DNA of 64,000 bases. Source: an uncultured Acidobacteriota bacterium (lineage in GTDB: Bacteria; Acidobacteriota; Vicinamibacteria; Vicinamibacterales; JAFNAJ01). The notes beneath the pieces were generated by a model. That model was given only the letters and a program-made list of their open reading frames with translations. It was not told the DNA's origin and made no database searches. The stretch is taken from NCBI GenBank assembly GCA_963697285.1, contig CAVONI010000012.1, forward strand, positions 383,548 to 447,547. Direction: 5' to 3'. This document shows positions 1-64,000 of this stretch, in pieces; positions within the stretch are counted from its first letter, which is position 1; every line of letters starts with the position of its first letter. The position numbers and the translations under genes were made by a program.

Positions 1-67
1 CATGGTTCAGGAAGACGTCCTGGATGTTGGGGGGCGACGCAGGGCCCTTCGTAGCAGGTGGCGGCAT
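1..67 (-). CDS. hfq: RNA chaperone Hfq, N-terminal fragment (gene runs off the window start)
   Basis: Minus-strand ATG at 65-67 shares one base with the miaA stop (TGATG). The translation MPPPATKGPASPPNIQDVFLNH carries the Hfq N-terminal QD.FLN motif. miaA-hfq adjacency is a widely conserved arrangement. Only 22 codons are visible. Confidence 0.5.
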   Translation of the reverse strand, partial: MPPPATKGPASPPNIQDVFLNH

Positions 68-1005
68 CAGCGACTCACTCCGTAGCGCCGCACGAGCGCT
101 TCGGCGGCGTCGAGGGCCGCCGGGCATTCGCCGGGGCCGTCAAGCCACACCAGACTAGGCTCTTTGCGGAACCAGATCAACTGGCGACGCGCATAGTGCA
201 GGTTCTCCCGGACGATTACGGCCCGGGTGGCGGCCTCGTCGCGCTCGCCGCACAGGAACTCGCGCACCTGCCGGTAGACGAGTCCCGACAAGGCGTGGGC
301 ATCGTCGGGCACACCCGACGCGAGCAGGTGCCGCACCTCGTCGACGATCCCGCGGGCGAACTGCTGGTCCACGCGCCGCGTCACCCGTTCGGCCGTCAGC
401 GCCGCGGGGATGCGCACGCCGATCATGACGACCTCGTAGTCGGCGATTGGCGAGTGCGTGTCGGCGAAGTGGGCCGTCAGGGGACGCCCGGTCTTGAAGT
501 AGACCTCGAGGGCGCGCACGAGCCGCTTGCGGTCGCGTGGGAGGATGCGTTGCCCCGACGCCGGGTCGACCCTGGAGACGAGGCGGTGCAGCGACTCGAC
601 GCCCCGGCGATCGGCAATGCGCTCGAGCCGCGCCCGCAGCGCGTCGTCGCGCGACGGCCCGTCGAAGAGGCCGCGCGTCAATGCCCGGACGTAGAAGCCG
701 GTGCCGCCGACGAGTATCGGCAGCCGGCCGCGTGCGCTGATCTCCCTGATCGTGCGCGACGCATCGCGGGCGAAGTCCGCGGCCGAGTACGTGGCTGTCG
801 GTTCGACGATGTCGATCAGGTGATGGGGAACGCCCTGCTGGTCGGCCGGCGCCACCTTGTCGGTCCCGATGTCGATGCCGCGGTAGACGGCCGTCGAATC
901 GCAGTTGACGATCTCGCCGTCGAAACGGTGCGCCAGGGCAATGCCCATCGCGCTCTTGCCCGCTGCCGTCGGCCCCACCACCGCCACGACCACGTTCACG
1001 ACCAC
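67..1005 (-). CDS. miaA: tRNA dimethylallyltransferase MiaA
   Basis: 312-aa ORF with the P-loop VVGPTAAGKSA, then DSTAVYRGIDIGTDK and PHHLID, typical of MiaA. GGAGGA lies directly upstream, so the in-frame GTG at 999 may be the true start. Confidence 0.9.
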   Translation of the reverse strand: MVVNVVVAVVGPTAAGKSAMGIALAHRFDGEIVNCDSTAVYRGIDIGTDKVAPADQQGVPHHLIDIVEPTATYSAADFARDASRTIREISARGRLPILVGGTGFYVRALTRGLFDGPSRDDALRARLERIADRRGVESLHRLVSRVDPASGQRILPRDRKRLVRALEVYFKTGRPLTAHFADTHSPIADYEVVMIGVRIPAALTAERVTRRVDQQFARGIVDEVRHLLASGVPDDAHALSGLVYRQVREFLCGERDEAATRAVIVRENLHYARRQLIWFRKEPSLVWLDGPGECPAALDAAEALVRRYGVSR

Positions 1006-1014
1006 TCCTCCGAT

Positions 1015-1108
1015 CCGGGCCGCGCGGGGGCGCGGCCCCTACGTTGCCCGCGTCTGCCGGCCGGCGTGGACGGCCGGGCCGCGCGGGGGCGCGGCCCCTA
1101 CGTTCCCG
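1015..1108. repeat. Two tandem copies (period 59 nt) of a REP-like GC hairpin element
   Basis: The 31-nt string ccgggccgcgcgggggcgcggcccctacgtt occurs identically at 1015 and 1074. Each copy contains the stem gggccgcg/cgcggccc. The element sits between the tonB-like stop (1131) and the miaA start, so it may also act as a terminator. Confidence 0.8.
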
Positions 1109-1130
1109 CGCCCTTCGTCGGCCACACGGG

Positions 1131-2108
1131 TCACTGCGAGGGCTGCTCGTTGTAGTAGAACGTGACCGTGAAGAACGCCGTGTCAGACGGATACTCGGGG
1201 GGCAGGGCCTGCGTGGGGTTCGACCCGAGAATCGCGTTGAATGCTGCGGAATTGAACGACTCGACCGACGAGGGTCCCACGATCGTCACGTCAGTGATGC
1301 GTCCGTCGCGATGGACGTTGAACGTCACGACGACGTGCCCGCGGAACGACATGGCCGCGTAGGGAATGAACCAGTTCCGCTTGACCTGCGCAACAAACCG
1401 ACGAATCCACGGGCCGAACTCGACGCCCTTGGTATCGAACTGGATGGCCGGCCCGAAGGCCCCACCCTGCCCGGTGGGATTGTTGAAGCGCTGGTCGTCA
1501 ACGTACTTCTGGAGGTTCTTCAGCGCCTGCCCGAGCGACCCGCCCGGAGTCGCCCCCCTGGAGGCGTCCTGCGCGTCGGGCGCCACCGGGCGGCCGCGCT
1601 CGCTCAGGAAGGCCGTGCGCTGGTCGGAGTCCTGGCCACCGGTATCGGCCGACGTCGCCTCGGACGGGTCAGGCGACGGGCCCTCGCCTCGCGCCTTCTC
1701 GGCCGGTGACTTCTCGCTGTCGACCCGCTCGGTGGTGTTGCCGCGCGAGAATGGCAGCGGATTCGTCGGGTCGGGCGCGCGTTCGAGTGCCTGGGCGACG
1801 CGATCCTGGTCAGACATCTCGGCGCGTGGCGGCGGCGCGATCGCCCGCATGTCGACCTTGGGCTGCACGAACACGAAGCGCGGCTGCTCCTGTTGCTGTC
1901 GCAGGCGCTCGAGTTCGGCCTGCCGAGCGGCGACTTCCTCGGGAGACGGCTGCAACAGCGCGGCGATGAACGGCACCCGGGGGCCGAGCAGGAAGAGCAC
2001 GGTCAGGAGCAGGTGCCCGATGATCGAGAGCATGATGCCCTCGCGCAACGAGATCGCCCGCTCGAGGTGCGGGGTGTCGGGCCGGTAGTCGTCGAAGTCG
2101 ATGAACAT
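1131..2108 (-). CDS. TonB-family energy transducer (N-terminal TM anchor, Pro/charge-rich linker, TonB C-terminal domain)
   Basis: 325-aa ORF with the TM segment LSIIGHLLLTVLFLLGP. The C-terminus (VVVTFNVHRDGRITDVTIVGPSSVESFNSAAFNAI...) matches the TonB C-terminal fold pattern. Confidence 0.75.
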   Translation of the reverse strand: MFIDFDDYRPDTPHLERAISLREGIMLSIIGHLLLTVLFLLGPRVPFIAALLQPSPEEVAARQAELERLRQQQEQPRFVFVQPKVDMRAIAPPPRAEMSDQDRVAQALERAPDPTNPLPFSRGNTTERVDSEKSPAEKARGEGPSPDPSEATSADTGGQDSDQRTAFLSERGRPVAPDAQDASRGATPGGSLGQALKNLQKYVDDQRFNNPTGQGGAFGPAIQFDTKGVEFGPWIRRFVAQVKRNWFIPYAAMSFRGHVVVTFNVHRDGRITDVTIVGPSSVESFNSAAFNAILGSNPTQALPPEYPSDTAFFTVTFYYNEQPSQ

Positions 2109-2124
2109 CTACCGCACGGCCCCG

Positions 2125-2138
2125 GTCCGCATGCGGAC
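2125..2138. promoter_or_regulatory. Perfect 14-bp palindrome GTCCGCATGCGGAC in the tonB-like 5' leader
   Basis: The sequence is self-complementary and lies 17-30 nt upstream of the ATG at 2108. It could be an operator or an RNA hairpin; its function is unknown. Confidence 0.25.
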
Positions 2139-2285
2139 GGATGCCGCGACCGCGCGCGGGCAGGCGGCGGCGTCAGCGGCACACGCAATCGGCGGCGATA
2201 CGCGAGCAACGAGGGTGTCAGCCGCGGGGGGCGGCGCGCACGACGGGCAGACAGTCATCAAAGCAGGAAACCTGACCAGACCGCG

Positions 2286-2291
2286 ATTATA
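2286..2291 (-). promoter_or_regulatory. Candidate extended -10 promoter element (TGcTATAAT) for the tonB-like gene
   Basis: The minus strand reads ...cattgcTATAATcgcgg. A perfect TATAAT hexamer preceded by TGn stands out in GC-rich DNA. No convincing -35 element. Confidence 0.3.
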
Positions 2292-2321
2292 GCAATGGGT
2301 TCGTGCACGTCCGGCGCCGAC

Positions 2322-3071
2322 TCAGGCATGCGCCACGTACAGATAGACGACGCCAAAGGTCAAAGGGACGGCCCGCACCTGCGAGAAACCGGCTGTCGCG
2401 AGCATCGTCTGGAACTCGTCGGGCACGTAGAACGACCCGACCGACTCGGGCAGGTAGGTGTACGCCTCGTTGTGTTTCGACAGCAAGCGGCCAATTCGCG
2501 GCAGGATCGCACGGAAATACCAGCCGTACAACGCCCGCAGCACCGGCGCGCGCGGCATGGCGAACTCGAGGATGGCCACCCTGCCGCCAGGCCTCAGCAC
2601 GCGGTGCAGATCGGCCAGCGCCGCGTGTGGGTCATAGACGTTGCGAATGCCGAACGCGATGGTCGCCGCGTCGGCGGCGCCGGTGGCGACGGGCAGGTGC
2701 ATCGCGTCGCCACGCAGGAGCGGCGCGACGTTGTCGAGCACCCGGTCGTGGATCTTGCCCTGTCCCACCCGCAGCATGGCGTCGGCAAAATCGACACCGA
2801 CCGCATACCGCGGCCCGTGTTCGCGATGTTTCAGGGCCGCCAGCATCACGTCGCAGGTGCCGGTGCACACGTCGAGCAGCACCTCGCGGCCGGTGAAACG
2901 CAGCTCGCGAATCGCCCTGGCCCGCCAATAGAGGTCCAGCCCGCCGCTCAGGAGGTGGTTGAGCAGGTCGTAGCGTCGGGCAATGGCGTCGAACATGCCC
3001 GCGATCTTCCTGGCCGACTTGTCGGGACCATTCGCCAGGCTTCCCGCCGCCGCAGACCGGCTGGCCGGCAT
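2322..3071 (-). CDS. ubiE: Demethylmenaquinone/ubiquinone C-methyltransferase (UbiE/MenG)
   Basis: 249 aa counted from ATG 3071, which overlaps the ubiX stop as ATGA. Motifs FDAIARRYDLLN, SAM-binding VLDVCTGTCD and LRPGGRVAILEF are present. The 422-aa ORF in the track is a spurious 5' extension across ubiX. Confidence 0.85.
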   Translation of the reverse strand: MPASRSAAAGSLANGPDKSARKIAGMFDAIARRYDLLNHLLSGGLDLYWRARAIRELRFTGREVLLDVCTGTCDVMLAALKHREHGPRYAVGVDFADAMLRVGQGKIHDRVLDNVAPLLRGDAMHLPVATGAADAATIAFGIRNVYDPHAALADLHRVLRPGGRVAILEFAMPRAPVLRALYGWYFRAILPRIGRLLSKHNEAYTYLPESVGSFYVPDEFQTMLATAGFSQVRAVPLTFGVVYLYVAHA

Positions 3072-3694
3072 CACGCGTCCTTCCAGCGCGGGTACAGCGA
3101 GTGCTCGAACCCGAAGGCCGACAGGATCTTGCCTGCCAGGAAGTCGGCCAGGTCGTCGATGCTGGTGGGCATGTGGTAGAAGGCCGGCATGGCGGGCAGG
3201 ATCATCGCGCCCGCCTCGGCACAGAGCACCATGTTGCGCAGTTGCATGAGGCTGAGGGGGGTTTCGCGCGGCACGATGACGAGTTTGCGTTGCTCCTTGA
3301 GCATCACGTCGGCGGCGCGTTCGGTCAGGCTGCGCGACAGGCCGTGCGCGACGCCCGCCAGCGTCTTCATCGAGCACGGCACGATGACCATGCCCTCGCA
3401 CCGCTGGCTGCCACTGGCGATCTTGGCACCCTGGTCCTTGTTGCTGTGCAGCGTCAGGACGCCACGTCGCACCTCGTCGCCATACCGCCCGGCCAGGTAG
3501 TCGTGCAGGCGCTCGATCGCGGCGCCCTCGCCGAGCTCGTCGCGCAACAGGCGCCGACCGAAATCCGAGACGACGACGTCGAGCTCGCATCCCTGCGCCA
3601 GGAACGCCGCGATCGTACGTGCCGCGTAGATGGCGCCGCTGGCGCCCGTGACCGCGACAGCGATATTGCGACGCCGCGTGCTATCGGCCGACAT
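3071..3694 (-). CDS. ubiX: UbiX-family flavin prenyltransferase
   Basis: 207 aa with VAVTGASGAIYA, PCSMKTLAGVAHG and LKEQRKLVIVPRETP, typical of UbiX/Pad1. Confidence 0.85.
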   Translation of the reverse strand: MSADSTRRRNIAVAVTGASGAIYAARTIAAFLAQGCELDVVVSDFGRRLLRDELGEGAAIERLHDYLAGRYGDEVRRGVLTLHSNKDQGAKIASGSQRCEGMVIVPCSMKTLAGVAHGLSRSLTERAADVMLKEQRKLVIVPRETPLSLMQLRNMVLCAEAGAMILPAMPAFYHMPTSIDDLADFLAGKILSAFGFEHSLYPRWKDA

Positions 3695-4548
3695 AGAGAG
3701 CGGCTCCCGTGGTGATGAGGAACAGGATGCCGACGTAGCCGTTCAGGTCGAATGCCTTCTTCACCTGCGACAGGTCGTCGACCGAGACGAGCGACTGCTC
3801 GTACACGAGGAGCAGCGCAACGCCGATCACGCCGGCGAAGTACATGGGCGCCAGGCCGGCGTGCACGCCCAGCATCCACAGGCAGGCAACGGTCACGACG
3901 TGGAGCGCGCGTGAGATCGCGAGCGCACCGGCCACGCCGAACCGCACCGGGATCGATCGCAGGCCCTGTGTCCGATCGAAGTCCAGGTCCTGGCAGGCAT
4001 ACAGCACGTCGAAGCCTCCCACCCACGTGGCGATGGCGACGCCCAGCCAGGCGGGCGTGCTGCTCCATCCGCCGCCGGCGGCAATCCACCCGCCGACCGG
4101 CGCCACGGCCATGGCCAGGCCGAGGAACAGCTGCGTGTAGTCGGTGAAGCGCTTGGCGAGGGAGTACCAGAACACGATCGCGAGGGCGACGGGCGAGAGC
4201 CAGCCGGTCACCGGGCCCAGCATCACCGCACAGCCGACGAACAGGGCCGACGACACGGTCACGAACAGGGTCGCCTCGGCGACCGACATCGCCCCGCGGG
4301 GCAGTTCCCGCATCGCGGTGCGGGGGTTCATCGCGTCCCAGCGCGCGTCGGCGAGCCGGTTGAAGCCCATGGCCGCTGAGCGCGCCGTAACCATGGCGCC
4401 GATGATCCATGCCACGCGCGTCCACGTCAGCGGCGACTCCCGGGCCGCCAGCAGCGCCCCCACGAGCGCAAACGGCAGGGCGAACACCGAGTGGCTGAAT
4501 CCGGACAAACGACGCCCACGTCGACAGCCGGCTCACCAGTCTCGTCAT
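3681..4548 (-). CDS. UbiA-family polyprenyltransferase (MqnP-like by context) with an apparent 1-nt frame disruption near 4500
   Basis: The main ORF (3681-4508) starts at a TTG directly on the conserved FSHSVFALPFAL motif. An ATG at 4548 overlaps the upstream stop as ATGA. It opens a GC3-rich 16-codon stretch (MTRLVSRLSTWASFVR) in another frame, and deleting one base joins the two frames. Confidence 0.75.
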
Positions 4549-5780
4549 CGCGACCACTCCAGGCGATCCGGCGTGATGCCAGACACCAGTTGCTCCTCAA
4601 GTGCCGACGCAGCGGCGGGAACCGGACACAACGCCACGCGCAGCACGTCTGCCCGCTTCCCCGCCTCGAGCGTCCCGAGCTCATCGTCGAGGCGCAACGC
4701 GCGCGCCCCGCCGATGGTCGCCGCCTCGAGCCAGCACCGCGCCGCCACATCGGGCGCCATGTCACGAAGCGCGTGCAACTCGCTGAACACGCTCAGGTCG
4801 TCATTGCTCGCAAGGCTGTCGGTTCCGACCGCGAGGCGCGCACCGCTGGCGACCATGGCCGCCACGGGTGGGACGCCGACGCCGACCCGGAGGTTGCTGC
4901 GCGGACACGTGACGACGGTCGCCCCCGCGGCAGCGATGCGCGCGAAGTCACGCGCCTCGCACTGCGTCGCGTGCACGACCAGCAGGTGGCGCGTCAGCAC
5001 ACCGAGATGGTCGAGGTACGCGACCGGCGACATGCCGGGTGGCGTCCACGACGGGTTCCAGCGCCCGACCGCGTCGAGCAGGTCGCGCCACGCGCCGGAC
5101 CCGCGGGCCAGGAACTCGCCTTCGTCCCGCGACTCGGCCACGTGCATGCTCATGACGCCGGGAGCGAGGTCGTGCACCGCGAGGGCGATCTCGCGAATCA
5201 ACGCGGGCGACGTCGAATACGCCGCATGCGCGGCAAGTGACACCCGCACGCGTTCACCCGTCGCGTCCAACGCCCGCTCGCGTGCGGCCGCCACCATCTC
5301 GCACGGTGCGTCCACGTCGAAGCCGAGCAACTCGTGGAAGACAACCGAACGCAGGTCACTCGCGGCAAGCGGCTCGAGGGTCGCCCAGCCGTTCGCGATG
5401 TCGCCGATCGCGCTGGTCCCGCACGCCCGGGCGTCGGCAATCGCCCGCAGGATGGCGGGCGTCGGGTCCGGCGGCTCCCGCCGCAGGGCCATCGATGCCC
5501 GCACCCATGCCGGCAGCGACGCCGCTGGCGGAACGCGGCCATGCAGCCACGACAACTCGAGATGCGTGTGCGCGTTGACGAGGCCAGGCATCAGTGCCGC
5601 GTCGCCCGCATCGCGCCGCGTCACGGCGGCACCCGCAGCCGACAACGCGTCCGCACGCGCCCTGATCTCGGCCCACGGGCCCACCGCCAGGATGCGATCG
5701 CGCTCGACGAGCACGCCGCCGTCGGCCACGGGCGGCGACACGATCGGAACCATCCAGGCGGCCCTGGTCGCGACTATCAC
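4545..5780 (-). CDS. Amidohydrolase-superfamily deaminase, possibly aminodeoxyfutalosine deaminase by context
   Basis: 411 aa with the metal-binding motif PGLVNAHTHLE and a chlorohydrolase/nucleoside-deaminase-like layout. It is embedded among mqn genes. Confidence 0.7.
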   Translation of the reverse strand: MIVATRAAWMVPIVSPPVADGGVLVERDRILAVGPWAEIRARADALSAAGAAVTRRDAGDAALMPGLVNAHTHLELSWLHGRVPPAASLPAWVRASMALRREPPDPTPAILRAIADARACGTSAIGDIANGWATLEPLAASDLRSVVFHELLGFDVDAPCEMVAAARERALDATGERVRVSLAAHAAYSTSPALIREIALAVHDLAPGVMSMHVAESRDEGEFLARGSGAWRDLLDAVGRWNPSWTPPGMSPVAYLDHLGVLTRHLLVVHATQCEARDFARIAAAGATVVTCPRSNLRVGVGVPPVAAMVASGARLAVGTDSLASNDDLSVFSELHALRDMAPDVAARCWLEAATIGGARALRLDDELGTLEAGKRADVLRVALCPVPAAASALEEQLVSGITPDRLEWSR

Positions 5781-5791
5781 CTCGCCTGGCC

Positions 5792-7024
5792 TCAGTGGCC
5801 CGACGACTCGGCAGCCACACTCGTCGGGCGGCGTGCCTTGGCGGAGCGGCTGCGCGCCGCGTAGTTCGACAGTTCTTCGGGCACCCGGCTGTCGCCGTCG
5901 GCGCGGGCCACGTCGAGCCCGAAACGCCGCGGAATCTCGCGCACGCGAAACATCGGCTCACCGAGGATGTCGTAGTGCATGTTGCGCCGCTTCGGCACGA
6001 ACCCCGCGTTCTCGATGTTCTCGACGATCTCGACCTCGTCCATGCAGTAGCTGGCGCCTGCCGCACGCACGACGTTTTCCTCGATCATCACGCTGCCCAT
6101 GTCATTGGCGCCGAAGGCAAGGCTCAACTGGCCCACCTTGCCGCCCTGCGTGACCCACGACGACTGCAGGTTGTGGAAGTTGTCGAGCACGATCCGCGCG
6201 GTCGACAGCGTGCGCAGGTATTCGACCCCGGTGGCTTCCACGCCCTCGAGCTCGGTGTGCTCGGGCTGGTAGCTCCAGGTGATGAAGGCCGTGAAGCCCC
6301 CGGTCTCGTCCTGCAGGTCGCGCAACCGCAACATGTGCTCGACGCGCTCGTCGGGCGTCTCGACGCTCCCGTACATCATGGTCGCCGTCGTGCGCAGGCC
6401 CGCGCGATGCGCGTGACGCATCACGTCGAGCCACTCGTCGGCCGACGCCTTCGAGTAGCAGTTCATCAGCCGGCGCGCGCGATCGACCAGGATCTCGGCA
6501 CCGCCCCCCGGAATGCTGTCGAGCCCGGCTGCGATCAGGCGTGCGATCACGTCGGGCACGGGCACGCGCGACAGCCGAGAGATGTGGAGCACCTCGGGCG
6601 GCGACAGCGCGTGCAGGCGAAAGGCGGGATAGCGCGACTTGATCGCGCGGAACAGGTCTTCGTACCACGCGAGGGGCAGGTCGGGGTTGTGCCCGCCCTG
6701 CAGGAGCAACTGCTCTCCGCCCACCGAGAGGGTCTCGTCAATCTTCTCGAAGATCTCGTCGAAGCCGAGGACGTAGCCCTCGCTCGATCCGACCTGGCGG
6801 TAGAACGCGCAGAACGCGCACCGTGCGACGCAGACGTTCGTGTAGTTGACGTTGCGGTCGATGATGTACGTCACCACCGGTTCGGGATGGCGACGACGCC
6901 TGATGCCGTCGGCAAGCTCGCCCAGCAACGCCGTTGGAGCCTCGCGGTACAGCAGGCGGGCCTCGTCGCCGTCGACGCGCTCCCCTGCTCGTACCTTGTC
7001 GGCCAGTGATCGCAGCGTGGTCAT
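5792..7024 (-). CDS. mqnC: Radical SAM menaquinone (futalosine pathway) enzyme, MqnC/MqnE family
   Basis: From ATG 7024 (MTTLRSLADK...). The motif TYIIDRNVNYTNVCVARCAFCAFYR contains CxxxCxxC, and the C-terminus has the FGANDMGS motif. MqnC versus MqnE cannot be settled by eye. Confidence 0.8.
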   Translation of the reverse strand: MTTLRSLADKVRAGERVDGDEARLLYREAPTALLGELADGIRRRRHPEPVVTYIIDRNVNYTNVCVARCAFCAFYRQVGSSEGYVLGFDEIFEKIDETLSVGGEQLLLQGGHNPDLPLAWYEDLFRAIKSRYPAFRLHALSPPEVLHISRLSRVPVPDVIARLIAAGLDSIPGGGAEILVDRARRLMNCYSKASADEWLDVMRHAHRAGLRTTATMMYGSVETPDERVEHMLRLRDLQDETGGFTAFITWSYQPEHTELEGVEATGVEYLRTLSTARIVLDNFHNLQSSWVTQGGKVGQLSLAFGANDMGSVMIEENVVRAAGASYCMDEVEIVENIENAGFVPKRRNMHYDILGEPMFRVREIPRRFGLDVARADGDSRVPEELSNYAARSRSAKARRPTSVAAESSGH

Positions 7025-7863
7025 TCGTCCTGGTCCCGTCCTAGATCGCGTGCACGCCGGCGGCGTCGGGGAGTTCGACGAAGCGCGGCTCGGCTGCCCG
7101 TGCGACGACGCCCGCGGCTTCTGCCGCACGGTAGAAGCGTGCTCAGGGCCTCGGTGTGGCGCGTCCCGAGATCGTAATGGATATTGTGACGCAGGTAGGA
7201 ACGGTTGCGCTCCGCGCGCACGGAATCGCCTTCAGCCGCCGCGTCGGCGATCGCGTCACGCGCCGCCAGACCGCGCGCCTTGGCCTCGGCGAGCGCCTGC
7301 ACCACGGGCGGCGCAAGCGCCGCGCGGCGTCCGGCCCAGACCGCCCACACGAACGGCAGGCCGGTGTGCGCCGTCCACGCGGCGCCGAGGTCGATCTTCT
7401 CGGCGCCAGCCCGCGCAGCGTCGGCGTCGAGTGCCGGGTCGCCGATCAGCAGGGCCGCGTCACACACCTCGAGCATCTGCGCGAGGTCGGGCCCATGGGG
7501 CACGAACGTCGGCGTGATGCCGAAGCGCTCGCGGCACAGCACGCGCGTGAGCGCCGCCGATGTCCGCGAACTGGTGTCGAGCGCCACGGTCGCGACGCGC
7601 TCGATGGGCACGCGCGTGAACAGGGCCACCGAGGCGACCTCGCCCTCCGACGCGATGGCCATGCCCGGAGCGATGACGTAGTCGCCCTGCAGGTATTCGA
7701 TCGCGGGAATGAGGCCGATGTCGACCTGGGCGCCGTGCAGGAGCCGCGCACACTCCGACGGCACGTCGAACCGCACGTCGAACCGCTCGACATCGTCGGC
7801 GAGGCCCTCGACCAGGGGCCTTGCGTTCAGGTAGCCGACCGCACCGATCCGGAGGCGACTCAT
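7021..7863 (-). CDS. mqnA: Chorismate dehydratase MqnA, with an apparent 1-nt frame disruption near its 3' end
   Basis: Begins MSRLRIGAVGYLNARPLVEGL. The ATG at 7863 overlaps the upstream stop as ATGA. After ...HTEAL the listed frame becomes an Arg-rich, low-GC3 tail. A second frame reads ARFYRAAEAAGVVARAAEPRFVELPDAAGVHAI and stops at 7041-7043. Confidence 0.8.
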   Translation of the reverse strand: MSRLRIGAVGYLNARPLVEGLADDVERFDVRFDVPSECARLLHGAQVDIGLIPAIEYLQGDYVIAPGMAIASEGEVASVALFTRVPIERVATVALDTSSRTSAALTRVLCRERFGITPTFVPHGPDLAQMLEVCDAALLIGDPALDADAARAGAEKIDLGAAWTAHTGLPFVWAVWAGRRAALAPPVVQALAEAKARGLAARDAIADAAAEGDSVRAERNRSYLRHNIHYDLGTRHTEALSTLLPCGRSRGRRRTGSRAALRRTPRRRRRARDLGRDQDE

Positions 7864-8759
7864 GCCTGCACCACCGCCCAGCGTCCCGTGCGTTCGACCG
7901 GCAAGAGCCCGGCGGCCGTGATGTTGCGGCGAATCTCCTCGAGTGGCGCGCGCCGCCGGCCCTGCTCGAGCATGTCGAGCGGCGACACGGCGTCGATGTC
8001 GTCGGCACCGAACAGCAGTGCGACCTGGGCCAGCTTCGGACCGTAGAGCGACCAATCGACCTGGATCGACTCGACGTTGTCGAGCCAGAGCCGCGCGAGG
8101 GCCACCACCCTGACATCGTCGTACCCGGTCGATGCCTGCTGGGCATCGATGTCGCGAGGCAGAGGCGCGAAGACGCGCACCATGCCGGTGCGCTTCTGCA
8201 GCGCTTTCACGTCACGCAAGACGGGCAGGGCGTCAGCCGTGGTGCGCCCGCGGCGCACGGTCACGCGGGCAATCGGCAGGCCCGCGTCGTTCACCGCCTG
8301 CAGCGCCGCGTCGCGGTCGCCGAGCAGGTCGAGGGGCGCCTCGGCGATCGCGGCCACGCCGCACTCCCCGAGACCGTCGATGAGGCGGGTCAAGGCCTTC
8401 GCGTCGCCACCTGCCAGGTCACCGAGATCGGCAAGCGAGTAGGCCGACACGGCCGTGCCGTTGGCGCGCGCCGTCACGGCGCGTGCACACTCCAGTGCGG
8501 CGTCGAATGACGCCGGACGGCCGACAATCCGCACCTCGCCTGCCGTGGCCGGCCACCCGGCCGTCGCGGCGGCGTCGCAGGCCACGTCGGCCACGCGCAC
8601 GAACGTGGTGCGCGCTCCATGCCGGCGCCGCCGCGCCTCGTCGGCGAGCATCCCCAGGCGCACCAGGTCGGTCGTGCCGACCAGTGACTGCACATCCTCG
8701 AAGGTCAGTGGGCGCCCACCGGCGATCTTCTCGCCCACCACCTCCAGCACAGAACTCAT
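7860..8759 (-). CDS. MqnC/MqnE-like paralog lacking the radical-SAM CxxxCxxC motif
   Basis: 299 aa. The N-terminus (LGMLADEARRRRHGARTTFV) and C-terminus (ALARLWLDNVESIQVDW...LLFGADDIDAV) align by eye with the neighbouring MqnC-like protein. The cluster-binding segment is replaced by VRVADVACDAAATAGW. Confidence 0.6.
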   Translation of the reverse strand: MSSVLEVVGEKIAGGRPLTFEDVQSLVGTTDLVRLGMLADEARRRRHGARTTFVRVADVACDAAATAGWPATAGEVRIVGRPASFDAALECARAVTARANGTAVSAYSLADLGDLAGGDAKALTRLIDGLGECGVAAIAEAPLDLLGDRDAALQAVNDAGLPIARVTVRRGRTTADALPVLRDVKALQKRTGMVRVFAPLPRDIDAQQASTGYDDVRVVALARLWLDNVESIQVDWSLYGPKLAQVALLFGADDIDAVSPLDMLEQGRRRAPLEEIRRNITAAGLLPVERTGRWAVVQA

Positions 8760-9694
8760 GACAGGCCTCCGGCAATTGCGTCGGTGATGCGCTGCGCGAG
8801 AGCCAGGGCCATCCGGCCCTGCCTGCCGTCGACGCGCGGTGCCCGGCGGTCGCGGACCGCCTGCACGAAGTCGTCGAGTTCGAGCCGCAGCGGCTCATCA
8901 CGGGTGATCTCGAGTTTGCCGCCTGCGATCTGCGGCACGGTGCCGCCCTGCCGCACCAGGCCGAACCGCTCCACTTCCTGGCTCGCGTAGTCGATCGACA
9001 GGTACTGGTCCTTCTGGAAGAAACGCACCTTGCGGACGCGTTCGCGGCTGATGCGGCTGGCCGTGAGGTTCGCGGTGCACCCGGATGCGAACTTGATCCG
9101 CGCGTTGGCGATATCGACGCGACCGGTGAGCACGGGAACGCCCACCGCGTCGATCGACACGACCTCGCTACGCACGGTGGCAAGCAGCACGTCGATGTCG
9201 TGGATCATCAGGTCGAACACCACGTCGATGTCGAGGCTCCGCTCAGGGAACGTCCCGAGGCGATGCACCTCGACGAAACCCGGATGGGTGACGAAGGGCA
9301 ACGCGGCCTGGACTGCGGGGTTGAAGCGCTCGGTGTGGCCCACGCCCAGCACGGCACCGTTGCGCTCGGCGGCCTCGATCAGGGCGTCGGCTTCGTCGAG
9401 CGAACGCGCCATCGGTTTCTCGACGAGCACGGCGATGCCGCGCTCGAGAAACGGCATGGCCAGCTCGTGATGCACCACGGTCGGCGCGGCGATCGTCACC
9501 GCGTCGACCTCGCCGATGAGGGCCGAGGCGAGGGTCACGGCACGCGTGCCGTGCTGCTGCGCAATCTCGGCGGCACGCGACGCGTTGGTATCGCAGACCG
9601 CGACCAGGCGCGCGCCCGGCATCTGCGCCAGGATGCGCGCGTGGTGCTTCCCCAGGTACCCCACGCCGATCGCTGCAATCCGAACCGTGTCCAT
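8756..9694 (-). CDS. Gfo/Idh/MocA-family NAD(P)-dependent oxidoreductase
   Basis: From ATG 9694. Rossmann motif IAAIGVGYLGKHHA, then VLVEKP and GHTERFNP. It lies next to lpx genes. Confidence 0.8.
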   Translation of the reverse strand: MDTVRIAAIGVGYLGKHHARILAQMPGARLVAVCDTNASRAAEIAQQHGTRAVTLASALIGEVDAVTIAAPTVVHHELAMPFLERGIAVLVEKPMARSLDEADALIEAAERNGAVLGVGHTERFNPAVQAALPFVTHPGFVEVHRLGTFPERSLDIDVVFDLMIHDIDVLLATVRSEVVSIDAVGVPVLTGRVDIANARIKFASGCTANLTASRISRERVRKVRFFQKDQYLSIDYASQEVERFGLVRQGGTVPQIAGGKLEITRDEPLRLELDDFVQAVRDRRAPRVDGRQGRMALALAQRITDAIAGGLS

Positions 9695-9699
9695 GGTCG

Positions 9700-10566
9700 C
9701 TACCTGCCCGAGGCGCCGGAACGCCGTTCGCGCCCGACCACCGCGATTCCCGCCGCGTCGGCCGCACGCACGAAGGCATCGCCGTCGAGTACCAGGGTTT
9801 GTCCGGCATCGAGCGACAGGGTGGTCGCACCAGCGCGATCCATCGCCTCGATCGTGGGCACCCCGACGACCGGCACGTCGAAGCGCATGTCCTGGTTCGG
9901 CTTGGCGACCTTGACGACCGCGCACCCTGGTCCCGCAAGTGCGCCCGCGCGGGCAATGGCGGCGTCGGTGCCCTCCATGGCCTCGACGGCCACGACGGCC
10001 CGGTCCTTCACGACCACGGTCTGGCCGATGTCGAGCCCCGCGATCGTGTCGGCCATCCCGTACCCGAAGGCGAGGTCGTCGGTCTCCAGCGTTGTCGGCG
10101 CCCGCCGTGACAGTTGACCGGCTCTTGCCAGGAGCGGTCGCAGGAACAGCGTCGAATCGAGCAGGTCGATGCCCTTGTCGCGCAGGACGTCGGCCACCGC
10201 CGCGATCAACGCATCGGTGTTCTTCGACCGCAGGCGCGTGAGCACCGACAGCAAGGTCAGGTCGGGCAGCACGCCGCCGAAGATCTGGACGTGCTTGACC
10301 TGGCCGGCCATGACCGCCTGCGTCGCCCCGGCGTCGCGCAGGATGGCGATGGCGGTGCCGAGATGTCCGAGCGAGACGCGATGCACCGCCGCGCCACGCG
10401 ACGTCGCATAGGCGTCGAGGTCGGCGTCGGCCTCTTCCTTGACGGCGACGACCGTCACGTCGTGGCCCAGCGCGCGTGCGGCGTCGAGGATGAGAAAGGG
10501 GAAGCGTCCGTTGCCGGCGATGATCCCTACACGCGACACGTCACTGCCCTCAGTCGTCAGACGCAT
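9700..10566 (-). CDS. lpxI: UDP-2,3-diacylglucosamine diphosphatase LpxI (DUF1009)
   Basis: Motifs [19 protein letters not shown] and [15 protein letters not shown], next to lpxA. The start is uncertain: ATG 10566, or GTG 10539 preceded by GAGGG. Confidence 0.75.
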
Positions 10567-11788
10567 CGTCGGCGCGCTTGCCGCCGCGTCGCAGGGTGAC
10601 GCCACGTGCCGCGGTGCGGATGAACGAGACCAGCAACTGCACCTCGGGCACCTGCAGGTCGGGATCCTGCTCGATGTGCTGCAGCGCCTGCGAGGTGTTC
10701 ATCTTCGACTGCAGCAGCGTCCGGTACGCCTGCCGGATCTGGCGCACCAGCGTCGCCGAGAACCCGCGCCGCACGAGGCCGATCGTGTTGAGGCCGTAGA
10801 TCCTGGCGCGGTTGCCGACAGTCTTGCCGTACGGCAGGGCGTCCTTCGTCACGACCGAGTAGCCGCCGATGAACGCGTAGCGCCCCACGCGGCAGAACTG
10901 GTGCACGCCCGAAAACGCGCTGATGGTGGCGAAGTCCTCGACGTGGACGTGACCTCCCAGCGTCGCGCCGTTGCCGAAGATCGTCTCGTCCCCCACGTGG
11001 CAGTCGTGGGCGATGTGGGCATACGCCATGAACACGTTCCGGTCGCCGATGTGCGTCAGCCCGCCGCCGCCCTCGGTGCCGCGATGCACCGTGACGAACT
11101 CGCGAAACACGTTGGACGACCCGATCGACACGCGTGTCACGCCGCCGCGGTACTTCAAATCCTGCGGTGCGAGCCCAATCGACACGAACGGGTGGAACTC
11201 GTTGTGGTCGCCGATGGTGGTCCATCCATCGATGACCGACGACGCCCCGACCCGGCAGTTGGCCCCGATCCTGACGTTCGGGCCGATGGTCGCGTGCGGG
11301 CCGATGACCGTGCCCGGCCCGATCTGGGCGCCGGGGGCGATGATGGCGCTGGGGTGGATGTCGGTCGGCGCAGCCGAAATCGTCATCCACAGGTCGGCCT
11401 CGGCCACGACGTGTTCGCCGACCCATGCGACCGCGCGAGCCTTGGCCAGCGAGGGACGCGTGCGATCGAGCACGACCTCGAGCCTGACCTGGTCGCCCGG
11501 CACGACCGGGCGGCGGAACTTCGCGCGGTCGAACCCGCGGAGCGAGGCTCGTTCGCGTCCCGAGGCGGCGACCAGCACGGTCGCCGCCTGCGCGAAGGTC
11601 TCGAGCATCAACACCCCGGGCATGACAGGTGCGCCAGGAAAGTGCCCCTGGAACACCTCCTCGCTGACACTGACGTTCTTGATCGCCACGATCCGGCGGC
11701 CCGGTTCGTGCTCGGCGATCGTGTCCACGAGTTGGGCCGGATACCGGCAGGCGAGCCGCTCGACCGCGTGCGTGAGACGTGCCGACAC
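10550..11788 (-). CDS. fabZ/lpxA: Fused 3-hydroxyacyl-ACP dehydratase (FabZ) and UDP-GlcNAc acyltransferase (LpxA)
   Basis: One open frame. The FabZ part has [18 protein letters not shown]. It is followed without a stop by an LpxA hexapeptide-repeat part ([33 protein letters not shown]...). The likely start is GTG 11788, 15 nt after the skp stop; the longer ORF start at 11893 overlaps skp. Confidence 0.8.
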
Positions 11789-11802
11789 GGGGGCGGTGCG
11801 CC

Positions 11803-12426
11803 CTACTGCTTCGGCGCTGCTGCGCCGGCAGACACCATCTGGTCGAACCGCTTGATCACGTCGCTGGTGACGTCGAGACCCGGGTAGGCCCACACGACGC
11901 CGGCGTCAGCCACGCTGAACACCATCTGGAGGTTCTTCTCCTTGGCAACCGCATCGATGACCGGCATCAGCTTGCGCTGGAATTCGGCCTGCAGCTCCTG
12001 CTGGAGTTCCTGCACCTCGGCCTGCGCGTCCTGCGTGTAGCGCTGGATGTCGACGGTCAGCTTCTCGATGTCCTTCTCGAGCGTGCCCCGTGCTGTGTCG
12101 TTCAGCATCGTGCCGCCCTTCTGCAGCTTCTCCTGGTTGTCGGTGAGCTGCTTCTGCTTGGCCGCAAGTTCCGCGACCTTCTTGTCATTGAGCGCCTTGA
12201 CCTTGGTCGTCGCCGAACGGCCTTCGACCGATTCGTTGGCAATGCGCTGAATGTTCAGGTACGCGAACTTCGCGCCCTCGGGGAACGCGAGCGCAGGCGG
12301 CGCCTGGGCCGCGGGCTGCGCGGCAGGCTGCGCGGCGGCCGGCGTGGCCGGTGCCGGCTGCTGGGCGTACGAGGGACCAGCCACCAGCAGGGCACTGAGG
12401 GCAACGGCGAGAACGAGCGACTTCAT
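11803..12426 (-). CDS. OmpH/Skp-family periplasmic chaperone
   Basis: Signal peptide MKSLVLAVALSALLVAGPSYAQ followed by a coiled-coil-like body rich in K, E and Q. It sits in the conserved position between bamA and fabZ/lpxA. Confidence 0.8.
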   Translation of the reverse strand: MKSLVLAVALSALLVAGPSYAQQPAPATPAAAQPAAQPAAQAPPALAFPEGAKFAYLNIQRIANESVEGRSATTKVKALNDKKVAELAAKQKQLTDNQEKLQKGGTMLNDTARGTLEKDIEKLTVDIQRYTQDAQAEVQELQQELQAEFQRKLMPVIDAVAKEKNLQMVFSVADAGVVWAYPGLDVTSDVIKRFDQMVSAGAAAPKQ

Positions 12427-12477
12427 CGGCAAACGTCCTTTCACTGGGGAATGAGCACTACGGGCACGTGGCGGGAC

Positions 12478-15178
12478 CTAGAACGTCGATCCCACCGCAA
12501 ATCGGAAGGTGAACTGTTTCTGGGGCTGCAAGTTGTTGTCGAGCACCCCGCTGCGCTGTGGGTTGAAGGCGAAGATCAGCCGGAACGGCACGTTGAGCAC
12601 CGGCATGAAGAACCGAATCTCTGCCCCGGTCGACGTCTTGAACTGGTCCATCCCGAACCCCTGGTACCTCAGGAGCGTGGACGACGTGGTCGGCGCGGTG
12701 GTCGACGAGGTCGGCGTGAACAGGTAGTTCGGCGTCGACACCACACCACCCGGGACGACGCCGGGCACGAAGATCGGCACGTCGGCGTCGGGATCGACCT
12801 CGAAGCCGGGCACCTGGCCGGCGTCGTAGAAGAGCACCAGGCGCACCGGGCCGGCGATGGAGATCAGGTACTCGACATTGAACAGCAGGCTCTTGTTTCC
12901 GCCGATGACCAGGCCAGTCGCCGGATCGCGTGGGCCGACCGAGCGGAGGTCGAACCCGCGCATGCTGTACTCGCCGCCGAGGAACAGCCGCTCGTAGATC
13001 GGGAGCGCAAGGGTGCTGCCGTACTCCTTCACGAACTCGAGCTGCGCGCGCACGCCGAGCGACGTGCGCCGCGTGTGCTGGAAGTACGCCACGGTCTCGA
13101 GCCGCGGCTTGATGAAGTTGACGTTCCCCCCAAGCCCGGCCAGATCGATCGATGCCGACATGCGCTTGCCCGACGTGGGGAAGATGGGATTGTCGACCGT
13201 GTTGTAGACGATGCTCGGCACGATCTTCGAAATCGTCCGCTTGCCGCCGGCCCCCGCCAGCAGCGCGTCGGCGAGGAACGGGTTGCCCCCGATCACCGCC
13301 GGATCGCTGTAGAGCGGGTTCAGGTCCTTGACCTCGACGTTCTCCAGGCTGTAATTGATGAACGCCCGCGTGAAGTCACGCACCGGGAAGCCGAACACCA
13401 GGTTGCCGCCGGCCGAGGCCTGCGTGAACTGGTTGATGTACTTGATCTCGCGCTTGTAGACATCGAACCCGCCCGTGATGGGGCGATCGAACAGGAACGG
13501 CTCGGTGAAGGCGACCTGGTAGTTCTTCGTGCGCGATCCGGCCTGCAGCGACAGCGTCAGCGTCTCGCCCTTGCCGAGGAAGTTGGCGGTCTGGAAGGCG
13601 AGCTGCCCGAAGAACCCTTCGAACTGCGACACGCCCGCGCCGAACGTCAGCTGGTTCCGGTTCTGCTCCTCGAGCTTCAGAGTGACGTCGACCTTGTTGT
13701 CGGCGCCGGGGGTCTTGTCGACGCCGATGGCTTCGCCCTCGAGGTTCTTGAAGTACCCGAGCTGGTTCAGCCGCTTGACGCTGAACTTGAGCGCTTCGGT
13801 GTTGAACACGCCGTTCTCGTACAACCGGATCTCGCGACGAATCACGTTGTCGCGGGTCGTCGAGTTCCCGACGAAGGTGATGCGGTTGACGAAGTACTGC
13901 TTGCCTTCCTGCATCCGCATCGTCACGTCGACGACGGCCGGCACGTTCGGGTCGGGGGCCGGTGCGGCGGCTGCGTCGGCGGCCTCCCCTTCCTTCGGCT
14001 GGTCGCGCGGGCTCAGGTCGGGGAATCCCGTGAATTCGAAGTAGCCTCCGGAGCCGTACACTTCACGGGCCTTCTCGAGTCCCTTGCGGATGTTCTTCTC
14101 GGCGTAGTACTCGCCTTCCTTCAGCTTGAACAGCGGTCGCAGCCCCTCAGCCTTCACCACCGTGTTGCCCTCGAAGGTGAAGTTGCCGACCCGATAGCGC
14201 CGTCCCTCGGTCACCGGGACGCGCAGTTCGACGAAGCGCTTCTTGCCGTCGGGCGCGTCCTCGAGCGTCTTGACCTCCGGCTGGCCGATGCGCGCGGTGA
14301 TGTACCCGCGGTCGCGGTAGTACTCGATGAGCTTGTCGGCGTCCTCTTCGAACTTGTCCTGCAGGTAGGTGCCGCGGCCGGTGATGAACGAGAAGGCAAA
14401 CTGCTCCTTGTTCTCCTTCATCTTGCGCTTGAGCTTGCCGTCGCCTACCGCTTCGTTGCCGGTGAAGTCGATGTCGCGGATCTTGTACCTGAGGGCCTTC
14501 ATCAATCGTGAAGGTCAGGTGCACCAGCTTCGGTCCGCCGCCAACTTCCTTCATCTCGTGCGTGACGCGGCCGTCGTGATAGCCCTTCTCGCTGAGCATC
14601 TCGCGCACCACGCCGTCGACGCGCCGGATGAGCCCCTGGTCGACGAACGAGTCGAGCCGGATCGTGATGCCCTTTTCCTTGAGCTTCTCGTCGATCTTCG
14701 TCTGTTCGAGTTTCTTGGTGCCGACGTAGTCGACGATCTTGACCCGTGGGCGCTCCTCCATCTCGAAGACCACGCGCTTGCCGATGACCCCGTTCGAATA
14801 CGGACGGTCGTCGACGCGGATCGAGAGGTCGTCGAGGAAGTTCGTGGCCCACAGGCGCTTGAAGTCGTCGAGCACGAGCTTCTCGGTCTCGTCGTTCCAC
14901 GGCACCCAGACACCCGCCGACGGTCGGCTCGGGCGCACCTGGATGTAATACAGATAGGTTTGTGGCTCGATGACCGACGTTCCTCCCTGCTTGGGGAACG
15001 CCAGCTCGATCTCCGACAGGACCGGCCCGGAGCCGGGGTCAGGTTCCCGCGCAGGGGCGGCAGGTTGCGCAGCAGCAGCAGGCGCGGGCGTGGGCTGCGC
15101 CAGGGCCGGCGCGACACTTCCCGCAGCGGCCAGGGCCGCGCACACGACAATCTCTCGGTATCGGGTCATCGAATCCAT
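12478..15178 (-). pseudogene. bamA: Outer membrane protein assembly factor BamA, split into two frames by an apparent 1-nt insertion near 14488
   Basis: ORF 14147-15178 provides the signal peptide and POTRA region up to ...LVHLTFTIDEGPQ. ORF 12478-14505 continues with YKIRDIDFTGNEAV, further POTRA domains, and a beta-barrel ending ...FRFAVGSTF. Removing one base from CCT CAG G TAC gives EGPQYKIRDIDFTGN. The span is 2701 nt, which is 900 codons plus 1 nt. Confidence 0.85.
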
Positions 15179-15332
15179 TGGGGCGCGCGTGAGAGGCGTC
15201 CCCGGCCCGTGCAGGTCGGGGCGCGCGCGGCAGGCTCCTGCGCGGCTCCGCCCCCTCGGGCCAAGCGACGAGTTTACAGGAAGAAAGACGCCTCAGGCCA
15301 GTCCGTGGCTTGCCTCACCCCTCGCCGGGGGG

Positions 15333-17771
15333 TCAGGAGGTCAGCCTCCGGCCGCTCGACGGGTCGCCCGCGTAGCGATACGACAGGGCGCCGCTGTCGA
15401 GGTAGAGTTCGAGATCGCCCCCGCGGAGGTGCCCACGGATCAGCTCTTCCGACAGGGGATCCTCGATGTAGCGCTGGATGGCGCGCCGCAGCGGCCGGGC
15501 GCCGTACGACCGGTCGTTGCACGTCTGCTCGATGATCCAGTCGAGGGCATCGGGCAGGACGTCGAGTTGCAGGCGCCGCTCCACGAGGTGCTGGTTGAGC
15601 TGGCCAATCAGCAGCCGCGTAATCCGCCGCAGGTCGTCGTCGGTCAGCGGATCGAACACGATGATCTCGTCGATCCGGTTGATGAACTCGGGATTGAACG
15701 TCCGCTTGACCTCCCCGAGCACCATCTCGTTGACGCTCTTGTTCAACTCCCGCGTGTCGGCCTGGAACCCGAGCGAGCCCTTCCCCTTCTGGATGAAGCG
15801 CGCCCCGATGTTCGAGGTCATGATGATGATCGTGTTCTTGAAGTTGACCCGATTGCCCAGCCCGTCGGTGAGGTGCCCGTCTTCGAACACCTGCAGCAGG
15901 ATGTTGAACAGGTCGGGATGCGCCTTCTCGATTTCGTCGAGCAGCACCACGCAGTACGGGTTCCGCTTCACCTTCTCGGTGAGCTGTCCGCCCTCCTCGT
16001 GTCCCACGTATCCGGGCGGCGAGCCAATCAGCTTCGACACCGAGTGCTTCTCCATGTACTCCGACATGTCGAAGCGAATCAGGGCGCCATCCGACCCGAA
16101 CAGGAAGTTGGCCAGGGCACGCGCCAGTTCGGTCTTGCCGACGCCGGTCGGGCCCAGGAAGATGAAGCTCCCGACGGGACGGTTGGGCGACTTGAGCCCG
16201 GCACGCGACCGGCGGATGGCCCGCGACAGCGCCGAGATGGCCTTCTCCTGGCTGATCACGCGCCGGTGAAGTTCCGCCTCCATCTGCAGCAGTTTGTCGC
16301 TCTCGTCCTGGTTCACCGACGTGATCGGCACGCCCGTCCACTTCGACACGACCTCGTCGATGTCGTGCTTGCCGACGATGACCCGCCGGGCGTTGGTCTT
16401 GACGTCGAACTTCTCGCGGACGAACTGCAGGTTCTCGCGGGCCACGACTTCCTGCTCGCGGAAGTACTGCACCTTCTCGCGGTCGTTGGCGACGACGGCC
16501 GTCTCCATCTGCTCGACGGCCACGCGGATGCTCTTGTTGATCTCGCCGAATTCCTCGGAATAGCTCGCCTCGCGCAGCTTCGCGCGCGCCCCCGCCTCGT
16601 CGACCAGGTCGATGGCCTTGTCGGGCAGGAACCGGTCGGTGATGTACCGGTTCGACTGGTACACCGCCGCCTCGATGGCTTCGCGGGTGTATTCGACGTG
16701 GTGGAACGACTCGTAACGATCCTTCACGCCGAGGAGGATCTCGATCGCTTCCTTCTCGCTCGGCGGATCGACCTTCACGGCCTGGAAGCGGCGTTCGAGC
16801 GACCGGTCCTTCTCGATGTACTTGCGGTACTCGGCAGGCGTCGTCGCCCCGATGCAGCGGATCTCGCCTCGCGACAGCGCCGGCTTCAGGATGTTGGCAG
16901 CGTCGAGCGATCCCTCGGCGGATCCGGCCCCCACGAGCGTGTGTAGTTCGTCGATGAAGACGATGATGTTGGGGTTCTCGGTCAGCTCCTTCATGATCGC
17001 CTTCAGGCGCTCTTCGAACTGGCCGCGGTACTTCGTGCCCGCGACGATCAGGGAGATGTCGAGGGCGAGGATGCGCTTGTCGGCGAGAAAGTGGGGCACG
17101 TCGCCACAGACGATCTTCTGCGCCAACCCCTCGACGATGGCGGTCTTGCCGACCCCGGGTTCGCCGATCAGCACCGCGTTGTTCTTGGTGCGCCGGCACA
17201 GCACCTGTTGCACGCGCTCGACTTCGACGTCGCGCGAGACGAGCGGGTCCAGGCTGTTCTTCAGCGCCGCCTCGGTCAGGTCGCGGCTGAATTCCGCCAG
17301 CAGGGGCGTTTCCTTGACCCGGGTGAGCGTGGTCTTCTCGTTCAGCAGCGCCACGATGTCTTCGCGGACACCGTTGAGCTTCATCCCCTTCTCCATGAGG
17401 ATGGCGGCCGCCACCGAGCGCTCCTCGCGGAGGATGCCCAGCAGCAGGTGCTCGGTGCCGATGTAGTTGTGCAGCAGCCGGTCGGCCTCTTCGGCGGCGA
17501 ACTGGAGGACGCGCTTGGTCTCGGCACTGAAGGGAATCTCGACCGACGTCGAGACCTTCTCGCGGAACACCGTGCGTCCCTCGATTTCCTTGCGAATCGA
17601 CTCGAGCGACAGGTGCGACCGGGCGAAGATCCGGCTCGTGAGCCCCTTGCCCTCGCGGATCAGGCCGAGGAGCAGGTGCTCGGTTTCGATCGAAATGCTC
17701 CCCAGTTGGCTCGCTTCATAGCGCGCGAAGAACAGGACGCGCCGCGCTCGTTCGGTGTACCGCTCGAACAT
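15333..17771 (-). CDS. clpC: ATP-dependent Clp protease ATP-binding subunit, ClpC/ClpA type
   Basis: From ATG 17771 ([13 protein letters not shown], the Clp_N repeat). Two AAA+ modules are present ([15 protein letters not shown] and [17 protein letters not shown]). Confidence 0.9.
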
Positions 17772-17822
17772 CCCGCTTACCCTAAGAAGTTGGCACGGGC
17801 CGGACCAGGGACGATGCAGGCC

Positions 17823-17828
17823 ATTATA
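17823..17828 (-). promoter_or_regulatory. Candidate -10 element (TATAAT) upstream of clpC
   Basis: The minus strand reads ccttgccgTATAATggcc, about 50 nt upstream of the clpC ATG. The perfect hexamer stands out in GC-rich DNA. No clear -35 element. Confidence 0.3.
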
Positions 17829-17928
17829 CGGCAAGGTCCCCGAGGGGTCTGAGACCGATCGGCGCCCGTCGCGCCGCCCGTGGTCCATATCCCCCGCAGC
17901 CAGTAGAACACGGTTTAGCCCCCGGCGA

Positions 17929-18603
17929 TCATGCCGGGTGCAATCGTCCACCTTCCAGGCGGAGCACGCGATCGCACGCCGCCGCCAACCGCGGATTGTG
18001 GGTGGCCAGGATCGACGTCAGGCGCGTCTCGGCGTGCAGATCTCGCAGCAGGTTGTGGAGGGCGTCGGCGGTCTGCTCGTCGAGGTCGCCGGTCGGTTCG
18101 TCGGCCAGCAAGAGCCGGGGACTCATCACGAGCGCCCGGGCGATCGCGACCCGCTGCTGTTCGCCTCCCGACAACAGCCCCGGACGATGCGTCAGGCGTC
18201 CGGCCAGCCCCACGCGCCGCAGCAGGGCCTCGGCAGTCGCCCGGGCCTCGCCCACCGGTCGCCTCGCGATGCGCATCGGCATCTCGGCATTCTCGAGGGC
18301 GGTGAACTCGGGGAGGAGGTGGTGGAACTGGAACACGAACCCGACGCGGGTGTTCCTGAACGCCACCCGACCCGCGTCATCCATCGAGGCCAGGTCGATG
18401 TCGTCCACGTAGATAGCCCCGGCATCCACCGGATCGAGCCCGCCGAGCACGTGCAACAGCGTGCTCTTGCCAACGCCCGATTCCCCGATGACCGCGACCA
18501 TCTCGCCCTCCTCGACCTGCAACTCGAGGTCGCGCAACACCCGGATGGTGTCGGCGCCGAGCCGGTAGGTCTTGGTGAGGCCTGTGACGTTCAGGAGTGG
18601 CAT
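17929..18603 (-). CDS. lolD: Lipoprotein-releasing ABC transporter ATP-binding protein LolD
   Basis: From ATG 18603 (MPLLNVTGLTKTY). Walker A GESGVGKST, signature LSGGEQQRVAIARA and Walker B LLLADEPTGDLD are present. It lies downstream of the lolC/E-like permease. Confidence 0.85.
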   Translation of the reverse strand: MPLLNVTGLTKTYRLGADTIRVLRDLELQVEEGEMVAVIGESGVGKSTLLHVLGGLDPVDAGAIYVDDIDLASMDDAGRVAFRNTRVGFVFQFHHLLPEFTALENAEMPMRIARRPVGEARATAEALLRRVGLAGRLTHRPGLLSGGEQQRVAIARALVMSPRLLLADEPTGDLDEQTADALHNLLRDLHAETRLTSILATHNPRLAAACDRVLRLEGGRLHPA

Positions 18604-18766
18604 CTGCTGGCGGGATTCCTGGTCGACAGTATCCCACACCAGGACGCACCGGGGGCCAGCAGCGCCGACCGCGAGGGCTGGCGAGGCGTGGGGACGGGAC
18701 GGACCGCGCCCAACGGCGTGGGCGGGCCCGGACGGGAGACCTTCGCGGGCCGGACAGGGGGCACGC

Positions 18767-18776
18767 GGGGGGGGGG
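18767..18776. repeat. G10 (C10 on the coding strand) homopolymer in the lolC-lolD spacer
   Basis: The sequence gcacgcGGGGGGGGGGccgg can be read directly. G5 and G4 runs flank it on the same strand. Confidence 0.9.
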
Positions 18777-18796
18777 CCGGAATGGGGTGCGTGCGC

Positions 18797-18822
18797 GGGC
18801 CGCACTGGGGTGCGGCCCCTAC
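18797..18822. repeat. REP-like hairpin related to the 1015/1074 elements; probable lolC terminator
   Basis: gggccgcac-tggg-gtgcggccc forms a 9-bp stem, followed by ctac. It shares the ...gcggcccctac core with the copies at 1031-1043 and 1090-1102, and it abuts the lolC/E stop at 18819. Confidence 0.65.
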
Positions 18823-20051
18823 TGGTACCGGAGGGCCTGGGCAGGGTCGAGGCGGGCGGCCTGACGCGACGGGTAGATCGTCGCCACGAAGCAGATCACC
18901 ACCGCCGCGAGAATCACCATCACGAAGTCGAAGGGCACGATGCGGAACGGCACGTACGACACCTGGTAGACATCCATGGGGATGCGGATCAACTTGTAGG
19001 TGTTGCACACCCACGACACGACCGCACCGGCCGTGGCGCCCACCGTCGTGCCGACCAGGCCGATGATCAGGCCCTGCAGCAGGAAGATCGTCATGATGCT
19101 GTTGGCCGACGCGCCCATCGTCTTCAGGATCGCGATGTCGCGGCTCTTCTCCATCACCAGCAGGATGAGCGAGGCCACGATGTTCAGCGCCGCCACCATC
19201 ACGATGAGCCCGATCGTGATCGAGATCGCCATCTTCTCGAGCCACAGGGCCGAGAAGAGCGACTGGTTCAGGTCGGCCCAGTCCTGCGTGATGTAGCCCG
19301 TGCCGAGGTCGGTCGACAGCTGCTCGGCCACCTGCGGCGCCGCGTAGATGTCGTCGATGCGCAGTTGCACGAAGTCGGCGCGATCGCGATCCACGAGTCG
19401 TTGGGCCACGCCCAGCGAGACGAAGCCGTACGCGGAGTCGAACTCGAAGAGCCCGAGGGTGAAGATGCCGACGACCTCGAGCCGCCGGGTGCGCGGCATC
19501 ATCCCCATCGGCGACAACGATCCGTGCGGCGTGAGCACCGACACCGAGTCGCCCACCGCGACGCCGAGTCGCCTGGCGAGGTCGGTCCCGATGACGATGC
19601 CGTCGGGGGAGGTGTCAGTGGCCGGCGTCAGCCCGGCAAGGCCGCCCGACTGCATGACGCGGGCAATGTCGGTCACGCGCGTCTCGAGCACCGGATCGAT
19701 GCCCTTGACGGTGATGAATCCCTCACCCTTGTCGGTGGTGACGAGTGCCTTGCCGAGCACGGCCGGCGCGGCGCCGAGCACGTGGGGCTGGGCCGCGAGC
19801 TTCGCGACCTCGGCGGGATAGTCTGCGATCCCCCCCTCGCCTACCTTCCAGACGTACACGTGCGCCGCCGAGCCGACGATACGGTCGCGGAGTTCCTGCT
19901 GGAGGCCGGTCATCAGGGCCAGTGCGATGACCAGCGCCATCACGCCCACCGTCACGCCGACCGTCGAGATCAGCGAGATCAGCGACAGGAAGGCCTGCTT
20001 GCGGCGCGCAAGCAGGTAGCGCATGGCGACGTAGAACTCGAAGTGCCTCAT
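18819..20051 (-). CDS. Lipoprotein-releasing system permease, LolC/LolE family (FtsX-type)
   Basis: 410 aa beginning MRHFEFYVAMRYLLARRKQAFLSLISLISTVGV. It has four TM segments with a large periplasmic loop. The ATG overlaps the lysS stop as ATGA. Confidence 0.85.
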   Translation of the reverse strand: MRHFEFYVAMRYLLARRKQAFLSLISLISTVGVTVGVMALVIALALMTGLQQELRDRIVGSAAHVYVWKVGEGGIADYPAEVAKLAAQPHVLGAAPAVLGKALVTTDKGEGFITVKGIDPVLETRVTDIARVMQSGGLAGLTPATDTSPDGIVIGTDLARRLGVAVGDSVSVLTPHGSLSPMGMMPRTRRLEVVGIFTLGLFEFDSAYGFVSLGVAQRLVDRDRADFVQLRIDDIYAAPQVAEQLSTDLGTGYITQDWADLNQSLFSALWLEKMAISITIGLIVMVAALNIVASLILLVMEKSRDIAILKTMGASANSIMTIFLLQGLIIGLVGTTVGATAGAVVSWVCNTYKLIRIPMDVYQVSYVPFRIVPFDFVMVILAAVVICFVATIYPSRQAARLDPAQALRYQ

Positions 20052-21550
20052 TCGCTGCGCGGACGCATCAGGGGGAACAGGATGACGTCACGGATGGACG
20101 GGCTGTTGGTGAGCAGCATGGTCAGGCGGTCGATGCCCACGCCGACGCCCCCGGTGGGCGGCAGGCCGAACTCGAGCGCGCGGATGTAGTCCTCGTCCAT
20201 CTGGTGCGCCTCGGCATCGCCCGCGGCGCGCTGCTCGAGCTGCTCCTCGAATCGCCGGCGCTGCTCGGCGGGATCGTTGAGCTCACTGAAGCCGTTGGCC
20301 ACCTCGAAGCCTCCGATGTAGAGCTCGAAGCGTTCCACCGTCTCGGGATCGTCATCGCGTTGCTTCGCGAGCGGCGACACCTCGGTCGGGAAGTCGTGGA
20401 CGTAGGTCGGCTGGATCATCGAGTCCTCCCAGAGGCGCTCGAAGACGTCGGTCGCGATCTTTCCCGGGCCGGTACCCTTCATGACCTCGATGCCGAGACG
20501 CCCTGCGACGCTGGCGGCCTTCTCGCGATCCCGCAGGTCTGCCACCGTGACCGTCTCGCCGAGCCGTTCCGACGCCCGCTCGGCCGCTGCCTCGCGGAGG
20601 TTCAGCCTGCGGAACGGCGCCTGCAACACGATTGTATGCCCGCGGAACTCCAGCGTGTCGGTGCCGGTGATCCTGGTCGCCACCTCGATGCACAGCGACT
20701 CGATCATCGCCATCACGGATTCGTAGTCGGCATACGCCTCGTACGACTCGAGCATGGTGAACTCGGGGTTGTGCTGGGTCGAGACGCCTTCGTTCCTGAA
20801 GTTGCGGTTGATCTCGAACACGCGCTCCATCCCGCCGACGACGAGCCGCTTCAGGTACAGCTCCGGCGCAATGCGCATGAAGAGCGGCATGTCGAGCGCG
20901 TTGTGGTGCGTCCTGAACGGCCGCGCGAGCGCGCCGCCCGCGATCGGCTGCAACATCGGCGTCTCGACCTCGAGGAACCCGCGCGACGTGTAGAAATCGC
21001 GGATCGCCTTGATCATGTGGCTGCGCGTTTCGAACACGCGGCGCGAGTCGGGGTTGACGATCAGGTCGAGGTACCGCTGCCGATAGCGCGTCTCGACGTC
21101 CTGCAGCCCGTGCCACTTCTCGGGCAGCGGCAGGAAGCACTTGGCGAGGAACTCGACGCGTCCGGCCCAGATCGAGAACTCGTCGGTTTTCGTCCGGAAC
21201 AACCGGCCCTCGACGCCGATCTGGTCGCCGAAGTCCAGGTGCGTGGCGATGGCGAAGTCACGCTCGCTGACGCTGTCCTTGCGCACGTAGACCTGGACGC
21301 GGGCGCGACCATCCGACACGACGAGGAACAGCGCCTTGCCGAAGCTACGGATCGACAGCACGCGGCCGCCGACGCGGGCGGTCGTCGCGGCCTGCTGGAG
21401 TTCGTCAGACGTCTTGCGGCCATGGTCGGCCACCAGCGCCGCCACCGTCGTTGTGGCGTCGAACGCGTGCGGATACGCGCTGACGCCGCGCTCGACCAAC
21501 GCGGCGAGGTTGGCGCGTCGTTGGGCGAGAAGGTCGAGATCCTGTGACAT
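20048..21550 (-). CDS. lysS: Lysine--tRNA ligase (class II)
   Basis: 500 aa with an OB-fold N-domain and class II motifs (FLEVETPMLQ, NFRNEG, GGVGVGIDRLTMLL). Confidence 0.9.
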   Translation of the reverse strand: MSQDLDLLAQRRANLAALVERGVSAYPHAFDATTTVAALVADHGRKTSDELQQAATTARVGGRVLSIRSFGKALFLVVSDGRARVQVYVRKDSVSERDFAIATHLDFGDQIGVEGRLFRTKTDEFSIWAGRVEFLAKCFLPLPEKWHGLQDVETRYRQRYLDLIVNPDSRRVFETRSHMIKAIRDFYTSRGFLEVETPMLQPIAGGALARPFRTHHNALDMPLFMRIAPELYLKRLVVGGMERVFEINRNFRNEGVSTQHNPEFTMLESYEAYADYESVMAMIESLCIEVATRITGTDTLEFRGHTIVLQAPFRRLNLREAAAERASERLGETVTVADLRDREKAASVAGRLGIEVMKGTGPGKIATDVFERLWEDSMIQPTYVHDFPTEVSPLAKQRDDDPETVERFELYIGGFEVANGFSELNDPAEQRRRFEEQLEQRAAGDAEAHQMDEDYIRALEFGLPPTGGVGVGIDRLTMLLTNSPSIRDVILFPLMRPRSE

Positions 21551-21584
21551 GGGTATGCCTGATCGGCGAGTGCGCCGTGAATGT

Positions 21585-22034
21585 TCAGCTGACCTGGCGG
21601 CCCGTCAGGTCACCGTGGATGGCGTCGAGCACACCGTTGGCAAACCTGACGGCCGCTTCGCCCGAGTATCGGCGCGCGAGTTCGAGCACGTCGTTCATGA
21701 ACTGGCCGATGCCCGCGCTGCCCCGCTGGTGTCGCAGTTCACACGTGGCCAGGCGCAGCACGAGCCGGTCGATCACCTGCATGCGCGACAGGCGCCAGTT
21801 GCTGGCATGTGCCTCGATGAGCGCGTCGATCTCGGCAATCGATGCCGCCGTGTCGCGCGCGAGCACCATGGCGGCGGCAAGCTGCCCCTCGGTCACGGCG
21901 AGCGGCGTCACCCTGGGATAGGACTGGAACACGTCGTCGAGATCCGTGGACGACACTTCCCACTGGTAGAGCATCTGGAGGGCAACTTCGCGCACGAGCG
22001 GCGTGGCGAAGGCCGTGGCCCCGGTCTCGCTCAT
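21585..22034 (-). CDS. nusB: Transcription antitermination factor NusB
   Basis: 149 aa from ATG 22034, which overlaps the ribH stop as ATGA. Contains REVALQMLYQWE and NGVLDAI. The ribH-nusB order is conserved. Confidence 0.85.
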   Translation of the reverse strand: MSETGATAFATPLVREVALQMLYQWEVSSTDLDDVFQSYPRVTPLAVTEGQLAAAMVLARDTAASIAEIDALIEAHASNWRLSRMQVIDRLVLRLATCELRHQRGSAGIGQFMNDVLELARRYSGEAAVRFANGVLDAIHGDLTGRQVS

Positions 22035-22534
22035 ACCCGCACCGACGGCAGGGGCCGCGCGCCGATCGCGCGCAGGACGTGCACCATCTCGAGGGCCGCC
22101 AGCGCAGCCTCGCGGCCCTTGTTCTCCGGGCCGGCAACAGCACGTTCTGCTGCCTCGGCGTGCGTGTTCGTGGTCAGCACCCCGAACGCCACCGGAATGC
22201 CCAGGTCGGCGGAGGCCTGCATCAAGCCGTGCGACATCGCCGACGAGATGTACTCGAAGTGCGGGGTCGCACCGCGAATCAGGCAACCAAGGCACACGAT
22301 GGCGTCGAACCGGCCGGTCTGCCCCGCTGCCCGCGCGGCGAGGGGGATCTCGAACGCCCCGGGCACCGCAAACTGCTCGATGTCGCCCTCGGCGGCCCCG
22401 GCGTCGCGCAGGCCCTCGACCGCCCCGTCGCGCAGGCGCTCGGTGATGTCGGCGTTGAAGCGCGCCACGATGACTGCCACCCGCACGCCGCGGGCGCTTG
22501 GCAACGTTGCGGCCGCGGCGGCTCCCCCTTGCAT
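22031..22534 (-). CDS. ribH: 6,7-dimethyl-8-ribityllumazine synthase
   Basis: 167 aa with VAVIVARFNADITERL, VPGAFEIP and GCLIRGATPHFEY. Confidence 0.9.
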   Translation of the reverse strand: MQGGAAAAATLPSARGVRVAVIVARFNADITERLRDGAVEGLRDAGAAEGDIEQFAVPGAFEIPLAARAAGQTGRFDAIVCLGCLIRGATPHFEYISSAMSHGLMQASADLGIPVAFGVLTTNTHAEAAERAVAGPENKGREAALAALEMVHVLRAIGARPLPSVRV

Positions 22535-22549
22535 GCTCGTCGTCTCTCC

Positions 22550-23332
22550 CTAGCTGCCCGTGAAGGTCGGCTTGCGCTTCTCGACGAAGGCGCGCGTGCC
22601 CTCGCGCATGTCGTCGGTGGCCGAGACCAGCCCGAACAGCATGGCCTCGATCGCAGCCCCTTCGGCAAGCGAGACGTCGAGCCCGCGATTGACGGCGTCG
22701 AGCGCGTACCGCATCGCAACCGGCGCCTTGGCTGCCAGTGTCTGGGCGAACGCCGTGACCTCGGCCACGAGTTCAGCAGCGGGCACCACGCGCGTCACGA
22801 GACCGATCGCCAGCGCTTCGGAGGCCTGCACGTGACGCCCGGTGAGGATCAGGTCGAGCGCGCGGTCGCGGCCGACCAGTCGTGCCAGCCGCTGCGTGCC
22901 GCCGTAGCCCGGGATGATGCCGAGGTTGACCTCGGGCTGGCCCAGGCGTGCCGTATCGGCCGCGATGCGGAACGTGCACGCCATCGCCAGCTCGCACCCT
23001 CCGCCCAGCGCGAAGCCGTTGATGGCGGCAATGGTCGGCTTGCCCATCTCCTCGAACAGCGCGAACACGTGCTGGCCGCGCGCGGCGCGATCGCGTCCCT
23101 CGGCTGGCGACTGCCCGATGAACTCGTTGATGTCGGCCCCGGCGATGAACGACTTCTCACCGGCGCCCGTCACGACGACCACGCGCACCGAGGCGTCGGC
23201 ACGCAGTTCGAGGGCCACGCGTCGCAGTTCGTCGACGGTCTGGGCGTTGAGGGCGTTGAGGACGTTGGGGCGGTTCACCGTGACGGTCGCAACGGCGCCA
23301 TCGCGTGCGACCAGCAGGTTCTCGTAGCTCAT
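22550..23332 (-). CDS. Enoyl-CoA hydratase/isomerase (crotonase) family protein
   Basis: From ATG 23332 (MSYENLLV). Contains NRPNVLNALN, TGAGEKSFIAGADI and GGGCELAMAC. Confidence 0.85.
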   Translation of the reverse strand: MSYENLLVARDGAVATVTVNRPNVLNALNAQTVDELRRVALELRADASVRVVVVTGAGEKSFIAGADINEFIGQSPAEGRDRAARGQHVFALFEEMGKPTIAAINGFALGGGCELAMACTFRIAADTARLGQPEVNLGIIPGYGGTQRLARLVGRDRALDLILTGRHVQASEALAIGLVTRVVPAAELVAEVTAFAQTLAAKAPVAMRYALDAVNRGLDVSLAEGAAIEAMLFGLVSATDDMREGTRAFVEKRKPTFTGS

Positions 23333-23387
23333 GGGTGGCGACCGATAACGTGCGCGCATCCGCGCGAGAAGGGGTACAGAACCCGCG

Positions 23388-23792
23388 TCAACGGCCGCGC
23401 CGTGACCGGGCTCGCACTGAGCGCGCGATTATACCGCACGCCCACAGGGCCGAAACCGCCGCAAACGCGCCCGCCGCGTCGGCGGCCAGGTCGAGTCCGT
23501 CGGCCGAACGCCCGGGCACGAACGACTGATGGAACTCGTCGGTGGCCCCGTAGACCGTGGCGATCGCCCACGCCACCGCGGCGTCGCGCACCGTGATGGC
23601 CGAGACATCGCCGCGCGTCCGTGCGCGTACGAGCAGGATCGCCAGCACGCCGTAGACGGCGCCGTGCACCTGCTTGTCGGTGTTCCCGGGAAGCGCAGGG
23701 AGTCTGGCCGTCGACGAGAAGGCGAAGATGGCGACCATCAGCGCGACCGCCGGGCCCCACCACCACCATCCGGGACGAGGCGCGGCGATCAC
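23388..23792 (-). CDS. VanZ-like membrane protein
   Basis: 134 aa with four hydrophobic segments. Contains DKQVHGAVYGVL and GATDEFHQSFVPGRSADGLDLAAD, resembling VanZ-family motifs. Confidence 0.55.
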   Translation of the reverse strand: MIAAPRPGWWWWGPAVALMVAIFAFSSTARLPALPGNTDKQVHGAVYGVLAILLVRARTRGDVSAITVRDAAVAWAIATVYGATDEFHQSFVPGRSADGLDLAADAAGAFAAVSALWACGIIARSVRARSRRGR

Positions 23793-23977
23793 CCGCCGAT
23801 GGGGAACAGCCGCAGCACCCAGCCCAGGGCCAGGGCGGCGCCGAGGAATCCGCCCGTCAACTGCGCCGTGAGCTTGACCTGCTCGTCAACCGCGTCGCGC
23901 TGCAGGACCGCGAACACGATCGACACGCAGAGGGAGAAGACCGCGAGCCAGAGCAGGTGGCTGTTCATCGCTGCCAC
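23789..23977 (-). CDS. Small two-TM membrane protein (hypothetical)
   Basis: 62 aa, hydrophobic, wedged between neighbours. GTG 23977 directly follows the upstream TAG, and its stop overlaps the VanZ-like ATG. An alternative start is ATG 23968. Confidence 0.4.
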   Translation of the reverse strand: MAAMNSHLLWLAVFSLCVSIVFAVLQRDAVDEQVKLTAQLTGGFLGAALALGWVLRLFPIGG

Positions 23978-24379
23978 CTACTTCCGTCCCACGCTGATGT
24001 CGTAGGCGTCGAGCACGATCAGCATGTTGAGCAACCCGGCCACGATCAGGAAGGTGTTGCCGTACTCGTAGGTCGGCGCGACCACGGTGCCGGCGCCCGC
24101 CCCCATCATCCAGGCGACGAAATACAGCGCGCCGATGCCGACGTCCGCCCCGGCGGCCAGGGCCACCAGCGGCTGCGACCACTCGAACGGGAAGATGCGC
24201 CCCTGCAGGAGCAACCCGAGCCCGAACATCAGGGGCACGACCGCGAGGAACACGAGCCCTTTCTGCGTCCGCTTGAGCAGGAGGTGCCCGAGCCCGGGCA
24301 GCAGCCACGCGGCGACGCACATGAACAGGGCCGACGAGCGGTCGAGGGCTGGGGAACGATCAACGGCAGTAGCGCGCAT
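23978..24379 (-). CDS. Multi-pass membrane protein (hypothetical)
   Basis: ATG 24379 is preceded by GGAG. Contains LLPGLGHLLLKRTQKG plus three further hydrophobic segments. I do not recognise a family. Confidence 0.45.
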   Translation of the reverse strand: MRATAVDRSPALDRSSALFMCVAAWLLPGLGHLLLKRTQKGLVFLAVVPLMFGLGLLLQGRIFPFEWSQPLVALAAGADVGIGALYFVAWMMGAGAGTVVAPTYEYGNTFLIVAGLLNMLIVLDAYDISVGRK

Positions 24380-24482
24380 GAGACTCCATCGAGACCGCAC
24401 CGGGCGGAGCGATCGTGTCCAGTGACACGAACGACTAGTGTAACGCACGCCGGGCCGACGGGGCGGAGGCGCGGGCGAGGGC

Positions 24483-24971
24483 TCAGCGCAGCCATCCCGT
24501 CGCGGCGCGGGTGACCACCCAGCCGGTCACGGCGCCGAGGGGCAGCGCGCTGAACGCACGTCCCCCCATGGACGGCACGAACAGCCCGCTCACCTCGAGG
24601 CCCCAGGCCAGGGCCGTGGGGAGCGCGCTCCACACCAGCACCATCCGCATGCGCGGCACGCTGTCGTGCGATCGCCCGCGGGCCGACGCCGTCCACAGGA
24701 GTGCCAGGGCCGCCCCGGCCGCTCCCGACGCGTAGAGCCCGGTGCAGCGTGCGCAGACGGGCATCGGCGTGCCGACAAGGGCAAACGACCGCTCGGGCCG
24801 TTGGTGACATACTCGGCTGGCCAGGCTGTACACCGCGCCCGCCGCCGCTGCGCGCGGAGAGGTCACCGACGCCCGCCACGACGGCGTCACGACCAGCAGC
24901 GCCACCCACGCCAGCGCGGCGGCCGCGATGACGGCCGCCAGCAGCAGGCGCAGGCGCGGTCGCGTCGGCAC
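24483..24971 (-). CDS. DUF2085-like membrane protein
   Basis: Contains CHQRPERSF...PVCARCTGLY, the pattern typical of DUF2085. The likely start is GTG 24971, 2 nt after the pfkB stop. The 256-aa ORF start lies inside pfkB and is rejected. Confidence 0.55.
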   Translation of the reverse strand: MPTRPRLRLLLAAVIAAAALAWVALLVVTPSWRASVTSPRAAAAGAVYSLASRVCHQRPERSFALVGTPMPVCARCTGLYASGAAGAALALLWTASARGRSHDSVPRMRMVLVWSALPTALAWGLEVSGLFVPSMGGRAFSALPLGAVTGWVVTRAATGWLR

Positions 24972-24972
24972 G

Positions 24973-25914
24973 CTACACCGGCAGGACGATGGGCCCGAAG
25001 TGACGCTCGTATCGACTTGAGAACTCGTCCCACGAGAAGTTGTGGCTCTGCGCGCCCATCTGCTCGAGCACGAAGGCGGCGGCCACGCTGCCGATCTGCG
25101 CGCTGACCTGGTAGCCCACGCCGAGCGCGAGCCCCCGCAGCAACCCCGCACGGAACGCGTCGCCGACACCTGTCGGATCGGCCTCCTGCTGGGGCGGCAC
25201 GGCCGCGATCGTGTATTCGGCGTCGGACGTCCAGATCGTCGAGCCCTTCTCACCGCGCGTCACGATGACCGCGTCGGACTGCTGGAGGATGCTGGCCGCC
25301 TCGAGTCCCGTCTTCTGCCGGATCAGTTCGTACTCGTAGTCATTGCAGATCAGCATGTGCGCGCCCACGATGCCGGCCCGCAACTCCTCGGCCGTCGACC
25401 GGGCGCACTGCTGGCCGGGATCGTAGATGTACTTGATCCCCAGGTCGCGGCATTCCTGCGCGTACTTGACCATGGCCGCCGGGTCGTTGGGCGAGATGAT
25501 CGCGAGGTCACAGGGGCCGGCGTCGGTGAACGAGAGTTCAGCGGCGTGCGCCATGGCGCCGGTGTAGAACGAGGCGATCTGGTTGTTGTCGCGGTCGCTG
25601 CTGCAGAAGAACGACGCGCTGAACTTGCCGGGAATCTCGCGGACCAGCGAGGTGTCGACGCCGTGCCGCTCGAGCCACTGGCGGTACTCCGGGAAGTCCT
25701 GGCCGGCCGTCGCCATCAGGACCGGGCGCTCGCCCAGCAGCGCCAGCGTGTAGGCGATGTTCGGGGCGCAGCCGCCCCGCCGCTTGTCCATGGTGTCGAC
25801 CAGGAAGCTGAGGCTGATCCGCGACAGGTGGTCGGGCAGGATGTGTTCGCTGAAGGAGCCCGGGAACGACATCAGGTAGTCGTAGGCAATCGAACCGGTG
25901 ACGATGATGCGCAT
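24973..25914 (-). CDS. PfkB-family carbohydrate/nucleoside kinase (adenosine-kinase-like)
   Basis: From ATG 25914 (MRIIVTGSIAYDY). Contains GGCAPNIAY and the C-terminal DPTGVGDAFRAG anion-hole motif. Confidence 0.8.
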   Translation of the reverse strand: MRIIVTGSIAYDYLMSFPGSFSEHILPDHLSRISLSFLVDTMDKRRGGCAPNIAYTLALLGERPVLMATAGQDFPEYRQWLERHGVDTSLVREIPGKFSASFFCSSDRDNNQIASFYTGAMAHAAELSFTDAGPCDLAIISPNDPAAMVKYAQECRDLGIKYIYDPGQQCARSTAEELRAGIVGAHMLICNDYEYELIRQKTGLEAASILQQSDAVIVTRGEKGSTIWTSDAEYTIAAVPPQQEADPTGVGDAFRAGLLRGLALGVGYQVSAQIGSVAAAFVLEQMGAQSHNFSWDEFSSRYERHFGPIVLPV

Positions 25915-25972
25915 GGCAGGTGGGGTCGGACGTGTCGTCGATGACGTGCAGTGAATGGGCGGCAGGCGCGGC

Positions 25973-26836
25973 TCAGCGCACGTACTTGCCGATGATGGGT
26001 GCGAGGTCGCGCTTGACCTGTTCGGGAATCGCGTCGGCGTGCGTGATGATCGCCGCCGAGAGCGCCGACGCGCAGTCGTTCGGATAGCGCCCCGTGCCGA
26101 GCGCCTCGACGGCATGCGCGATGACCTGCTGGGCCGTGCGGGCGTTCTGCTGCAGGTGGTGGATGACCATGTCGACGGTCACCGAGTCGTGGTCGGGGTG
26201 CCAGCAGTCGTAGTCGGTCACCAGCGCCAGCGTCGCGTACGCGATCTCGGCCTCACGCGCCAGCTTCGCCTCCTGCAGGTTCGTCATCCCGATGATGTCG
26301 AAGCCCGATTGGCGATAGAACTCCGATTCCGCCTTCGTCGAGAAAGCCGGCCCTTCCATGCACACGTAGGTGCCGCCCTTGTGGACCGTGGCGCCGGCGG
26401 CCACGGCTGCCGCGTGCAGCAGGTCGGCGACCACCGTCGAGACCGGATGGCCGAAGGCCACGTGGGCGGCCAGGCCGTTGCCGAAGAACGTGCTCGCGCG
26501 CCCGTACGTGCGGTCGAAGAACTGGTCGGGCACCACGAGGTCGAGCGGCGCGATGTCAGCGCGAAGCGATCCGACGGCGCTCGCCGACAGGATCCACTCG
26601 ACGCCCAGCGTCTTGAACCCGAAGATGTTCGCGCGGTAGTTGAGTTCCGAGGGCAGGAGGCGATGCCCCGCACCGTGCCTGGCGAGGAACGCCACCCGCT
26701 GGCCGCGCAGCACGCCTGTCACATAGGGGCCGGACGGATCCCCGAACGGGGTCGACACCGGCACCTCGTGCCGGTCCGTGAGTTCCGCCATGTCGTAGAG
26801 GCCGCTGCCGCCGATGATGCCGATCGTCATGCTCAT
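25973..26836 (-). CDS. mtnP: S-methyl-5'-thioadenosine phosphorylase
   Basis: Contains IGIIGGSGLY, FLARHG.GH, NYRANI and VCMEGPAFSTKAES, typical of MTAP. Confidence 0.9.
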   Translation of the reverse strand: MSMTIGIIGGSGLYDMAELTDRHEVPVSTPFGDPSGPYVTGVLRGQRVAFLARHGAGHRLLPSELNYRANIFGFKTLGVEWILSASAVGSLRADIAPLDLVVPDQFFDRTYGRASTFFGNGLAAHVAFGHPVSTVVADLLHAAAVAAGATVHKGGTYVCMEGPAFSTKAESEFYRQSGFDIIGMTNLQEAKLAREAEIAYATLALVTDYDCWHPDHDSVTVDMVIHHLQQNARTAQQVIAHAVEALGTGRYPNDCASALSAAIITHADAIPEQVKRDLAPIIGKYVR

Positions 26837-26944
26837 GCGCTCGTGCACCGCAGCGGCGCCTGCCGCTGCAGAAAGAGTGTTGGAAATCGGGTCACACAAC
26901 TCCCGGCGTGAGGGTGCTCGGCACGAACACTCCGGGAACGATTC

Positions 26945-27355
26945 TCAGTGCGCCTGTTGCTTCAATTCGACGAGGACGCCGCCCGTCGCCGATGGGTGCA
27001 CGAACGCCACCAGGGCACCTTCGGCCCCCGGGCGCGGCACTTCGTCGATCAGCCGGATCCCTTGCTGCTTCAGCCGTCGCAGGGCCGCCGCGACGTCGTC
27101 GACCCTGAAGGCGAGGTGGTGCAGACCCGGGCCACGCTTGGCGACGTACCGGGCCACCACCGACTCCGGCGTGGTCGCCTCCAGCAATTCCAGCGTCACC
27201 TTGCCCTGTCCGGCGGGCACGAAGTGGGCGCGCACACGTTGCGACGCGACCTCGTCGACGGCTTCGACCTCGAAGCCGAGCACCGTGTGCAACCACGCGA
27301 TGGTCTCGTCGAGCTGCGCCACCGCGATGCCGATGTGATCGAGTTCGAACTTCAT
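26945..27355 (-). CDS. mce: Methylmalonyl-CoA epimerase (VOC family)
   Basis: 136 aa with LDHIGIAV and GLHHLAF. It lies downstream of meaB, with a TGATG overlap. Confidence 0.8.
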   Translation of the reverse strand: MKFELDHIGIAVAQLDETIAWLHTVLGFEVEAVDEVASQRVRAHFVPAGQGKVTLELLEATTPESVVARYVAKRGPGLHHLAFRVDDVAAALRRLKQQGIRLIDEVPRPGAEGALVAFVHPSATGGVLVELKQQAH

Positions 27356-28317
27356 CAGTGCTCCTGCCTTTCCGCATCCCCCAGCGCGCGGCGCATGATC
27401 GCATCGACCACGGAGTAGTGATCGATCTGGCGGGCCGCGACGCTGTCGAGCATTCCTGCCATCTCGCCGGCGCCGAGCACGTGGCGCTCGACGTGCTGCA
27501 GGAAGCGATGGCCCAGCAGCTCGCGCAGCCGGAACTCCGCGCGGGCGCGCCGCCGCGGGCCGTGCACGGGGCCCGTATGTGCGCGGAACGCCTCGATGGC
27601 CGCCCACAGGTCGGTGACGCCCTGGCCCGACGTCGCCACCGTGCGCACGATCGGGGGCCGCCACGCGCCCGCCGGCGACTGCTGGAGTGACTGCATCGCC
27701 TCGATCGACGCCACCGCCCGATCGGCACCCTCCCGATCGGCCTTGTTCACCACGAAGACATCGGCGATCTCCATGATCCCCGCCTTGATCGCCTGGACCT
27801 CGTCGCCGGATCCCGGGACGACCGTCACCACCGACGCATCGGCTGTGCGCACGATCTCGATCTCGTCCTGCCCCACCCCCACCGTCTCGATGATGATGAC
27901 GTCGACGCCGGCCGCGTCGAGCACGAGGGCCGCGTCGCCGGTCGTCCGCGCCAGCCCGCCGAGGTGCCCGCGCGTCGCCATGCTGCGGATGAACACCCCG
28001 GGATCGGCGGCGTGCGCCTGCATCCTGACACGATCACCGAGGATGGCGCCCCCCGTGAACGGACTCGTGGGATCCACGGCGATGACACCGACCGCCAGAC
28101 CCCGTCCGCGCAGATCGCCGACCATCCGGTCGACGAGCGTGCTCTTGCCCGCCCCGGGCGGTCCGGTCACCCCCACCAGGTACGCACGGCCCGTCGCCGG
28201 AAAGATGCGCTGGATGATGGCCGTCGCCGCGGGCGCTTCGTCCTCGATCAGCGAGATGGCGCGCGCCATGGCGCGCGGGTCGCCCTCGATGACCCGGTCT
28301 GCAAGCGACACGGTCAC
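27355..28317 (-). CDS. meaB: Methylmalonyl-CoA mutase-associated GTPase MeaB/ArgK
   Basis: GTG 28317 overlaps the upstream stop as GTGA. Contains the P-loop [18 protein letters not shown] and VNKAD. Confidence 0.85.
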
Positions 28318-29456
28318 GCGAACAGGTGTCGGGCGATGACGAGGCGCTGGATCTCGCTCGTCCCTTCGCCGATGGTCATGAGCTTGACGTCCCGGTAGAA
28401 CTTCTCGGCGGGATAGTCCTTCGTGAAGCCGTAGCCCCCATGGATCTGCACGCACTCCTCCGAGGCGCGCACCGCCATCTCGCTCGAGAAGAGCTTCGCC
28501 ATCGACGACTCGCGCGTGGTCCGCACCACGCCCTGGTCCTTGAGATAGGCCGCACGGTACGTCAGCAGGCGGCCGGCCTCGATGCGCGTCGCCATGTCGG
28601 CAAGCTTCCACTGGATGGCCTGGAACGAGGCGATCGGCTGGCCGAACTGGCGGCGCTGGGTCGCGTACCGCTTCGCGGCCTCGTAGGCGCCTTGCGCGAG
28701 CCCCACCGAGAGGGCAGCGATGCCGGTCCGCCCGGCGTCGAGCACCTGCATGGCATTGATGAAACCCTGGCCGGGTTCGCCGAGCAGGGCGTCGGCAGGC
28801 AGGCGGCAGTCCTGGAACACGACTTCCGAGGTGTCGCTCGCGCGCAAGCCGAGCTTGTTCTCCTTCTTGCCGGGAGACATGCCGGGTGTGCCGCGCGGAA
28901 TCACGAACGCCGAGATGCCCCGGTTGCCCTTGCCCCGGTCGGTGACCGCCATGGCCACCATCACGCCGCCGACGCTGCCGTGCGTCGTGAACGTCTTGGC
29001 ACCGTTGAGCACCCAGTCGTCGCCGTCGCGCACGGCCCTCGTCTGGGTCCCTGCGGCATCGCTGCCCGCGGTCGGTTCAGTCAGCCCCCAGGCCCCGAGG
29101 TACTCGCCCCTGGCCAGTGGGACCAGGAAGCGCTGCCGCTGGGCCTCGGTCCCGAACATGTAGATGTGCGCCGCGCCGAGGCCGTTGTGGGCGGCCACCA
29201 GGAGGGCGATCGACGGATCGACGCGGGCGATTTCCTCGATGCAGATGCAGTAGTCGACGGCCGACATCGCCGCGCCGCCGTATGCCTCGGGAAACTGGAT
29301 CCCCAGCAGGCCCAGTGCGGCCAGCTTGGGAATCAGCACGTGCGGGAAGACCTGGGCCTCGTCCCACTCCATGACGTGGGGACCGATTTCAGCCTCCGCG
29401 AACGCGCGGACGGTCTGCCTGAGCACCTGCTGTTCGTCAGTGGGTCGGAAGTCCAT
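28314..29456 (-). CDS. Acyl-CoA dehydrogenase
   Basis: 380 aa from ATG 29456. Contains [29 protein letters not shown] and the catalytic-base region [16 protein letters not shown]. Confidence 0.9.
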
Positions 29457-29606
29457 GGCCGCAGCCGCCAACTGTAGCACGGGTGTCCGAGGGCGGCGCC
29501 CCCTGCCTCCCGCGTCCTCGCGACGCTCGCGGCGGGCCCCGGGGGGCCGCAAACAGAGCGTGTCGAACCGCCGGGTAGCCGCCAGGCGTCTTACGGTGTT
29601 AGACTG

Positions 29607-29632
29607 GTGAACACTGTTCGACTTGTGAACAC
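29607..29632. promoter_or_regulatory. Candidate TetR operator in the divergent promoter region
   Basis: The palindrome GAACA-C-TGTTC lies at 29609-29619. It sits within the first of two direct GTGAACAC repeats (29607 and 29625), 50-75 nt upstream of the tetR ATG. Confidence 0.35.
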
Positions 29633-29683
29633 ACCATCGACCCCAGCCTCGGGGTTCAGCCCACACCGACGACCGGAAGACAC

Positions 29684-30400
29684 ATGGGAATCAAGGAACG
29701 TCACGAGCGGGAGCGCGAAACCGTCAGGCAGGCCATCCTCGACGCGGCCCGCGACCTGTTCGTCACCGAGGGGTACCAGCACGTCTCGATCCGCAAGATT
29801 GCCGAGCGCATCGAATACAGCCCCGCCGCCATCTACAGTTATTTCGAAGGCAAGGACGACATCTTCTTCGCGCTGGCCGAAGACGGATTCCGCCTGATGC
29901 ACGGCATGGCCGTCGGAGCCGCCCCACCGGGGGCGCCGGCGATTGACACCCTGCGCAGCATCCTGCTCTCGCTGTTCCACTTCAGCCAGCAGCACCCCGA
30001 GCACTACAACCTCATGTTCATCGACCGCTCGGTGCCCCGCATTCGTGCGCATTACGAGCGCTTCCGGTTCCTCGTCGAGATGAAACAAACCGCCGCCCTC
30101 GTCGTCGATCGGTGTATCGCCGAAGGTGCCCTGCCCGCGGGACTCGACGGCATGTCGGTGTTCCGCGTGCTCGTCGCCGCCGTGCATGGAGCGTCAGCCG
30201 TCTCGGTGTGCGACCGCCTCGGACCCGGCGAATCGGCCGAGGCCCTGGCGCGGGATGCCGTCTCACTTGCCCTCCGTGGGTTGGCCGCCGGAGAACCCCT
30301 GACGTTCCAGGCGTGTTCTCCGCCGCAGTGTCTGTCCAGCGACGACCTGCCAGCCGTTGCGTCGTCTGTCACGACGTCACCTTCGGAGGTGACCACATGA
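29684..30400 (+). CDS. TetR/AcrR-family transcriptional regulator
   Basis: 238 aa with an N-terminal helix-turn-helix ([37 protein letters not shown]). It lies upstream of efflux genes. Confidence 0.85.
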
Positions 30401-30417
30401 ATCCCGTAACCCTCACC

Positions 30418-30453
30418 TCTTTCATCTTCTTCATCTCTTTCGTCTCTTTCATC
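30418..30453 (+). repeat. Four tandem 9-nt pyrimidine-rich repeats (TCTTTCATC / TTCTTCATC / TCTTTCGTC / TCTTTCATC)
   Basis: Read directly from the sequence. The repeats lie in the 92-nt tetR-adaptor spacer and are far more T-rich than the surrounding DNA. Confidence 0.85.
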
Positions 30454-30492
30454 TCGTCCGCGTTCGCCCGGCGCCATCGCCAGGAGCCTCAC

Positions 30493-31740
30493 ATGTCACG
30501 CCCCCGTCGTCGTCTCCCTTCGGTCGGTTCTTCAGCGCTGTTGGCGTTCGCCGTCGGGGTGCTGCCTTTGGCGGCCGCCGGCTGCAGCACCGCGTCGAGC
30601 CAGGCCAACGAAGCCCCCGCACCGGCGCCGGCGATTGCCGTGCAGACCGTGACGGTGGTCAGCGAGCCGATCACACGGACCGTGCGGGTCACGGGGTCGC
30701 TGATTGCCGACGAGCAAGCCGAGGTGTCGGCCGAGGTCAACGGGCGCATCGTGAGCACCCCTGTCGAGCTCGGCACGCGCGTCGCCGCCGGTGCGCCGCT
30801 CGTGGTGATCTCGCGCGAGCAGGCGTCGGCCCAGATGGCCGAGGCGCAGGCCAACGCCGCGCAGTCGGCCGCCGCGCTCGGCATCGTGAACGGAGCAGGC
30901 TTCGACCCCGAGAAGGTGCCCGACGTCGCCAACGCCAAGGCCGAGTGGGAACTCGCCGAGGCCGACCACGCGCGCATGCGATCACTGCTCGACCAGAAGG
31001 TGGTCTCGCAGGCCGAGTACGATCAGCGTCGCACACGGGTGGAGGCGGCCCGGCAGCAATACGAGGCGTCGAAGAACGCGGCGCAGCAGCGATACCAGGC
31101 GCTCGCCGCGGCCAACGCCCGCATCGGGCTGGCGCAGAAGGCGCTGAACGACACCACGGTGCGGGCCCCGTTCGCTGGCATCGTGGCCGAGCGTCGCGTC
31201 AGCGTGGGCGACTTCGTGACCACAGGCACACGGGTCGTCACGGTCGTCAGATCGAACCCGCTGCGCATGGCCCTGACCGTTCCAGAGCAACTCGTCTCGC
31301 GGATTGCCGTCGGCCAACCGGTCCGCATCACGGTTGATGCGTATCCCAACCGCACCTTCGAAGGAACGGTGCGATACATCGCGCCGGCCCTCCGCGCCGA
31401 GCAGCGGTCGCTCACGGTCGAGGCCATCGTGCCCAATCCGGAGGGCCAACTGAAGCCCGGCTTCTTCGCGACCGCCGAAGTGTCGCAATCCGCAGAGGAG
31501 CCCGCGCTGCTGGTGTCGCAACAGGCGGTGAGAACCGTCTCAGGCACGCGCCGCGTCTTCGTCGTCACCGGTGACCGCGTCGAGGAGCGCATCGTGAAGA
31601 CGGGGCAGATCGTCGGCGATCGCATCGAGATCGTCGAGGGCGTCGCCAAGGGTGACGTGGTGGCCGTATCGACCGATGTCCGGCTGACCGACGGGGCGCG
31701 CGTCACCGCGTCGAACTCCCCGAAGGCCGCCACGCACTGA
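30493..31740 (+). CDS. Efflux RND periplasmic adaptor subunit (membrane fusion protein), lipoprotein
   Basis: ATG 30493 lies 7 nt after AGGAG. The signal peptide carries a lipobox (LPLAAAGC). A coiled-coil hairpin region and a beta-barrel domain follow (VRAPFAGIVAERRVSVGDFV). Confidence 0.85.
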   Translation: MSRPRRRLPSVGSSALLAFAVGVLPLAAAGCSTASSQANEAPAPAPAIAVQTVTVVSEPITRTVRVTGSLIADEQAEVSAEVNGRIVSTPVELGTRVAAGAPLVVISREQASAQMAEAQANAAQSAAALGIVNGAGFDPEKVPDVANAKAEWELAEADHARMRSLLDQKVVSQAEYDQRRTRVEAARQQYEASKNAAQQRYQALAAANARIGLAQKALNDTTVRAPFAGIVAERRVSVGDFVTTGTRVVTVVRSNPLRMALTVPEQLVSRIAVGQPVRITVDAYPNRTFEGTVRYIAPALRAEQRSLTVEAIVPNPEGQLKPGFFATAEVSQSAEEPALLVSQQAVRTVSGTRRVFVVTGDRVEERIVKTGQIVGDRIEIVEGVAKGDVVAVSTDVRLTDGARVTASNSPKAATH

Positions 31741-31778
31741 CACCCGTCGCCTCGTCCTGATTCCCTGGAGTTCTTGTC

Positions 31779-34700
31779 ATGCAGTGGCTCGCCAGCCTCT
31801 CCGTCAAGCGTCCCGTGTTCGCGTCGGTGCTCATCCTGACGCTCACGGTCATCGGCGGTTTCTCGTTTTTTCAACTCGGCGTCGACCGGTTCCCCAAGGT
31901 CGACTTCCCCACCATCCTCGTCACCACGCGCCAGGCCGGTGCGTCACCGGAACAGATCGAGACCGAGATCACCGACAAGATCGAAGAGGCGGTGAACACG
32001 GTCAGCGGCATCGACGAGCTGCGCTCGGTGTCGTCCGAGGGCGTATCGACGGTCATCGTCTCGTTCGTCCTCGAGAAGAACGTCGATATTGCCGCGCAGG
32101 AAGTGCGCGACCGCATCAACCGCGTGTTGCCCCTGTTGCCGACCACCGTCGATCAGCCGACCATCGAGAAACTCGATCCCGACGCGGCCCCGGTGCTCAC
32201 GCTCGCCGTGACCTCGGCCAAGCCGATACGCGACGTGACGGAGTTCGCCGACAAGACGCTCCGCCGACAGCTCGAGAGCCTGAACGGCGTTGGCCAGGTG
32301 CTCGTCGTGGGCGGGCGCGGCCGTCAGATCAACCTGTGGCTGGATGCCGCCCGGTTGCAGGCCTACAACCTCACCGTGAGCGAGGTGGCGCGTGCGCTCA
32401 ACGCGCAGAACGCCGAAGTCCCTGGCGGTCGCGTCGAGCAGGGCCCCGAGACTCTCACGCTGCGCACGCTGGGACGCGTGACATCGGTCGAGGACTTCGG
32501 ACGAATCGTCGTCCGCCAGAGCGGCGACCACCCCATCATGGTGAGCGACGTCGCCCGGGTGGACGACGGCATGGCCGAAGCGGCGTCGCTGGCGAACGTG
32601 AACGGCGAGGGCACCGTCATCCTGCAGTTGCGGAAGCAGTCGGGCACCAACACCGTCGAAGTGGTGAACCGGGTCAAGGAACGGCTCGAGGAGCTTCGCG
32701 CGACCCTGCCGCCCGGCTACGCCGTGCGCGTCGTGCGCGATCAATCGGAGTTCATCGAAGCGTCGATCAAGACGGTCGAGGAACACCTCGTGATCGGGTC
32801 GGTGCTGGCAGCACTCGTCGTCCTGCTCTTCCTGGGCAGCCTGCGCTCGACGGTGATCGCGGCGGTGGCCATCCCGACGTCGATCATCGCGGCGTTCGGC
32901 CTCATCAACTTCATGGGGTTCACGCTGAACTCGATGACCATGCTGGCGCTGACCCTGGCGGTGGGCATCGTGATCGACGACGCGATCGTCGTGCTCGAGA
33001 ACATCTGGCGGTACATCGACGAGAAGGGATATCCCCCGTTCCAGGCCGCCATCGAGGCGACGCGCGAAATCGGGCTGGCGGTCATGGCGACGACGCTGTC
33101 GCTGATGGCGATCTTCGTGCCGGTGGGCTTCATGGGCGGCATCGTTGGCCGCTTCATGAAGTCGTTCGGCCTGACGATGGCGTTTGCGATCGCGGTGTCG
33201 CTGCTCGTGGCCTTCACGCTGACACCGATGATGTCGGCGAGGCTGCTTCGCCGCACCCCCCGCAAGGACGAAGACGACACACGTCCGACGGGCCGCGCCC
33301 CCGGCGAGCACGGCAAGAGCGGCTTCTTCGCACCCATTGATGCCATGTATGCGCGCACGCTCGAGTGGGCGCTTGGGCACACGCGCACCGTCGCGGCAGG
33401 TGCGGTGCTGGTGCTGCTCTCGACGGGTCCCCTGTTCGTCCTGGCGAACAAGACATTCATTCCCGACGACGACCAGTCGGAGTTCGAGATCAACGTCCGC
33501 GCGCCCGAAGGCACGAGCCTCGACAAGACCGCGCTGCTGGTCACGCGGATCGCCTCGCGGGTCCGTGAGCGCTTTCCGGCCGAAGTCGCCTACACCCTGA
33601 CGACGGCCGCCGACGATCCCGCGCGCACGCCGAACGCGGCCACCATCTACGTCCGCCTGAAGTCACTCGACGAACGCACGCGCGATCAGTTCGCGGTGAT
33701 GTCGGCAGTCCGCACGTCGGTCTTGCCCGAGTTCACAGACTTGAAACTGCGCACCGCCGTCCGGCCGGTGGCGACCATCGGCGGCGGCGGCAACCAGAAC
33801 GCGGCGATTCAGTACCTGATCAAGGGCCCGGACCTGAACGTCCTGCAGGACGCCGGGCGCAAGGTGGCCGCGGCGGCCGCGGGGATCCCGGGGCTCGTGG
33901 ACATCGACACGTCGATGAACCTGGGCAAGCCGGAGGTTTCGGTGCGCCTCGATCGCATGAAGGCCGCCGACCTCGGCGTACCCCTGGCCGACGCGGCGAA
34001 CGCGTTGCGCCTGCTCGTCGGAGGCGATCAGGTCACGACCTACAACGAGGGTGGTGAGCAGTACCAGGTGCACCTGCGCGCAGACGCGCCCGACCGGACG
34101 ACCACGGCGGCGATTGCCGGGCTCACGGTGCCGTCGTCGCGGCTCGGTGCGGTCGCCCTCGAAAACGTGGCCCAGTTCGACGACGGCACGGCGCCCGCCG
34201 AGATCAACCGCCTCGGCCGCCAGCGCCAGGTGTCGATCTTCGCCAACCTGATGCCGGGCTCGTCGCAGACGACGCCGATGGCGGCGATCCAGGCGGAGTT
34301 CGCCAAGCTGGGACTCGACCCGTCCTACCAGGCCGGGTTCTCGGGCCGGTCGAAGGAACTCGGACGCGCCGCGCGCAACTTCGTCCTGGCGTTCGTGCTG
34401 TCGCTGATCTTCATGTACCTGATCCTGGCGGCGCAGTTCGAGTCGTGGCTCCACCCGGTGACGATCCTGCTCGCGCTGCCGCTCACGCTGCCGTTCGCGT
34501 TGCTGTCGATCATCGTCACGCAGCAATCGCTGAACATCTTCTCGGCCCTCGGCCTGCTCGTGCTGTTCGGCGTCGTGAAGAAGAACTCGATTCTGCAGAT
34601 AGACCACGCGATCCAGCTGCGGGCGCACGGGCTCGATCGGCACGAGGCCGTCGTCCGGGCGAGCCGCGACCGACTGCGTCCCATCCTCATGACCACGATG

Positions 34701-36524
34701 GCGTTCGTGGCGGGCATGATCCCGCTGGTGCTGTCGAGCGGCGTCGGATCGGGCACCAATCGCGCGATCGGCTTCGTCATCATCGGTGGACAGACGCTGG
34801 TGCTGTTGCTCACGCTGGTGGTGACACCGGTCGCGTACGTGCTCTTCGACGAATTGACCGAGTGGCGGCGCCGGGCATGGCAGCGGGTGCGGGCGACGCG
34901 CACGGGCAAGGTCGCCGTGGCGACCGCCACCGTGCTGCTGATCCTGCTCGGCGGCGCGTTCGCCGCCCGGGCGCTCGCGCAGGACGTGCCGGCCGCTGAA
35001 GTGCGCCTGACGCTCGACGAGGCCGTTCGCCTTGCCCTGCAGCACAATCCCGACGTGGTCGTGGCCCGTCTCGAACCCGAGGTCGGCGCTACGCGCGTCA
35101 AGCAGGCGCGTGGGGCGTTTGCACCGGTGCTTGCGGCCACGTTCGGTCGGTCGAGCGCGACCCAGCCGCCGAGCAACTTCCTGAGCGGGCCCAATGGCTC
35201 GACCAGCGACGACTGGTTCGGCTCGACCGGCGTCCGCGAGCGCCTTCCTTTTGGAGGCGGCACGTGGGGCGTCACGTGGGATGCGGGGCGCACGGAGAGC
35301 GACAGCATCATCTCGACGTTCAGCCCGGCGCTATCGTCGGGGTTGCAGGCCGCGTTCTCGCAGCCGCTGCTCCGCGACCTGAAGATCGACGCCGCGCGGC
35401 AGCAACTGCTGATCACGAAGCGGAACCGCGAACTCAGCGACGTGCGCTTTCGCGAGGTCGTCGCCCAGACGACGTCCGATGTGAAGCGTGCGTACTGGGA
35501 TCTCGTGGCGGCCAGAGCCAACGTCGAGGTGCAGCAGCAATCGCTGACGCTCGCCGCAGAGCTGGCCCGCATCAACAAGGCGCGTGTCGATGTCGGGCAG
35601 GCGCCACCGCTCGATCTCGTGTCGGCCGAGGCAGAGGTCGCACAACGGCGCGAGCAGGTCATCGTTGCGGTCTTCCTCGCGCGCGACGTCGAAGACCGGC
35701 TCCGCGCCTTGATCATGGATCCAGGCGATGCCAGCGCCTGGACCACCCGCCTGCTTCCCGTCGACAGGCCCGACGTGGGCGCCCCGCTTCCCGACGTCGA
35801 TCTCGCGGTGCAGGCGACACTCTCGGCACGCGCCGACATCGTTCGCGCGCAGACGGAAGCTGAGATCGCAGGCACGAACGTCGAGTTCCTGAAGAACCAG
35901 CGCCTGCCCGACCTGCGCCTCGAGGCGAGTTACCGGGCGGCGGGCCTGGGCGGCGACCGGTTGATCCGGGAGGGTGGCTTCCCGGGAACGGTCGTGGGCT
36001 CGGTGCCCGGCTCCTTCAGCGACGTCCTCGCGCAAGTGCGCAGCCGCGACTACCCGACGTGGACGCTTGGCGTGACCCTGAGCTACCCCCTGGGCGGCGG
36101 CTACGAGGATGCGACGTATGCCCGCGCGAAACTCGAGCAGCGGCAGGCCACGGCCCGTGTCGATGCGGTGCAGATCAGGGCCGAGCGAGAGGTACGGCAA
36201 GCCGCGCGGCAGATCGAATCGGCTCGACAGCGCGTCGAGACCTCGCACGCGGCCAGCGGGTTGGCCGAACAGCGCCTCGACGCCGAACAGAAGCGCTACG
36301 AGGTCGGAATGTCGACCAGCTTTCTCGTCGTCCAGGCACAGCGTGACCTCGCGCAGGCGAAGACAAACGAACTTCGGGCCATGCTCGATGCACAGAACGC
36401 CACGGTGAACTTCGAGGCGCTGCAACTCGCGCCGGCGTCAGGGCAGAACGGGTCGATCGTGGTGAGCGGGAACACCGTGCTGAACGTTCCGGTCGGCGTT
36501 CCGAGAGGAATGTCGCGTCCGTAG
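31779..36524 (+). CDS. RND efflux permease (AcrB-like) continuous in frame with a TolC-like outer membrane factor module
   Basis: 1581-codon ORF. The N-terminus MQWLASLSVKRPVFASVLIL and the 12-TM RND architecture extend to about codon 1035. TolC/OEP-type sequence then follows (LTLDEAVRLALQHNPDVVVARLE...). No stop codon lies between the two parts. Confidence 0.8.
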   Translation: MQWLASLSVKRPVFASVLILTLTVIGGFSFFQLGVDRFPKVDFPTILVTTRQAGASPEQIETEITDKIEEAVNTVSGIDELRSVSSEGVSTVIVSFVLEKNVDIAAQEVRDRINRVLPLLPTTVDQPTIEKLDPDAAPVLTLAVTSAKPIRDVTEFADKTLRRQLESLNGVGQVLVVGGRGRQINLWLDAARLQAYNLTVSEVARALNAQNAEVPGGRVEQGPETLTLRTLGRVTSVEDFGRIVVRQSGDHPIMVSDVARVDDGMAEAASLANVNGEGTVILQLRKQSGTNTVEVVNRVKERLEELRATLPPGYAVRVVRDQSEFIEASIKTVEEHLVIGSVLAALVVLLFLGSLRSTVIAAVAIPTSIIAAFGLINFMGFTLNSMTMLALTLAVGIVIDDAIVVLENIWRYIDEKGYPPFQAAIEATREIGLAVMATTLSLMAIFVPVGFMGGIVGRFMKSFGLTMAFAIAVSLLVAFTLTPMMSARLLRRTPRKDEDDTRPTGRAPGEHGKSGFFAPIDAMYARTLEWALGHTRTVAAGAVLVLLSTGPLFVLANKTFIPDDDQSEFEINVRAPEGTSLDKTALLVTRIASRVRERFPAEVAYTLTTAADDPARTPNAATIYVRLKSLDERTRDQFAVMSAVRTSVLPEFTDLKLRTAVRPVATIGGGGNQNAAIQYLIKGPDLNVLQDAGRKVAAAAAGIPGLVDIDTSMNLGKPEVSVRLDRMKAADLGVPLADAANALRLLVGGDQVTTYNEGGEQYQVHLRADAPDRTTTAAIAGLTVPSSRLGAVALENVAQFDDGTAPAEINRLGRQRQVSIFANLMPGSSQTTPMAAIQAEFAKLGLDPSYQAGFSGRSKELGRAARNFVLAFVLSLIFMYLILAAQFESWLHPVTILLALPLTLPFALLSIIVTQQSLNIFSALGLLVLFGVVKKNSILQIDHAIQLRAHGLDRHEAVVRASRDRLRPILMTTMAFVAGMIPLVLSSGVGSGTNRAIGFVIIGGQTLVLLLTLVVTPVAYVLFDELTEWRRRAWQRVRATRTGKVAVATATVLLILLGGAFAARALAQDVPAAEVRLTLDEAVRLALQHNPDVVVARLEPEVGATRVKQARGAFAPVLAATFGRSSATQPPSNFLSGPNGSTSDDWFGSTGVRERLPFGGGTWGVTWDAGRTESDSIISTFSPALSSGLQAAFSQPLLRDLKIDAARQQLLITKRNRELSDVRFREVVAQTTSDVKRAYWDLVAARANVEVQQQSLTLAAELARINKARVDVGQAPPLDLVSAEAEVAQRREQVIVAVFLARDVEDRLRALIMDPGDASAWTTRLLPVDRPDVGAPLPDVDLAVQATLSARADIVRAQTEAEIAGTNVEFLKNQRLPDLRLEASYRAAGLGGDRLIREGGFPGTVVGSVPGSFSDVLAQVRSRDYPTWTLGVTLSYPLGGGYEDATYARAKLEQRQATARVDAVQIRAEREVRQAARQIESARQRVETSHAASGLAEQRLDAEQKRYEVGMSTSFLVVQAQRDLAQAKTNELRAMLDAQNATVNFEALQLAPASGQNGSIVVSGNTVLNVPVGVPRGMSRP
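34887..36524 (+). CDS. TolC-family outer membrane efflux protein module; possible independent translation from the internal GTG
   Basis: The in-frame GTG at 34887 opens VRATRTGKVAVATATVLLILLGGAFAARALA|QD, a signal-peptide-like sequence with an AxA motif. Two OEP repeats follow. No strong Shine-Dalgarno sequence is seen. Confidence 0.45.
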   Translation: MRATRTGKVAVATATVLLILLGGAFAARALAQDVPAAEVRLTLDEAVRLALQHNPDVVVARLEPEVGATRVKQARGAFAPVLAATFGRSSATQPPSNFLSGPNGSTSDDWFGSTGVRERLPFGGGTWGVTWDAGRTESDSIISTFSPALSSGLQAAFSQPLLRDLKIDAARQQLLITKRNRELSDVRFREVVAQTTSDVKRAYWDLVAARANVEVQQQSLTLAAELARINKARVDVGQAPPLDLVSAEAEVAQRREQVIVAVFLARDVEDRLRALIMDPGDASAWTTRLLPVDRPDVGAPLPDVDLAVQATLSARADIVRAQTEAEIAGTNVEFLKNQRLPDLRLEASYRAAGLGGDRLIREGGFPGTVVGSVPGSFSDVLAQVRSRDYPTWTLGVTLSYPLGGGYEDATYARAKLEQRQATARVDAVQIRAEREVRQAARQIESARQRVETSHAASGLAEQRLDAEQKRYEVGMSTSFLVVQAQRDLAQAKTNELRAMLDAQNATVNFEALQLAPASGQNGSIVVSGNTVLNVPVGVPRGMSRP

Positions 36525-36530
36525 GTCGCC

Positions 36531-36552
36531 CCGGCGCGCACGGCGCGCCCGG
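36531..36552. terminator. GC hairpin between convergent genes (possible bidirectional terminator)
   Basis: ggcgcgc-acg-gcgcgcc forms a 7-bp stem in the 48-nt gap between the stops at 36524 (+) and 36573 (-). There is no U-tract. Confidence 0.35.
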
Positions 36553-36572
36553 CGAAGGCCGGACGCCCGCGA

Positions 36573-37079
36573 TCAGAACTTGAGGTTGACGCCCGCGTAG
36601 AGCCGCTGGGGCTTCTGGGCGAGCGCATCGCCCTGCAGCACGAACACGCGATAGTCGATGCGCAGCTGGAGCGGCCCGGCGAGGGCGATCTTCACGCCGC
36701 CGCCGATGTTCGTCGCCAGGCTGGTCTGGCTCACGTCGAGCAGCGTCTCGCGATACACGCCCGCGCCGGCGATCCCGTAGAACGTCAGCCCGCTGATCGG
36801 GATGGGATTCTGCACGAACGCGTTCGCCATGAACGTCCGCAGTTGCGGCGCGACGTCTTCGGGCGACTCGTGCGTCGACGCGTACTCGCCCTCGAAGCCG
36901 AACGCGACGAACGTGACGCCCGCCGATGCGCCGACCACCGCTCGCGATTCCGGCGATCCGTTCACGCCGAGAAACGCGGTGACGTCCGCGCGGGCGGCGG
37001 CCGGAGCCGCAATCAAGATTGCCGCGGCGAGCAGACGCGCACGCCATCCCTGCGCCATCATGTCGAGCCCTTCAATCAT
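36573..37079 (-). CDS. Small outer-membrane beta-barrel protein (OmpA-like/OmpW-like 8-strand type)
   Basis: Signal peptide ...LLAAAILIAAPAAARA|DV, alternating-hydrophobicity strands and a C-terminal ...YAGVNLKF ending in Phe. ATG 37079 overlaps the upstream stop as ATGA. Confidence 0.65.
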   Translation of the reverse strand: MIEGLDMMAQGWRARLLAAAILIAAPAAARADVTAFLGVNGSPESRAVVGASAGVTFVAFGFEGEYASTHESPEDVAPQLRTFMANAFVQNPIPISGLTFYGIAGAGVYRETLLDVSQTSLATNIGGGVKIALAGPLQLRIDYRVFVLQGDALAQKPQRLYAGVNLKF

Positions 37080-37714
37080 TTCGGCGCCGCCGGGACCACC
37101 GTCGGCGGAGCAAGCGCGGGGAGCAGCGGCGTCAGCGTCAGCACGTGGCGAGGCCCGGCGTAGGCGGCCGCGAACCTGCGATGGAGGTCGGGGGCGTCGA
37201 CCGGGAAGGCCTTGTAGATCATCTCGAGGATGAACGTCCCGGAGTAATCGGCGTCGGCCACGACGGGATCGATGACGAACAGGTACAGGGCATTGACGCC
37301 ACCGGGGGCGCCTTCGGCGGCCTTGACGACCTTCCAGCCCGCCACCCACGACTTCTGCGTCGCGTCGCCGACGGCCGCAACCGCCTCGAAGAACTTCGCC
37401 ATCACCAACTCGAAGTCGGCCGCCGCCGCTGGCAGGATCGGGTGGAACACGATTCCGGCCGCGCCCGCAATCTTCAGCGTGGCAGGCGGGATGGGTTCTG
37501 TCGTCGGTGCGACGCCCGAAGGCGCGGTGCCGGGTGGCTGCTCTGAAGGTGCCGACTGCGAAGGCGGTGGTGGCTGCGGGGCCCCTGCCGCCTGGGGCGC
37601 CGCAGGGTTCGCCGTCGGGGTCGGCGGAGGAGGCTGCGCACCCGCCTCACCGGTCCCCGTCGCGATGGCGAGGGCCGCTGCGGCAGATCGGGCAACGCCA
37701 AGGAAGGTGCGCAT
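37076..37714 (-). CDS. Secreted hypothetical protein, paralog A (signal peptide, Pro-rich linker, about 130-aa conserved domain)
   Basis: Begins MRTFLGVARSAAAALAIATGTGEAGA|Q, followed by a PPPPTPT...PP linker. The domain shares G.G..FH, DF..MAK, V.P.V.DADYS and Y.AFP blocks with the upstream gene product. Confidence 0.55.
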   Translation of the reverse strand: MRTFLGVARSAAAALAIATGTGEAGAQPPPPTPTANPAAPQAAGAPQPPPPSQSAPSEQPPGTAPSGVAPTTEPIPPATLKIAGAAGIVFHPILPAAAADFELVMAKFFEAVAAVGDATQKSWVAGWKVVKAAEGAPGGVNALYLFVIDPVVADADYSGTFILEMIYKAFPVDAPDLHRRFAAAYAGPRHVLTLTPLLPALAPPTVVPAAPK

Positions 37715-37728
37715 GCGGAGATGTGCGT

Positions 37729-37766
37729 CGAGCCTCGCGTGATCGCCATCGACCACGCGAGGCTCG
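37729..37766 (-). other. Perfect 13-bp inverted repeat (12-nt loop) between the two paralog genes
   Basis: cgagcctcgcgtg (37729-37741) pairs with cacgcgaggctcg (37754-37766). A second hairpin, gcgagcc-a-ggctcgc (37776-37790), abuts the upstream stop codon. Confidence 0.7.
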
Positions 37767-37789
37767 CAGGGTGCTGCGAGCCAGGCTCG

Positions 37790-38284
37790 CTACTTCGAGA
37801 AGTCGGTGGCCAGCGTCAGGTTGACGCGGCTCGTGCCTCCGCCGAATGCCCCCGACACGCGCTTGTAGATCTCCTGCTGCTCTTCCGGGAAGGCCGCGTA
37901 GAGAAGCTTGAGCAGCGTCTGCATCGAGTAGTCGGCGTCCTTGACCGCGGGGTTCACCATCACGACGTACGTGACGTTGCCATTGGCGGGCGCGTCGGTC
38001 GACTTGTAGACCTGGATGCCCTTGGCCATCTCGACGTGCGTGGGTTCGGACGACTTCTGCATCGCGATCTTCAACTTCGCCATGATCCAGTCGAAGTCTT
38101 CGGTCCGGTCTGCCTTGATCTGGTGGAACATCACGCCCGCACCGGAGTTCAGGGTGAGCGCCGGTGGCGCCGCGGCAGCGGGTGCCTCCTGGGCAAGCGC
38201 ACTGGTGGCACACGTCAACACGAACATGGCCGCGACCGCCGCCGCAACCCGAGCACAGGCCCCGCCAAACGACTTCTCGAACAT
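37790..38284 (-). CDS. Secreted hypothetical protein, paralog B
   Basis: ATG 38284 follows a strong GGAGGTG Shine-Dalgarno sequence. Signal peptide ...MFVLTCATSALA|QE. The domain is homologous to paralog A. Confidence 0.6.
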   Translation of the reverse strand: MFEKSFGGACARVAAAVAAMFVLTCATSALAQEAPAAAAPPALTLNSGAGVMFHQIKADRTEDFDWIMAKLKIAMQKSSEPTHVEMAKGIQVYKSTDAPANGNVTYVVMVNPAVKDADYSMQTLLKLLYAAFPEEQQEIYKRVSGAFGGGTSRVNLTLATDFSK

Positions 38285-38431
38285 CCCCACCTCCAAGGCT
38301 AGTAACGGAATCGACACTGTAGCGTACTCGGGACTCAGACGAAAACGTTCATCACGTCATTGGCCAACAGCCGGCCACGATCGGTCAACGACCATCGGTC
38401 CGCCTCCAGCACGAGCCCCAGGCGGCGGCGC

Positions 38432-39286
38432 CTACGTGCCCGCGCGTCCGCCGCTCCACTTCAGTTGGCCGTCACCCTGGTCTGGCGCGCGCAGTTGCGC
38501 GCGGGCCGGGTTTGCGCGTCCAGGCAGGGTCCGGGTCCGCATCGGCTGCTGCTTGCGCTGCTGCCACATCATGCGGAGGTCGTCGACATCACCGTTCGGC
38601 GGCAGCTCGCGGTAGTCGGCACCGTCGAGATGCACGAACTCGCACATCTCGTGCAGTCGCGAGCGCATGCGGTAGCCGATGCGGCACAGCAGCGAGTCGG
38701 GATCGGAGATGTCGGGCTTGTCGTCGTAGTTCGACGTGAACATCGTCGTCTTCCGCTCGGAGTAGCGATGGTTGACGATGAGGTTCAGCGTCTCCTCCAC
38801 CCACTCCGATGACTTCTCGGCGCCGAGGTCGTCGAGCACGAGCAGGTCGCACCCGAGCACCGGCCGCAGCACGTCGCTTTCGGTGACGGGCACCGACGCG
38901 TCGTACGTCTGCCGCACGGCACGCAGGAGTTCGCGCGTGTCGTAGAACACCGCGTGCACGCGCTTGCGTTCGACGATGGCCTTGAGGGCGGCGACGGCGA
39001 TGTGGGTCTTCCCCACCCCGGGCGGGCCGAGCAGGAACAGTCCGCGGTCGACCGCCGGGAACTTGTCGACCAGCGTCCTGGCCGCGCTCACGGCGCGCAG
39101 GAGCGACTCGTTGCCGTAGGTGACGAAATCGTCGAGCGAACAGTGCTGGTAGCGGCGCGGCAGCCTGGCGTCGGTCAGCAGTCGCGTCGCCAGCGCGTCG
39201 CGCCAGCAGTCGCACCGCGTGACAAAGCGTGCGCCGTCACGTTCGACAGGCTTCCAACCAGAGTCGTCACACAGGGGACAGGGCAT
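38432..39286 (-). CDS. DnaC/DnaI-like AAA+ ATPase (putative helicase loader) with an N-terminal Cys4 zinc ribbon
   Basis: Begins MPCPLCDDSGW...RCDCW. Walker A is GPPGVGKTH and Walker B is LLVLDDLG, with TSNY after it. No transposase is adjacent. Confidence 0.7.
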   Translation of the reverse strand: MPCPLCDDSGWKPVERDGARFVTRCDCWRDALATRLLTDARLPRRYQHCSLDDFVTYGNESLLRAVSAARTLVDKFPAVDRGLFLLGPPGVGKTHIAVAALKAIVERKRVHAVFYDTRELLRAVRQTYDASVPVTESDVLRPVLGCDLLVLDDLGAEKSSEWVEETLNLIVNHRYSERKTTMFTSNYDDKPDISDPDSLLCRIGYRMRSRLHEMCEFVHLDGADYRELPPNGDVDDLRMMWQQRKQQPMRTRTLPGRANPARAQLRAPDQGDGQLKWSGGRAGT

Positions 39287-39334
39287 CGCGGTTTCCCGAA
39301 CTGCACGGGCCGTCGATGATAGCGCGCGGGTGTG

Positions 39335-39359
39335 AAAAAAGCGACCAGCCGCGCCGGTC
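39335..39359 (-). terminator. Rho-independent terminator after hspR
   Basis: The minus strand reads GACCGGC-GCG-GCTGGTC, a 7-bp stem with one G-U pair, followed by GCTTTTTTCAC. The T6 run is striking in this GC-rich context. The stem overlaps the hspR stop codon. Confidence 0.6.
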
Positions 39360-39756
39360 ACTCCTCGCGCGCGGCGGATCGGGCCAGCGGGGCGGGCGAC
39401 GACTTGACCATGGCCGTGTTGAGGCGCTGCTCCCACTCGCCCAGCCCGCGCGCGAGCTCACCCTTCACATACTCCATGAACTCGTTGACCTCGTGCTGCA
39501 TCTGCTCCATCTTCGCCCGCATGTTGAGGATGATCTCGACGCCTGCCAGGTTCACGCCCAGGTCGCGCGTGAGCGACAGGATGGTCTCGAGCCGCTCACA
39601 GTCGGCGTCGGAGAACATCCGCGTGTTGCCCTCGGTGCGCGACGGCATGAGCAGCCCTTCGCGCTCGTAGAGCCGCAGGGTCTGGGGATGGATGTCGTAG
39701 CGCGACGCGACCGCACTGATCGTGTACAGCGCCTTGCCTGCGCGTGGTGCGGTCAT
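39358..39756 (-). CDS. hspR: Heat-shock repressor HspR (MerR family)
   Basis: 132 aa containing YTISAVASRYDIHPQTLRLYEREGLL.PSRTEGNTR.F. It lies downstream of dnaJ, as in actinobacterial-type dnaK operons. Confidence 0.85.
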   Translation of the reverse strand: MTAPRAGKALYTISAVASRYDIHPQTLRLYEREGLLMPSRTEGNTRMFSDADCERLETILSLTRDLGVNLAGVEIILNMRAKMEQMQHEVNEFMEYVKGELARGLGEWEQRLNTAMVKSSPAPLARSAAREE

Positions 39757-40856
39757 GATGTGCGTCCGTCCTCGGATATCGGTGGGTGGAAGTGCGCTCG
39801 GACGTCGTCTGTCTGCAGGCGCCCGAACTCCCGGAGCAGTTCCTTGGAACGCTCGTCGAGCACGCGTGGCAGCACGAGGCGCACGTCGACCAGGAGATCG
39901 CCTGCCGGGCCGTGGCGCTGGGGGGCGCCTCGCTCGCGCAGCCTGAAGCGCTGTCCCGACTGCGTGCCCGGCGGCACGCGGACACTCACGGGCCCCGTCG
40001 GCGACGGCACCTGGATCCGCGTCCCGAGCGCGGCTTCGTGGAGGGCGAGCGGCACGTCGATGATCACGTCGTCACCCTCACGCCTGAAGAACGGGTGCGG
40101 CGCCACGCTCACGGCGAGGCGCAGGTCACCGGGCGGGCCGCCGCGGCGGCCTGCGTGCCCCTGCCCCGGGACGGTGAGTTCCGCGCCGTCGTGCACACCC
40201 GGCGGGATCTCGATCGGAATGACGTCGGCGCGGACACCCACGCCCTCGCCACCGCACGCCTGGCAGGTGTGCACGCGCACGACGCCGCCTCCGTTGCAGG
40301 CGGCGCACGTGCGCGCGAAGATCATGTGGCCACGCGTCCCGCGGACGTGTCCGGCCCCGCCGCACGCGTGGCAGCGCAGTTCCGCCCCTTCGACGATGCC
40401 GTGGCCCCCGCAGGGCCCACACGGCTCGAGCCGTGTCAGGCGCATGTCCACCGTGACGCCGCGTATCGCATCCTCGAAGGTCAACGAGAGCCGGTCGTGC
40501 AGGTCGGCGCCTCGCTCCGGCTCCTGCCGGCGGACTCGCGCGTGAATCACCTCGCCGAACAGGTCGCCAAACGTCGACGCCCGGGCGCCGTCCGCGCGCT
40601 GCGTGAAGTCGAACCCCTCGAAGGCCACCGATGCGTCGACGCGCACGTCGGCGAACTTGCCACTGTCGTACAACCGGCGTCGATCGGGCTGGCTCAGCGT
40701 CTCGAATGCCTGGACGACATCACGGTAGACGCGCGCTGCCTCGGCGTCGCCAGGATTGACGTCGGGATGGAAGCGTCGCGCCAACCGCTTGTACGCACGC
40801 TTGATCTCGTCGCCTGACGCCTCGCGGGGCACGCCGAGAATCATGTAGAGGTTCAT
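39753..40856 (-). CDS. dnaJ: Molecular chaperone DnaJ (type I, with zinc-finger domain)
   Basis: From ATG 40856. The J domain reads YMILGVPREASGDEIKRAYKRLARRFHPD. Four CxxCxGxG repeats are present (CGPCGGHG, CHACGGAG, CAACNGGG, CQACGGEG). Confidence 0.85.
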   Translation of the reverse strand: MNLYMILGVPREASGDEIKRAYKRLARRFHPDVNPGDAEAARVYRDVVQAFETLSQPDRRRLYDSGKFADVRVDASVAFEGFDFTQRADGARASTFGDLFGEVIHARVRRQEPERGADLHDRLSLTFEDAIRGVTVDMRLTRLEPCGPCGGHGIVEGAELRCHACGGAGHVRGTRGHMIFARTCAACNGGGVVRVHTCQACGGEGVGVRADVIPIEIPPGVHDGAELTVPGQGHAGRRGGPPGDLRLAVSVAPHPFFRREGDDVIIDVPLALHEAALGTRIQVPSPTGPVSVRVPPGTQSGQRFRLRERGAPQRHGPAGDLLVDVRLVLPRVLDERSKELLREFGRLQTDDVRAHFHPPISEDGRTS

Positions 40857-40894
40857 CGTGCACACCACCTCGCACTCGTGGGTGCGGTGCACGG

Positions 40895-40923
40895 CCCGCC
40901 GGCGCCCTGACGACGCCGGCGGG
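40895..40923 (-). other. Perfect 10-bp stem-loop in the dnaK-dnaJ intercistronic spacer
   Basis: The minus strand reads CCCGCCGGCG-TCGTCAGGG-CGCCGGCGGG, just after the dnaK stop. It could be a partial terminator or an mRNA stability element. Confidence 0.55.
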
Positions 40924-40930
40924 TCGCGTC

Positions 40931-42847
40931 CTACTTCTTGTCGTCGACGATCTCGGCGTCAATCACGTCGCCGTCGGCGGCCTGGCTCCTACCTGACGGA
41001 TCGCCGCCGGGCGTGCCGGCCCCGGGGCCGTCGTGCGGCGCCCCGCTCGTCTGCGCGGTCTTGTAGAGCACCTCGGCGACCTTGTGCTGCGCCTGCAGCA
41101 GCGCGGTCACGCCCGTCTGCATCGCCGCCGCATCGTTCGACTCGATCGCCTTCTTGAGTTCAGCGATCGCGGCCTCGACTGGCGCCTTGTCGCTCGCCGT
41201 GATCTTGTCGCCCGCATCGGCCAGCAGCTTCTCGGCCGCGTAGACGGCCTGGTCGGCACGGTTGCGCGCCTCCGCCTCCTCCTTGAGCTTGCGGTCGGCC
41301 TCGGCGTGCGCCTCGGCCTCCTTCATCATCCGGTCGACTTCGTCCTTGCTCAGGCCGCTGCTCGCCGTGATGGTGATCTTCTGCTCCTGGCCGGTGCCCC
41401 GATCCTTCGCCGACACGTGCACCATGCCGTTGGCGTCGATGTCGAACGTGACCTCGATCTGCGGCACGCCACGAGGCGCGGGCGGCAGGCCCACGAGGTG
41501 GAAACGCCCCAGCGTGCGGTTGTCGCGCGCCATCGGACGCTCGCCCTGCAGCACGTGCACCTCGACGCTCGTCTGGCTGTCGGCCGCCGTCGAGAACACC
41601 TCGCTCTTCTTCGACGGGATGGTCGTGTTGCGCGGTATCAGCGTGGTCATGACCCCGCCAAGCGTCTCGATGCCCAGCGACAGCGGCGTCACGTCGAGCA
41701 GCAACAGGTCCTTGACCTCGCCCGACAGGACACCGGCCTGCACCGCGGCGCCAATCGCCACCACCTCGTCGGGATTGACACCCTTGTGCGGTTCGCGCTG
41801 GAAGAACTCCTTGACCAGTTGCTGCACGCGCGGGATTCGCGTCGACCCTCCCACGAGGACGACTTCGTCGATCTCCTTCGCCGAGAGGCGGGCGTCGGCC
41901 AGCGCCTTGCGGCACGGCTCCATCGTCCGCTGCAACAGCTCGTCGACCAGGTTCTCGAACTTCGCGCGGCTCAGGCGCATCGACAGGTGCTTGGGCCCGC
42001 TCGCATCCGCCGTGATGAACGGCAGGCTGATGTCGGTCTCCATCACCGTCGACAGCTCCATCTTCGCCTTCTCGGCGGCTTCGCGCAGCCGCTGGAGCGC
42101 CATGCGGTCCTTCGACAGGTCGATGCCCTCGTCCTTGCGGAACTCCGCGATGATCCACTCGATGATCCGCTGGTCGAGGTTGTCGCCACCAAGGTGCGTG
42201 TCGCCGTTGGTCGACTTCACCTGCACGACATCGCCACCGACCTCGAGGATCGAGATGTCGAAGGTGCCGCCACCGAAGTCGTAGACGGCGATCACCTCGT
42301 CGGACTTCTTGTCGAGCCCGTACGCCAGCGCCGCCGCCGTCGGCTCGTTGACGATGCGCTTGACGTCGAGTCCAGCGATCTTGCCCGCTTCCTTGGTGGC
42401 CTGCCGCTGGGCGTCGTTGAAGTACGCGGGCACAGTGATCACCGCCTCGGTGACCGGCTCGCCCAGGTACGCCTCGGCCGCCTGCTTGAGCTTCTGCAGG
42501 ACCATCGCCGAAATCTGCGGGGGCGCCCACTTCTCGCCGTTGGCCTTGATGCGGACGTCTGACCCTTCGGGCTCCACGGCGTAGGGCACCATCTTCATCT
42601 CTTCGTTCACTTCGTCGAAGCGACGACCCATGAAGCGCTTGATCGAGAAGATGGTGTTCTCGGGATTCGTGACCGCCTGGCGCTTGGCAACCTGCCCGAC
42701 GAGTCGCTCCCCGGATTTCGCGAACCCGACAACGGACGGGGTCAGCCGGCTGCCCTCCTGGTTGGTGATGACGACGGGTTCTCCGCCTTCCATGACGGCG
42801 ACCACCGAGTTCGTGGTGCCGAGGTCAATCCCGATGATCTTGCCCAT
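40931..42847 (-). CDS. dnaK: Molecular chaperone DnaK (Hsp70)
   Basis: From ATG 42847 ([14 protein letters not shown]). Canonical Hsp70 motifs run throughout ([18 protein letters not shown]). Confidence 0.95.
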
Positions 42848-42924
42848 GGCTCGTGTCCCTCTTGAACCGCCCCTGGTGGGCGACGCCCCCGGCCGTCTCT
42901 GACCGAGCAATTGATAACATGAAG

Positions 42925-42953
42925 AGCATAAATATTGAGTGTCATGATGTCAA
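42925..42953 (-). promoter_or_regulatory. Sigma-70-type promoter of the dnaK operon
   Basis: On the minus strand, TTGACA (42948-42953) is followed by a 17-nt spacer and TATGCT (42925-42930). The site lies in an AT-rich island about 80-105 nt upstream of the dnaK ATG. Confidence 0.6.
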
Positions 42954-42954
42954 G
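42934..42954 (-). promoter_or_regulatory. HAIR-like HspR operator overlapping the dnaK promoter
   Basis: The minus strand reads CTTGACA-N7-ACTCAAT, against the HAIR consensus CTTGAGT-N7-ACTCAAG (11 of 14 positions). It overlaps the -35 element and spacer. hspR is encoded in the same operon. Confidence 0.6.
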
Positions 42955-43029
42955 GCAATTTGTGTCCTCTCGCGTGACCGGCGTCCTCATGCGCCGCTCG
43001 CGTCACGCCCATTCGGAGGGCCTGCCGCG

Positions 43030-43045
43030 TGGCATCAGTCGTGCT
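43030..43045 (+). promoter_or_regulatory. Possible sigma-54 (-24/-12) promoter upstream of the FecR/DUF6600 gene
   Basis: TGGCAT-cagtc-GTGCT against the consensus TGGCAC-N5-TTGCW, with correct GG/GC spacing, about 50 nt upstream of ATG 43095. A chance match is possible in GC-rich DNA. Confidence 0.25.
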
Positions 43046-43094
43046 ACTCTCCCGAGTGCCTGCTTTTGAAATGCTCCCGCGCGGAGGAATCCCC

Positions 43095-45050
43095 ATGCGC
43101 GTCTTTCATCCGGCCTGGTTTCTTGCGGTCTTGACCGTGGCCTCGCCGCTAGCCGCACAGTCCGTTGATCCGTTCCCGTCGCCTCCCCAGGGACTCGCAG
43201 AATCAGAGCGGCCTCCAGCCTACGTGGCCACGCTCGACGGTGAGGCGACCCTCACGCGCGCCGGCGAGAGCCTGACGCTCGATCTCAACGCCCCTGTCAT
43301 CGACGGCGACCGGCTGCGAGTCGGTGCGGGGTTCGTCGAGCTGCGCTGGCCCGACGGCAGGTCCCTCTTCCTCGACAGCCGGACCTCGCTCGACATGGTG
43401 ACCGTTGACCGGTTGCGTCTCTCGGATGGCCAGGTCAGGCTCGTGGCGGGCCGGCCCTCCCCCGCGTCATGGGTCATCGACACGCCATCAGCCGAGGTTC
43501 GGCTCGATCGCGCCGTCGACACGTTCCTCATGGTCGATGCGCGCTCTGCCGCGCAGGCCGTCGAGGTCTTCAGCCTGGCCGGGGACGTCGACGTCGTCAA
43601 CGACCAGGGACGCGCAACGGCGTCGCAGGGCGAATCCATCCATGCCGAAGCGTTCCGGGCGCCGGCAGCAGGTCGCGGTCGCGTGCCGGCGGGAGGCTTT
43701 GTCGCGTGGTCGGACGCCCGCATCGCGGAGCAGCGAGCCTTCGCCTCGCAGGCGCCCGTGACCCGAGAAGGCGTGGTCGAGTATGGCGATAGCGACTACG
43801 CCGAAGATCCGACGCTCGTCCGCTACGGCACCTGGGATCGTGACCCCGAGTACGGCGCCGTCTGGTACCCGACAGCCCCTGAAACGTGGCAACCGTACTA
43901 CTATGGCCGCTGGGAATCTGCCGGCCGCTACGGGAACGTCTGGGTCGGCACCGATCCCTGGAGCTATCGCACCCATCACTACGGCCGGTGGGGACATCGC
44001 GGCGGACGATGGTTCTGGATTCCCGGGCGGACCTGGGCATCGGCATGGGTCAGCTGGGCCGTTGGTCCCGGCTACGTGAGCTGGAGTCCGCTGGGCTACG
44101 ACAACCGTCCCGTGTTCAGTTTCAACCTCTCGATCGGGTCTACATACAACCGCGGCTACCGGAACGGCTACGACGGGTGGTCTGGGTGGACGGTCGTCCC
44201 GACGGATCGCTGGCGCGTGCGCGGACGGGTCGATCGCTACGCGGTGAATCCACGGCAGCTACCGGCTCAGGTCCGCGGCGCCTTCGTCACGCAGTCGATG
44301 GCACCCAACCGTGGCAACCTCTCGCGGATGGGCCGTGAGGGCTACGGGCTGTCACGCGCTGGCGGTGGAGATGCGCGCGACACCTTCCGCGGCACCGGGC
44401 CGACGCGGATCGACCGCGGCGCCCCCGTCGCCCCACCCCTCCAACGGGGTGCCGAGCGCGCTGCCACGTCGCCGTACGAACGGGCGCGGCGGGCGACCGA
44501 CCCGCGCAACGTGCCACAGGGTTCGCAGGTTCCCCGCGGAGAGTCGCCGTCCGGGGCCGTCCGGCGGCCGTCAGGCGACGACGTCGGGAGCGGTCGCCCG
44601 GCGTACGCTCCGCGCATCCCGCCGTCGGGGGTCGACAACAGCCGAAGCAATCCCGGCGTCTATGGCCGACGCGAACGTCCGGCGTCGCCGGCAGACGCAG
44701 GCCGTCCCGCAGCCCCGACGTACACGCCTCGCAGCGAACCACGGGCCTACGAACCGCGTCCCCAGGCGCCGCGCGTTGAATCGCGGCCTTACGACATCCG
44801 CGAGCGGGCGCCACGCAGCGAGCCGAGAGCGTACGATTCCGGCGATCGACCGCAACGCGGCGACGCCGCGCGATCACGCGAATACTCACGCCCCGCGCCC
44901 CCGGCCCCGCGCGGCGACAGCGCGGGCGGCGCCGTGTCGCGACCGCGTGACTCGAGTCCGCCTTCGGGCGGGCGCCTGGCATCTCCGGGAGGCGGAGAGC
45001 GCTCGCGATCGAATCGGGTTCCGCCGCCACGTCCTCCGCGCGAACCTTAG
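43095..45050 (+). CDS. Secreted FecR-like / DUF6600-type protein with a long Arg/Pro-rich disordered tail
   Basis: ATG 43095 follows GGAGGA. Signal peptide MRVFHPAWFLAVLTVASPLAAQ. The Trp/Tyr-rich block YGTWDRDPEYGAVWYP...WQPYYYGRW...HHYGRWGHRGGRWFWIPG is typical of DUF6600. The tail contains a repeated PRSEPRAY. Confidence 0.6.
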   Translation: MRVFHPAWFLAVLTVASPLAAQSVDPFPSPPQGLAESERPPAYVATLDGEATLTRAGESLTLDLNAPVIDGDRLRVGAGFVELRWPDGRSLFLDSRTSLDMVTVDRLRLSDGQVRLVAGRPSPASWVIDTPSAEVRLDRAVDTFLMVDARSAAQAVEVFSLAGDVDVVNDQGRATASQGESIHAEAFRAPAAGRGRVPAGGFVAWSDARIAEQRAFASQAPVTREGVVEYGDSDYAEDPTLVRYGTWDRDPEYGAVWYPTAPETWQPYYYGRWESAGRYGNVWVGTDPWSYRTHHYGRWGHRGGRWFWIPGRTWASAWVSWAVGPGYVSWSPLGYDNRPVFSFNLSIGSTYNRGYRNGYDGWSGWTVVPTDRWRVRGRVDRYAVNPRQLPAQVRGAFVTQSMAPNRGNLSRMGREGYGLSRAGGGDARDTFRGTGPTRIDRGAPVAPPLQRGAERAATSPYERARRATDPRNVPQGSQVPRGESPSGAVRRPSGDDVGSGRPAYAPRIPPSGVDNSRSNPGVYGRRERPASPADAGRPAAPTYTPRSEPRAYEPRPQAPRVESRPYDIRERAPRSEPRAYDSGDRPQRGDAARSREYSRPAPPAPRGDSAGGAVSRPRDSSPPSGGRLASPGGGERSRSNRVPPPRPPREP

Positions 45051-45127
45051 CGCGTCGGGTTCTTTCCTCGACGGGTGAGCGGTCTTGCCGCCCACCCGTC
45101 ATCGGTGTACGACACGACCACGCCATC

Positions 45128-47413
45128 ATGAGTGCCTCGTCTCCTCTCGTCATCCGCGTCGCGAAGCACGCCGTTGTGCTCGCCTTGTTCGCCGTCGCGG
45201 CCCTGCTCGGCACCGCCAGCGGCGCCGTGTTCGTGTTTGCTGCGGATCTGCCCGAGATCTCGGCCCTCGACGACTACTCGCCCCACACCATCACGCAGGT
45301 CCAGGCGCGTACGGGTGAGATCGTCGGCGAGTTCGCCACCGAGCGGCGGGTCGTGATTCCGCACGAGCAGATCGCGCCGCGCCTGCGCCAGGCCATCATC
45401 GCGGCCGAGGACCAGGACTTCGAGAAACACGTGGGCCTGAGCATCCCGCGCATCGTCATCGCCCTGGTGCGCGATGTCATCGAAGGCCGCAAGGCCGCAG
45501 GCGCCAGCACGCTGACGCAGCAACTGGCCAAGAACCTCTTCCTGACCCCCGAGAAGACCTGGGAGCGCAAGATCAAGGAAGCCCTCATCGCCATTCAGCT
45601 CGAGAAGCGGTTCACGAAGGACGAGATCTTCGCGCTCTATGCGAACCAGATCTACCTCGGGCACGGCGCGTACGGCGTCGAAGCCGCATCGCGCCTCTAC
45701 TTCGGCAAATCGGCGAAGGATCTCGCGCTCGAAGAGGCGGCGATGATCGCCGGGATCATCCAGTTGCCGAGCCGCCAGAGCCCGTACGTCAACATGGACG
45801 CGGCGCTGCGCCGGCGCAACTACGCGCTCACGCGACTCGCGGCCGAAGGCTACGTCAGCGAGGCCGAGGCAGAAGCCGCCAGGCAACGTCCCATCGTCAC
45901 CGTCGGCCTGCGGGCGGAATCGGATTCCATCGCACCGTGGTACGTCGAGGACGTCCGCAAGCACCTCGAGCTCGCGTACGGCGCGAAGGCGCTCTACGAA
46001 AATGGCCTGCGGGTGCGCACGCCACTCGACCCGGTGCTACAGCGCGCCGCCAACGCCGCCCTCCAGGAGGGACTGCGGCGGCTCGACAAGCGTCGTGGCT
46101 GGCGCAAGGTCACCGAGAACGTCGCCGCGACGCCGGGGATTGCCGGGTATCGGCATCCGCGGTGGGACCGCCCCATGTCGAGCGGGGACGTCGTGCCCGC
46201 CGTCGTGACGGCCGTCGAGGCAACCCGGATCGGGGTGCGTGTGGCGGAACGATCGGGCGTGATCGACAAGATGGGATTCGCCTGGACGCGACACGCCAAC
46301 GCCTCGCAACTCGTCAGGGTCGGCGACGTCATCGCGGTGCGCCTCGCCGAGTCGGCGCCCGCCAAGGCGCCCGGCGACGGTGCATTCGCGGCGACGCTCG
46401 AACAGACACCGCTCGTTGAAGGCGCCGTGATGGCGATCGACAACCGCACCGGGCAGGTGCTCGCGCTTGTCGGCGGCTTCGACTTCGAGCGCAGCAAGTT
46501 CAACCGGGCGGTGCAGGCCGCGCGACAGCTCGGGTCGACCTTCAAGCCGATCGTCTACACGGCGGCCATCGACCGCGGCTACACGCCCTCGTCGATCGTG
46601 CAGGACTCACCGGTCTCGTATCCCGCCGGGGCGGGCCGCCCGCCGTGGACGCCCGGCGACTACGACGGGCGCTTCCTGGGCCCGATCACGCTGCGCCACG
46701 CCCTCGAACAGTCGCGCAACGTGCCGGCCGTGCGCCTGATGGACGCACTCGGCGTGAACCAGGTGCTCGGCTATGCCCGGCGCTTCGGGTTCGAGGGCCC
46801 GCTGCCCCCGTACCTGCCCGTCGCCCTCGGTGCGGCCGAGGCCAGCCTCCAGGAAGTGGTGTCGGCCTATTCGGTCTTTCCGAACCAGGGCGTGCGGATG
46901 AAGCCCTACCTGGTGCTTGGCGTGAGCGACCGCGACGGCAACGTGCTCGAGGAGAACCGCCCCGAGCCCACCGACGCCATTCGCGCCGACACGGCCTTCG
47001 TCCTCGTCAACCTGCTGCAGGGCGTCGTCCAGCGAGGCACCGCCGCGAAGGCGGCCGCCCTCGACTGGCCGCTGGGCGGCAAGACCGGCACCACGAACGA
47101 CTACACCGACGCGTGGTTCGTGGGCTTCGACCCCGACATCACCGTGGGCGTCTGGATCGGGCACGACCTCAAGAAGCCGCTGGGCAATGGCGAGACCGGG
47201 TCGCAGACCGCGTTGCCGATCTGGATGGACATCATGAAGGCCTGGATCGGCACGCGCAACGAGAAGCCATCGTTCGCGCAACCGGGCAACGTGCTGTTCG
47301 TCTCGGTCGACAAGGTCACCGGGTCGCAGACCGATGCGACATCTCCTGACGCCATCCCGGAAGTGTTCATCTCGGGCACGCAACCGGGAGCCGCGGTTCG
47401 CCAGCCCTACTGA
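45128..47413 (+). CDS. Penicillin-binding protein 1A (bifunctional transglycosylase/transpeptidase)
   Basis: 761 aa with GT51 motifs (AIIAAEDQDFEKH, GASTLTQQLAKN, RKIKE) and transpeptidase motifs (STFKP, SRN, KTGTT). Confidence 0.9.
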   Translation: MSASSPLVIRVAKHAVVLALFAVAALLGTASGAVFVFAADLPEISALDDYSPHTITQVQARTGEIVGEFATERRVVIPHEQIAPRLRQAIIAAEDQDFEKHVGLSIPRIVIALVRDVIEGRKAAGASTLTQQLAKNLFLTPEKTWERKIKEALIAIQLEKRFTKDEIFALYANQIYLGHGAYGVEAASRLYFGKSAKDLALEEAAMIAGIIQLPSRQSPYVNMDAALRRRNYALTRLAAEGYVSEAEAEAARQRPIVTVGLRAESDSIAPWYVEDVRKHLELAYGAKALYENGLRVRTPLDPVLQRAANAALQEGLRRLDKRRGWRKVTENVAATPGIAGYRHPRWDRPMSSGDVVPAVVTAVEATRIGVRVAERSGVIDKMGFAWTRHANASQLVRVGDVIAVRLAESAPAKAPGDGAFAATLEQTPLVEGAVMAIDNRTGQVLALVGGFDFERSKFNRAVQAARQLGSTFKPIVYTAAIDRGYTPSSIVQDSPVSYPAGAGRPPWTPGDYDGRFLGPITLRHALEQSRNVPAVRLMDALGVNQVLGYARRFGFEGPLPPYLPVALGAAEASLQEVVSAYSVFPNQGVRMKPYLVLGVSDRDGNVLEENRPEPTDAIRADTAFVLVNLLQGVVQRGTAAKAAALDWPLGGKTGTTNDYTDAWFVGFDPDITVGVWIGHDLKKPLGNGETGSQTALPIWMDIMKAWIGTRNEKPSFAQPGNVLFVSVDKVTGSQTDATSPDAIPEVFISGTQPGAAVRQPY

Positions 47414-47416
47414 CCG

Positions 47417-48554
47417 TCAGGACTCGTCGTCGTCAGCCGCTGCGGAAAGCGTCCCGGCCGCCTTCATCATCAGGTACGCCTTGATGAACCCGTCGAGGTC
47501 GCCGTCGAGCACGCGCGTGATGTCGCCGACCGTCTCCTTGGTGCGATGGTCTTTCACCATCTGGTACGGATGGAGCACGTAGCTGCGAATCTGGCTTCCG
47601 AACGCGATGTCCTTCTTCTCGCCGCCCAGCCGATCGAGGTTGGCCTGCTGCTCCTTGAGCCTCAGGTCGTAGAGCCGTGACTTGAGCACGCGCATCGCGA
47701 CGTCCTTGTTGCGATGCTGCGAACGCTCGTTCTGGCAACTCGTGACGATGCCCGTGGGCAGGTGCGTGATGCGGACGGCCGAGTCGGTCACGTTGACGTG
47801 CTGCCCGCCGGCGCCGCTCGATCGATACGTGTCGATCCGCAGGTCCTTGTCCTCGATGACGATGTCGATGTCGTCGGGCAACTCGGGCCAGACGAACACC
47901 GACGCAAACGAGGTGTGGCGGCGAGCGGCCTGGTCGAAGGGCGAGATGCGCACGAGACGATGCACGCCAGCCTCGGCCAGCATCAACCCGTAGGCGTAGT
48001 CGCCGGTCAGCGTGATCGTGGCATCCTTGATGCCGGCCTCGTCGCCCGGCTGCAGGTCGACGATTTCCTTCTTGAGGCCGCGCCGGTCGGCCCACCGCAG
48101 GTACATCCGCAGCAGCATCTCGGCCCAGTCCTGCGACTCGGTTCCGCCGGCGCCTGGGTGGATGGTCACGATCGCATTCTTGCGGTCGTGCTCGCCGCCG
48201 AGCATCTTCTTGACTTCACCGGCATCGATGTCGCGCTCGATCGTGTCGAGCGCGCGCAGGAAATCGTCCTCGACGGGTTCCCCCGCCTCGAGCCATTCGG
48301 CGATCACGGCGAGGTCGTCACGCTGCTTGGCGAGACGCTCACGCATGGCGACGTCCTCCTCGAGGCGACGCCGGCGCTGGAGCGTCTTCTGGGCGCCCGC
48401 CTGGTCCTTCCAGAAGTCGGGCTCGGCGACCCTGTCCTCGAGCTTGCTCAGTTCGACGTCGGGGCGTGCGGCGTCAAAGATAACTCCGGAGGTCGGCGGC
48501 CCGTTTCATCAAGTCCTGGTAGCGGCGGAACTGGTCTTCGCGGTTGAACGACAT
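47417..48554 (-). CDS. prfB: Peptide chain release factor 2, with programmed +1 frameshift
   Basis: ORF0 (MSFNREDQFRRYQDLMKRAADLRSYL) ends at the in-frame TGA at 48474-48476, within CTT TGA C, preceded by GGAG. The +1 frame continues DAARPDVELSKLEDR... into the 309-aa ORF, which carries SPF and GGQ. Confidence 0.9.
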
Positions 48555-48568
48555 GGTGTGCAGGCGAC

Positions 48569-50026
48569 TCAGGAAGGCTTCCGTGCCAGGCGACGCCGCA
48601 CGAGCAACGCGCCCCAGACGAACCCCGAGACGACAAGGCTCGCGTAGACGAACGAATCTCCGATTGTAGCGTAGATGGTGCGGCCCGTCCGCAGGCGCAC
48701 GTCGCCGACGAGGACGCGCCGCTCGAACAACGTCGTCTGGACGACCACGCGGCCGTACGGATCGACGATGCCGCTGATGCCCGTGTTGGCGGCGCGCGCC
48801 AACCATCGTCCTTGCTCGACGGCGCGCAGGCGCGCCTGTTCGAAGTGCTGGAATGGTGCACTCGAGGTGCCGTACCAGGCATCGTTCGTGATCGTCGTCA
48901 GCAACTCCGATCCCGCGAGCACGGCCTCGCGCGCGAGGTGCGGGTACACGACCTCGTAGCAGATGGCCGTCGTGATCGTGTGGTCGCCGATCCGCAGCGG
49001 CACGACGGATGTGCCCGGCGTGAACCCGGCGACCGATTCGACGAGGGGCGCGACGAAGAACAGCAGGCGCCTGAGCGGCACGTACTCGCCGAATGGCACG
49101 AGGCGGACCTTGCGGTACACCTCGCGACGTTCGCCGTCCGGCGACATCAGGAACGCCGCGTTGTAGTAGCGCGGCGGTGTCGCCCACTCGATCTGATCAC
49201 TGCCGAACAGCATCCATTGATCGAGGTCTCGCGCTGCCGCGCGAATGCGGTCGCGCCCGGTGGGCTCCTCCTCGAAGAAGAACGGTGTCGCCGACTCGGG
49301 CCATATCGTGAGCTGCGCGCCACGGGCGCGCCCTTCGCGCGTCTGGTCGAGATAGATGCGCAGGATGGTCTCCGCACGCTCAGGCTCCCACTTCAACGCC
49401 TGCGGGATGTTGCCCTGGGCGAGGGCCACCCGCAACGGGGTGCCGTCACGCAGGATGGCACCGTCGGCGATGCGCCTCGAGCCCCAGAGCGCCAGGCCGC
49501 CAATGACGACGACCGCGACACCAACGGTCGTCCAGCGGGCTGCTCCGTGCGACGCGCGCGCCCGCACGACGGCCACCGCCGCGAACACCAGCAACGCCGA
49601 CAACAGGTACACGCCGCCGAGACTCGCGGCCTGCGCGATCGGAGCGACGTCTGCCTGTGAGGTCCCGAGCAGGGCCCACGGGAATCCGCTGAGCACGACG
49701 CCGCGGAGCCACTCGGTGGCCACCCAGACGACGGGCGCCAGCCAGAGCCCCGCAGGACCGTACAGGCGGCGCGCGACCAACGTCGTCGCCGCGAACAGGC
49801 TGGGGTAGAGGGCGAGATAGGCCACCAGCAGGCCCGCAATCGGCACCGCCAGTGGGTAGGCGACGCCGCCGAACATCGCCATGACGTCGGCGGTCCAGTA
49901 GAGCGTGCCCGCAAAGTAGAACAGGCCGCTGATCCACCCGAGCAGGGCCGCGTGGCGCGAACTGCGACGGGTCGCCGACAGGCGCTCGATGGCTTCCACG
50001 AGCGGCACGAGCGCCACCCACGCCAT
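48569..50026 (-). CDS. lnt: Apolipoprotein N-acyltransferase Lnt (the annotated start is probably too short)
   Basis: 485 aa with an N-terminal multi-TM region and a C-terminal nitrilase-type CN-hydrolase domain (VALAQGNIPQ, ICYEVVYP). The frame stays open and Lnt-like (GYALATVAGVLLALSFPKFGSPW) for 24 or more codons upstream of ATG 50026. Confidence 0.85.
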   Translation of the reverse strand: MAWVALVPLVEAIERLSATRRSSRHAALLGWISGLFYFAGTLYWTADVMAMFGGVAYPLAVPIAGLLVAYLALYPSLFAATTLVARRLYGPAGLWLAPVVWVATEWLRGVVLSGFPWALLGTSQADVAPIAQAASLGGVYLLSALLVFAAVAVVRARASHGAARWTTVGVAVVVIGGLALWGSRRIADGAILRDGTPLRVALAQGNIPQALKWEPERAETILRIYLDQTREGRARGAQLTIWPESATPFFFEEEPTGRDRIRAAARDLDQWMLFGSDQIEWATPPRYYNAAFLMSPDGERREVYRKVRLVPFGEYVPLRRLLFFVAPLVESVAGFTPGTSVVPLRIGDHTITTAICYEVVYPHLAREAVLAGSELLTTITNDAWYGTSSAPFQHFEQARLRAVEQGRWLARAANTGISGIVDPYGRVVVQTTLFERRVLVGDVRLRTGRTIYATIGDSFVYASLVVSGFVWGALLVRRRLARKPS

Positions 50027-50082
50027 CCACGGCGACCCGAACTTGGGAAACGAGAGCGCGAGCAGGACGCCCGCGACGGTCG

Positions 50083-50850
50083 CTAGCGCGTAACCCAGGG
50101 CTTGAACTTGTCTTTCTTGAGCCGGTCAGCCACGCGGGTCGCGTCGCGGCGCTCGGTGAACGACCCCACCCGGACGCGGAACAACGGGCTGGTGGCGTCG
50201 GGATCGGCAACGTAGGCGTCGTAGCTCTTGGCCTTCAACTGCGACGCGAACTGGTCGGCCTGGCTTCGCACCCGAAACGCCGAGACCTGGATGGTCCAAC
50301 CTCCCGGACGCGGCGGAGCAGGCGTCGCCGCGACGGCCGCTGCGGGGACGGCGGGGGCGGCGGCAGACGGCGCAGGTGCCGTCCGTGGAGCGGCTGGGCC
50401 GGGCGCAGGAACTGGCGCCTTCGGCGTGCCGTCGGCCGGTGCGGTCGATGCTGGCGGAGCGTCGCCTTCGGCCGGTGGCGGCTCGATCGAGGCCTTTGCC
50501 TCGTCGCCATTGAGCATGGCGTAGTAGCTGGAGTCGGCGTCCGACAGGCCGGTCGCCTTGTCGAGCCCCGGATCCGCAGACGGCGTCGCGACGGCAGCAG
50601 TCGCGGCCGCGTCCCCGGATGCGTCAACGGTCGCGCCGGCGTCGTCAACCGTGACTGGCGTTCCCAGCGCTTCGCGCGGCGCCACGTCGCTGCGTCCCCC
50701 GCGCCCGACCAGGACGCCGCACAGGAAGATCACGATCGAGACGACGGTCGTCGCCATGAACAGGAAGACGAGTTGTTTGCCGCTCAGCTGGATTTCGTGA
50801 AATCCATCGTCGGCGGCATACTCACGCGCGCCGCGGGCCTCGGTGCTCAT
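50083..50850 (-). CDS. SPOR domain-containing membrane protein
   Basis: TM anchor LVFLFMATTVVSIVIFLCGVLV, an Ala/Pro-rich linker, and a C-terminal SPOR domain (WTIQVSAFRVRSQADQFASQLKAKSYDAYV...FRVRVGSF). An alternative start is at 50883. Confidence 0.7.
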   Translation of the reverse strand: MSTEARGAREYAADDGFHEIQLSGKQLVFLFMATTVVSIVIFLCGVLVGRGGRSDVAPREALGTPVTVDDAGATVDASGDAAATAAVATPSADPGLDKATGLSDADSSYYAMLNGDEAKASIEPPPAEGDAPPASTAPADGTPKAPVPAPGPAAPRTAPAPSAAAPAVPAAAVAATPAPPRPGGWTIQVSAFRVRSQADQFASQLKAKSYDAYVADPDATSPLFRVRVGSFTERRDATRVADRLKKDKFKPWVTR

Positions 50851-50935
50851 GCTGGGTGTCTCACACGCATCCGCCGCAGACACGCCGCTGGGAACGGCGC
50901 GAACAGCTGCATGCGTCCCCTAGAGCGTATCACGG

Positions 50936-52549
50936 TCATTGCGGCAGTCGGGCGAGCAGTTGGCGTGCCGGTTCGAGCCCAGGGTCGAGGCCGAGCGCCC
51001 GCTGCGCTTCCGCGCGCGCACCTGCGACGTCCTTGGTCTCGGCGAGGGCCTCGGCCAGTGCAAAATGCGCCGACGCGCTCTCGTGGCTCCACAGCGACAT
51101 GCGGAGGGCCGTGACCGCCTCGGCCGCCCGGCCAAGGCGGAGGTAGGCTCGCCCCGCCAGCAGGTGCGCCTCGGCCTGATACGGCGACAGATAGAGAGCA
51201 CGGCGCAACTCGGTGAGTGCCTCGGCATCCTGCTGCTGGTCGATCAGCCGTCGACCCCGCTCGAGGTAGAACGTTGCCAACTCCTGCGAATCGCGCTTGG
51301 CGGCTGACGTGATCGCTGCATCGAACCGCAATGGCTGCAACGGCACGAGGTCGCTCTTCAGTCGCTCCAGTCCCCGGGGCACCTCGGCCGCGCCGCGTTT
51401 GTTGGCGTCTTCGTACCGCGCCGACAGACGTCCCGCCAGTTCGCGCTCGCGCTGCGCCTCTACAGCCGCCCCGGACGACACCAGGGCTGCGGCCAGCACG
51501 AAGTGGGCATCGGCGTCCAGCGGGTTTCGGCGAACGGCTTCCCGCAACCAGTAGTTGGCGGCCGAAGCATCGCGTTCGAACCAGTAGGCGTACCCGAGGT
51601 TGAAGCAGTAGTCGGCATCGTCCGGGTCAATCTCGCTCGCCTTGGTGAAGTAGTACGTCGCCCGCCCCGTGTTCGGCGTTGCGCCCCTGCGCAGTTGCAC
51701 CACCCCGAGATTGTTGTGCAACATCGCCGTCGGCGCTTCGGCAACGAGGGCCGTAAGGCGGTCAAACGCCTCGTCGTACCGCTTGAGCTGAATCAGCGAC
51801 CACGCGGCGCGGTACCTGGCCCTCGTCGATTCAGGTGCTGTCGTCGGCACGGCCTCGACGGCCGCCAGGGCAGGTGCGTGATCACCCGTTCCCTCGTGCA
51901 CCTGCCAGATCGCCAGCCGCGCCCGATGGAAGTCGGGCTGCGCCTCGAGCGACGAGCCGAGCAAGGCCAGGCTCGACTTGGGCGAATCAGCCATCAGGCC
52001 CTTGACATAGCGCTCGAACGCTTCGCGTGATGGCGTCCGCGCCGCGGAGGTCGCGGGGACGTCGTGCAGGCTGGCCGACGCTGCCACCCGCCTGGCGGCA
52101 CTGTGAGCAAGCGTGAAGAAGTCGGCGGCGGGTCCGCGTTCCGTCACCTCCGGCAGGAAGGTCCCGGTGTCGAGCCTGAGCATCCGGACGCGGATGGTCA
52201 AGGTGGGCGGCTCCAGGCTCACCTTGCCGACGACGAGGTCCGACGCCCCGATGGTCTCGCCCACACGGATCATGGTCGCGCGCGTCAGGGCCCCGGCCGG
52301 TGGCAAGCGCAGCGTCTCGAAGGCCTGCACACGTTCGTCGCGCGTGAAAGTACTGATGCCTGCCCCGCCCAGGTGGTCGGTGATGACGATGGCGGTGCCC
52401 TCTCCGAGCCATGCCGTGCGCACCGATGGCGACTCGACGTCGAGCGGCAACACGAGTACCCGGGCCGTCTGTCCGGCCGCCGTGCCGACGAACACGGCGG
52501 TGGCGGCGATTCCGGCGAGCACCGTCGGGACGGCCTTCCGAAGACTCAC
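50936..52549 (-). CDS. Secreted tetratricopeptide-repeat protein
   Basis: 537 aa with the signal peptide MSLRKAVPTVLAGIAATAVFVGTAAG. The C-terminal half has multiple TPR-like A/L/Y-rich helical repeats. Confidence 0.65.
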   Translation of the reverse strand: MSLRKAVPTVLAGIAATAVFVGTAAGQTARVLVLPLDVESPSVRTAWLGEGTAIVITDHLGGAGISTFTRDERVQAFETLRLPPAGALTRATMIRVGETIGASDLVVGKVSLEPPTLTIRVRMLRLDTGTFLPEVTERGPAADFFTLAHSAARRVAASASLHDVPATSAARTPSREAFERYVKGLMADSPKSSLALLGSSLEAQPDFHRARLAIWQVHEGTGDHAPALAAVEAVPTTAPESTRARYRAAWSLIQLKRYDEAFDRLTALVAEAPTAMLHNNLGVVQLRRGATPNTGRATYYFTKASEIDPDDADYCFNLGYAYWFERDASAANYWLREAVRRNPLDADAHFVLAAALVSSGAAVEAQRERELAGRLSARYEDANKRGAAEVPRGLERLKSDLVPLQPLRFDAAITSAAKRDSQELATFYLERGRRLIDQQQDAEALTELRRALYLSPYQAEAHLLAGRAYLRLGRAAEAVTALRMSLWSHESASAHFALAEALAETKDVAGARAEAQRALGLDPGLEPARQLLARLPQ

Positions 52550-53160
52550 GCCTCGCCCTCCGACGACTCCTGGCGGGTGCCGGCGCTGGCAGCCACCTCG
52601 GAGTCGAGACTCAGGACGCAGGGGCCATCATGGGTCGCGCGGCATTCGGTGATGCGGGCGACGTCGTTGACCCCCACCAGCTCGAGAAAACGCCCGAGCG
52701 CTGCCGCGTAGAGGCCACAGCGGACCGCGGTTCCGCGCTGGCGGACGTCGCAGAATGCAGAGTGTGCAATGACGAGGACGGGCTGGCGGTCGCGCCGGCG
52801 GACCCGCGCGGATGATCCCTCGCTCGTCGCGTGCACGAGCGCGCGCGTAAGGCGCAACGCCGTTCGCCGACGCACGGCACGGGGGGCCCGCGCCCACCAG
52901 GCCCGGCGCCAGGCGGGCTGCGCCTCCCACATCCACTGCGCTGCGTGGTGCCCCGCCGACCGCATCACGGGATCCCAGGCGTCGTCTTCGTGGGTCAGGA
53001 AACTGAGTGCGGCCGAGAAGCTGGCCAGGCCCACCGCCCCTGCGCGCATCCGCAAGGGGCGAAGATAGCTTTCGTAGAACTCCAACCGGGTCGGCAGGTG
53101 GTCTGCCAGCGCCTGATGCAGCGAGGCGACCACCACGCGTCCGATTCGCGACTCACCCAT
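52546..53160 (-). CDS. Hypothetical protein (C-terminal Cys pattern reminiscent of V4R domains)
   Basis: 204 aa. Its stop overlaps the downstream TPR gene start. Contains SAFCDVRQ...CGLYAAALGRFLELVG...ITECRATHDGPCVL. The family assignment is tentative. Confidence 0.4.
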   Translation of the reverse strand: MGESRIGRVVVASLHQALADHLPTRLEFYESYLRPLRMRAGAVGLASFSAALSFLTHEDDAWDPVMRSAGHHAAQWMWEAQPAWRRAWWARAPRAVRRRTALRLTRALVHATSEGSSARVRRRDRQPVLVIAHSAFCDVRQRGTAVRCGLYAAALGRFLELVGVNDVARITECRATHDGPCVLSLDSEVAASAGTRQESSEGEA

Positions 53161-53189
53161 TTTCTGCTAAGGTTACCCGAAGTCCAGCG

Positions 53190-53792
53190 ATGCGCGGGAA
53201 TCACGCTACGCCCAGCTCGACATCGGGCGCCATCCTCGCTGGCGGGCAGGCCCGCCGATTCGCCGGACACGACAAGTCGTCGCTCCTCATCGACGGGCGC
53301 ACCATCCTCGCGCGTCAGCTCGAGGCGCTCGGATCCGTTGCCGAGACGATCCTGATTGTTGGACCGCTGACTGTGTCGGGCCCGAGCGCGACTGCACGCG
53401 TGCTGCCAGACCTGGTGCCAGGGGCCGGACCGCTTGGCGGGCTCTACTCGGCGCTGGTGGATGCCGTCACGTCGCACGTCGTCGTCGTCGCGTGCGACAT
53501 GCCCTTCGTGACAGCCGCCCTGTTCAGGACCCTCGTGGGCGCCTGCCAGGGACACGACGCGTCGGCGCCGTTCATTGGCGGCCGGTGGCACCCGTTGTGC
53601 GCATGCTATGACGTCCGTTGTGCCGCAACGGTCAGGCGCCGGCTGGACACCGGGCAGTTGAGGATGACCGACCTGCTGGCGGCGCTCGATGTGGCCGCGC
53701 TGGATGAACGCGTGCTGGCGGAGTGCGGAGATCCCGCCCGCCTGCTGGCCAATGTGAACACGCACGAAGACTACGAACGACTGACACGATGA
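53190..53792 (+). CDS. mobA: Molybdenum cofactor guanylyltransferase MobA
   Basis: From ATG 53190. Contains GAILAGGQARRF, PLGGLYSAL and VVACDMPFV. Confidence 0.8.
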   Translation: MRGNHATPSSTSGAILAGGQARRFAGHDKSSLLIDGRTILARQLEALGSVAETILIVGPLTVSGPSATARVLPDLVPGAGPLGGLYSALVDAVTSHVVVVACDMPFVTAALFRTLVGACQGHDASAPFIGGRWHPLCACYDVRCAATVRRRLDTGQLRMTDLLAALDVAALDERVLAECGDPARLLANVNTHEDYERLTR

Positions 53793-55843
53793 TCCTTCCG
53801 GTCCACGCCATCCTCCGCCAGCGCCTCGGCGACCTCCTCACTTCGCTCTACGGGCTGCCGCGCGACGCGCAGCCGACGCTGGCCATCGAGGTGCCGCCGA
53901 GACGCGCACTCGGCGACCTGGCCTTGCCGTTCGCCTTCGAGTTGGCGCGATCCCTGCGCAAGGCACCACGCGTGATCGCCCAGGAGGTCGCCGCCGCGGT
54001 GGGGCCCGTCGAGGGCGTCGCGCGCGTCGAGGCCGCCCCCAACGGCTACCTGAACGTCTTCCTCGATCGTGCCCCCTTCCTCAGGGCGCGCCTCGGTTCC
54101 GGGACGCCACCCGCGCCGCTCGGCACGCTGCTGCGCGAAAAGACCATCGTCGAGCACACCGCGATCAACCCGAACAAGGCCGCCCACATCGGCCACCTGC
54201 GCAACTCCGCAATGGGCGACACGCTCGTGCGCCTGCTGCGCTTCAGCGGAGTGCCCGTCGAGGTGCAGAACTACATCGACGACACGGGCGTGCAGGTTGC
54301 CGACGTGGTGGTGGGCTTCCAGCACATCGAACCGCGGACGCTCGACCAGGTGAAGGCCCTGGCGGCATCAACACGCTTCGATTACTACTGCTGGGACCTG
54401 TATGCACGGGTCACCGAGTGGTACGAGGCTGACAAGTCGCGCCTCGACATCCGCGCCGCCACCCTGCACGCGATCGAGCACGGGGAAGGCGACGCGGCGG
54501 CCATGGGCGCGTTCGTGGCCGAGCACATCGTCAGGTGTCACCTCAAGACGATGGCGCGCCTCAACATCGACTACGACCTGCTGACCTGGGAAGGCGACAT
54601 CCTCCGGCTGCATTTCTGGGCGACGGCCTTCGAGATCCTCAAGCGCAACAACAGCATCTACCTGCAGGAGGACGGCCCCCTGCGCGGCTGCTGGGTGATG
54701 AGGATTGACGATGACATCGCCGGCGTGACCGACGAGGCACGCGCGCTCGCAGCCGAGTCGGCCGACCCCATGGCCGCCGGCGCGGCCGACGCGGAGTCGA
54801 AAGAGAAGGTCATCGTGCGCTCGAACGGCACGGTAACCTACGTGGGCAAGGACATCGCCAACCAGTTCTGGAAGTTCGGTTTGCTGGGCAAGGACTTCCA
54901 CTACCGGCCGTTTGCCACGCGGATGGATGGCGCAACGCTGTACGCGTCGACGAGTGACGCCACCCAGGCGACCGGAGGCGTCAACGGCGTGCCGCACTTC
55001 GGCGACGCGCGCGCGGTCTACAACGTCATCGACTCCCGCCAGGCCTACTTGCAGCGCCTGCTGAAACAGGCCCTCGCTGCGATGGGCTATCGCGAACAGG
55101 CTGACCGATCGACGCACTTCGCCTACGAAATGGTCGCGCTCTCACACGCCACCGCGCGCGAGTTCGGGTTCGTCGCCGAAGCCGATGCCGATCGGCCGTT
55201 CGTCGAGGTCTCTGGCCGGAAGGGCCTGGGCGTGAAGGCCGACGACCTGATCGACCGGCTCATCGCGAAGGCCTCGGCCGAGGTCGGCCAGCGGAACCCG
55301 ACCCTGACCGACGCGGAGGTACGCGAGACGGCCCAGCGGATTGCCATCGCGGCCTTGCGCTACTTCATGGTCAAGTTCTCGCGCGGCAAGATCATCGCCT
55401 TCGACATCGACGAGGCCCTGAGCTTCGAGGGCGAAAGCGGGCCGTACATCCAGTACGCGGTGGTGCGTGCCGCCAACATCTTCAGCAAGCTGCAGGATCG
55501 GCACGGCATGGACGAGGCTGGGCTCGTGGCGTCGCTCGAGGGGGCTCCGACCGAATCGTTCACGTCGGGTTCAGACGCCGACGACCTCTGGGCGCTCGCG
55601 CTCGACGCCGCTCGGCTCGACGAAATCGTCGAGACGGCGGTGAGAACGCTGGAGCCGTCGGTCCTCGCCAAGTACGCGTTCACCCTGGCGCAGGGCTTCA
55701 ATGCGGCCTATCACCGCTTCCCCATCGTCAACGAGGAAGATGCTGGCACGCGAGCGTGGCGGGGAGCCGTGGCGGCGTACGTGCGCCGCCAGCTGACGCA
55801 GGCACTCGCACTCATCGGCAGCGACGTCCCCGCCCGGATGTGA
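53789..55843 (+). CDS. argS: Arginine--tRNA ligase (long form)
   Basis: ATG 53789 overlaps the mobA stop as ATGA. Contains the HIGH-type motif NPNKAAHIGHLRN and a DALR anticodon-binding C-terminus. Confidence 0.9.
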   Translation: MILPVHAILRQRLGDLLTSLYGLPRDAQPTLAIEVPPRRALGDLALPFAFELARSLRKAPRVIAQEVAAAVGPVEGVARVEAAPNGYLNVFLDRAPFLRARLGSGTPPAPLGTLLREKTIVEHTAINPNKAAHIGHLRNSAMGDTLVRLLRFSGVPVEVQNYIDDTGVQVADVVVGFQHIEPRTLDQVKALAASTRFDYYCWDLYARVTEWYEADKSRLDIRAATLHAIEHGEGDAAAMGAFVAEHIVRCHLKTMARLNIDYDLLTWEGDILRLHFWATAFEILKRNNSIYLQEDGPLRGCWVMRIDDDIAGVTDEARALAAESADPMAAGAADAESKEKVIVRSNGTVTYVGKDIANQFWKFGLLGKDFHYRPFATRMDGATLYASTSDATQATGGVNGVPHFGDARAVYNVIDSRQAYLQRLLKQALAAMGYREQADRSTHFAYEMVALSHATAREFGFVAEADADRPFVEVSGRKGLGVKADDLIDRLIAKASAEVGQRNPTLTDAEVRETAQRIAIAALRYFMVKFSRGKIIAFDIDEALSFEGESGPYIQYAVVRAANIFSKLQDRHGMDEAGLVASLEGAPTESFTSGSDADDLWALALDAARLDEIVETAVRTLEPSVLAKYAFTLAQGFNAAYHRFPIVNEEDAGTRAWRGAVAAYVRRQLTQALALIGSDVPARM

Positions 55844-55881
55844 GCGGCCACTCTCGGATTACCTGGAAGGCACGGCACACA

Positions 55882-56571
55882 GTGGGTCCACGCATTGCGG
55901 TGACGCCGAACCGGCGCCACGACGACTACTTCGAATCCATCCGCCGGGCGCACGGGCAGCCGGTGGGGATGACGCCAGACGCTCGTCCCCTGGACGTGCT
56001 CGATGACTGCGCCGGCCTGTTGCTGACCGGGGGTGGCGACATCGAGCCGTCGATCTACGGCGAGGCCGCGCACCCGACGCACAAGCCTGCCGAGGCGCAC
56101 CGCGACGCGCTCGAAATCGAACTGGTGGTGCGTGCCATCGAGCGCGACATCCCCATCCTCGCGATCTGCCGCGGGCTGCAGGTGCTCAACGTCGCACTCG
56201 GGGGCACACTCATCCAGGACATCCCGTCGCAGGTCCCCAATGCCCTGGCCCACAGCGTCACCGAGGCGCAGGATCGGATCGCACACGACGTGACGCTCGA
56301 CAGCGAGTCGATCCTCGCGCACGTCATGGGCGCGAACCCGCTGGTGCCGCGCCTTGCGGTCAACAGCCGGCATCACCAGGCGATCAAGCGACTCGCCGCT
56401 GACCTCATCATCACGGCGACGTCGAGCGACGGTGTGATCGAGGCGGTCGAGCGGCGGCCCTCGCGCTTCTGCGTGGCCGTCCAGTGGCACCCCGAGAATT
56501 TCTGGCGGACGGGAGAGTTCCTGCCGCTCTTCGCGGCGTTCGTCGAGGCGACGACGATCAGTCGCGCGTGA
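55882..56571 (+). CDS. Class I glutamine amidotransferase-like hydrolase (peptidase C26 / PuuD family)
   Basis: GTG 55882 is the first start after the argS stop. Contains LLLTGGGDI, the nucleophile elbow AICRGLQ, and QWHPE. Confidence 0.75.
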   Translation: MGPRIAVTPNRRHDDYFESIRRAHGQPVGMTPDARPLDVLDDCAGLLLTGGGDIEPSIYGEAAHPTHKPAEAHRDALEIELVVRAIERDIPILAICRGLQVLNVALGGTLIQDIPSQVPNALAHSVTEAQDRIAHDVTLDSESILAHVMGANPLVPRLAVNSRHHQAIKRLAADLIITATSSDGVIEAVERRPSRFCVAVQWHPENFWRTGEFLPLFAAFVEATTISRA

Positions 56572-57832
56572 AGCGGACCAGCGTCTCGACGTGCGGCGTG
56601 TTCGGGAACATGTCGAACAGATCGATCGCGGCGAGCCGGTAGCCAGCGTCGACGAAGCGCCGCGCATCGCGCGCGACGGTGGCGACGTCGCACGAGACGT
56701 AGAGCACCTCGCGAGCCCGCCACGTCACGACGCCCTCCAGGGCGGCGCGTGTCATGCCGGTCCGTGGCGGATCGACGATGACCGTCGTCTCGACGCCACC
56801 GGGGCGACGCATGACGTAATCCTCTACTGCCGCGTGCACCACGCGCACACGCTGTCCCAGCCGGCCTGCATTCCGGTCCAGGTCTGCCGCGCTGGACGGG
56901 TCGCCCTCGACAGCGGTGACGTCGGCCTCGGTGCTCGCCGCGGCCGCCAGGGCAAACAGGCCCACGCCGGCGTAGAGATCCACGACGCGCGCGTGCCGGA
57001 TGCTGGCCACCACCACGCGCGAGAGCGTTGGCGTCAGGAAGCGATTGGCCTGGAAGAAGCTCCTGCCCTGGCGTTCGAGCCGGGCCGGCGACGTGGTCTC
57101 GGCATAGGCCGAGATCGGATCACCGACCGCGGGCTGCCCCGCCACGGTCCTGCTCCGGTGGGCCGACATCGACACGGTCAGGCCAGTCACGCCTCCGAGT
57201 TGGCCGACCGCCTCGAACCACGGAGCAGGCAAGGGGGCCGACATGGCGGGTTCGACGTGCAGCACCCGCTCGGACCCGTCGATGTTCTCGGCGACCTCGA
57301 TCGATTCGATGCGCGAGACCGACGTGCGCGTCGAGATGTCGCCAACCTCGCGCAGCACGGCCACGGTGTCGTCGCGCAGTTGACGGGTGATTGCCACGTC
57401 ACAGATGTCGTGCGAGCCCTCGCGGAACGAACCGAGACGCCCATTGCGCACGTGGACGCGCGCCCGCATGCGGTACGCCGACGCCGGCGAGCCGTGCACC
57501 ACCGCGATCCTGACGGGCATCTTCGCGATGCGGGCGAACGCGTCGGTGACGATCGCGGCCTTGATGTCGCGCTGCGCGGCCTCGGCGATGTGCGCGAACG
57601 TCATGCCGCCGCAGGCGGGGTCGGGATTGTCAGTGCGCCGATGAGGCGATGGCACCAGGACCTGTTCAACCGTCGCAAAGACGACGCCGCCCTGCGTCCG
57701 CTCGACGCGCGCGATGACCTGCTCGCCGGGGATCGCTCCCGCGACGAGCACCACGCGACCTTCGTGACGCGCCAGCATGCGTCCGCCAGCGGCGGGCTTC
57801 TCGATCGACAGCGTCAGTCGGGCGTCGCTCAT
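56558..57832 (-). CDS. SAM-dependent RNA (uracil-5)-methyltransferase, TrmA/RlmD family
   Basis: N-terminal TRAM-like beta domain, FFQAN, SAM site VVDLYAGVGLF, DPPRTG, and the catalytic-Cys motif YVSCDVATVARD. Confidence 0.75.
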   Translation of the reverse strand: MSDARLTLSIEKPAAGGRMLARHEGRVVLVAGAIPGEQVIARVERTQGGVVFATVEQVLVPSPHRRTDNPDPACGGMTFAHIAEAAQRDIKAAIVTDAFARIAKMPVRIAVVHGSPASAYRMRARVHVRNGRLGSFREGSHDICDVAITRQLRDDTVAVLREVGDISTRTSVSRIESIEVAENIDGSERVLHVEPAMSAPLPAPWFEAVGQLGGVTGLTVSMSAHRSRTVAGQPAVGDPISAYAETTSPARLERQGRSFFQANRFLTPTLSRVVVASIRHARVVDLYAGVGLFALAAAASTEADVTAVEGDPSSAADLDRNAGRLGQRVRVVHAAVEDYVMRRPGGVETTVIVDPPRTGMTRAALEGVVTWRAREVLYVSCDVATVARDARRFVDAGYRLAAIDLFDMFPNTPHVETLVRFTRD

Positions 57833-58569
57833 GGCACCATCCTCGGCACACCCAGCCACTCGCGGACGGCCTTTGCCGTCAGGCCGTCGACGGCACGTCG
57901 ATACTCGCCCTCGGGCATGCGGCCCTGGAAGGCCGCGAGGTCACGCGTGGCCTCGGCGCGCCCGCGATCGAGCAACGCGGCGTCGGCGTGCGCCAGCACC
58001 GCCGCGTCCCACGCCTCGTCGAGTTCCGCGAGCGTCGCGATGGCCGCCTGCCGTGACTCGCCGCGGGCGCGGGGCGCCAGCGCACGCAGTGACTCGACGC
58101 GTGCCAGAGTGGCGGCGCCCAGCGCGCGAAGCGGTCCCGCGGGCAACTGGACGATGGCCGAACTCGTGCGGGTTGCCACGCGATCGAGGTGCCGCGGCAG
58201 CGACGGGCCTTTCGACTCGGAGGCCGGCGACTCGTCGCCCGCCTGCAGCGCGGTCGCTCCGGGGCCAACGGCGCGCCGCCAATCGGCGAAGGCCTGCTGC
58301 ACGTCGGCCTCGCAGTACTCCAGGCGAAGCGGGCGTCTCACGCCGCGTTGCTCGGCGCGTTCCACGCGGTGGTCGATTCCGCGCTCCACGACCTTCAGCG
58401 GGATCCCTGCCCGATACCAGGCGCGCGCAAGATCGAACGCCGGGCCGATGACACGAATCCGGTGGCCGCCGTTGCGAAGGCAGAGATGCGACTCGATGGC
58501 CCGACAGTAGGCACCGACATCGGCGGGCCCGGGATCGGCCGGTCCGGAGCCCGTGCGGGAATCGGTCAT
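57829..58569 (-). CDS. Hypothetical protein
   Basis: 246 aa. Both ends are ATGA-coupled to neighbours (birA upstream, the methyltransferase downstream). GC3-rich. I recognise no motif. Confidence 0.5.
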   Translation of the reverse strand: MTDSRTGSGPADPGPADVGAYCRAIESHLCLRNGGHRIRVIGPAFDLARAWYRAGIPLKVVERGIDHRVERAEQRGVRRPLRLEYCEADVQQAFADWRRAVGPGATALQAGDESPASESKGPSLPRHLDRVATRTSSAIVQLPAGPLRALGAATLARVESLRALAPRARGESRQAAIATLAELDEAWDAAVLAHADAALLDRGRAEATRDLAAFQGRMPEGEYRRAVDGLTAKAVREWLGVPRMVP

Positions 58570-59405
58570 CGCCAGCGAACCTCGCCGGCGATCACGCGGG
58601 CGATCCCGAGCGCTGTCGCGACCGTCAGCGCGCCGGACTCGTCGATGTCGATCGTACGGCCCTCGCGCTCGCCGTCGGGAGCGTCCCAGACCACGGCCCG
58701 CCCGAATGACGCGCGCGCCCGCGTCCGCCAACGTTCGAGCAGGTCCGACACGGCCAGTGGCGACGTGCGCAACGCATCCACCTCGATCTCGAAATGGGTC
58801 AGGCAGCGTGCCAGCAGTTCCGCCATGTCGATCCTGCGACCGACCTCGCGTTCGATCGACGTCGCCCGCGGCACGAGTTGTTCGGTGACGGCATCGCGGG
58901 AGACATTGATGCCGACGCCCACCACCACGTGCTGGAGGCCACCGCCCGATGTGGCGGCCTCGGCCAGGATGCCGCACAGCTTGTCGCGGCGCCATCCGCC
59001 CGAAGGGTCACTGCCGCGTGAGACCACGAGGTCGTTCGGCCACTTGAGCGCGCAGCGCACACCGTACAGCCCCTCGATCGCGTCGGCCACGGCCACGCCG
59101 GCAGCCAGCGTCATGAACGACGTCTCCCGCTGCCCGCGCGCATCGTTGGGCGGGCGGACGATCGTCGAGAAGTACAGCCCGGATCCGGGGGGCGACTGCC
59201 ACGTTCGCCCGAGGCGTCCGCGCCCGGCGTTCTGGCTGAATGCCACCACGACGAGCCCTTCGGGCGCGCCTTCCGCGGCGCGGCGCGAGGCATCGTCGTT
59301 GGTTGAGCCGGTCTCGGCGAGCAATTCGACGCGCACGCCGAAGCGCATCGACGTCCGGTGGATGGTCACCCGCGGCAGGAAGTCGTTGTCGAACACCTCA
59401 GGCAT
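58566..59405 (-). CDS. birA: Biotin--[acetyl-CoA-carboxylase] ligase BirA (no DNA-binding domain)
   Basis: Contains SQNAGRGRLGRTWQSPPGSGLYFS and KWPNDL. The start is tentative (ATG 59405 or ATG 59348). Confidence 0.8.
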   Translation of the reverse strand: MPEVFDNDFLPRVTIHRTSMRFGVRVELLAETGSTNDDASRRAAEGAPEGLVVVAFSQNAGRGRLGRTWQSPPGSGLYFSTIVRPPNDARGQRETSFMTLAAGVAVADAIEGLYGVRCALKWPNDLVVSRGSDPSGGWRRDKLCGILAEAATSGGGLQHVVVGVGINVSRDAVTEQLVPRATSIEREVGRRIDMAELLARCLTHFEIEVDALRTSPLAVSDLLERWRTRARASFGRAVVWDAPDGEREGRTIDIDESGALTVATALGIARVIAGEVRWR

Positions 59406-60264
59406 CCCCTGGCGTGTCGGGACCCACGACAAACACGAACCCCATCGGCCTCGCCGCAGCGGTGAGGCCCGAGACCACGACACACGACAGTCGGCGAAGC
59501 GCCTCGACTGGCAGCGAGCCGAGGTCCTCGGTGTCGGAAACAATCAGGTCGACCGCAGCGCGCCCACCGACGCGCGCGAGCCCTTCCTCGATGCGAGGCG
59601 CCCACTCCGGCCCGAAGATCAGCCGCCGCACGCCAGCCTCGACGGCCGAGTCGATCTCGTCAGCGGTGCAGACCTCGATGGACGTCGGCAGGTCGGCCTG
59701 CAACGCCATGACCTGCCGGACGGCGCTGGAGAAGTCGAGCGCGAACCGCAGGTGCGCGGCCCGCGCCACGACACCGGCGTCGAGTGCTGCGCGATACGGC
59801 GCCCCGCCGCCCACTCGCACCGCGTAGTGCTCCAGCGCGCGCAGACCGGGGGTCGTGTCACGTGACGACCGCACCGGGCATCCGCGTGCGGACACGACGC
59901 AATCGGCGGTGAGCGTGGCAATGCCCGTGAGGCGACTGACGAAGGTGCGAGCCGTGCGTTCGGCGGTGAGCAGCGCGCCGGCACTGCCGCTGACCTCGAG
60001 GATCACGTCGCCGGCGAGCACCCGCGTCCCATCGGGCACGCGCTGGCCGACGATCGCGAGCGGATCCATCTGACGAAAGGCCTCTTCGGCCAGGCACACA
60101 CCAGCCAGGAGGGCTGGCTGCGTCGCGAGGATGCGGCCGCGTGCCCGCTGGCTTGCGGCGACGAGCGCGTCGGTCGTCACGTCGCCCCATCCCAGGTCCT
60201 CGGCGAGGGCGCGCCGCACCTGCTCGCGGCAGAGCCCGGGATCGAGAGGTGCCACCTCGATCAC
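59398..60264 (-). CDS. NadC-like (quinolinate phosphoribosyltransferase fold) protein with divergent active-site residues
   Basis: GTG 60264 overlaps the valS stop as GTGA. Conserved blocks include LAEDLGWGDVTT, LLTAERTARTFVSRLTGIAT and TTPGLRALEHYAVRVGGG. Canonical RK, NHR, LIKDNH and LDN positions are substituted. Confidence 0.65.
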   Translation of the reverse strand: MIEVAPLDPGLCREQVRRALAEDLGWGDVTTDALVAASQRARGRILATQPALLAGVCLAEEAFRQMDPLAIVGQRVPDGTRVLAGDVILEVSGSAGALLTAERTARTFVSRLTGIATLTADCVVSARGCPVRSSRDTTPGLRALEHYAVRVGGGAPYRAALDAGVVARAAHLRFALDFSSAVRQVMALQADLPTSIEVCTADEIDSAVEAGVRRLIFGPEWAPRIEEGLARVGGRAAVDLIVSDTEDLGSLPVEALRRLSCVVVSGLTAAARPMGFVFVVGPDTPGDA

Positions 60265-62855
60265 GGAACAGGCTCCCTGGCTGGCGGCTCGCCGAGCTCG
60301 ACGGCCGTGACGGCCAGCACGTCGCCGCTGGTCACGTCCCACGCCTGCACGAGGCCCGACGCGCTGACATCGAGGCTGACGGCAGCCAGCAATCCGCGCA
60401 TGTCGTCAGGCAGCGTGATGGCCACGCGGGACACCGGTGTGCGCATGGACTTCTGCCCTTCCGACTTCTTCTTCCTGATGTCGCCCAGGATGTCGGTGGC
60501 CAACCCGAGCGCACGCTCCGCGTCGGCATCGCGCCCGCCGAGCAGCGACACGATGTCGTCAGACACCGGCCAGGCCGCCTTGTGCACCGAGCCCTCGCGC
60601 CACCACGACCAGACGTCCTCGGTGACGAAGGGCAGGTACGGCGCGAAGAGACGCAGCAGCACGTCGAGCGTGATCTGCATCGCGCTGTTGGCCGAGGCGG
60701 CGCCTTCTTCACCGTGGTCACCATACCGGCGCGCCTTCACGAGCTCGAGGTAGTGGTCGCAGAACGCCCAGAAGAACCCCTCGGTGCGCTCGAGCGCCTT
60801 GGTGTAGTTGTACTCGGCGAGATCGGCCGTCGTCTCGTCGATCAGCTGTGCGAGGCGCGTCAGGAGGCCACGGTCGACACTGTGCGTCACCGGCCCGCGC
60901 GGCTCCGCGTTGGCCAGCACGAACTTCGAGGCGTTCAGGATCTTGATCGAGAGCCGGCGTCCCACCCGCATCTGGCCGGTGTCGAACGCGGTGTCGGCGC
61001 CCGACCGGCCGCTCGCGGCCCAGTAGCGCACCGCGTCGGAACCGTGCTCCTCGAGCAGGCCCATTGGCGTGACCACGTTGCCCTTCGATTTCGACATCTT
61101 CTTGCGATCCGGATCGAGGACCCATCCGGAGATCGCCGCGTGCGTCCACGGCAGCGAGTCGTGCGCCAGTTCGGCCCGCAGGACGGTGTAGAAGAGCCAC
61201 GTGCGGATGATGTCGTGCGCCTGTGGACGCAGGTCCATCGGGAAGACGCGGGCGAACAGGTCAGGGTCACGCTCCCAGCCGGCGGCGACCTGCGGCGTGA
61301 GCGACGAGGTCGCCCAGGTGTCCATGACGTCGAGATCTGCGGTGAAGCCACCGGGCTGGTCGCGCTGCGCGGCGGTATAGCCGTCGGGGACGTCGGTCGA
61401 CGGATCAACCGGCAGCCGCGCCTCGCCGGGCACGAGCGGCCGCGCATACTCGGGCTGCCCGTGCGCGTCGAGCGGATACCACACCGGGATCGGCACGCCG
61501 AAGAAACGCTGGCGGCTGACGCACCAGTCGCCGTTGAGCCCCGTGATCCAGTTCTCGTAGCGATGACGCATGTGCGAAGGGTGCCACTCCATCTGCCGCC
61601 CGCGTTCGATGAGGCGGTCGCGATGCGCGAGCGTGTGGATGAACCACTGGCGGCTGGTGATGATCTCGAGCGGACGATCGCCTTTCTCGAAGAACTTCAC
61701 CGCGTGCGTGATCGGACGGGGCTCCCCCAGCAACAGGCCGCGCTCGCGCAAGGCATCGACGACCCGGGCCCGGGCCTTGATCACCGACAAGCCCACCATC
61801 CCGTCGTAGCACGCCTGCGCGGCGGCAGCGTCATCCGACTCCCAGCCGGCGCTGCCCCACGCCACGGGCCGGAACGTGCCGTTGGCCTGGATGACGGCGC
61901 GCACCGGCAGCCCGAGTTCGCGCCACCAGGTGACGTCGGTCGTATCGCCGAAGGTGCAGATCATCGCGATGCCCGTGCCCTTGTCGGGCTCGGCCAGCGC
62001 GTGGGCGAGGATGGGGACGCGCACGCCGAAGAGCGGCGTCACCACGTGCGTCCCGAACAGCGGCTGGTATCGCGGATCGTCAGGGTGCGCGACGAGAGCG
62101 ACACACGCCGGGATGAGCTCCGGTCGCGTGGTGTCGATCTCGATCGCGCCCTCCCCGTCGGCGCGCGCGAACCGGATCTTGTGATACGCGCCCGGCATCT
62201 CGCGGTCTTCGAGCTCGGCCTGGGCGACCGCGGTCTTGAAATCGACGTCCCAGAGCGTCGGCGCTTCGAGCTGGTAGGCCTGCCCGCGCGCCAGGAGCCG
62301 CACGAAGGCGAGTTGCGAGACACGCTGCGCGTCCTTGCCGATCGTCACGTACGTCATCGACCAGTCGACCGACAGCCCGAGGTAGCGCCACAGGTGCTCG
62401 AAGGCCTTTTCGTCCTCGACGGTCAACTGCAGGCAGAGATCGATGAAGTTCGGCCGCGAGATGGCGACGGGGTGCTTGTCGGGCCTGGCCGGCGGCGTGA
62501 ACGCCGGGTCGTAGGGCAGCGACGGATCGCAGCGGACGCCGAAGAAGTTCTGCACGCGGCGTTCAGTCGGCAGGCCGTTGTCGTCCCAGCCCATGGGATA
62601 GAACACCGACTTGCCGCGCATGCGCTGGAACCGCGCGATCACGTCGGTGTGCGTGTACGAGAAGACATGCCCGACGTGCAGCGACCCGCTGACGGTCGGC
62701 GGCGGGGTGTCGATGGCGAACACCTCGTCACGGGGACGCGACCGGTCGAACCGGTAGGTGCCCTCGGCGTCCCAGCGGGCGGTCCATTTCTGCTCGAGGC
62801 CTTCGAGCACGGGTTTGTCGGGAACGGAAGCAGGGCGGGCCGGAGCGTCGGGCAT
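60261..62855 (-). CDS. valS: Valine--tRNA ligase
   Basis: 864 aa with the HIGH motif (PPTVSGSLHVGH), KMSKSKGN and an editing domain. Confidence 0.95.
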   Translation of the reverse strand: MPDAPARPASVPDKPVLEGLEQKWTARWDAEGTYRFDRSRPRDEVFAIDTPPPTVSGSLHVGHVFSYTHTDVIARFQRMRGKSVFYPMGWDDNGLPTERRVQNFFGVRCDPSLPYDPAFTPPARPDKHPVAISRPNFIDLCLQLTVEDEKAFEHLWRYLGLSVDWSMTYVTIGKDAQRVSQLAFVRLLARGQAYQLEAPTLWDVDFKTAVAQAELEDREMPGAYHKIRFARADGEGAIEIDTTRPELIPACVALVAHPDDPRYQPLFGTHVVTPLFGVRVPILAHALAEPDKGTGIAMICTFGDTTDVTWWRELGLPVRAVIQANGTFRPVAWGSAGWESDDAAAAQACYDGMVGLSVIKARARVVDALRERGLLLGEPRPITHAVKFFEKGDRPLEIITSRQWFIHTLAHRDRLIERGRQMEWHPSHMRHRYENWITGLNGDWCVSRQRFFGVPIPVWYPLDAHGQPEYARPLVPGEARLPVDPSTDVPDGYTAAQRDQPGGFTADLDVMDTWATSSLTPQVAAGWERDPDLFARVFPMDLRPQAHDIIRTWLFYTVLRAELAHDSLPWTHAAISGWVLDPDRKKMSKSKGNVVTPMGLLEEHGSDAVRYWAASGRSGADTAFDTGQMRVGRRLSIKILNASKFVLANAEPRGPVTHSVDRGLLTRLAQLIDETTADLAEYNYTKALERTEGFFWAFCDHYLELVKARRYGDHGEEGAASANSAMQITLDVLLRLFAPYLPFVTEDVWSWWREGSVHKAAWPVSDDIVSLLGGRDADAERALGLATDILGDIRKKKSEGQKSMRTPVSRVAITLPDDMRGLLAAVSLDVSASGLVQAWDVTSGDVLAVTAVELGEPPAREPVP

Positions 62856-62905
62856 AGCTGGGCATCGTACCGAGTCGGCACGACCGAGCGCAACCCCGCG
62901 GGCGA

Positions 62906-63820
62906 CTAGACCTGCGCCTTGACCCGCTCGATCTCGTCGCGAACGACCCGTTCGGCCACTTCGAGCACGCGTGCGTCAGCCACCTCGCGGATGACCGCGT
63001 CGGTGAGCCGCTCGACCACCCGGCGTGCGATCGCGTCGACCTGCTCGTCCGAAAGCACGATGGGCCCCGAGGACGACGCGCCCGCTCCCGCTGCCTCTCC
63101 CAGGTCGGCTCCACGTGACTGCGGGGGCGTGACGGCCGCCCACGATGCGGGCAGCGGACGCTCGCCGAGTTCGTCGGCAAGGAGCGCGTCGAACGCCGCG
63201 GCGAGCGACGCGCCCGCCCGGCCCGCCCGACCGGCGTCTGCACCCTCGGGCTCCACCTCCGCCCTGGGAGCCGGCGCCTGCGCCGCGCTCGCCCGGGCGG
63301 CGAGTGCCTCGTCGAGGCGGTCGAAGTAGTCGTCGAGCGTCCGCGCCGGGGCGGGCGTGACGCCGGCGTCGAACGGGAATCCACCTGCCACCGGAGCCGC
63401 CGCACCTTCGTGCGAGGGATTCGGCCCAGGTGCGCCAGCCCCAGACGCCCCGAGCAACTGCCGTACGAGTGCGATGACCATCTGCGGCTCGAAGGGCTTG
63501 TTCAGGACACCGCTGCAGCCGACGTCGCGGGCACGTGCGTCGTCGATCTGCTCGAACGCCCCTGTCATCAGCACCACCGGGATGTGGGCCAGCGACGGCG
63601 TCGCCTTGATGAAGGCCGCCACCGCGTAGCCGTCACGCTCCGGCATGCTCACGTCGGCCAGGACAATGTCTGGCCGTTCGCGTTCGAGGCAGTCGATGGC
63701 CTCCTGGCCGTCGCTGACGGCAATGACATCCATGCCCTCGTCGTGGAAGGTGAGTTCGATGACCTTCTGGACGGTGACGCTGTCGTCCGCGAGCAGGATC
63801 TTGGGCGGCATGGGCGACAC
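62906..63820 (-). CDS. Response regulator (receiver domain plus uncharacterised Ala/Pro-rich and helical C-terminal region)
   Basis: Contains ILLADDS, the phospho-acceptor context DIVLADVSMPERDG, and the receiver-end motif NKPF. The C-terminus is IARRVVERLTDAVIREVADARVLEVAERVVRDEIERVKA. Confidence 0.8.
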   Translation of the reverse strand: MSPMPPKILLADDSVTVQKVIELTFHDEGMDVIAVSDGQEAIDCLERERPDIVLADVSMPERDGYAVAAFIKATPSLAHIPVVLMTGAFEQIDDARARDVGCSGVLNKPFEPQMVIALVRQLLGASGAGAPGPNPSHEGAAAPVAGGFPFDAGVTPAPARTLDDYFDRLDEALAARASAAQAPAPRAEVEPEGADAGRAGRAGASLAAAFDALLADELGERPLPASWAAVTPPQSRGADLGEAAGAGASSSGPIVLSDEQVDAIARRVVERLTDAVIREVADARVLEVAERVVRDEIERVKAQV

Positions 63821-63861
63821 AGTAGCCGCGGTGGCGAAGCCGCGTCAATCGAGGAGCGCTG

Positions 63862-64000
63862 TCAGACCGCCTCGACGCGCGGCCTGACCTCGCGGTTGAT
63901 GAAATCGACGATGTCCTGCATGGGCGTTCCGGGCAGGAACACCCCCTTGACGCCCATCGCCTTGAGCTTGGGGATGTCCACCTCGGGGATGATGCCCCCG
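63862..64000 (-). CDS. Methylmalonyl-CoA mutase B12-binding domain/subunit, C-terminal fragment (gene starts beyond the window end)
   Basis: The translation [38 protein letters not shown]... matches the conserved end of cobalamin-binding mutase domains. The stop is at 63862-63864. Confidence 0.6.

Follow-up and report, generated by a model that had tools for sequence, protein, structure and literature searches.

An uninterrupted open reading frame joins an RND efflux permease to a TolC-like outer-membrane factor through a predicted internal signal peptide in Vicinamibacterales

The cytochrome b-c1 precursor FbcH of Bradyrhizobium japonicum, studied by Thony-Meyer and colleagues in about 1989-1991, is reportedly a polyprotein. 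In it, a polytopic inner-membrane protein with a cytoplasmic C-terminus is said to be followed by an internal signal and a periplasm-facing protein, and proteolysis at the signal separates the two. All described tripartite efflux pumps of the RND type make their permease and outer-membrane factor (OMF) as separate polypeptides (reviewed in PMC8277102 and PMC4754349). The RND protein and the OMF make no contact in assembled pumps, leaving a gap of ~6 nm above the 7-nm periplasmic domain of the RND protein (PMC4754349). Engineered fusions of the RND protein and the adaptor (MFP) have stabilised AcrAB(Z)-TolC for electron microscopy (PMC4754349, its refs 36 and 38), and SecD and SecF are naturally fused in Thermus thermophilus (PMC8277102). 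An earlier note on the DNA analysed here was aware of no described permease-OMF fusion, and our literature search, which included text searches of both reviews, likewise found no description of one.

The window, a stretch of 64,000 nucleotides from an uncultured Acidobacteriota bacterium of the order Vicinamibacterales, carries such an arrangement. Genes for a TetR regulator, a lipoprotein adaptor and the pump make up a tripartite RND efflux operon at this locus, under TetR control. The main features are as follows.

29684 to 30400, forward strand: TetR-family regulator gene, the first of the conserved cluster (Pfam TetR_N, E 2e-15, and TetR_C_33)
30493 to 31740, forward strand: periplasmic adaptor (MFP) lipoprotein of 415 aa (HlyD_D23 and TIGR01730 RND_mfp matches)
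31767 to 31770, forward strand: Shine-Dalgarno motif GGAG of the fused gene, 8 nt before the start codon (sequence ctGGAGttcttgtcATG)
31779 to 36524, forward strand: fused RND::OMF open reading frame, 1581 codons plus TAG, ATG start, no stop at the junction
31779 to 34847, forward strand: RND (HAE1, MdtB/MdtC-like) permease module, aa 1-1023, 12 TM helices (Pfam, MdtB alignment, hydropathy)
35007 to 36521, forward strand: OMF module L1077-P1581, TolC fold with two OEP repeats (Pfam OEP, AlphaFold2, Foldseek)

The true start of the adaptor is M128 of the mechanical ORF 30112..31740, and its N-terminus, MSRPRRRLPSVGSSALLAFAVGVLPLAAAGC, contains a lipobox. At orthologous loci the adaptor is 51-63% identical. 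A TetR homologue lies upstream in most of these loci (L044 and L066 are the exceptions), its identity being ~50% in closer relatives and 25-34% in the rest. The fused genes of relatives start with ATG, and 13 of 19 have a Shine-Dalgarno motif at this start.

The open reading frame runs without interruption from ATG to TAG, just as the earlier note had described it, and the AcrB-type permease and TolC/OEP modules claimed there were confirmed by full-length family matches (ACR_tran and OEP). The Pfam ACR_tran (PF00873) match covers aa 5-1024, the full length of the 1021-position model (E 7.5e-278). The fused protein also has matches to the RND_permease and the TolC/NodT subfamily models of NCBIfam. 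With RND_permease_2 it scores 882 bits, under the curated cut-off of 1250, so the permease is a divergent member of the family. The nearest solved permease structure is E. coli MdtB (9lyq; E 7e-150). Residues 7-1036 align with 15-1035 of the 1040 residues of MdtB, and the alignment extends to the MdtB C-terminus. The permease segments GIVIDDAIVV and VKKNSIL align with GFVVDDAIVV and VKKNAIM of MdtB. The proton-relay residues D400/D401 (TM4), K934/K935 (TM10), and R965 and R967 (the TM11 Arg) are invariant in 35 homologues. The hydropathy profile places the 12 RND helices where they are expected and adds a 13th peak at 1045-1063; the OMF part has no peak. The cytoplasmic placing of the permease termini is taken from solved homologues. 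Unlike stand-alone members of the family (~1030-1060 aa), the chain extends 558 residues further.

The C-terminal third of the protein matches Pfam OEP (PF02321) over two stretches (E 1e-47). Searched by sequence, the PDB yielded only marginal matches to the OMF (E ~1e-4). The AlphaFold2 model of the OMF has a pLDDT of 83.4, and a Foldseek search of the PDB with this model returned TolC (1ek9), ST50, CmeC, TOprJ, OprM and CusC with probability 1.0 and TM-scores of 0.6-0.78 over ~480 columns. Both modules look functional, judging from the invariant relay residues and from an OMF that models as a complete TolC fold, and purifying selection is evident on both. A chance long ORF in a 68% G+C genome was ruled out, as both halves are full-length family matches and the ORF recurs; it is found in well over 100 independent assemblies.

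The region between the two modules reads as follows.

34848 to 34910, forward strand: basic cytoplasmic linker D1024-K1044, the n-region, net charge ~+4 (sequence WRRRAWQRVRATRTGK)
34887 to 34889, forward strand: GTG codon (V1037), the internal start proposed earlier (context GGCGCCGGGCATGGCAGCGG; anti-SD duplex -3.5 kcal/mol)
34911 to 34967, forward strand: hydrophobic core V1045-A1063, the h-region, VAVATATVLLILLGGAFAA (mean Kyte-Doolittle 2.30 over 19 aa)
34968 to 34979, forward strand: c-region R-A-L-A, with a predicted signal peptidase I site between A1067 (34977-34979) and Q1068 (34980-34982) (-3/-1 rule, conservation)
34980 to 35006, forward strand: spacer Q1068-R1076, the predicted N-terminus of the mature OMF (variable, and rich in P/A/Q/T in relatives)

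The segment 34887-34979 encodes VRATRTGKVAVATATVLLILLGGAFAARALA, which is followed by Q1068. The earlier note had read this junction as a basic n-region, a hydrophobic core and an AxA motif. Sequence and hydropathy bear this out, and its coordinates proved exact (TGG 34878 is W1034, CAG 34881 is Q1035 and GTG 34887 is V1037). The layout in the window is that of a Sec-type signal, with WRRRAWQRVRATRTGK, then VAVATATVLLILLGGAFAA, then R-A-L-A before Q; the Arg at -4 in its c-region counts against it. Unlike N-terminal Sec signal peptides, it begins ~1023 residues into the chain; the OMF signal is residues 1024-1067 of a longer chain and does not stand at the N-terminus of a separate precursor. 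There is no Cys at +1, so the OMF is not of the lipoprotein (NodT/OprM) type. The core at 1045-1063 is as hydrophobic as true TM helices, and we infer that it forms a 13th TM helix with an N-in/C-out orientation. AlphaFold2 modeled aa 1-1067 with a pLDDT of 67.7. A separate helix was predicted at 1046-1066, past a break at 1041-1045, with low confidence (pLDDT 51-64 in this last helix), and the model is silent on its packing. No Rfam model matched anywhere in the window, which gives no indication of a known RNA element at the junction.

Every homologue has a hydrophobic stretch at the junction. The linkers are 12-27 aa long with a net charge of +3 to +6. Among 102 junction sites, Ala stands at -1 in 100 and at -3 in 85, and Gln at +1 in 100; these counts are partly built in, since the site search preferred candidates with Gln at +1. 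An uncharged hydrophobic stretch followed by small-x-A/G and Q was present in 89 of the 94 parsed junctions and in 2.6% of composition-preserving shuffles, to which the same strict Q-requiring site test was applied. Regular-expression parsing missed 19-27 of the 121 junctions, and the statistics refer to 94-102 sequences; in the full alignment the unparsed junctions show a pattern like the parsed ones. The identity to the query is 0.30 for the junction, 0.71 for the RND module and 0.53 for the OMF. As far as sequence comparison can tell, the junction is selected for signal-peptide properties, not for its sequence. The uncharged h+c stretch has a median length of 21 in the fused proteins, against 18 in the N-terminal signal peptides of their unfused counterparts. 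This difference of ~3 residues (Mann-Whitney p = 2.6e-6) moves the fused junctions slightly toward a signal-anchor. The spacer after the site has 9 residues in the window protein and 9-66 aa in relatives (median 21).

Protein searches covered ENA, JGI, NCBI and Logan. A look-up by exact sequence turned up no existing record of the window protein. The best 120 matches (61-86% identity) were all fused, with lengths of 1549-1646 aa and both PF00873 and PF02321. We also surveyed orthologous loci in species-representative Vicinamibacterales genomes by tblastn, independently of gene calls. A locus was scored as fused when an RND match and an OMF match lay in the same frame with no intervening stop. 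Comparison of the orthologous loci for a stop codon, which the earlier note had proposed as a check, found RND and OMF in one frame without a stop at 22 of 28 loci. Orthology was based on an RND identity of 61-88% (except L062, with a partial RND match only, at 51%) and on the TetR-MFP-RND-OMF order shared by most loci. The relatives are all metagenome-assembled genomes. Testing for fusion by how long the frame stays open before the OMF proved misleading, as wrong-frame ORFs exceed 1000 codons in high-G+C genomes. Some candidates of unusual length, considered as fusions in distant lineages, were shown by Pfam to be contig-edge fragments of the same family; others had the unrelated architectures AMIN+OEP and OEP+HlyD. 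In one relative, the gene is frameshifted away from the junction into 751 aa and 836 aa on one contig.

Six orthologues (L030, L036, L048, L060, L066 and L069) are unfused. They share the MFP-RND-OMF order, an upstream TetR homologue (except L066), an RND protein 63-73% identical, an OMF 53-55% identical, and an OMF precursor signal that ends in AxA before Q. They differ in that the RND reading frame closes with a stop once a short cytoplasmic tail has been encoded, while the OMF begins at an ATG of its own (four of the six have a Shine-Dalgarno motif upstream) and has a typical N-terminal n-region. At the position of the junction, these six and 43 unfused paralogues have an N-terminal signal peptide consisting of Met, basic residues, a hydrophobic core and AxA before Q; the site search used for them likewise favored Gln at +1. 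This comparison shows the junction to be homologous in position to the N-terminal signal peptide of the unfused orthologues. In a neighbour-joining tree, which carries no support values, fused and split forms interleave, thus indicating repeated fusion or fission.

A paralogous MFP-RND-OMF system, whose RND is ~30% identical, is in most cases split, stop and start overlapping as ATGA. Fused forms of this system occur in L015, L018, L042 and L065, and 41 protein clusters have the fusion as well. The split paralogue RND proteins, 83-89% identical to the fused ones, end in PELAAAV at the stop codon. In the fused paralogues PELAAAV runs directly into SVALGIVFFASGASA and then QT, with no Met or n-region of its own. 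By this comparison, the fusion evidently arose independently in the paralogue.

The permease and the OMF share one gene and, most likely, one translation product. They could also be overlapping genes, the OMF being initiated internally, at GTG 34887 or another NTG, as a separate product with the junction as its ordinary signal peptide and the read-through fusion as a tolerated by-product. The GTG lies in frame eight codons before the core, and a start there would give a textbook signal peptide. An in-frame GTG or ATG occurs in the linker of the window and some relatives, with GTG in several other junctions, and L073 retains the old ATG as ATG-ATG along with part of the region upstream, a remnant of its former ribosome-binding region. 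However, there is no Shine-Dalgarno motif upstream of GTG 34887. True OMF starts at 45 split loci are ATG (42) or GTG (3), and 40 of the 45 have a Shine-Dalgarno motif (median anti-SD duplex -8.0 kcal/mol), whereas the motif is found at only 1 of 27 fused junctions (median -2.1). The matching codon is CTG in the closest relative, L001, and encodes Leu in P0001. Between TM12 and the core, seven of the 27 fused junctions, including that of L001, have no in-frame ATG, GTG or TTG. In the fused paralogues, the RND C-terminus abuts the hydrophobic core, and an internal product would be without an n-region. GTG is also a common Val codon at 68% G+C. The OMF start that the earlier note proposed at GTG 34887 is unsupported, given the missing Shine-Dalgarno motif, the CTG/Leu of the closest relatives and the junctions without a start codon, and the GTG is probably just a valine codon. 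These counts show that, by all signs, the fused junctions have lost the start codon and Shine-Dalgarno motif of the OMF. Some internal initiation may occur in individual genomes, and as a general explanation overlapping genes are unlikely.

The chain could, on the other hand, stay uncleaved, with the 13th TM helix as a permanent anchor that holds the OMF covalently on the permease. The slightly longer h+c stretch speaks for this, but the near-invariant Ala at -1 and Gln at +1 would be unexplained for an uncut anchor. The geometry excludes an uncut, tethered OMF in the window protein, because the 9 residues from the AxA site to the first conserved OMF helix (median 21 in relatives) are too few to span the distance. 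In assembled pumps the tip of the OMF is 13 nm or more away from the inner membrane (PMC4754349), and its beta-barrel has to extend to the outer membrane. Close relatives use the same pump with separate proteins. We consider the uncleaved form very unlikely. Least credible of all, and in effect refuted by the homologues, is an error of sequencing or assembly, or a recent mutation confined to this genome that inactivated the gene or removed its stop. In its favor, one base change might abolish a stop, and one relative has a copy frameshifted elsewhere in the gene. Against this, at least 120 protein clusters and 22 species-level genomes share the in-frame junction, over many projects and sequencing technologies, its linker varies in length among homologues through many in-frame indels, and both modules are conserved by selection. 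The earlier note had left two readings side by side. A lost permease stop, with the OMF made from GTG 34887, is unsupported, as the fusion is conserved down to 61% identity. A genuine fusion is upheld by its conservation among relatives. The fuller version of that second reading, with export and cleavage, is favored by the comparative evidence, because the signal architecture and small-x-A before Q are kept despite sequence drift and because the junction sits where unfused orthologues carry an ordinary N-terminal signal peptide.

The single translation product is probably a polyprotein, in which the 13th TM helix would export the OMF and signal peptidase I would free it after A1067. Our inference on the topology, the cleavage, what becomes of the products and what advantage is selected runs as follows. 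Translation would start at ATG 31779, and the 12 RND helices would be inserted co-translationally, so that the permease C-terminus, like that of MdtB/AcrB, faces the cytoplasm. There the basic tail (aa 1024-1044) would be kept, and segment 1045-1063 would re-enter the Sec translocon N-in/C-out as the 13th helix and drive the ~510-residue OMF into the periplasm. Signal peptidase I would cut after A1065-L-A1067, as the conservation at -3, -1 and +1 and the geometry suggest, and the released OMF would begin at Gln1068. The freed OMF would fold and trimerise in the outer membrane, and the RND protein would retain the signal as an additional C-terminal helix. The outcome would be an obligatory 1:1 synthesis of components present 3:3 in the assembled pump. 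A more tentative extension, which we hold to be possible and rather doubtful, is that one SRP/Sec-targeted product supplies the inner-membrane motor and the outer-membrane duct for local 1:1 assembly, that the 13th helix is functional and that the recurrent fusion was selected for assembly in cis. The OMF would be freed exactly where its cognate permease was just inserted, and helix 13 could conceivably occupy a peripheral site like that of the single-helix partner AcrZ. Fusion recurring at least two or three times in the Vicinamibacterales would then reflect selection and not drift.

The machine is a known one, but its gene architecture is new and contradicts the textbook rule of three separate polypeptides per tripartite efflux pump. 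A widespread soil lineage has placed two pump components for different membranes on one chain, and has done so more than once. If the proposed processing is true, the protein would be a rare bacterial polyprotein resolved by an internal signal peptide and, to our knowledge, the first to supply inner- and outer-membrane components from one translation event. It raises the questions of whether an outer-membrane protein can be exported co-translationally behind a 12-helix membrane protein, whether local release aids the assembly of the cognate pump, and what role a 13th helix plays in an RND transporter. The closely related fused and split versions are natural controls. The fused proteins are already in public databases, unremarked, as 'efflux RND transporter permease subunit'. 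Such labelling of ~1600-residue proteins conceals the OMF gene from resistome and transporter censuses.

The system resembles the canonical HAE1 RND pumps (MdtABC-TolC and AcrAB-TolC of E. coli, MexAB-OprM of P. aeruginosa) in its lipoprotein adaptor, its 12-helix proton-driven permease with an Asp-Asp/Lys relay, its TolC-fold exit duct, presumably trimeric, and its local TetR-type regulator, and a 3:6:3 assembly is expected. It differs from them in having one ORF and an internal OMF signal (aa 1024-1067), and its permease would end in a 13th helix. The engineered RND-MFP fusions and SecDF indicate that covalent linkage of subunits is tolerated in a machine of the RND superfamily. However, these are artificial or join two inner-membrane halves, and none of them links an inner- to an outer-membrane component or uses an internal cleavable signal. 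By analogy, the nearest mechanistic precedent is FbcH. Like it, the window ORF is predicted to combine a polytopic protein whose end is cytoplasmic, an internal signal and an exported part, with no conserved internal start between them. The protein families of FbcH are unrelated to RND and OMF, and both of its products reportedly remain in the inner-membrane bc1 complex, whereas the part released from the fused RND::OMF protein would have to cross the periplasm into the outer membrane, so that one polyprotein would serve two membranes.

The fused gene is a single open reading frame (ORF) on the forward strand at 31779–36524, running for 1581 codons from ATG to TAG, and no stop codon separates the permease-like and TolC-like parts in this frame. 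The earlier note had described an RND permease and an outer-membrane factor (OMF) as one uninterrupted ORF; this was verified, with both Pfam domains present, and the junction codons lie exactly where it had placed them (W1034 = TGG 34878, Q1035 = CAG 34881 and V1037 = GTG 34887).

Features of the fused gene and its operon
29684–30400: TetR regulator, upstream of the fused gene
From 30493: periplasmic adaptor (MFP), upstream of the fused gene
31779–36524, forward strand: fused RND–OMF gene
Residues 5–1024 of the fused protein: Pfam ACR_tran, full length, E = 7.5e-278
Last third of the fused protein: Pfam OEP, two repeats, E = 1e-47
Between A1067 (ends 34979) and Q1068 (34980–34982): predicted cleavage site

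The NCBIfam assignment of the fused protein is consistent with Pfam. The Kyte–Doolittle profile shows the 12 expected RND helices and a 13th peak at residues 1045–1063, which matches the true RND helices in hydrophobicity (mean 2.30); no hydropathy peaks were seen within the OMF part. The proton-relay residues, Asp-Asp in TM4 and Lys in TM10, line up with those of MdtB and do not vary among 35 homologues. The AlphaFold2 model of the OMF part has a pLDDT of 83.4 and matches TolC, ST50, CmeC, TOprJ, OprM and CusC over ~480 columns with probability 1.0 and TM-scores of 0.6–0.78, and that of residues 1–1067 is too uncertain for placing helix 13. Both halves carry the tested features of their families, save for a separate polypeptide and an N-terminal signal. 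In TolC, each repeat contributes two membrane strands. The OMF model (35007–36521) has about four long β-strands in repeat 1 (module residues 41–53, 65–79, 86–98 and 109–120) and a likewise enlarged strand region in repeat 2 (302–359). The additional modeled strands could represent further hairpins, or a barrel whose extracellular part is lengthened.

The fusion aside, the locus is a normal chromosomal efflux operon with housekeeping neighbors (MeaB, acyl-CoA dehydrogenase, DnaK and a class A penicillin-binding protein). A GGAG motif lies 8 nt upstream of the ATG of the fused gene. The adaptor truly begins at 30493, with M128 of its mechanical ORF, and the N-terminus is then MSRPRRRLPSVGSSALLAFAVGVLPLAAAGC, with a lipobox. 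The mechanical start at 30112 was rejected as a high-G+C open-frame artefact: it adds 127 codons (30112–30492) that overlap the TetR gene, and the start at 30493 yields a lipoprotein signal peptide. Convergent with the fused gene is a 258-residue ORF (36573–37349, reverse strand) that has no Pfam match and ends in ...GVNLKF; outer-membrane β-barrel proteins typically close with such an aromatic residue. A 334-residue ORF (38432–39436, reverse strand) has matches to IstB_IS21 and to the ATPase domain of DnaA, and may encode a DnaC/IstB-like AAA+ protein, possibly a mobile-element remnant close to the efflux operon.

The fusion is not private to this genome. All of the best 120 matches to the full protein (ENA, JGI, NCBI and Logan assemblies) carry both Pfam domains; they are 1549–1646 residues long and 61–86% identical, and the named ones belong to Vicinamibacteraceae or Vicinamibacterales (Acidobacteriota). 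In NCBI these named matches carry no label beyond 'efflux RND transporter permease subunit' or 'hypothetical protein'. A second scan covered one genome per species with an alignment of the OMF part only, which avoids gene-calling bias and the bias in ranking that a full-length query brings. The best 80 of 548 matching loci, all in Acidobacteriota/Vicinamibacterales MAGs, were retained (L001–L080) and classed by tblastn frame analysis. Among these, the orthologous cluster occurs in 28 loci, fused in frame without a stop in 22 and split in six. The upstream RND is 61–88% identical in 27 of the 28 (L062 has only a partial RND match, 51%), and the order TetR–MFP–RND–OMF is kept in most. An exhaustive search of 50%-identity cluster representatives with the OMF part gave a single full-length fused representative, together with fragments from contig edges. 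OMF relatives below ~45% identity in this set all stand alone (500–600 residues), and the RND–OMF architecture is therefore confined to this lineage.

Three database entries from outside the window add to this. In the P0060 cluster, the fused gene is in two pieces (751 + 836 residues) on one 1.93-Mb contig, most likely an indel error of long-read assembly because the pieces part well away from the RND/OMF junction; lone MAG loci can thus mislead. P0161, a match of the exhaustive OMF search (864 residues, 40% identical to the window OMF), has two OEP repeats (18–432) followed by HlyD_D23/HlyD_3 adaptor domains (576–796). It is an OMF–adaptor single ORF, another type of efflux-component fusion. 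P0252 combines an AMIN domain with OEP.

The same genomes hold a paralogous MFP–RND–OMF system whose RND is ~30% and OMF 50–57% identical to those of the window. It is usually split (loci among L003–L079), and in most split copies the stop of the RND and the start of the OMF overlap by 4 nt as ATGA, with a GGAGG motif within the last RND codons (...PELAEAV*). This suggests translational coupling of RND and OMF, and the overlap may be the ground state that gave rise to fusions. The paralogue is fused in four loci (L015, L018, L042 and L065), and 41 clusters of full-length fused proteins at 75–100% identity to L015 came from a protein search (JGI, ENA, NCBI). RNDs 83–89% identical to the fused paralogues stand alone, with 1024–1033 residues ending in ...RVPELAAAV*. 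In the fused paralogues, the complete RND C-terminus (...PELAAAV) runs directly into the hydrophobic core, SVALGIVFFASGASA, followed by QT..., the OMF Met and n-region being lost. Further junction types occur (...GRLPQVAAGxIALALLLIAPxAFA/Q..., the slash marking the site). The separate paralogue fusion and the differing junction types mean that RND and OMF became fused on two or three occasions at the least. Fused and split forms interleave within the orthologous clade in a neighbor-joining tree without support values. The fused junction of L073 (...THSGVMMRR..., about 6880–7000) has kept the former start and ribosome-binding region seen in its split sister L069 (about 6730–7000), ACTCACTCAGGTGTGATGATG versus ACTCCTCAGACAGGTGAACTATG, which indicates a young fusion, formed through deletion of the RND tail, stop and spacer.

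An alignment of 121 fused proteins defines the junction. The end of TM12 (TPVAYSLFDD) is followed by a basic linker of 12–27 residues (net charge +3 to +6), an uncharged A/T/L/V-rich stretch and small-x-A plus Gln. A variable P/A/Q/T-rich spacer (nine residues in the window, 13–66 in parsed homologues) then leads to the first helix of the OMF, which is conserved (L.LT.dEAVR.A..NNPDL). The junction is only 0.30 identical to the query, compared with 0.71 for the RND and 0.53 for the OMF. The uncharged hydrophobic stretch with small-x-(A or G) before Gln is nevertheless present in 89 of 94 parsed junctions versus 2.6% of shuffled ones. Ala at −1 and Gln at +1 each occur in 100 of 102 junctions, the latter count being partly built in by a site search that favored Gln at +1. 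In split orthologues and paralogues, the homologous place is occupied by a normal N-terminal signal peptide with the same AxA/Q end, and thus the internal segment is the signal peptide of the OMF. The basic tail of the RND now serves as its n-region. The uncharged h+c stretch has a median of 21 residues in fused versus 18 in split proteins (p = 2.6e-6), still in the range of cleavable signals; the difference is also a caveat. Across L001–L080, Gln at +1 is near-invariant (26/27 fused, 46/47 split) in a search favoring it, and is reminiscent of the 'Q-rule' for N-terminal pyroglutamate in Bacteroidetes (PMC5837995).

The earlier note had offered, as one alternative, loss of the permease stop by one substitution, with the OMF made from GTG 34887. 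This alternative is rejected: it does not fit the conserved fusion, and no Shine–Dalgarno motif was found upstream of that GTG; the equivalent codon is CTG in L001, the closest relative of the window, and encodes Leu in P0001. OMF starts in 45 split loci are ATG (42) or GTG (3), 40 of them with a Shine–Dalgarno motif (median anti-SD duplex energy −8.0 kcal mol−1). Fused genes themselves start with ATG, with the motif in 13/19. Only one of 27 fused junctions has it before any in-frame NTG (median −2.1), and seven (L001, L056, L062, L070, L071, L072 and L077) contain no in-frame ATG, GTG or TTG from TM12 up to the hydrophobic core. If the OMF is made within the long polypeptide, its start codon and ribosome-binding site would be expected to disappear once the genes had fused.

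The alignment to MdtB extends to the end of MdtB, and as in its homologues MdtB and AcrB, the C-terminus of the RND would be cytoplasmic. The hydrophobic segment would therefore span the membrane N-in/C-out with AxA at the periplasmic face, as in a signal peptidase I substrate. Lipoprotein signal peptidase was rejected, there being no Cys at +1. A permanent 13th helix that keeps the OMF attached to the permease is very unlikely. In assembled pumps, the RND (periplasmic height 7 nm) and OMF (10 nm) make no contact, leaving a gap of about 6 nm in an intermembrane distance of 23 nm (PMC4754349). With only nine residues between the predicted site and the first conserved OMF helix in the window, an uncut chain could not position the OMF in the outer membrane, and an uncleaved anchor leaves the near-invariant −1 Ala and +1 Gln unexplained. 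The other alternative of the earlier note, a genuine fusion, holds as to existence and conservation. We infer that its signal-like helix is probably processed by signal peptidase I, the best-supported reading, and consider a natural, recurrent permease–OMF polyprotein likely.

Full-text literature searches did not find a description of an RND–OMF fusion, and no such architecture is mentioned in reviews that deal with tripartite pumps or with fusions of outer-membrane proteins. The window system would work as a canonical tripartite HAE1 pump, but with the OMF precursor delivered from the permease C-terminus. Mechanistically it would resemble FbcH of Bradyrhizobium, a cytochrome b–c1 polyprotein that is divided at an internal signal sequence.

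Follow-up and report, generated by a model that had tools for sequence, protein, structure and literature searches.

A so far nameless domain family with a predicted ferredoxin-like fold in putatively exported proteins of Vicinamibacteria-type Acidobacteria

Three consecutive minus-strand genes in a 64,000-nucleotide stretch of DNA from an uncultured Acidobacteriota bacterium (hereafter, the window) raise the question of what two related and apparently exported proteins do beside a small outer-membrane β-barrel, and whether the three genes belong together at all. A preliminary description read them as an operon that may encode an envelope module, both paralogs being delivered or anchored by the barrel. 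The open reading frames described there are present, and comprise gene B (37790..38284, 164 aa), with a GGAGG Shine-Dalgarno sequence 6 nt 5′ of its ATG, its paralog gene A (37076..37714, 212 aa) and the barrel gene C (36573..37079, 168 aa). Sequence searches retrieved an identical protein in public data and 43 close homologs for B, as well as 11 close homologs for A, which scored 134.5 bits against the family HMM. The family built around the domain shared by B and A comprised 1,116 cluster representatives (50% identity clusters, E ≤ 1e-3), many of them with two copies of the domain. B is considered a genuine gene because of its 43 close homologs and these 1,116 representatives, and, judging by the homologs of B and the breadth of the family, the same holds for A and C.

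Putative signal peptides were recognized by eye in the three products, each with a basic n-region ahead of a hydrophobic core and a site of the AxA type, and the candidate cleavage sites fall between SALA and QE in B, between EAGA and QP in A, and between AARA and DV in C; on inspection, the hydrophobic core of the N-terminal segment of A is short. All 68 aligned family members start with a segment that resembles a signal peptide and continue with a linker rich in Q, P and A. In B, the putative signal peptide (residues ~1-31) is followed by a short A/P linker and by a single domain (residues 45-164; 37793..38152, minus strand). In A, the Pro-rich linker that had been noted earlier corresponds to a P/A/Q-rich stretch of ~50 residues after the putative signal peptide (residues 27-76; 37487..37636, minus strand), leading to the shared domain (~37145..37486, minus strand) and to a short Pro-rich tail beyond it. 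A lipoprotein reading of B, suggested by the segment VLTC, was dropped, since the Cys was not conserved and the box was atypical. The picture of two paralogs, putatively exported and encoded beside the gene for a small outer-membrane barrel, was retained, with the signal peptides assigned by eye.

B and A aligned by BLASTP with 34% identity over 112 aa (E 9e-21), and by this comparison they are true paralogs. The shared domain of ~130 aa given in the preliminary description is indeed common to both proteins, but its folded part is closer to 120 aa. Its placement outside any named family held firm, since searches of Pfam, NCBIfam, PADLOC and the PDB with single sequences and with a profile returned no meaningful match, the Pfam scan of B and A gave nothing at E ≤ 1, and literature searches retrieved no description of the family. 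Across its members, Y119 (B numbering) is invariant, F64, E65, Y106, P112, D118 and P133 are nearly invariant, and the motifs DFE, GWKVFK and DPxVxxADY are the family's own; the only conserved His, H54, is confined to the B-type clade and is not found family-wide. The matches that carried a taxonomic name belonged to Acidobacteria or Vicinamibacteraceae, all loci found came from one lineage, and a scan of GTDB genomes returned only three close loci. An additional HMM match in the window (11806-12477) was rejected as a third paralog, since within the profile it reached no further than the signal-peptide and low-complexity part. The current labels of more than 1,000 of the family's clusters (50% identity) are "hypothetical" or, mistakenly, pyruvate dehydrogenase E2 component, and a name for the family together with an assigned fold would lead to the correction of many annotations. 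The family was found mainly in soil Acidobacteria of the Vicinamibacteria type, which are abundant in soil and barely studied by experiment.

The AlphaFold model of B reached pLDDT values above 90 over residues 45-164 (~119-120 residues), which were predicted to follow a β-α-β-β-α-β order with an extra short helix after α1 (β1 α1 α1′ β2 β3 α2 β4), and the best Foldseek matches of this model were dimeric ferredoxin-like or ABM proteins. Moreover, a tandem fusion of two domain copies found in a relative (P0056) was modelled as a packed pseudo-dimer, whose domains were considered confidently placed against each other because the pTM was 0.80 despite the 18-residue disordered linker between them. 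The best PDB matches of the P0056 model (Foldseek E 1e-7 to 1e-4) were all tandem or dimeric ferredoxin-like barrels, namely 3mcs, 2pgc, PenE, sulfur oxygenase reductase, CT0912 and Cld/HemQ, with TM-scores of 0.4-0.6 at most. On these models, the ferredoxin-like fold of the dimeric α+β-barrel superfamily can be assigned to the B/A family with confidence. The domain family is new and so far nameless, and its fold is already known.

The comparison with the named members of this superfamily bears on what the domain might do. The order of predicted elements is that of ABM and Dabb proteins, such as FN1347 (3mcs), 2pgc, LsrG (2gff), SnoaB (3kg1) and IsdG/IsdI, and the pairing of domains in the P0056 model also resembles tandem ABM-like structures (Foldseek E ~1e-7, probability 1.0), in keeping with the sheet-to-sheet pairing of those families. 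Unlike these proteins, the B/A family carries the additional short helix and its own motifs, is predicted to lie outside the cytoplasm, and occurs in fusions with caspase, TIR and trypsin-like domains; furthermore, no sequence relationship was detectable, either as a Pfam match in 52 members or as a PDB sequence match. The likeness to Cld, the coproheme decarboxylase HemQ and DyP lies in the modelled tandem of ferredoxin-like repeats (Foldseek E 3e-5 to 1e-3), with an RMSD of 8-12 Å to the P0056 tandem model, whereas their domains are larger and the B/A family has neither a conserved haem-ligating His nor a match to their HMMs. Some DyP members are exported. These structural matches, the best of which are of the ABM and Cld/HemQ types, favor the view that B and A are periplasmic small-molecule binders or cofactor-free enzymes, comparable to ABM monooxygenases, IsdG-type haem degraders, LsrG and HemQ/Cld. 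We regard this as unlikely on the whole, since none of the 52 family members scanned matched the ABM (PF03992), Dabb (PF07876), Cld or DyP HMMs, and an enzymatic role is hard to square with fusions to caspase, trypsin-like and TIR effector domains.

A more specific version of the small-molecule reading, in which the proteins would handle haem or another tetrapyrrole downstream of the haem chaperone HemW, draws on the gene neighborhood. In all relatives, the domain gene follows the same conserved block, which extends in the window from 42910 to 38435 on the minus strand according to open reading frames and Pfam matches. It starts with dnaK (to 40931) and continues with dnaJ (40892..39753), an hspR-like MerR gene (39756..39358) and a DnaC/IstB-like ATPase gene (39286..38435), and hemW lies directly upstream of the domain gene in 58 of 64 loci. 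Haem carriers outside the cytoplasm commonly use Tyr as a ligand, and the invariant Y119 together with the nearly invariant Y106 would be in keeping with such a role. In the window, however, only the last 20 codons of hemW persist (38338..38397, minus strand, ending in ..LTDRGRLLANDVMNVFV*). A tblastn search with HemW of the relative L001 recovered residues 357-376 of 376 only, and the alignment of the upstream regions agreed, indicating that the window lost the rest of the gene, which precedes B in its relatives, by deletion. B and its upstream motif were nevertheless kept. In addition, the adjacency of hemW need not mean co-expression, because B has a promoter-like motif of its own, and the conservation of His54 in the B-type clade only also speaks against haem handling.

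The same block recalls the HspR/HAIR-controlled dnaK operons of Streptomyces, Helicobacter and Campylobacter, with which it shares the order dnaK, dnaJ and MerR-type gene, and, ahead of dnaK, an inverted repeat similar to CTTGAGT-N7-ACTCAAG. This HAIR-like repeat (42934..42954) has three mismatches; chance alone would yield one match of this quality per window. A site of this type was also found upstream of dnaK in four relatives (L001, L006, L012 and L013). Unlike in those operons, the block here runs on into the DnaC-like ATPase gene and hemW, and B has a separate upstream motif, GTACGnTAnAGT, that differs from HAIR, the HAIR-like operator being found upstream of dnaK only. The tie of B to heat shock is thus one of position only. 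In this arrangement, B would be a self-contained gene closing the dnaK-dnaJ-hspR-dnaC-like-hemW block, with a promoter-like motif ahead and a hairpin behind it.

The domain partners found in relatives point in another direction. Three kinds of fusion were observed, consisting of a signal peptide, a Peptidase_C14 (caspase-like) domain and two copies of the domain, with or without TonB_C; of a TIR_2 domain, a transmembrane helix and two copies of the domain; and of a signal peptide, the domain in N-terminal position and Trypsin_2, the latter in an uninformative genomic context. In every member read, the domain was predicted to lie outside the cytoplasm, either after a signal peptide (in the 68 aligned) or after the membrane helix of the TIR fusion. 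One locus (L018) harbors an array of four paralogous caspases with signal peptides, which end in PDZ_2, in an unknown module, in two OmpH domains, or in two copies of the domain plus TonB_C. The domain accordingly occupies in one caspase the C-terminal slot that is held by PDZ or Skp/OmpH in its paralogs. This likeness is an analogy of role and not homology, since the folds are unrelated and, in the trypsin-like fusion, which has no PDZ, the domain is N-terminal, whereas PDZ is C-terminal in HtrA.

From this context, we tentatively propose, with confidence that stays low, that B and A make up a dimeric periplasmic binding module on the α+β-barrel fold, possibly for envelope proteins. The working unit would consist of two domains packed together, as in the tandem model, which could arise as a homodimer in one-gene lineages, as a B+A heterodimer in two-gene lineages, the window included, and as an intramolecular pseudo-dimer in the many relatives with fused copies. 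The domain context would make the periplasmic pair more likely a binding module than a secretion substrate. Binding of peptides or envelope proteins is proposed because the domain is joined to periplasmic peptidases of the caspase-like and trypsin-like types and, across a membrane helix, to a cytoplasmic TIR domain, and because of its place in the PDZ/Skp slot; the ligand would in this way probably be a polypeptide or an envelope protein. The PDZ/Skp part of this argument is an analogy taken from a single gene array, and in the dimeric α+β-barrel superfamily the ligands of most solved members are small molecules or haem, which counts against a polypeptide ligand. A bolder form of the proposal, which we consider quite unlikely as it stands, is that the domain is a new periplasmic client-binding module for unfolded or mislocalized envelope proteins, acting as a free dimer of B, or of B and A, in the manner of a holdase beside the cytoplasmic DnaK system and, when fused, delivering substrates to its partners or reporting damage to them. 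If this is true, the domain and PDZ or Skp domains could replace one another in function. The repeated fusion to caspases, along with the PDZ- and Skp-bearing paralogs, points to an unexplored system of envelope proteolysis or quality control in Vicinamibacteria-type Acidobacteria.

Caspases, TIR domains and trypsin-like proteases are also typical effector domains, and the same fusions may be read in terms of conflict or cell death. The domain would then be an extracytoplasmic sensor that signals phage or damage to TIR or caspase partners, with B and A as soluble regulators or decoys. The TIR_2-transmembrane helix-double domain arrangement has a receptor-like layout, and in PADLOC the TIR and caspase parts matched ThsB-like TIR and caspase defence models, whereas the domain itself matched none. 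The stand-alone genes, moreover, sit in a housekeeping block running from dnaK to hemW instead of a defence island, and the stand-alone form is near-universal and syntenic in its clade, while defence genes are typically patchy. The fused caspases carry signal peptides and are hence expected in the periplasm, which is at odds with cytoplasmic suicide effectors. A sensor role is considered improbable, and the periplasmic binding module is kept as the working proposal for B and A.

The barrel gene raises the question of partnership more directly. C was aligned over almost the whole PF13505 (OMP_b-brl) model (3-175 of 175; E 4.3e-6) with a score of 27.5 bits, just under the cut-off of 28.7, and all nine orthologs tested matched the same model (best E 4.9e-8). 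Its N-terminal segment reads AAPAAARA before the putative cleavage site, as judged by eye, and its C-terminus reads YAGVNLKF, an aromatic β-signal in which F168 is invariant among orthologs. The earlier assignment of the third product as a small outer-membrane barrel ending in NLKF is supported by these matches. C shares the signal peptide, the full-length alignment and the terminal Phe with OmpX/OmpA-N-type OMP_b-brl barrels, and differs from them in that the window protein falls below the cut-off and that PDB sequences yielded no match, a profile search included.

Delivery of A and B through this barrel is disfavored because its mature part has ~137 residues and its interior is lined with invariant charged residues. 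A barrel of this size would not let a folded protein of 13 kDa through, and C fits a closed barrel of the OmpX/OmpA type, not a pore. A barrel that exports or anchors both paralogs nonetheless finds some support in gene order. Orthologs of C (44-80% identity) adjoin the domain gene in every relative; the barrel gene lies downstream of it in 46 of 51 informative metagenome loci and next to it in all ten long-contig relatives, and A and C are tightly joined in the window. Against this, the barrel gene is on the opposite strand, convergent with the domain gene, in 46 of 46 metagenome loci and in L004, L006, L008 and L013-L017 (six distinct long-contig relatives), and it stands as a monocistronic gene in L013-L017; the two genes run in the same direction in the window's own clade alone (the window and L001-L003). 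Furthermore, five family members sit in other contexts without a barrel gene, and no barrel partner accompanies the fused relatives at their loci. Taken together, these observations make the envelope module with an exporting or anchoring barrel highly improbable, and none of them points to anchoring in particular.

The conserved order, dnaK-dnaJ-hspR-dnaC-like-hemW-B(-A)-barrel, may also be nothing but inherited, with B, A and the barrel as neighbors that have no functional tie in Vicinamibacteria. We find this somewhat unlikely. It would account for the conservation of the entire block from dnaK to the barrel as a unit, for the convergent orientation and for the origin of all loci in one lineage, and synteny kept within one bacterial class may indeed reflect shared descent and not function. 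The domain and barrel genes, however, stay together while the far-side neighbor changes, as RND-OEP (in a fusion of which literature searches yielded no description), amidohydrolase, fatty-acid desaturase and acyl-CoA dehydrogenase genes were found there in different loci, and an inversion in the window's clade made a tight A-C junction, which suggests that co-expression is at least tolerated. It was also observed that the second paralog is absent from most loci, two copies occurring in only 6 of 80 metagenome loci; hence, the paralog pair is not a fixed feature of the locus, contrary to how it had first appeared.

Signals on either side of B bear on its transcription. The motif GTACGCTACAGT, a variant of the family form given above (38316..38327, minus strand), is -10-like and lies 31 nt before the start of B. 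Every one of 62 metagenome loci carries it, 10 of its 12 positions being invariant, as do all relatives with long contigs; the window has one copy against 0.23 expected by chance. It is probably the promoter or operator of B itself, although a clear -35 element was not identified and a scan for consensus promoters and terminators found no match. At the other end, a branched hairpin (37725..37793, minus strand; -48 kcal/mol, z -5.1, with none of 200 shuffles as stable) starts at the last sense codon and stop of B and lies in the B-A spacer. It has no U tract and resembles a terminator or attenuator, and L004, L013 and L016 have comparable hairpins behind their first domain gene, the one in L016 with a U tract. 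Because of the invariant upstream motif and the stable hairpin after its stop codon, B is probably a transcription unit separate from A and C, even in the window, and its presumed co-transcription with A is not supported. An RNA thermometer upstream of B is likewise unsupported, since the 5′ leaders folded no better than shuffled sequences (z ~0). The ribosome-binding site of B had a predicted pairing of 0.71, modestly above the 0.57 of the shuffled control and nearly the same at 30 and 45 °C, and no Rfam family scored above threshold within 36400-38600.

The three-gene operon is not supported by these comparisons, given the convergent barrel in the metagenome loci and the strong hairpin 3′ of B; among relatives, the neighborhood is conserved and the operon is not. 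The ATGA overlap between the stop of A and the ATG of C is real, while the translational coupling deduced from it is uncertain, because an equally good in-frame start lies 18 nt downstream (ATG at 37061, MMAQGW, preceded by GAAGGG) and because the closest relative has a 14-nt gap between A and C where the window has the overlap. The barrel gene is an old neighbor of B, normally convergent and monocistronic, and the tight A-C junction of the window's clade is a recent inversion, a local rearrangement by which C would have been turned around and joined to A in this lineage alone. This junction looks like an old operon, which is a reason for caution in calling operons.

The three genes that the preliminary description had placed on the minus strand of the window (G+C of about 69%) were recovered as open reading frames, namely B (38284..37790, 164 aa, with a GGAGG ribosome-binding site), A (37714..37076, 212 aa) and C (37079..36573, 168 aa), and the named close homologs come from metagenome-assembled genomes of Acidobacteria or Vicinamibacteraceae. 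By sequence comparison, B and A are real paralogs, with 34% identity over 112 residues (E 9e-21), which bears out the shared domain, although at about 120 rather than 130 residues; the proline-rich linker noticed in A corresponds to a P/A/Q-rich segment, some 50 residues long, that follows the putative signal peptide. The preliminary description had recognised no named family in this domain, and searches of Pfam, NCBIfam, PADLOC and PDB sequences, using single sequences and a 52-member profile, indeed returned no match. A word-indexed search returned 43 homologs for B and 11 for A, and an exhaustive profile search yielded 1,116 cluster representatives at E <= 1e-3, 706 of them at E <= 1e-10. 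These proteins are annotated at source as "hypothetical" or as pyruvate dehydrogenase E2 component, a mislabelling for which the Ala/Pro-rich linker is presumably responsible. In an alignment of 68 diverse members, every sequence had a signal-peptide-like N-terminus, a Q/P/A-rich linker and a domain of ~120 residues, with the consensus ..IKPDKTADFE..KLKEAL..QQAAGWKVFK..LYVFVIDPxVKGADY..EAFP.. and an invariant Y119. In a neighbour-joining tree, the B type (FHQIKADRT..) formed a derived clade, and single-copy loci carried the consensus, A-like type. An ORF at 11806..12477 (-), which presents a family-like signal peptide and Q/P/A-rich linker, was rejected as a member, its body resembling Skp/OmpH (..ELQAEFQRKLMPVIDAVAKEKNLQMVF..).

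The AlphaFold model of B, with pLDDT above 90 at residues 45-164, displayed the element order β1-α1-α1'-β2-β3-α2-β4, a ferredoxin-like arrangement. Foldseek comparison of the single domain with the PDB gave weak matches (E 4e-3 to 5e-2), mainly to dimeric ferredoxin-like/ABM proteins (3fmb, 2omo, LsrG, SnoaB, IsdI). Many relatives carry two domain copies per chain, and the model of one of them, P0056, reached a pTM of 0.80 although its 18-residue linker was disordered, which suggests a packing of one domain on the other. This model matched tandem ferredoxin-like barrels far better than the single domain did (E 1e-7 to 1e-4, probability 1.0), including FN1347, 2pgc, PenE, sulfur oxygenase reductase, CT0912 and Cld/HemQ. 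Considering both models, the predicted placement of the fold in the dimeric α+β-barrel superfamily is reasonably firm; the domain resembles the named families of this superfamily in fold, but not in sequence. The B/A family is new, large, unnamed and predicted to be exported (by putative signal peptides), on a known fold. Judging from this fold and the tandem packing, the domain protein would be a homodimer in single-gene lineages, and B and A would form a heterodimer in two-gene lineages such as that of the window.

Ten relatives on long contigs shared a conserved block comprising dnaK, dnaJ, an hspR-like MerR gene, a DnaC/IstB-like ATPase gene, hemW, the domain gene and the barrel gene, with a second domain-gene copy before the barrel in only some of them. 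The DnaC/IstB-like AAA+ ATPase (38435..39286, -), which accompanies dnaK-dnaJ-hspR without exception in the relatives and is an unusual companion for chaperone genes, has an N-terminal Cys-rich segment (CPLC..CDC). The reading of C as a barrel ending in ..NLKF was upheld by an end-to-end match to PF13505 (OMP_b-brl), which scored 27.5 bits where the cut-off is 28.7, and by matches of 9/9 orthologs tested; the barrels of relatives are orthologous (44-80% identity). A scan of metagenome contigs provided 80 further loci, and the barrel lay directly downstream in 46 of the 51 with at least 650 nt beyond the domain gene, whereas only 6/80 had two domain genes; what is conserved of the proposed arrangement is therefore the adjacency of domain gene and barrel, not the paralog pair. 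The gene beyond the barrel differs by locus (RND-OEP, amidohydrolase, fatty-acid desaturase or acyl-CoA dehydrogenase), so that the domain-barrel pair represents the stable edge of the block, and the small barrel is an old neighbour of the domain gene. Five metagenome loci (L046, L049, L075, L088, L099), on lower-GC contigs (0.61-0.64) and lacking both hemW and barrel, have another setting, with genes for a histidine kinase and a response regulator nearby; in L046 and L075 these two genes adjoin the family member, the regulator being of the LuxR type.

Orientation is what separates this neighbourhood from the three-gene operon previously proposed. The barrel was convergent in all 46 of those metagenome loci and on the opposite strand in L004, L006, L008 and L013-L017, and only the window and its closest relatives (L001-L003) have it on the strand of the domain gene; together with a hairpin after B, this speaks against such an operon. 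Export or anchoring of the paralogs by the barrel is likewise unlikely, given its convergent orientation almost everywhere and its small size and lining of charged residues. Only in the window's lineage are A and C tightly paired. The ATGA overlap at their junction is real, but the coupling drawn from it is less secure, as an equally good ATG with a GAAGGG site lies 18 nt downstream and in the nearest relative the two genes are separated by 14 nt. The initial observation was thus confirmed, and its interpretation as an operon and delivery module is only partly supported.

Upstream, hemW directly preceded the domain gene on the same strand in 58 of the 64 metagenome loci with at least 400 nt available. 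In the window, only its last 20 codons remain (38338..38397, -), the rest having been deleted; the DnaC-like gene before it has been left whole. A role in handling haem or another small molecule would suit both the structural relatives and the proximity of hemW, but is weakened by the loss of hemW in the window and by the absence of a conserved His. Directly upstream of B lies the 12-nt motif GTACGnTAnAGT (38316..38327, -), found in 62/62 metagenome loci with 10/12 positions invariant and upstream of every domain gene that hemW precedes, although identity of the encoded proteins to the query profile is no higher than 62-92%. The motif looks like a -10 element, for which no matching -35 element was found; behind it come a CU-rich leader with one to three copies of the CU-rich CCCTTTCG element and then the ribosome-binding site. 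This conserved, promoter-like motif is private to the domain gene. The survival of motif and B despite the hemW deletion argues against any cis dependence of B on hemW. Directly after the B stop, the B-A spacer folds into a very stable, branched GC-rich hairpin without a U tract (37725..37793, -; -48 kcal/mol, z -5.1); comparable structures stand behind the first domain gene of L004, L016 (there with a U tract) and L013, whereas L001 has none. Rfam gave no match, the spacer reaching only sub-threshold scores (gyrA RNA, 24.9 bits against 45). Motif and hairpin together indicate that B is probably its own transcription unit. Just upstream of dnaK, the inverted repeat CTTGACA-N7-ACTCAAT (42934..42954, -) resembles the HspR operator HAIR, and similar sites precede dnaK in L001, L006, L012 and L013; with 3 mismatches, one match per window is expected by chance, and it is the position that makes the site credible. 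Nothing HAIR-like was seen upstream of B, and a test for temperature-dependent masking of its ribosome-binding site, as in an RNA thermometer, was negative.

Functional clues came from multi-domain relatives, in all of which the domain is predicted to lie outside the cytoplasm, by signal peptides or a transmembrane helix. The unusual feature of the family is its fusion to predicted periplasmic peptidases: a signal peptide and Peptidase_C14 caspase precede two domain copies in four cases and, in a further fusion, two copies plus TonB_C, and another protein joins signal peptide, domain and Trypsin_2. In two cases, TIR_2 and one transmembrane helix precede two copies. The TIR and caspase partners would also fit a sensor in conflict systems, a rival reading with which the housekeeping context of the stand-alone genes agrees poorly. 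At locus L018 (1..6956), four paralogous caspase-like peptidases with signal peptides stand side by side, differing in their C-terminal module, which is PDZ_2, an unknown β-rich module, two OmpH/Skp copies, or two domain copies with TonB_C; the array has the look of an envelope proteolysis system that is as yet uncharacterised. Both PDZ and Skp are domains that bind polypeptides in the periplasm, the ligands of Skp being unfolded outer-membrane proteins. As the domain pair holds the same slot, it is tentatively proposed, by analogy of position, as a binding module that would bind envelope proteins or peptides in the periplasm, a role that is possible but less than probable.

Beyond the barrel in the window, a single 1,581-aa ORF (31779..36524, +) encodes a complete RND pump (ACR_tran, residues 5-1024) and, in fusion with it, an outer-membrane factor of the TolC-like kind (OEP, up to residue 1548). 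No description of such a fusion was found in a literature search. The joining hydrophobic segment ends in an AxA site (..VATATVLLILLGGAFAARALA|QD) and looks like an internal signal peptide, and relatives carry RND-OEP fusions of the same length (1,576-1,605 aa).
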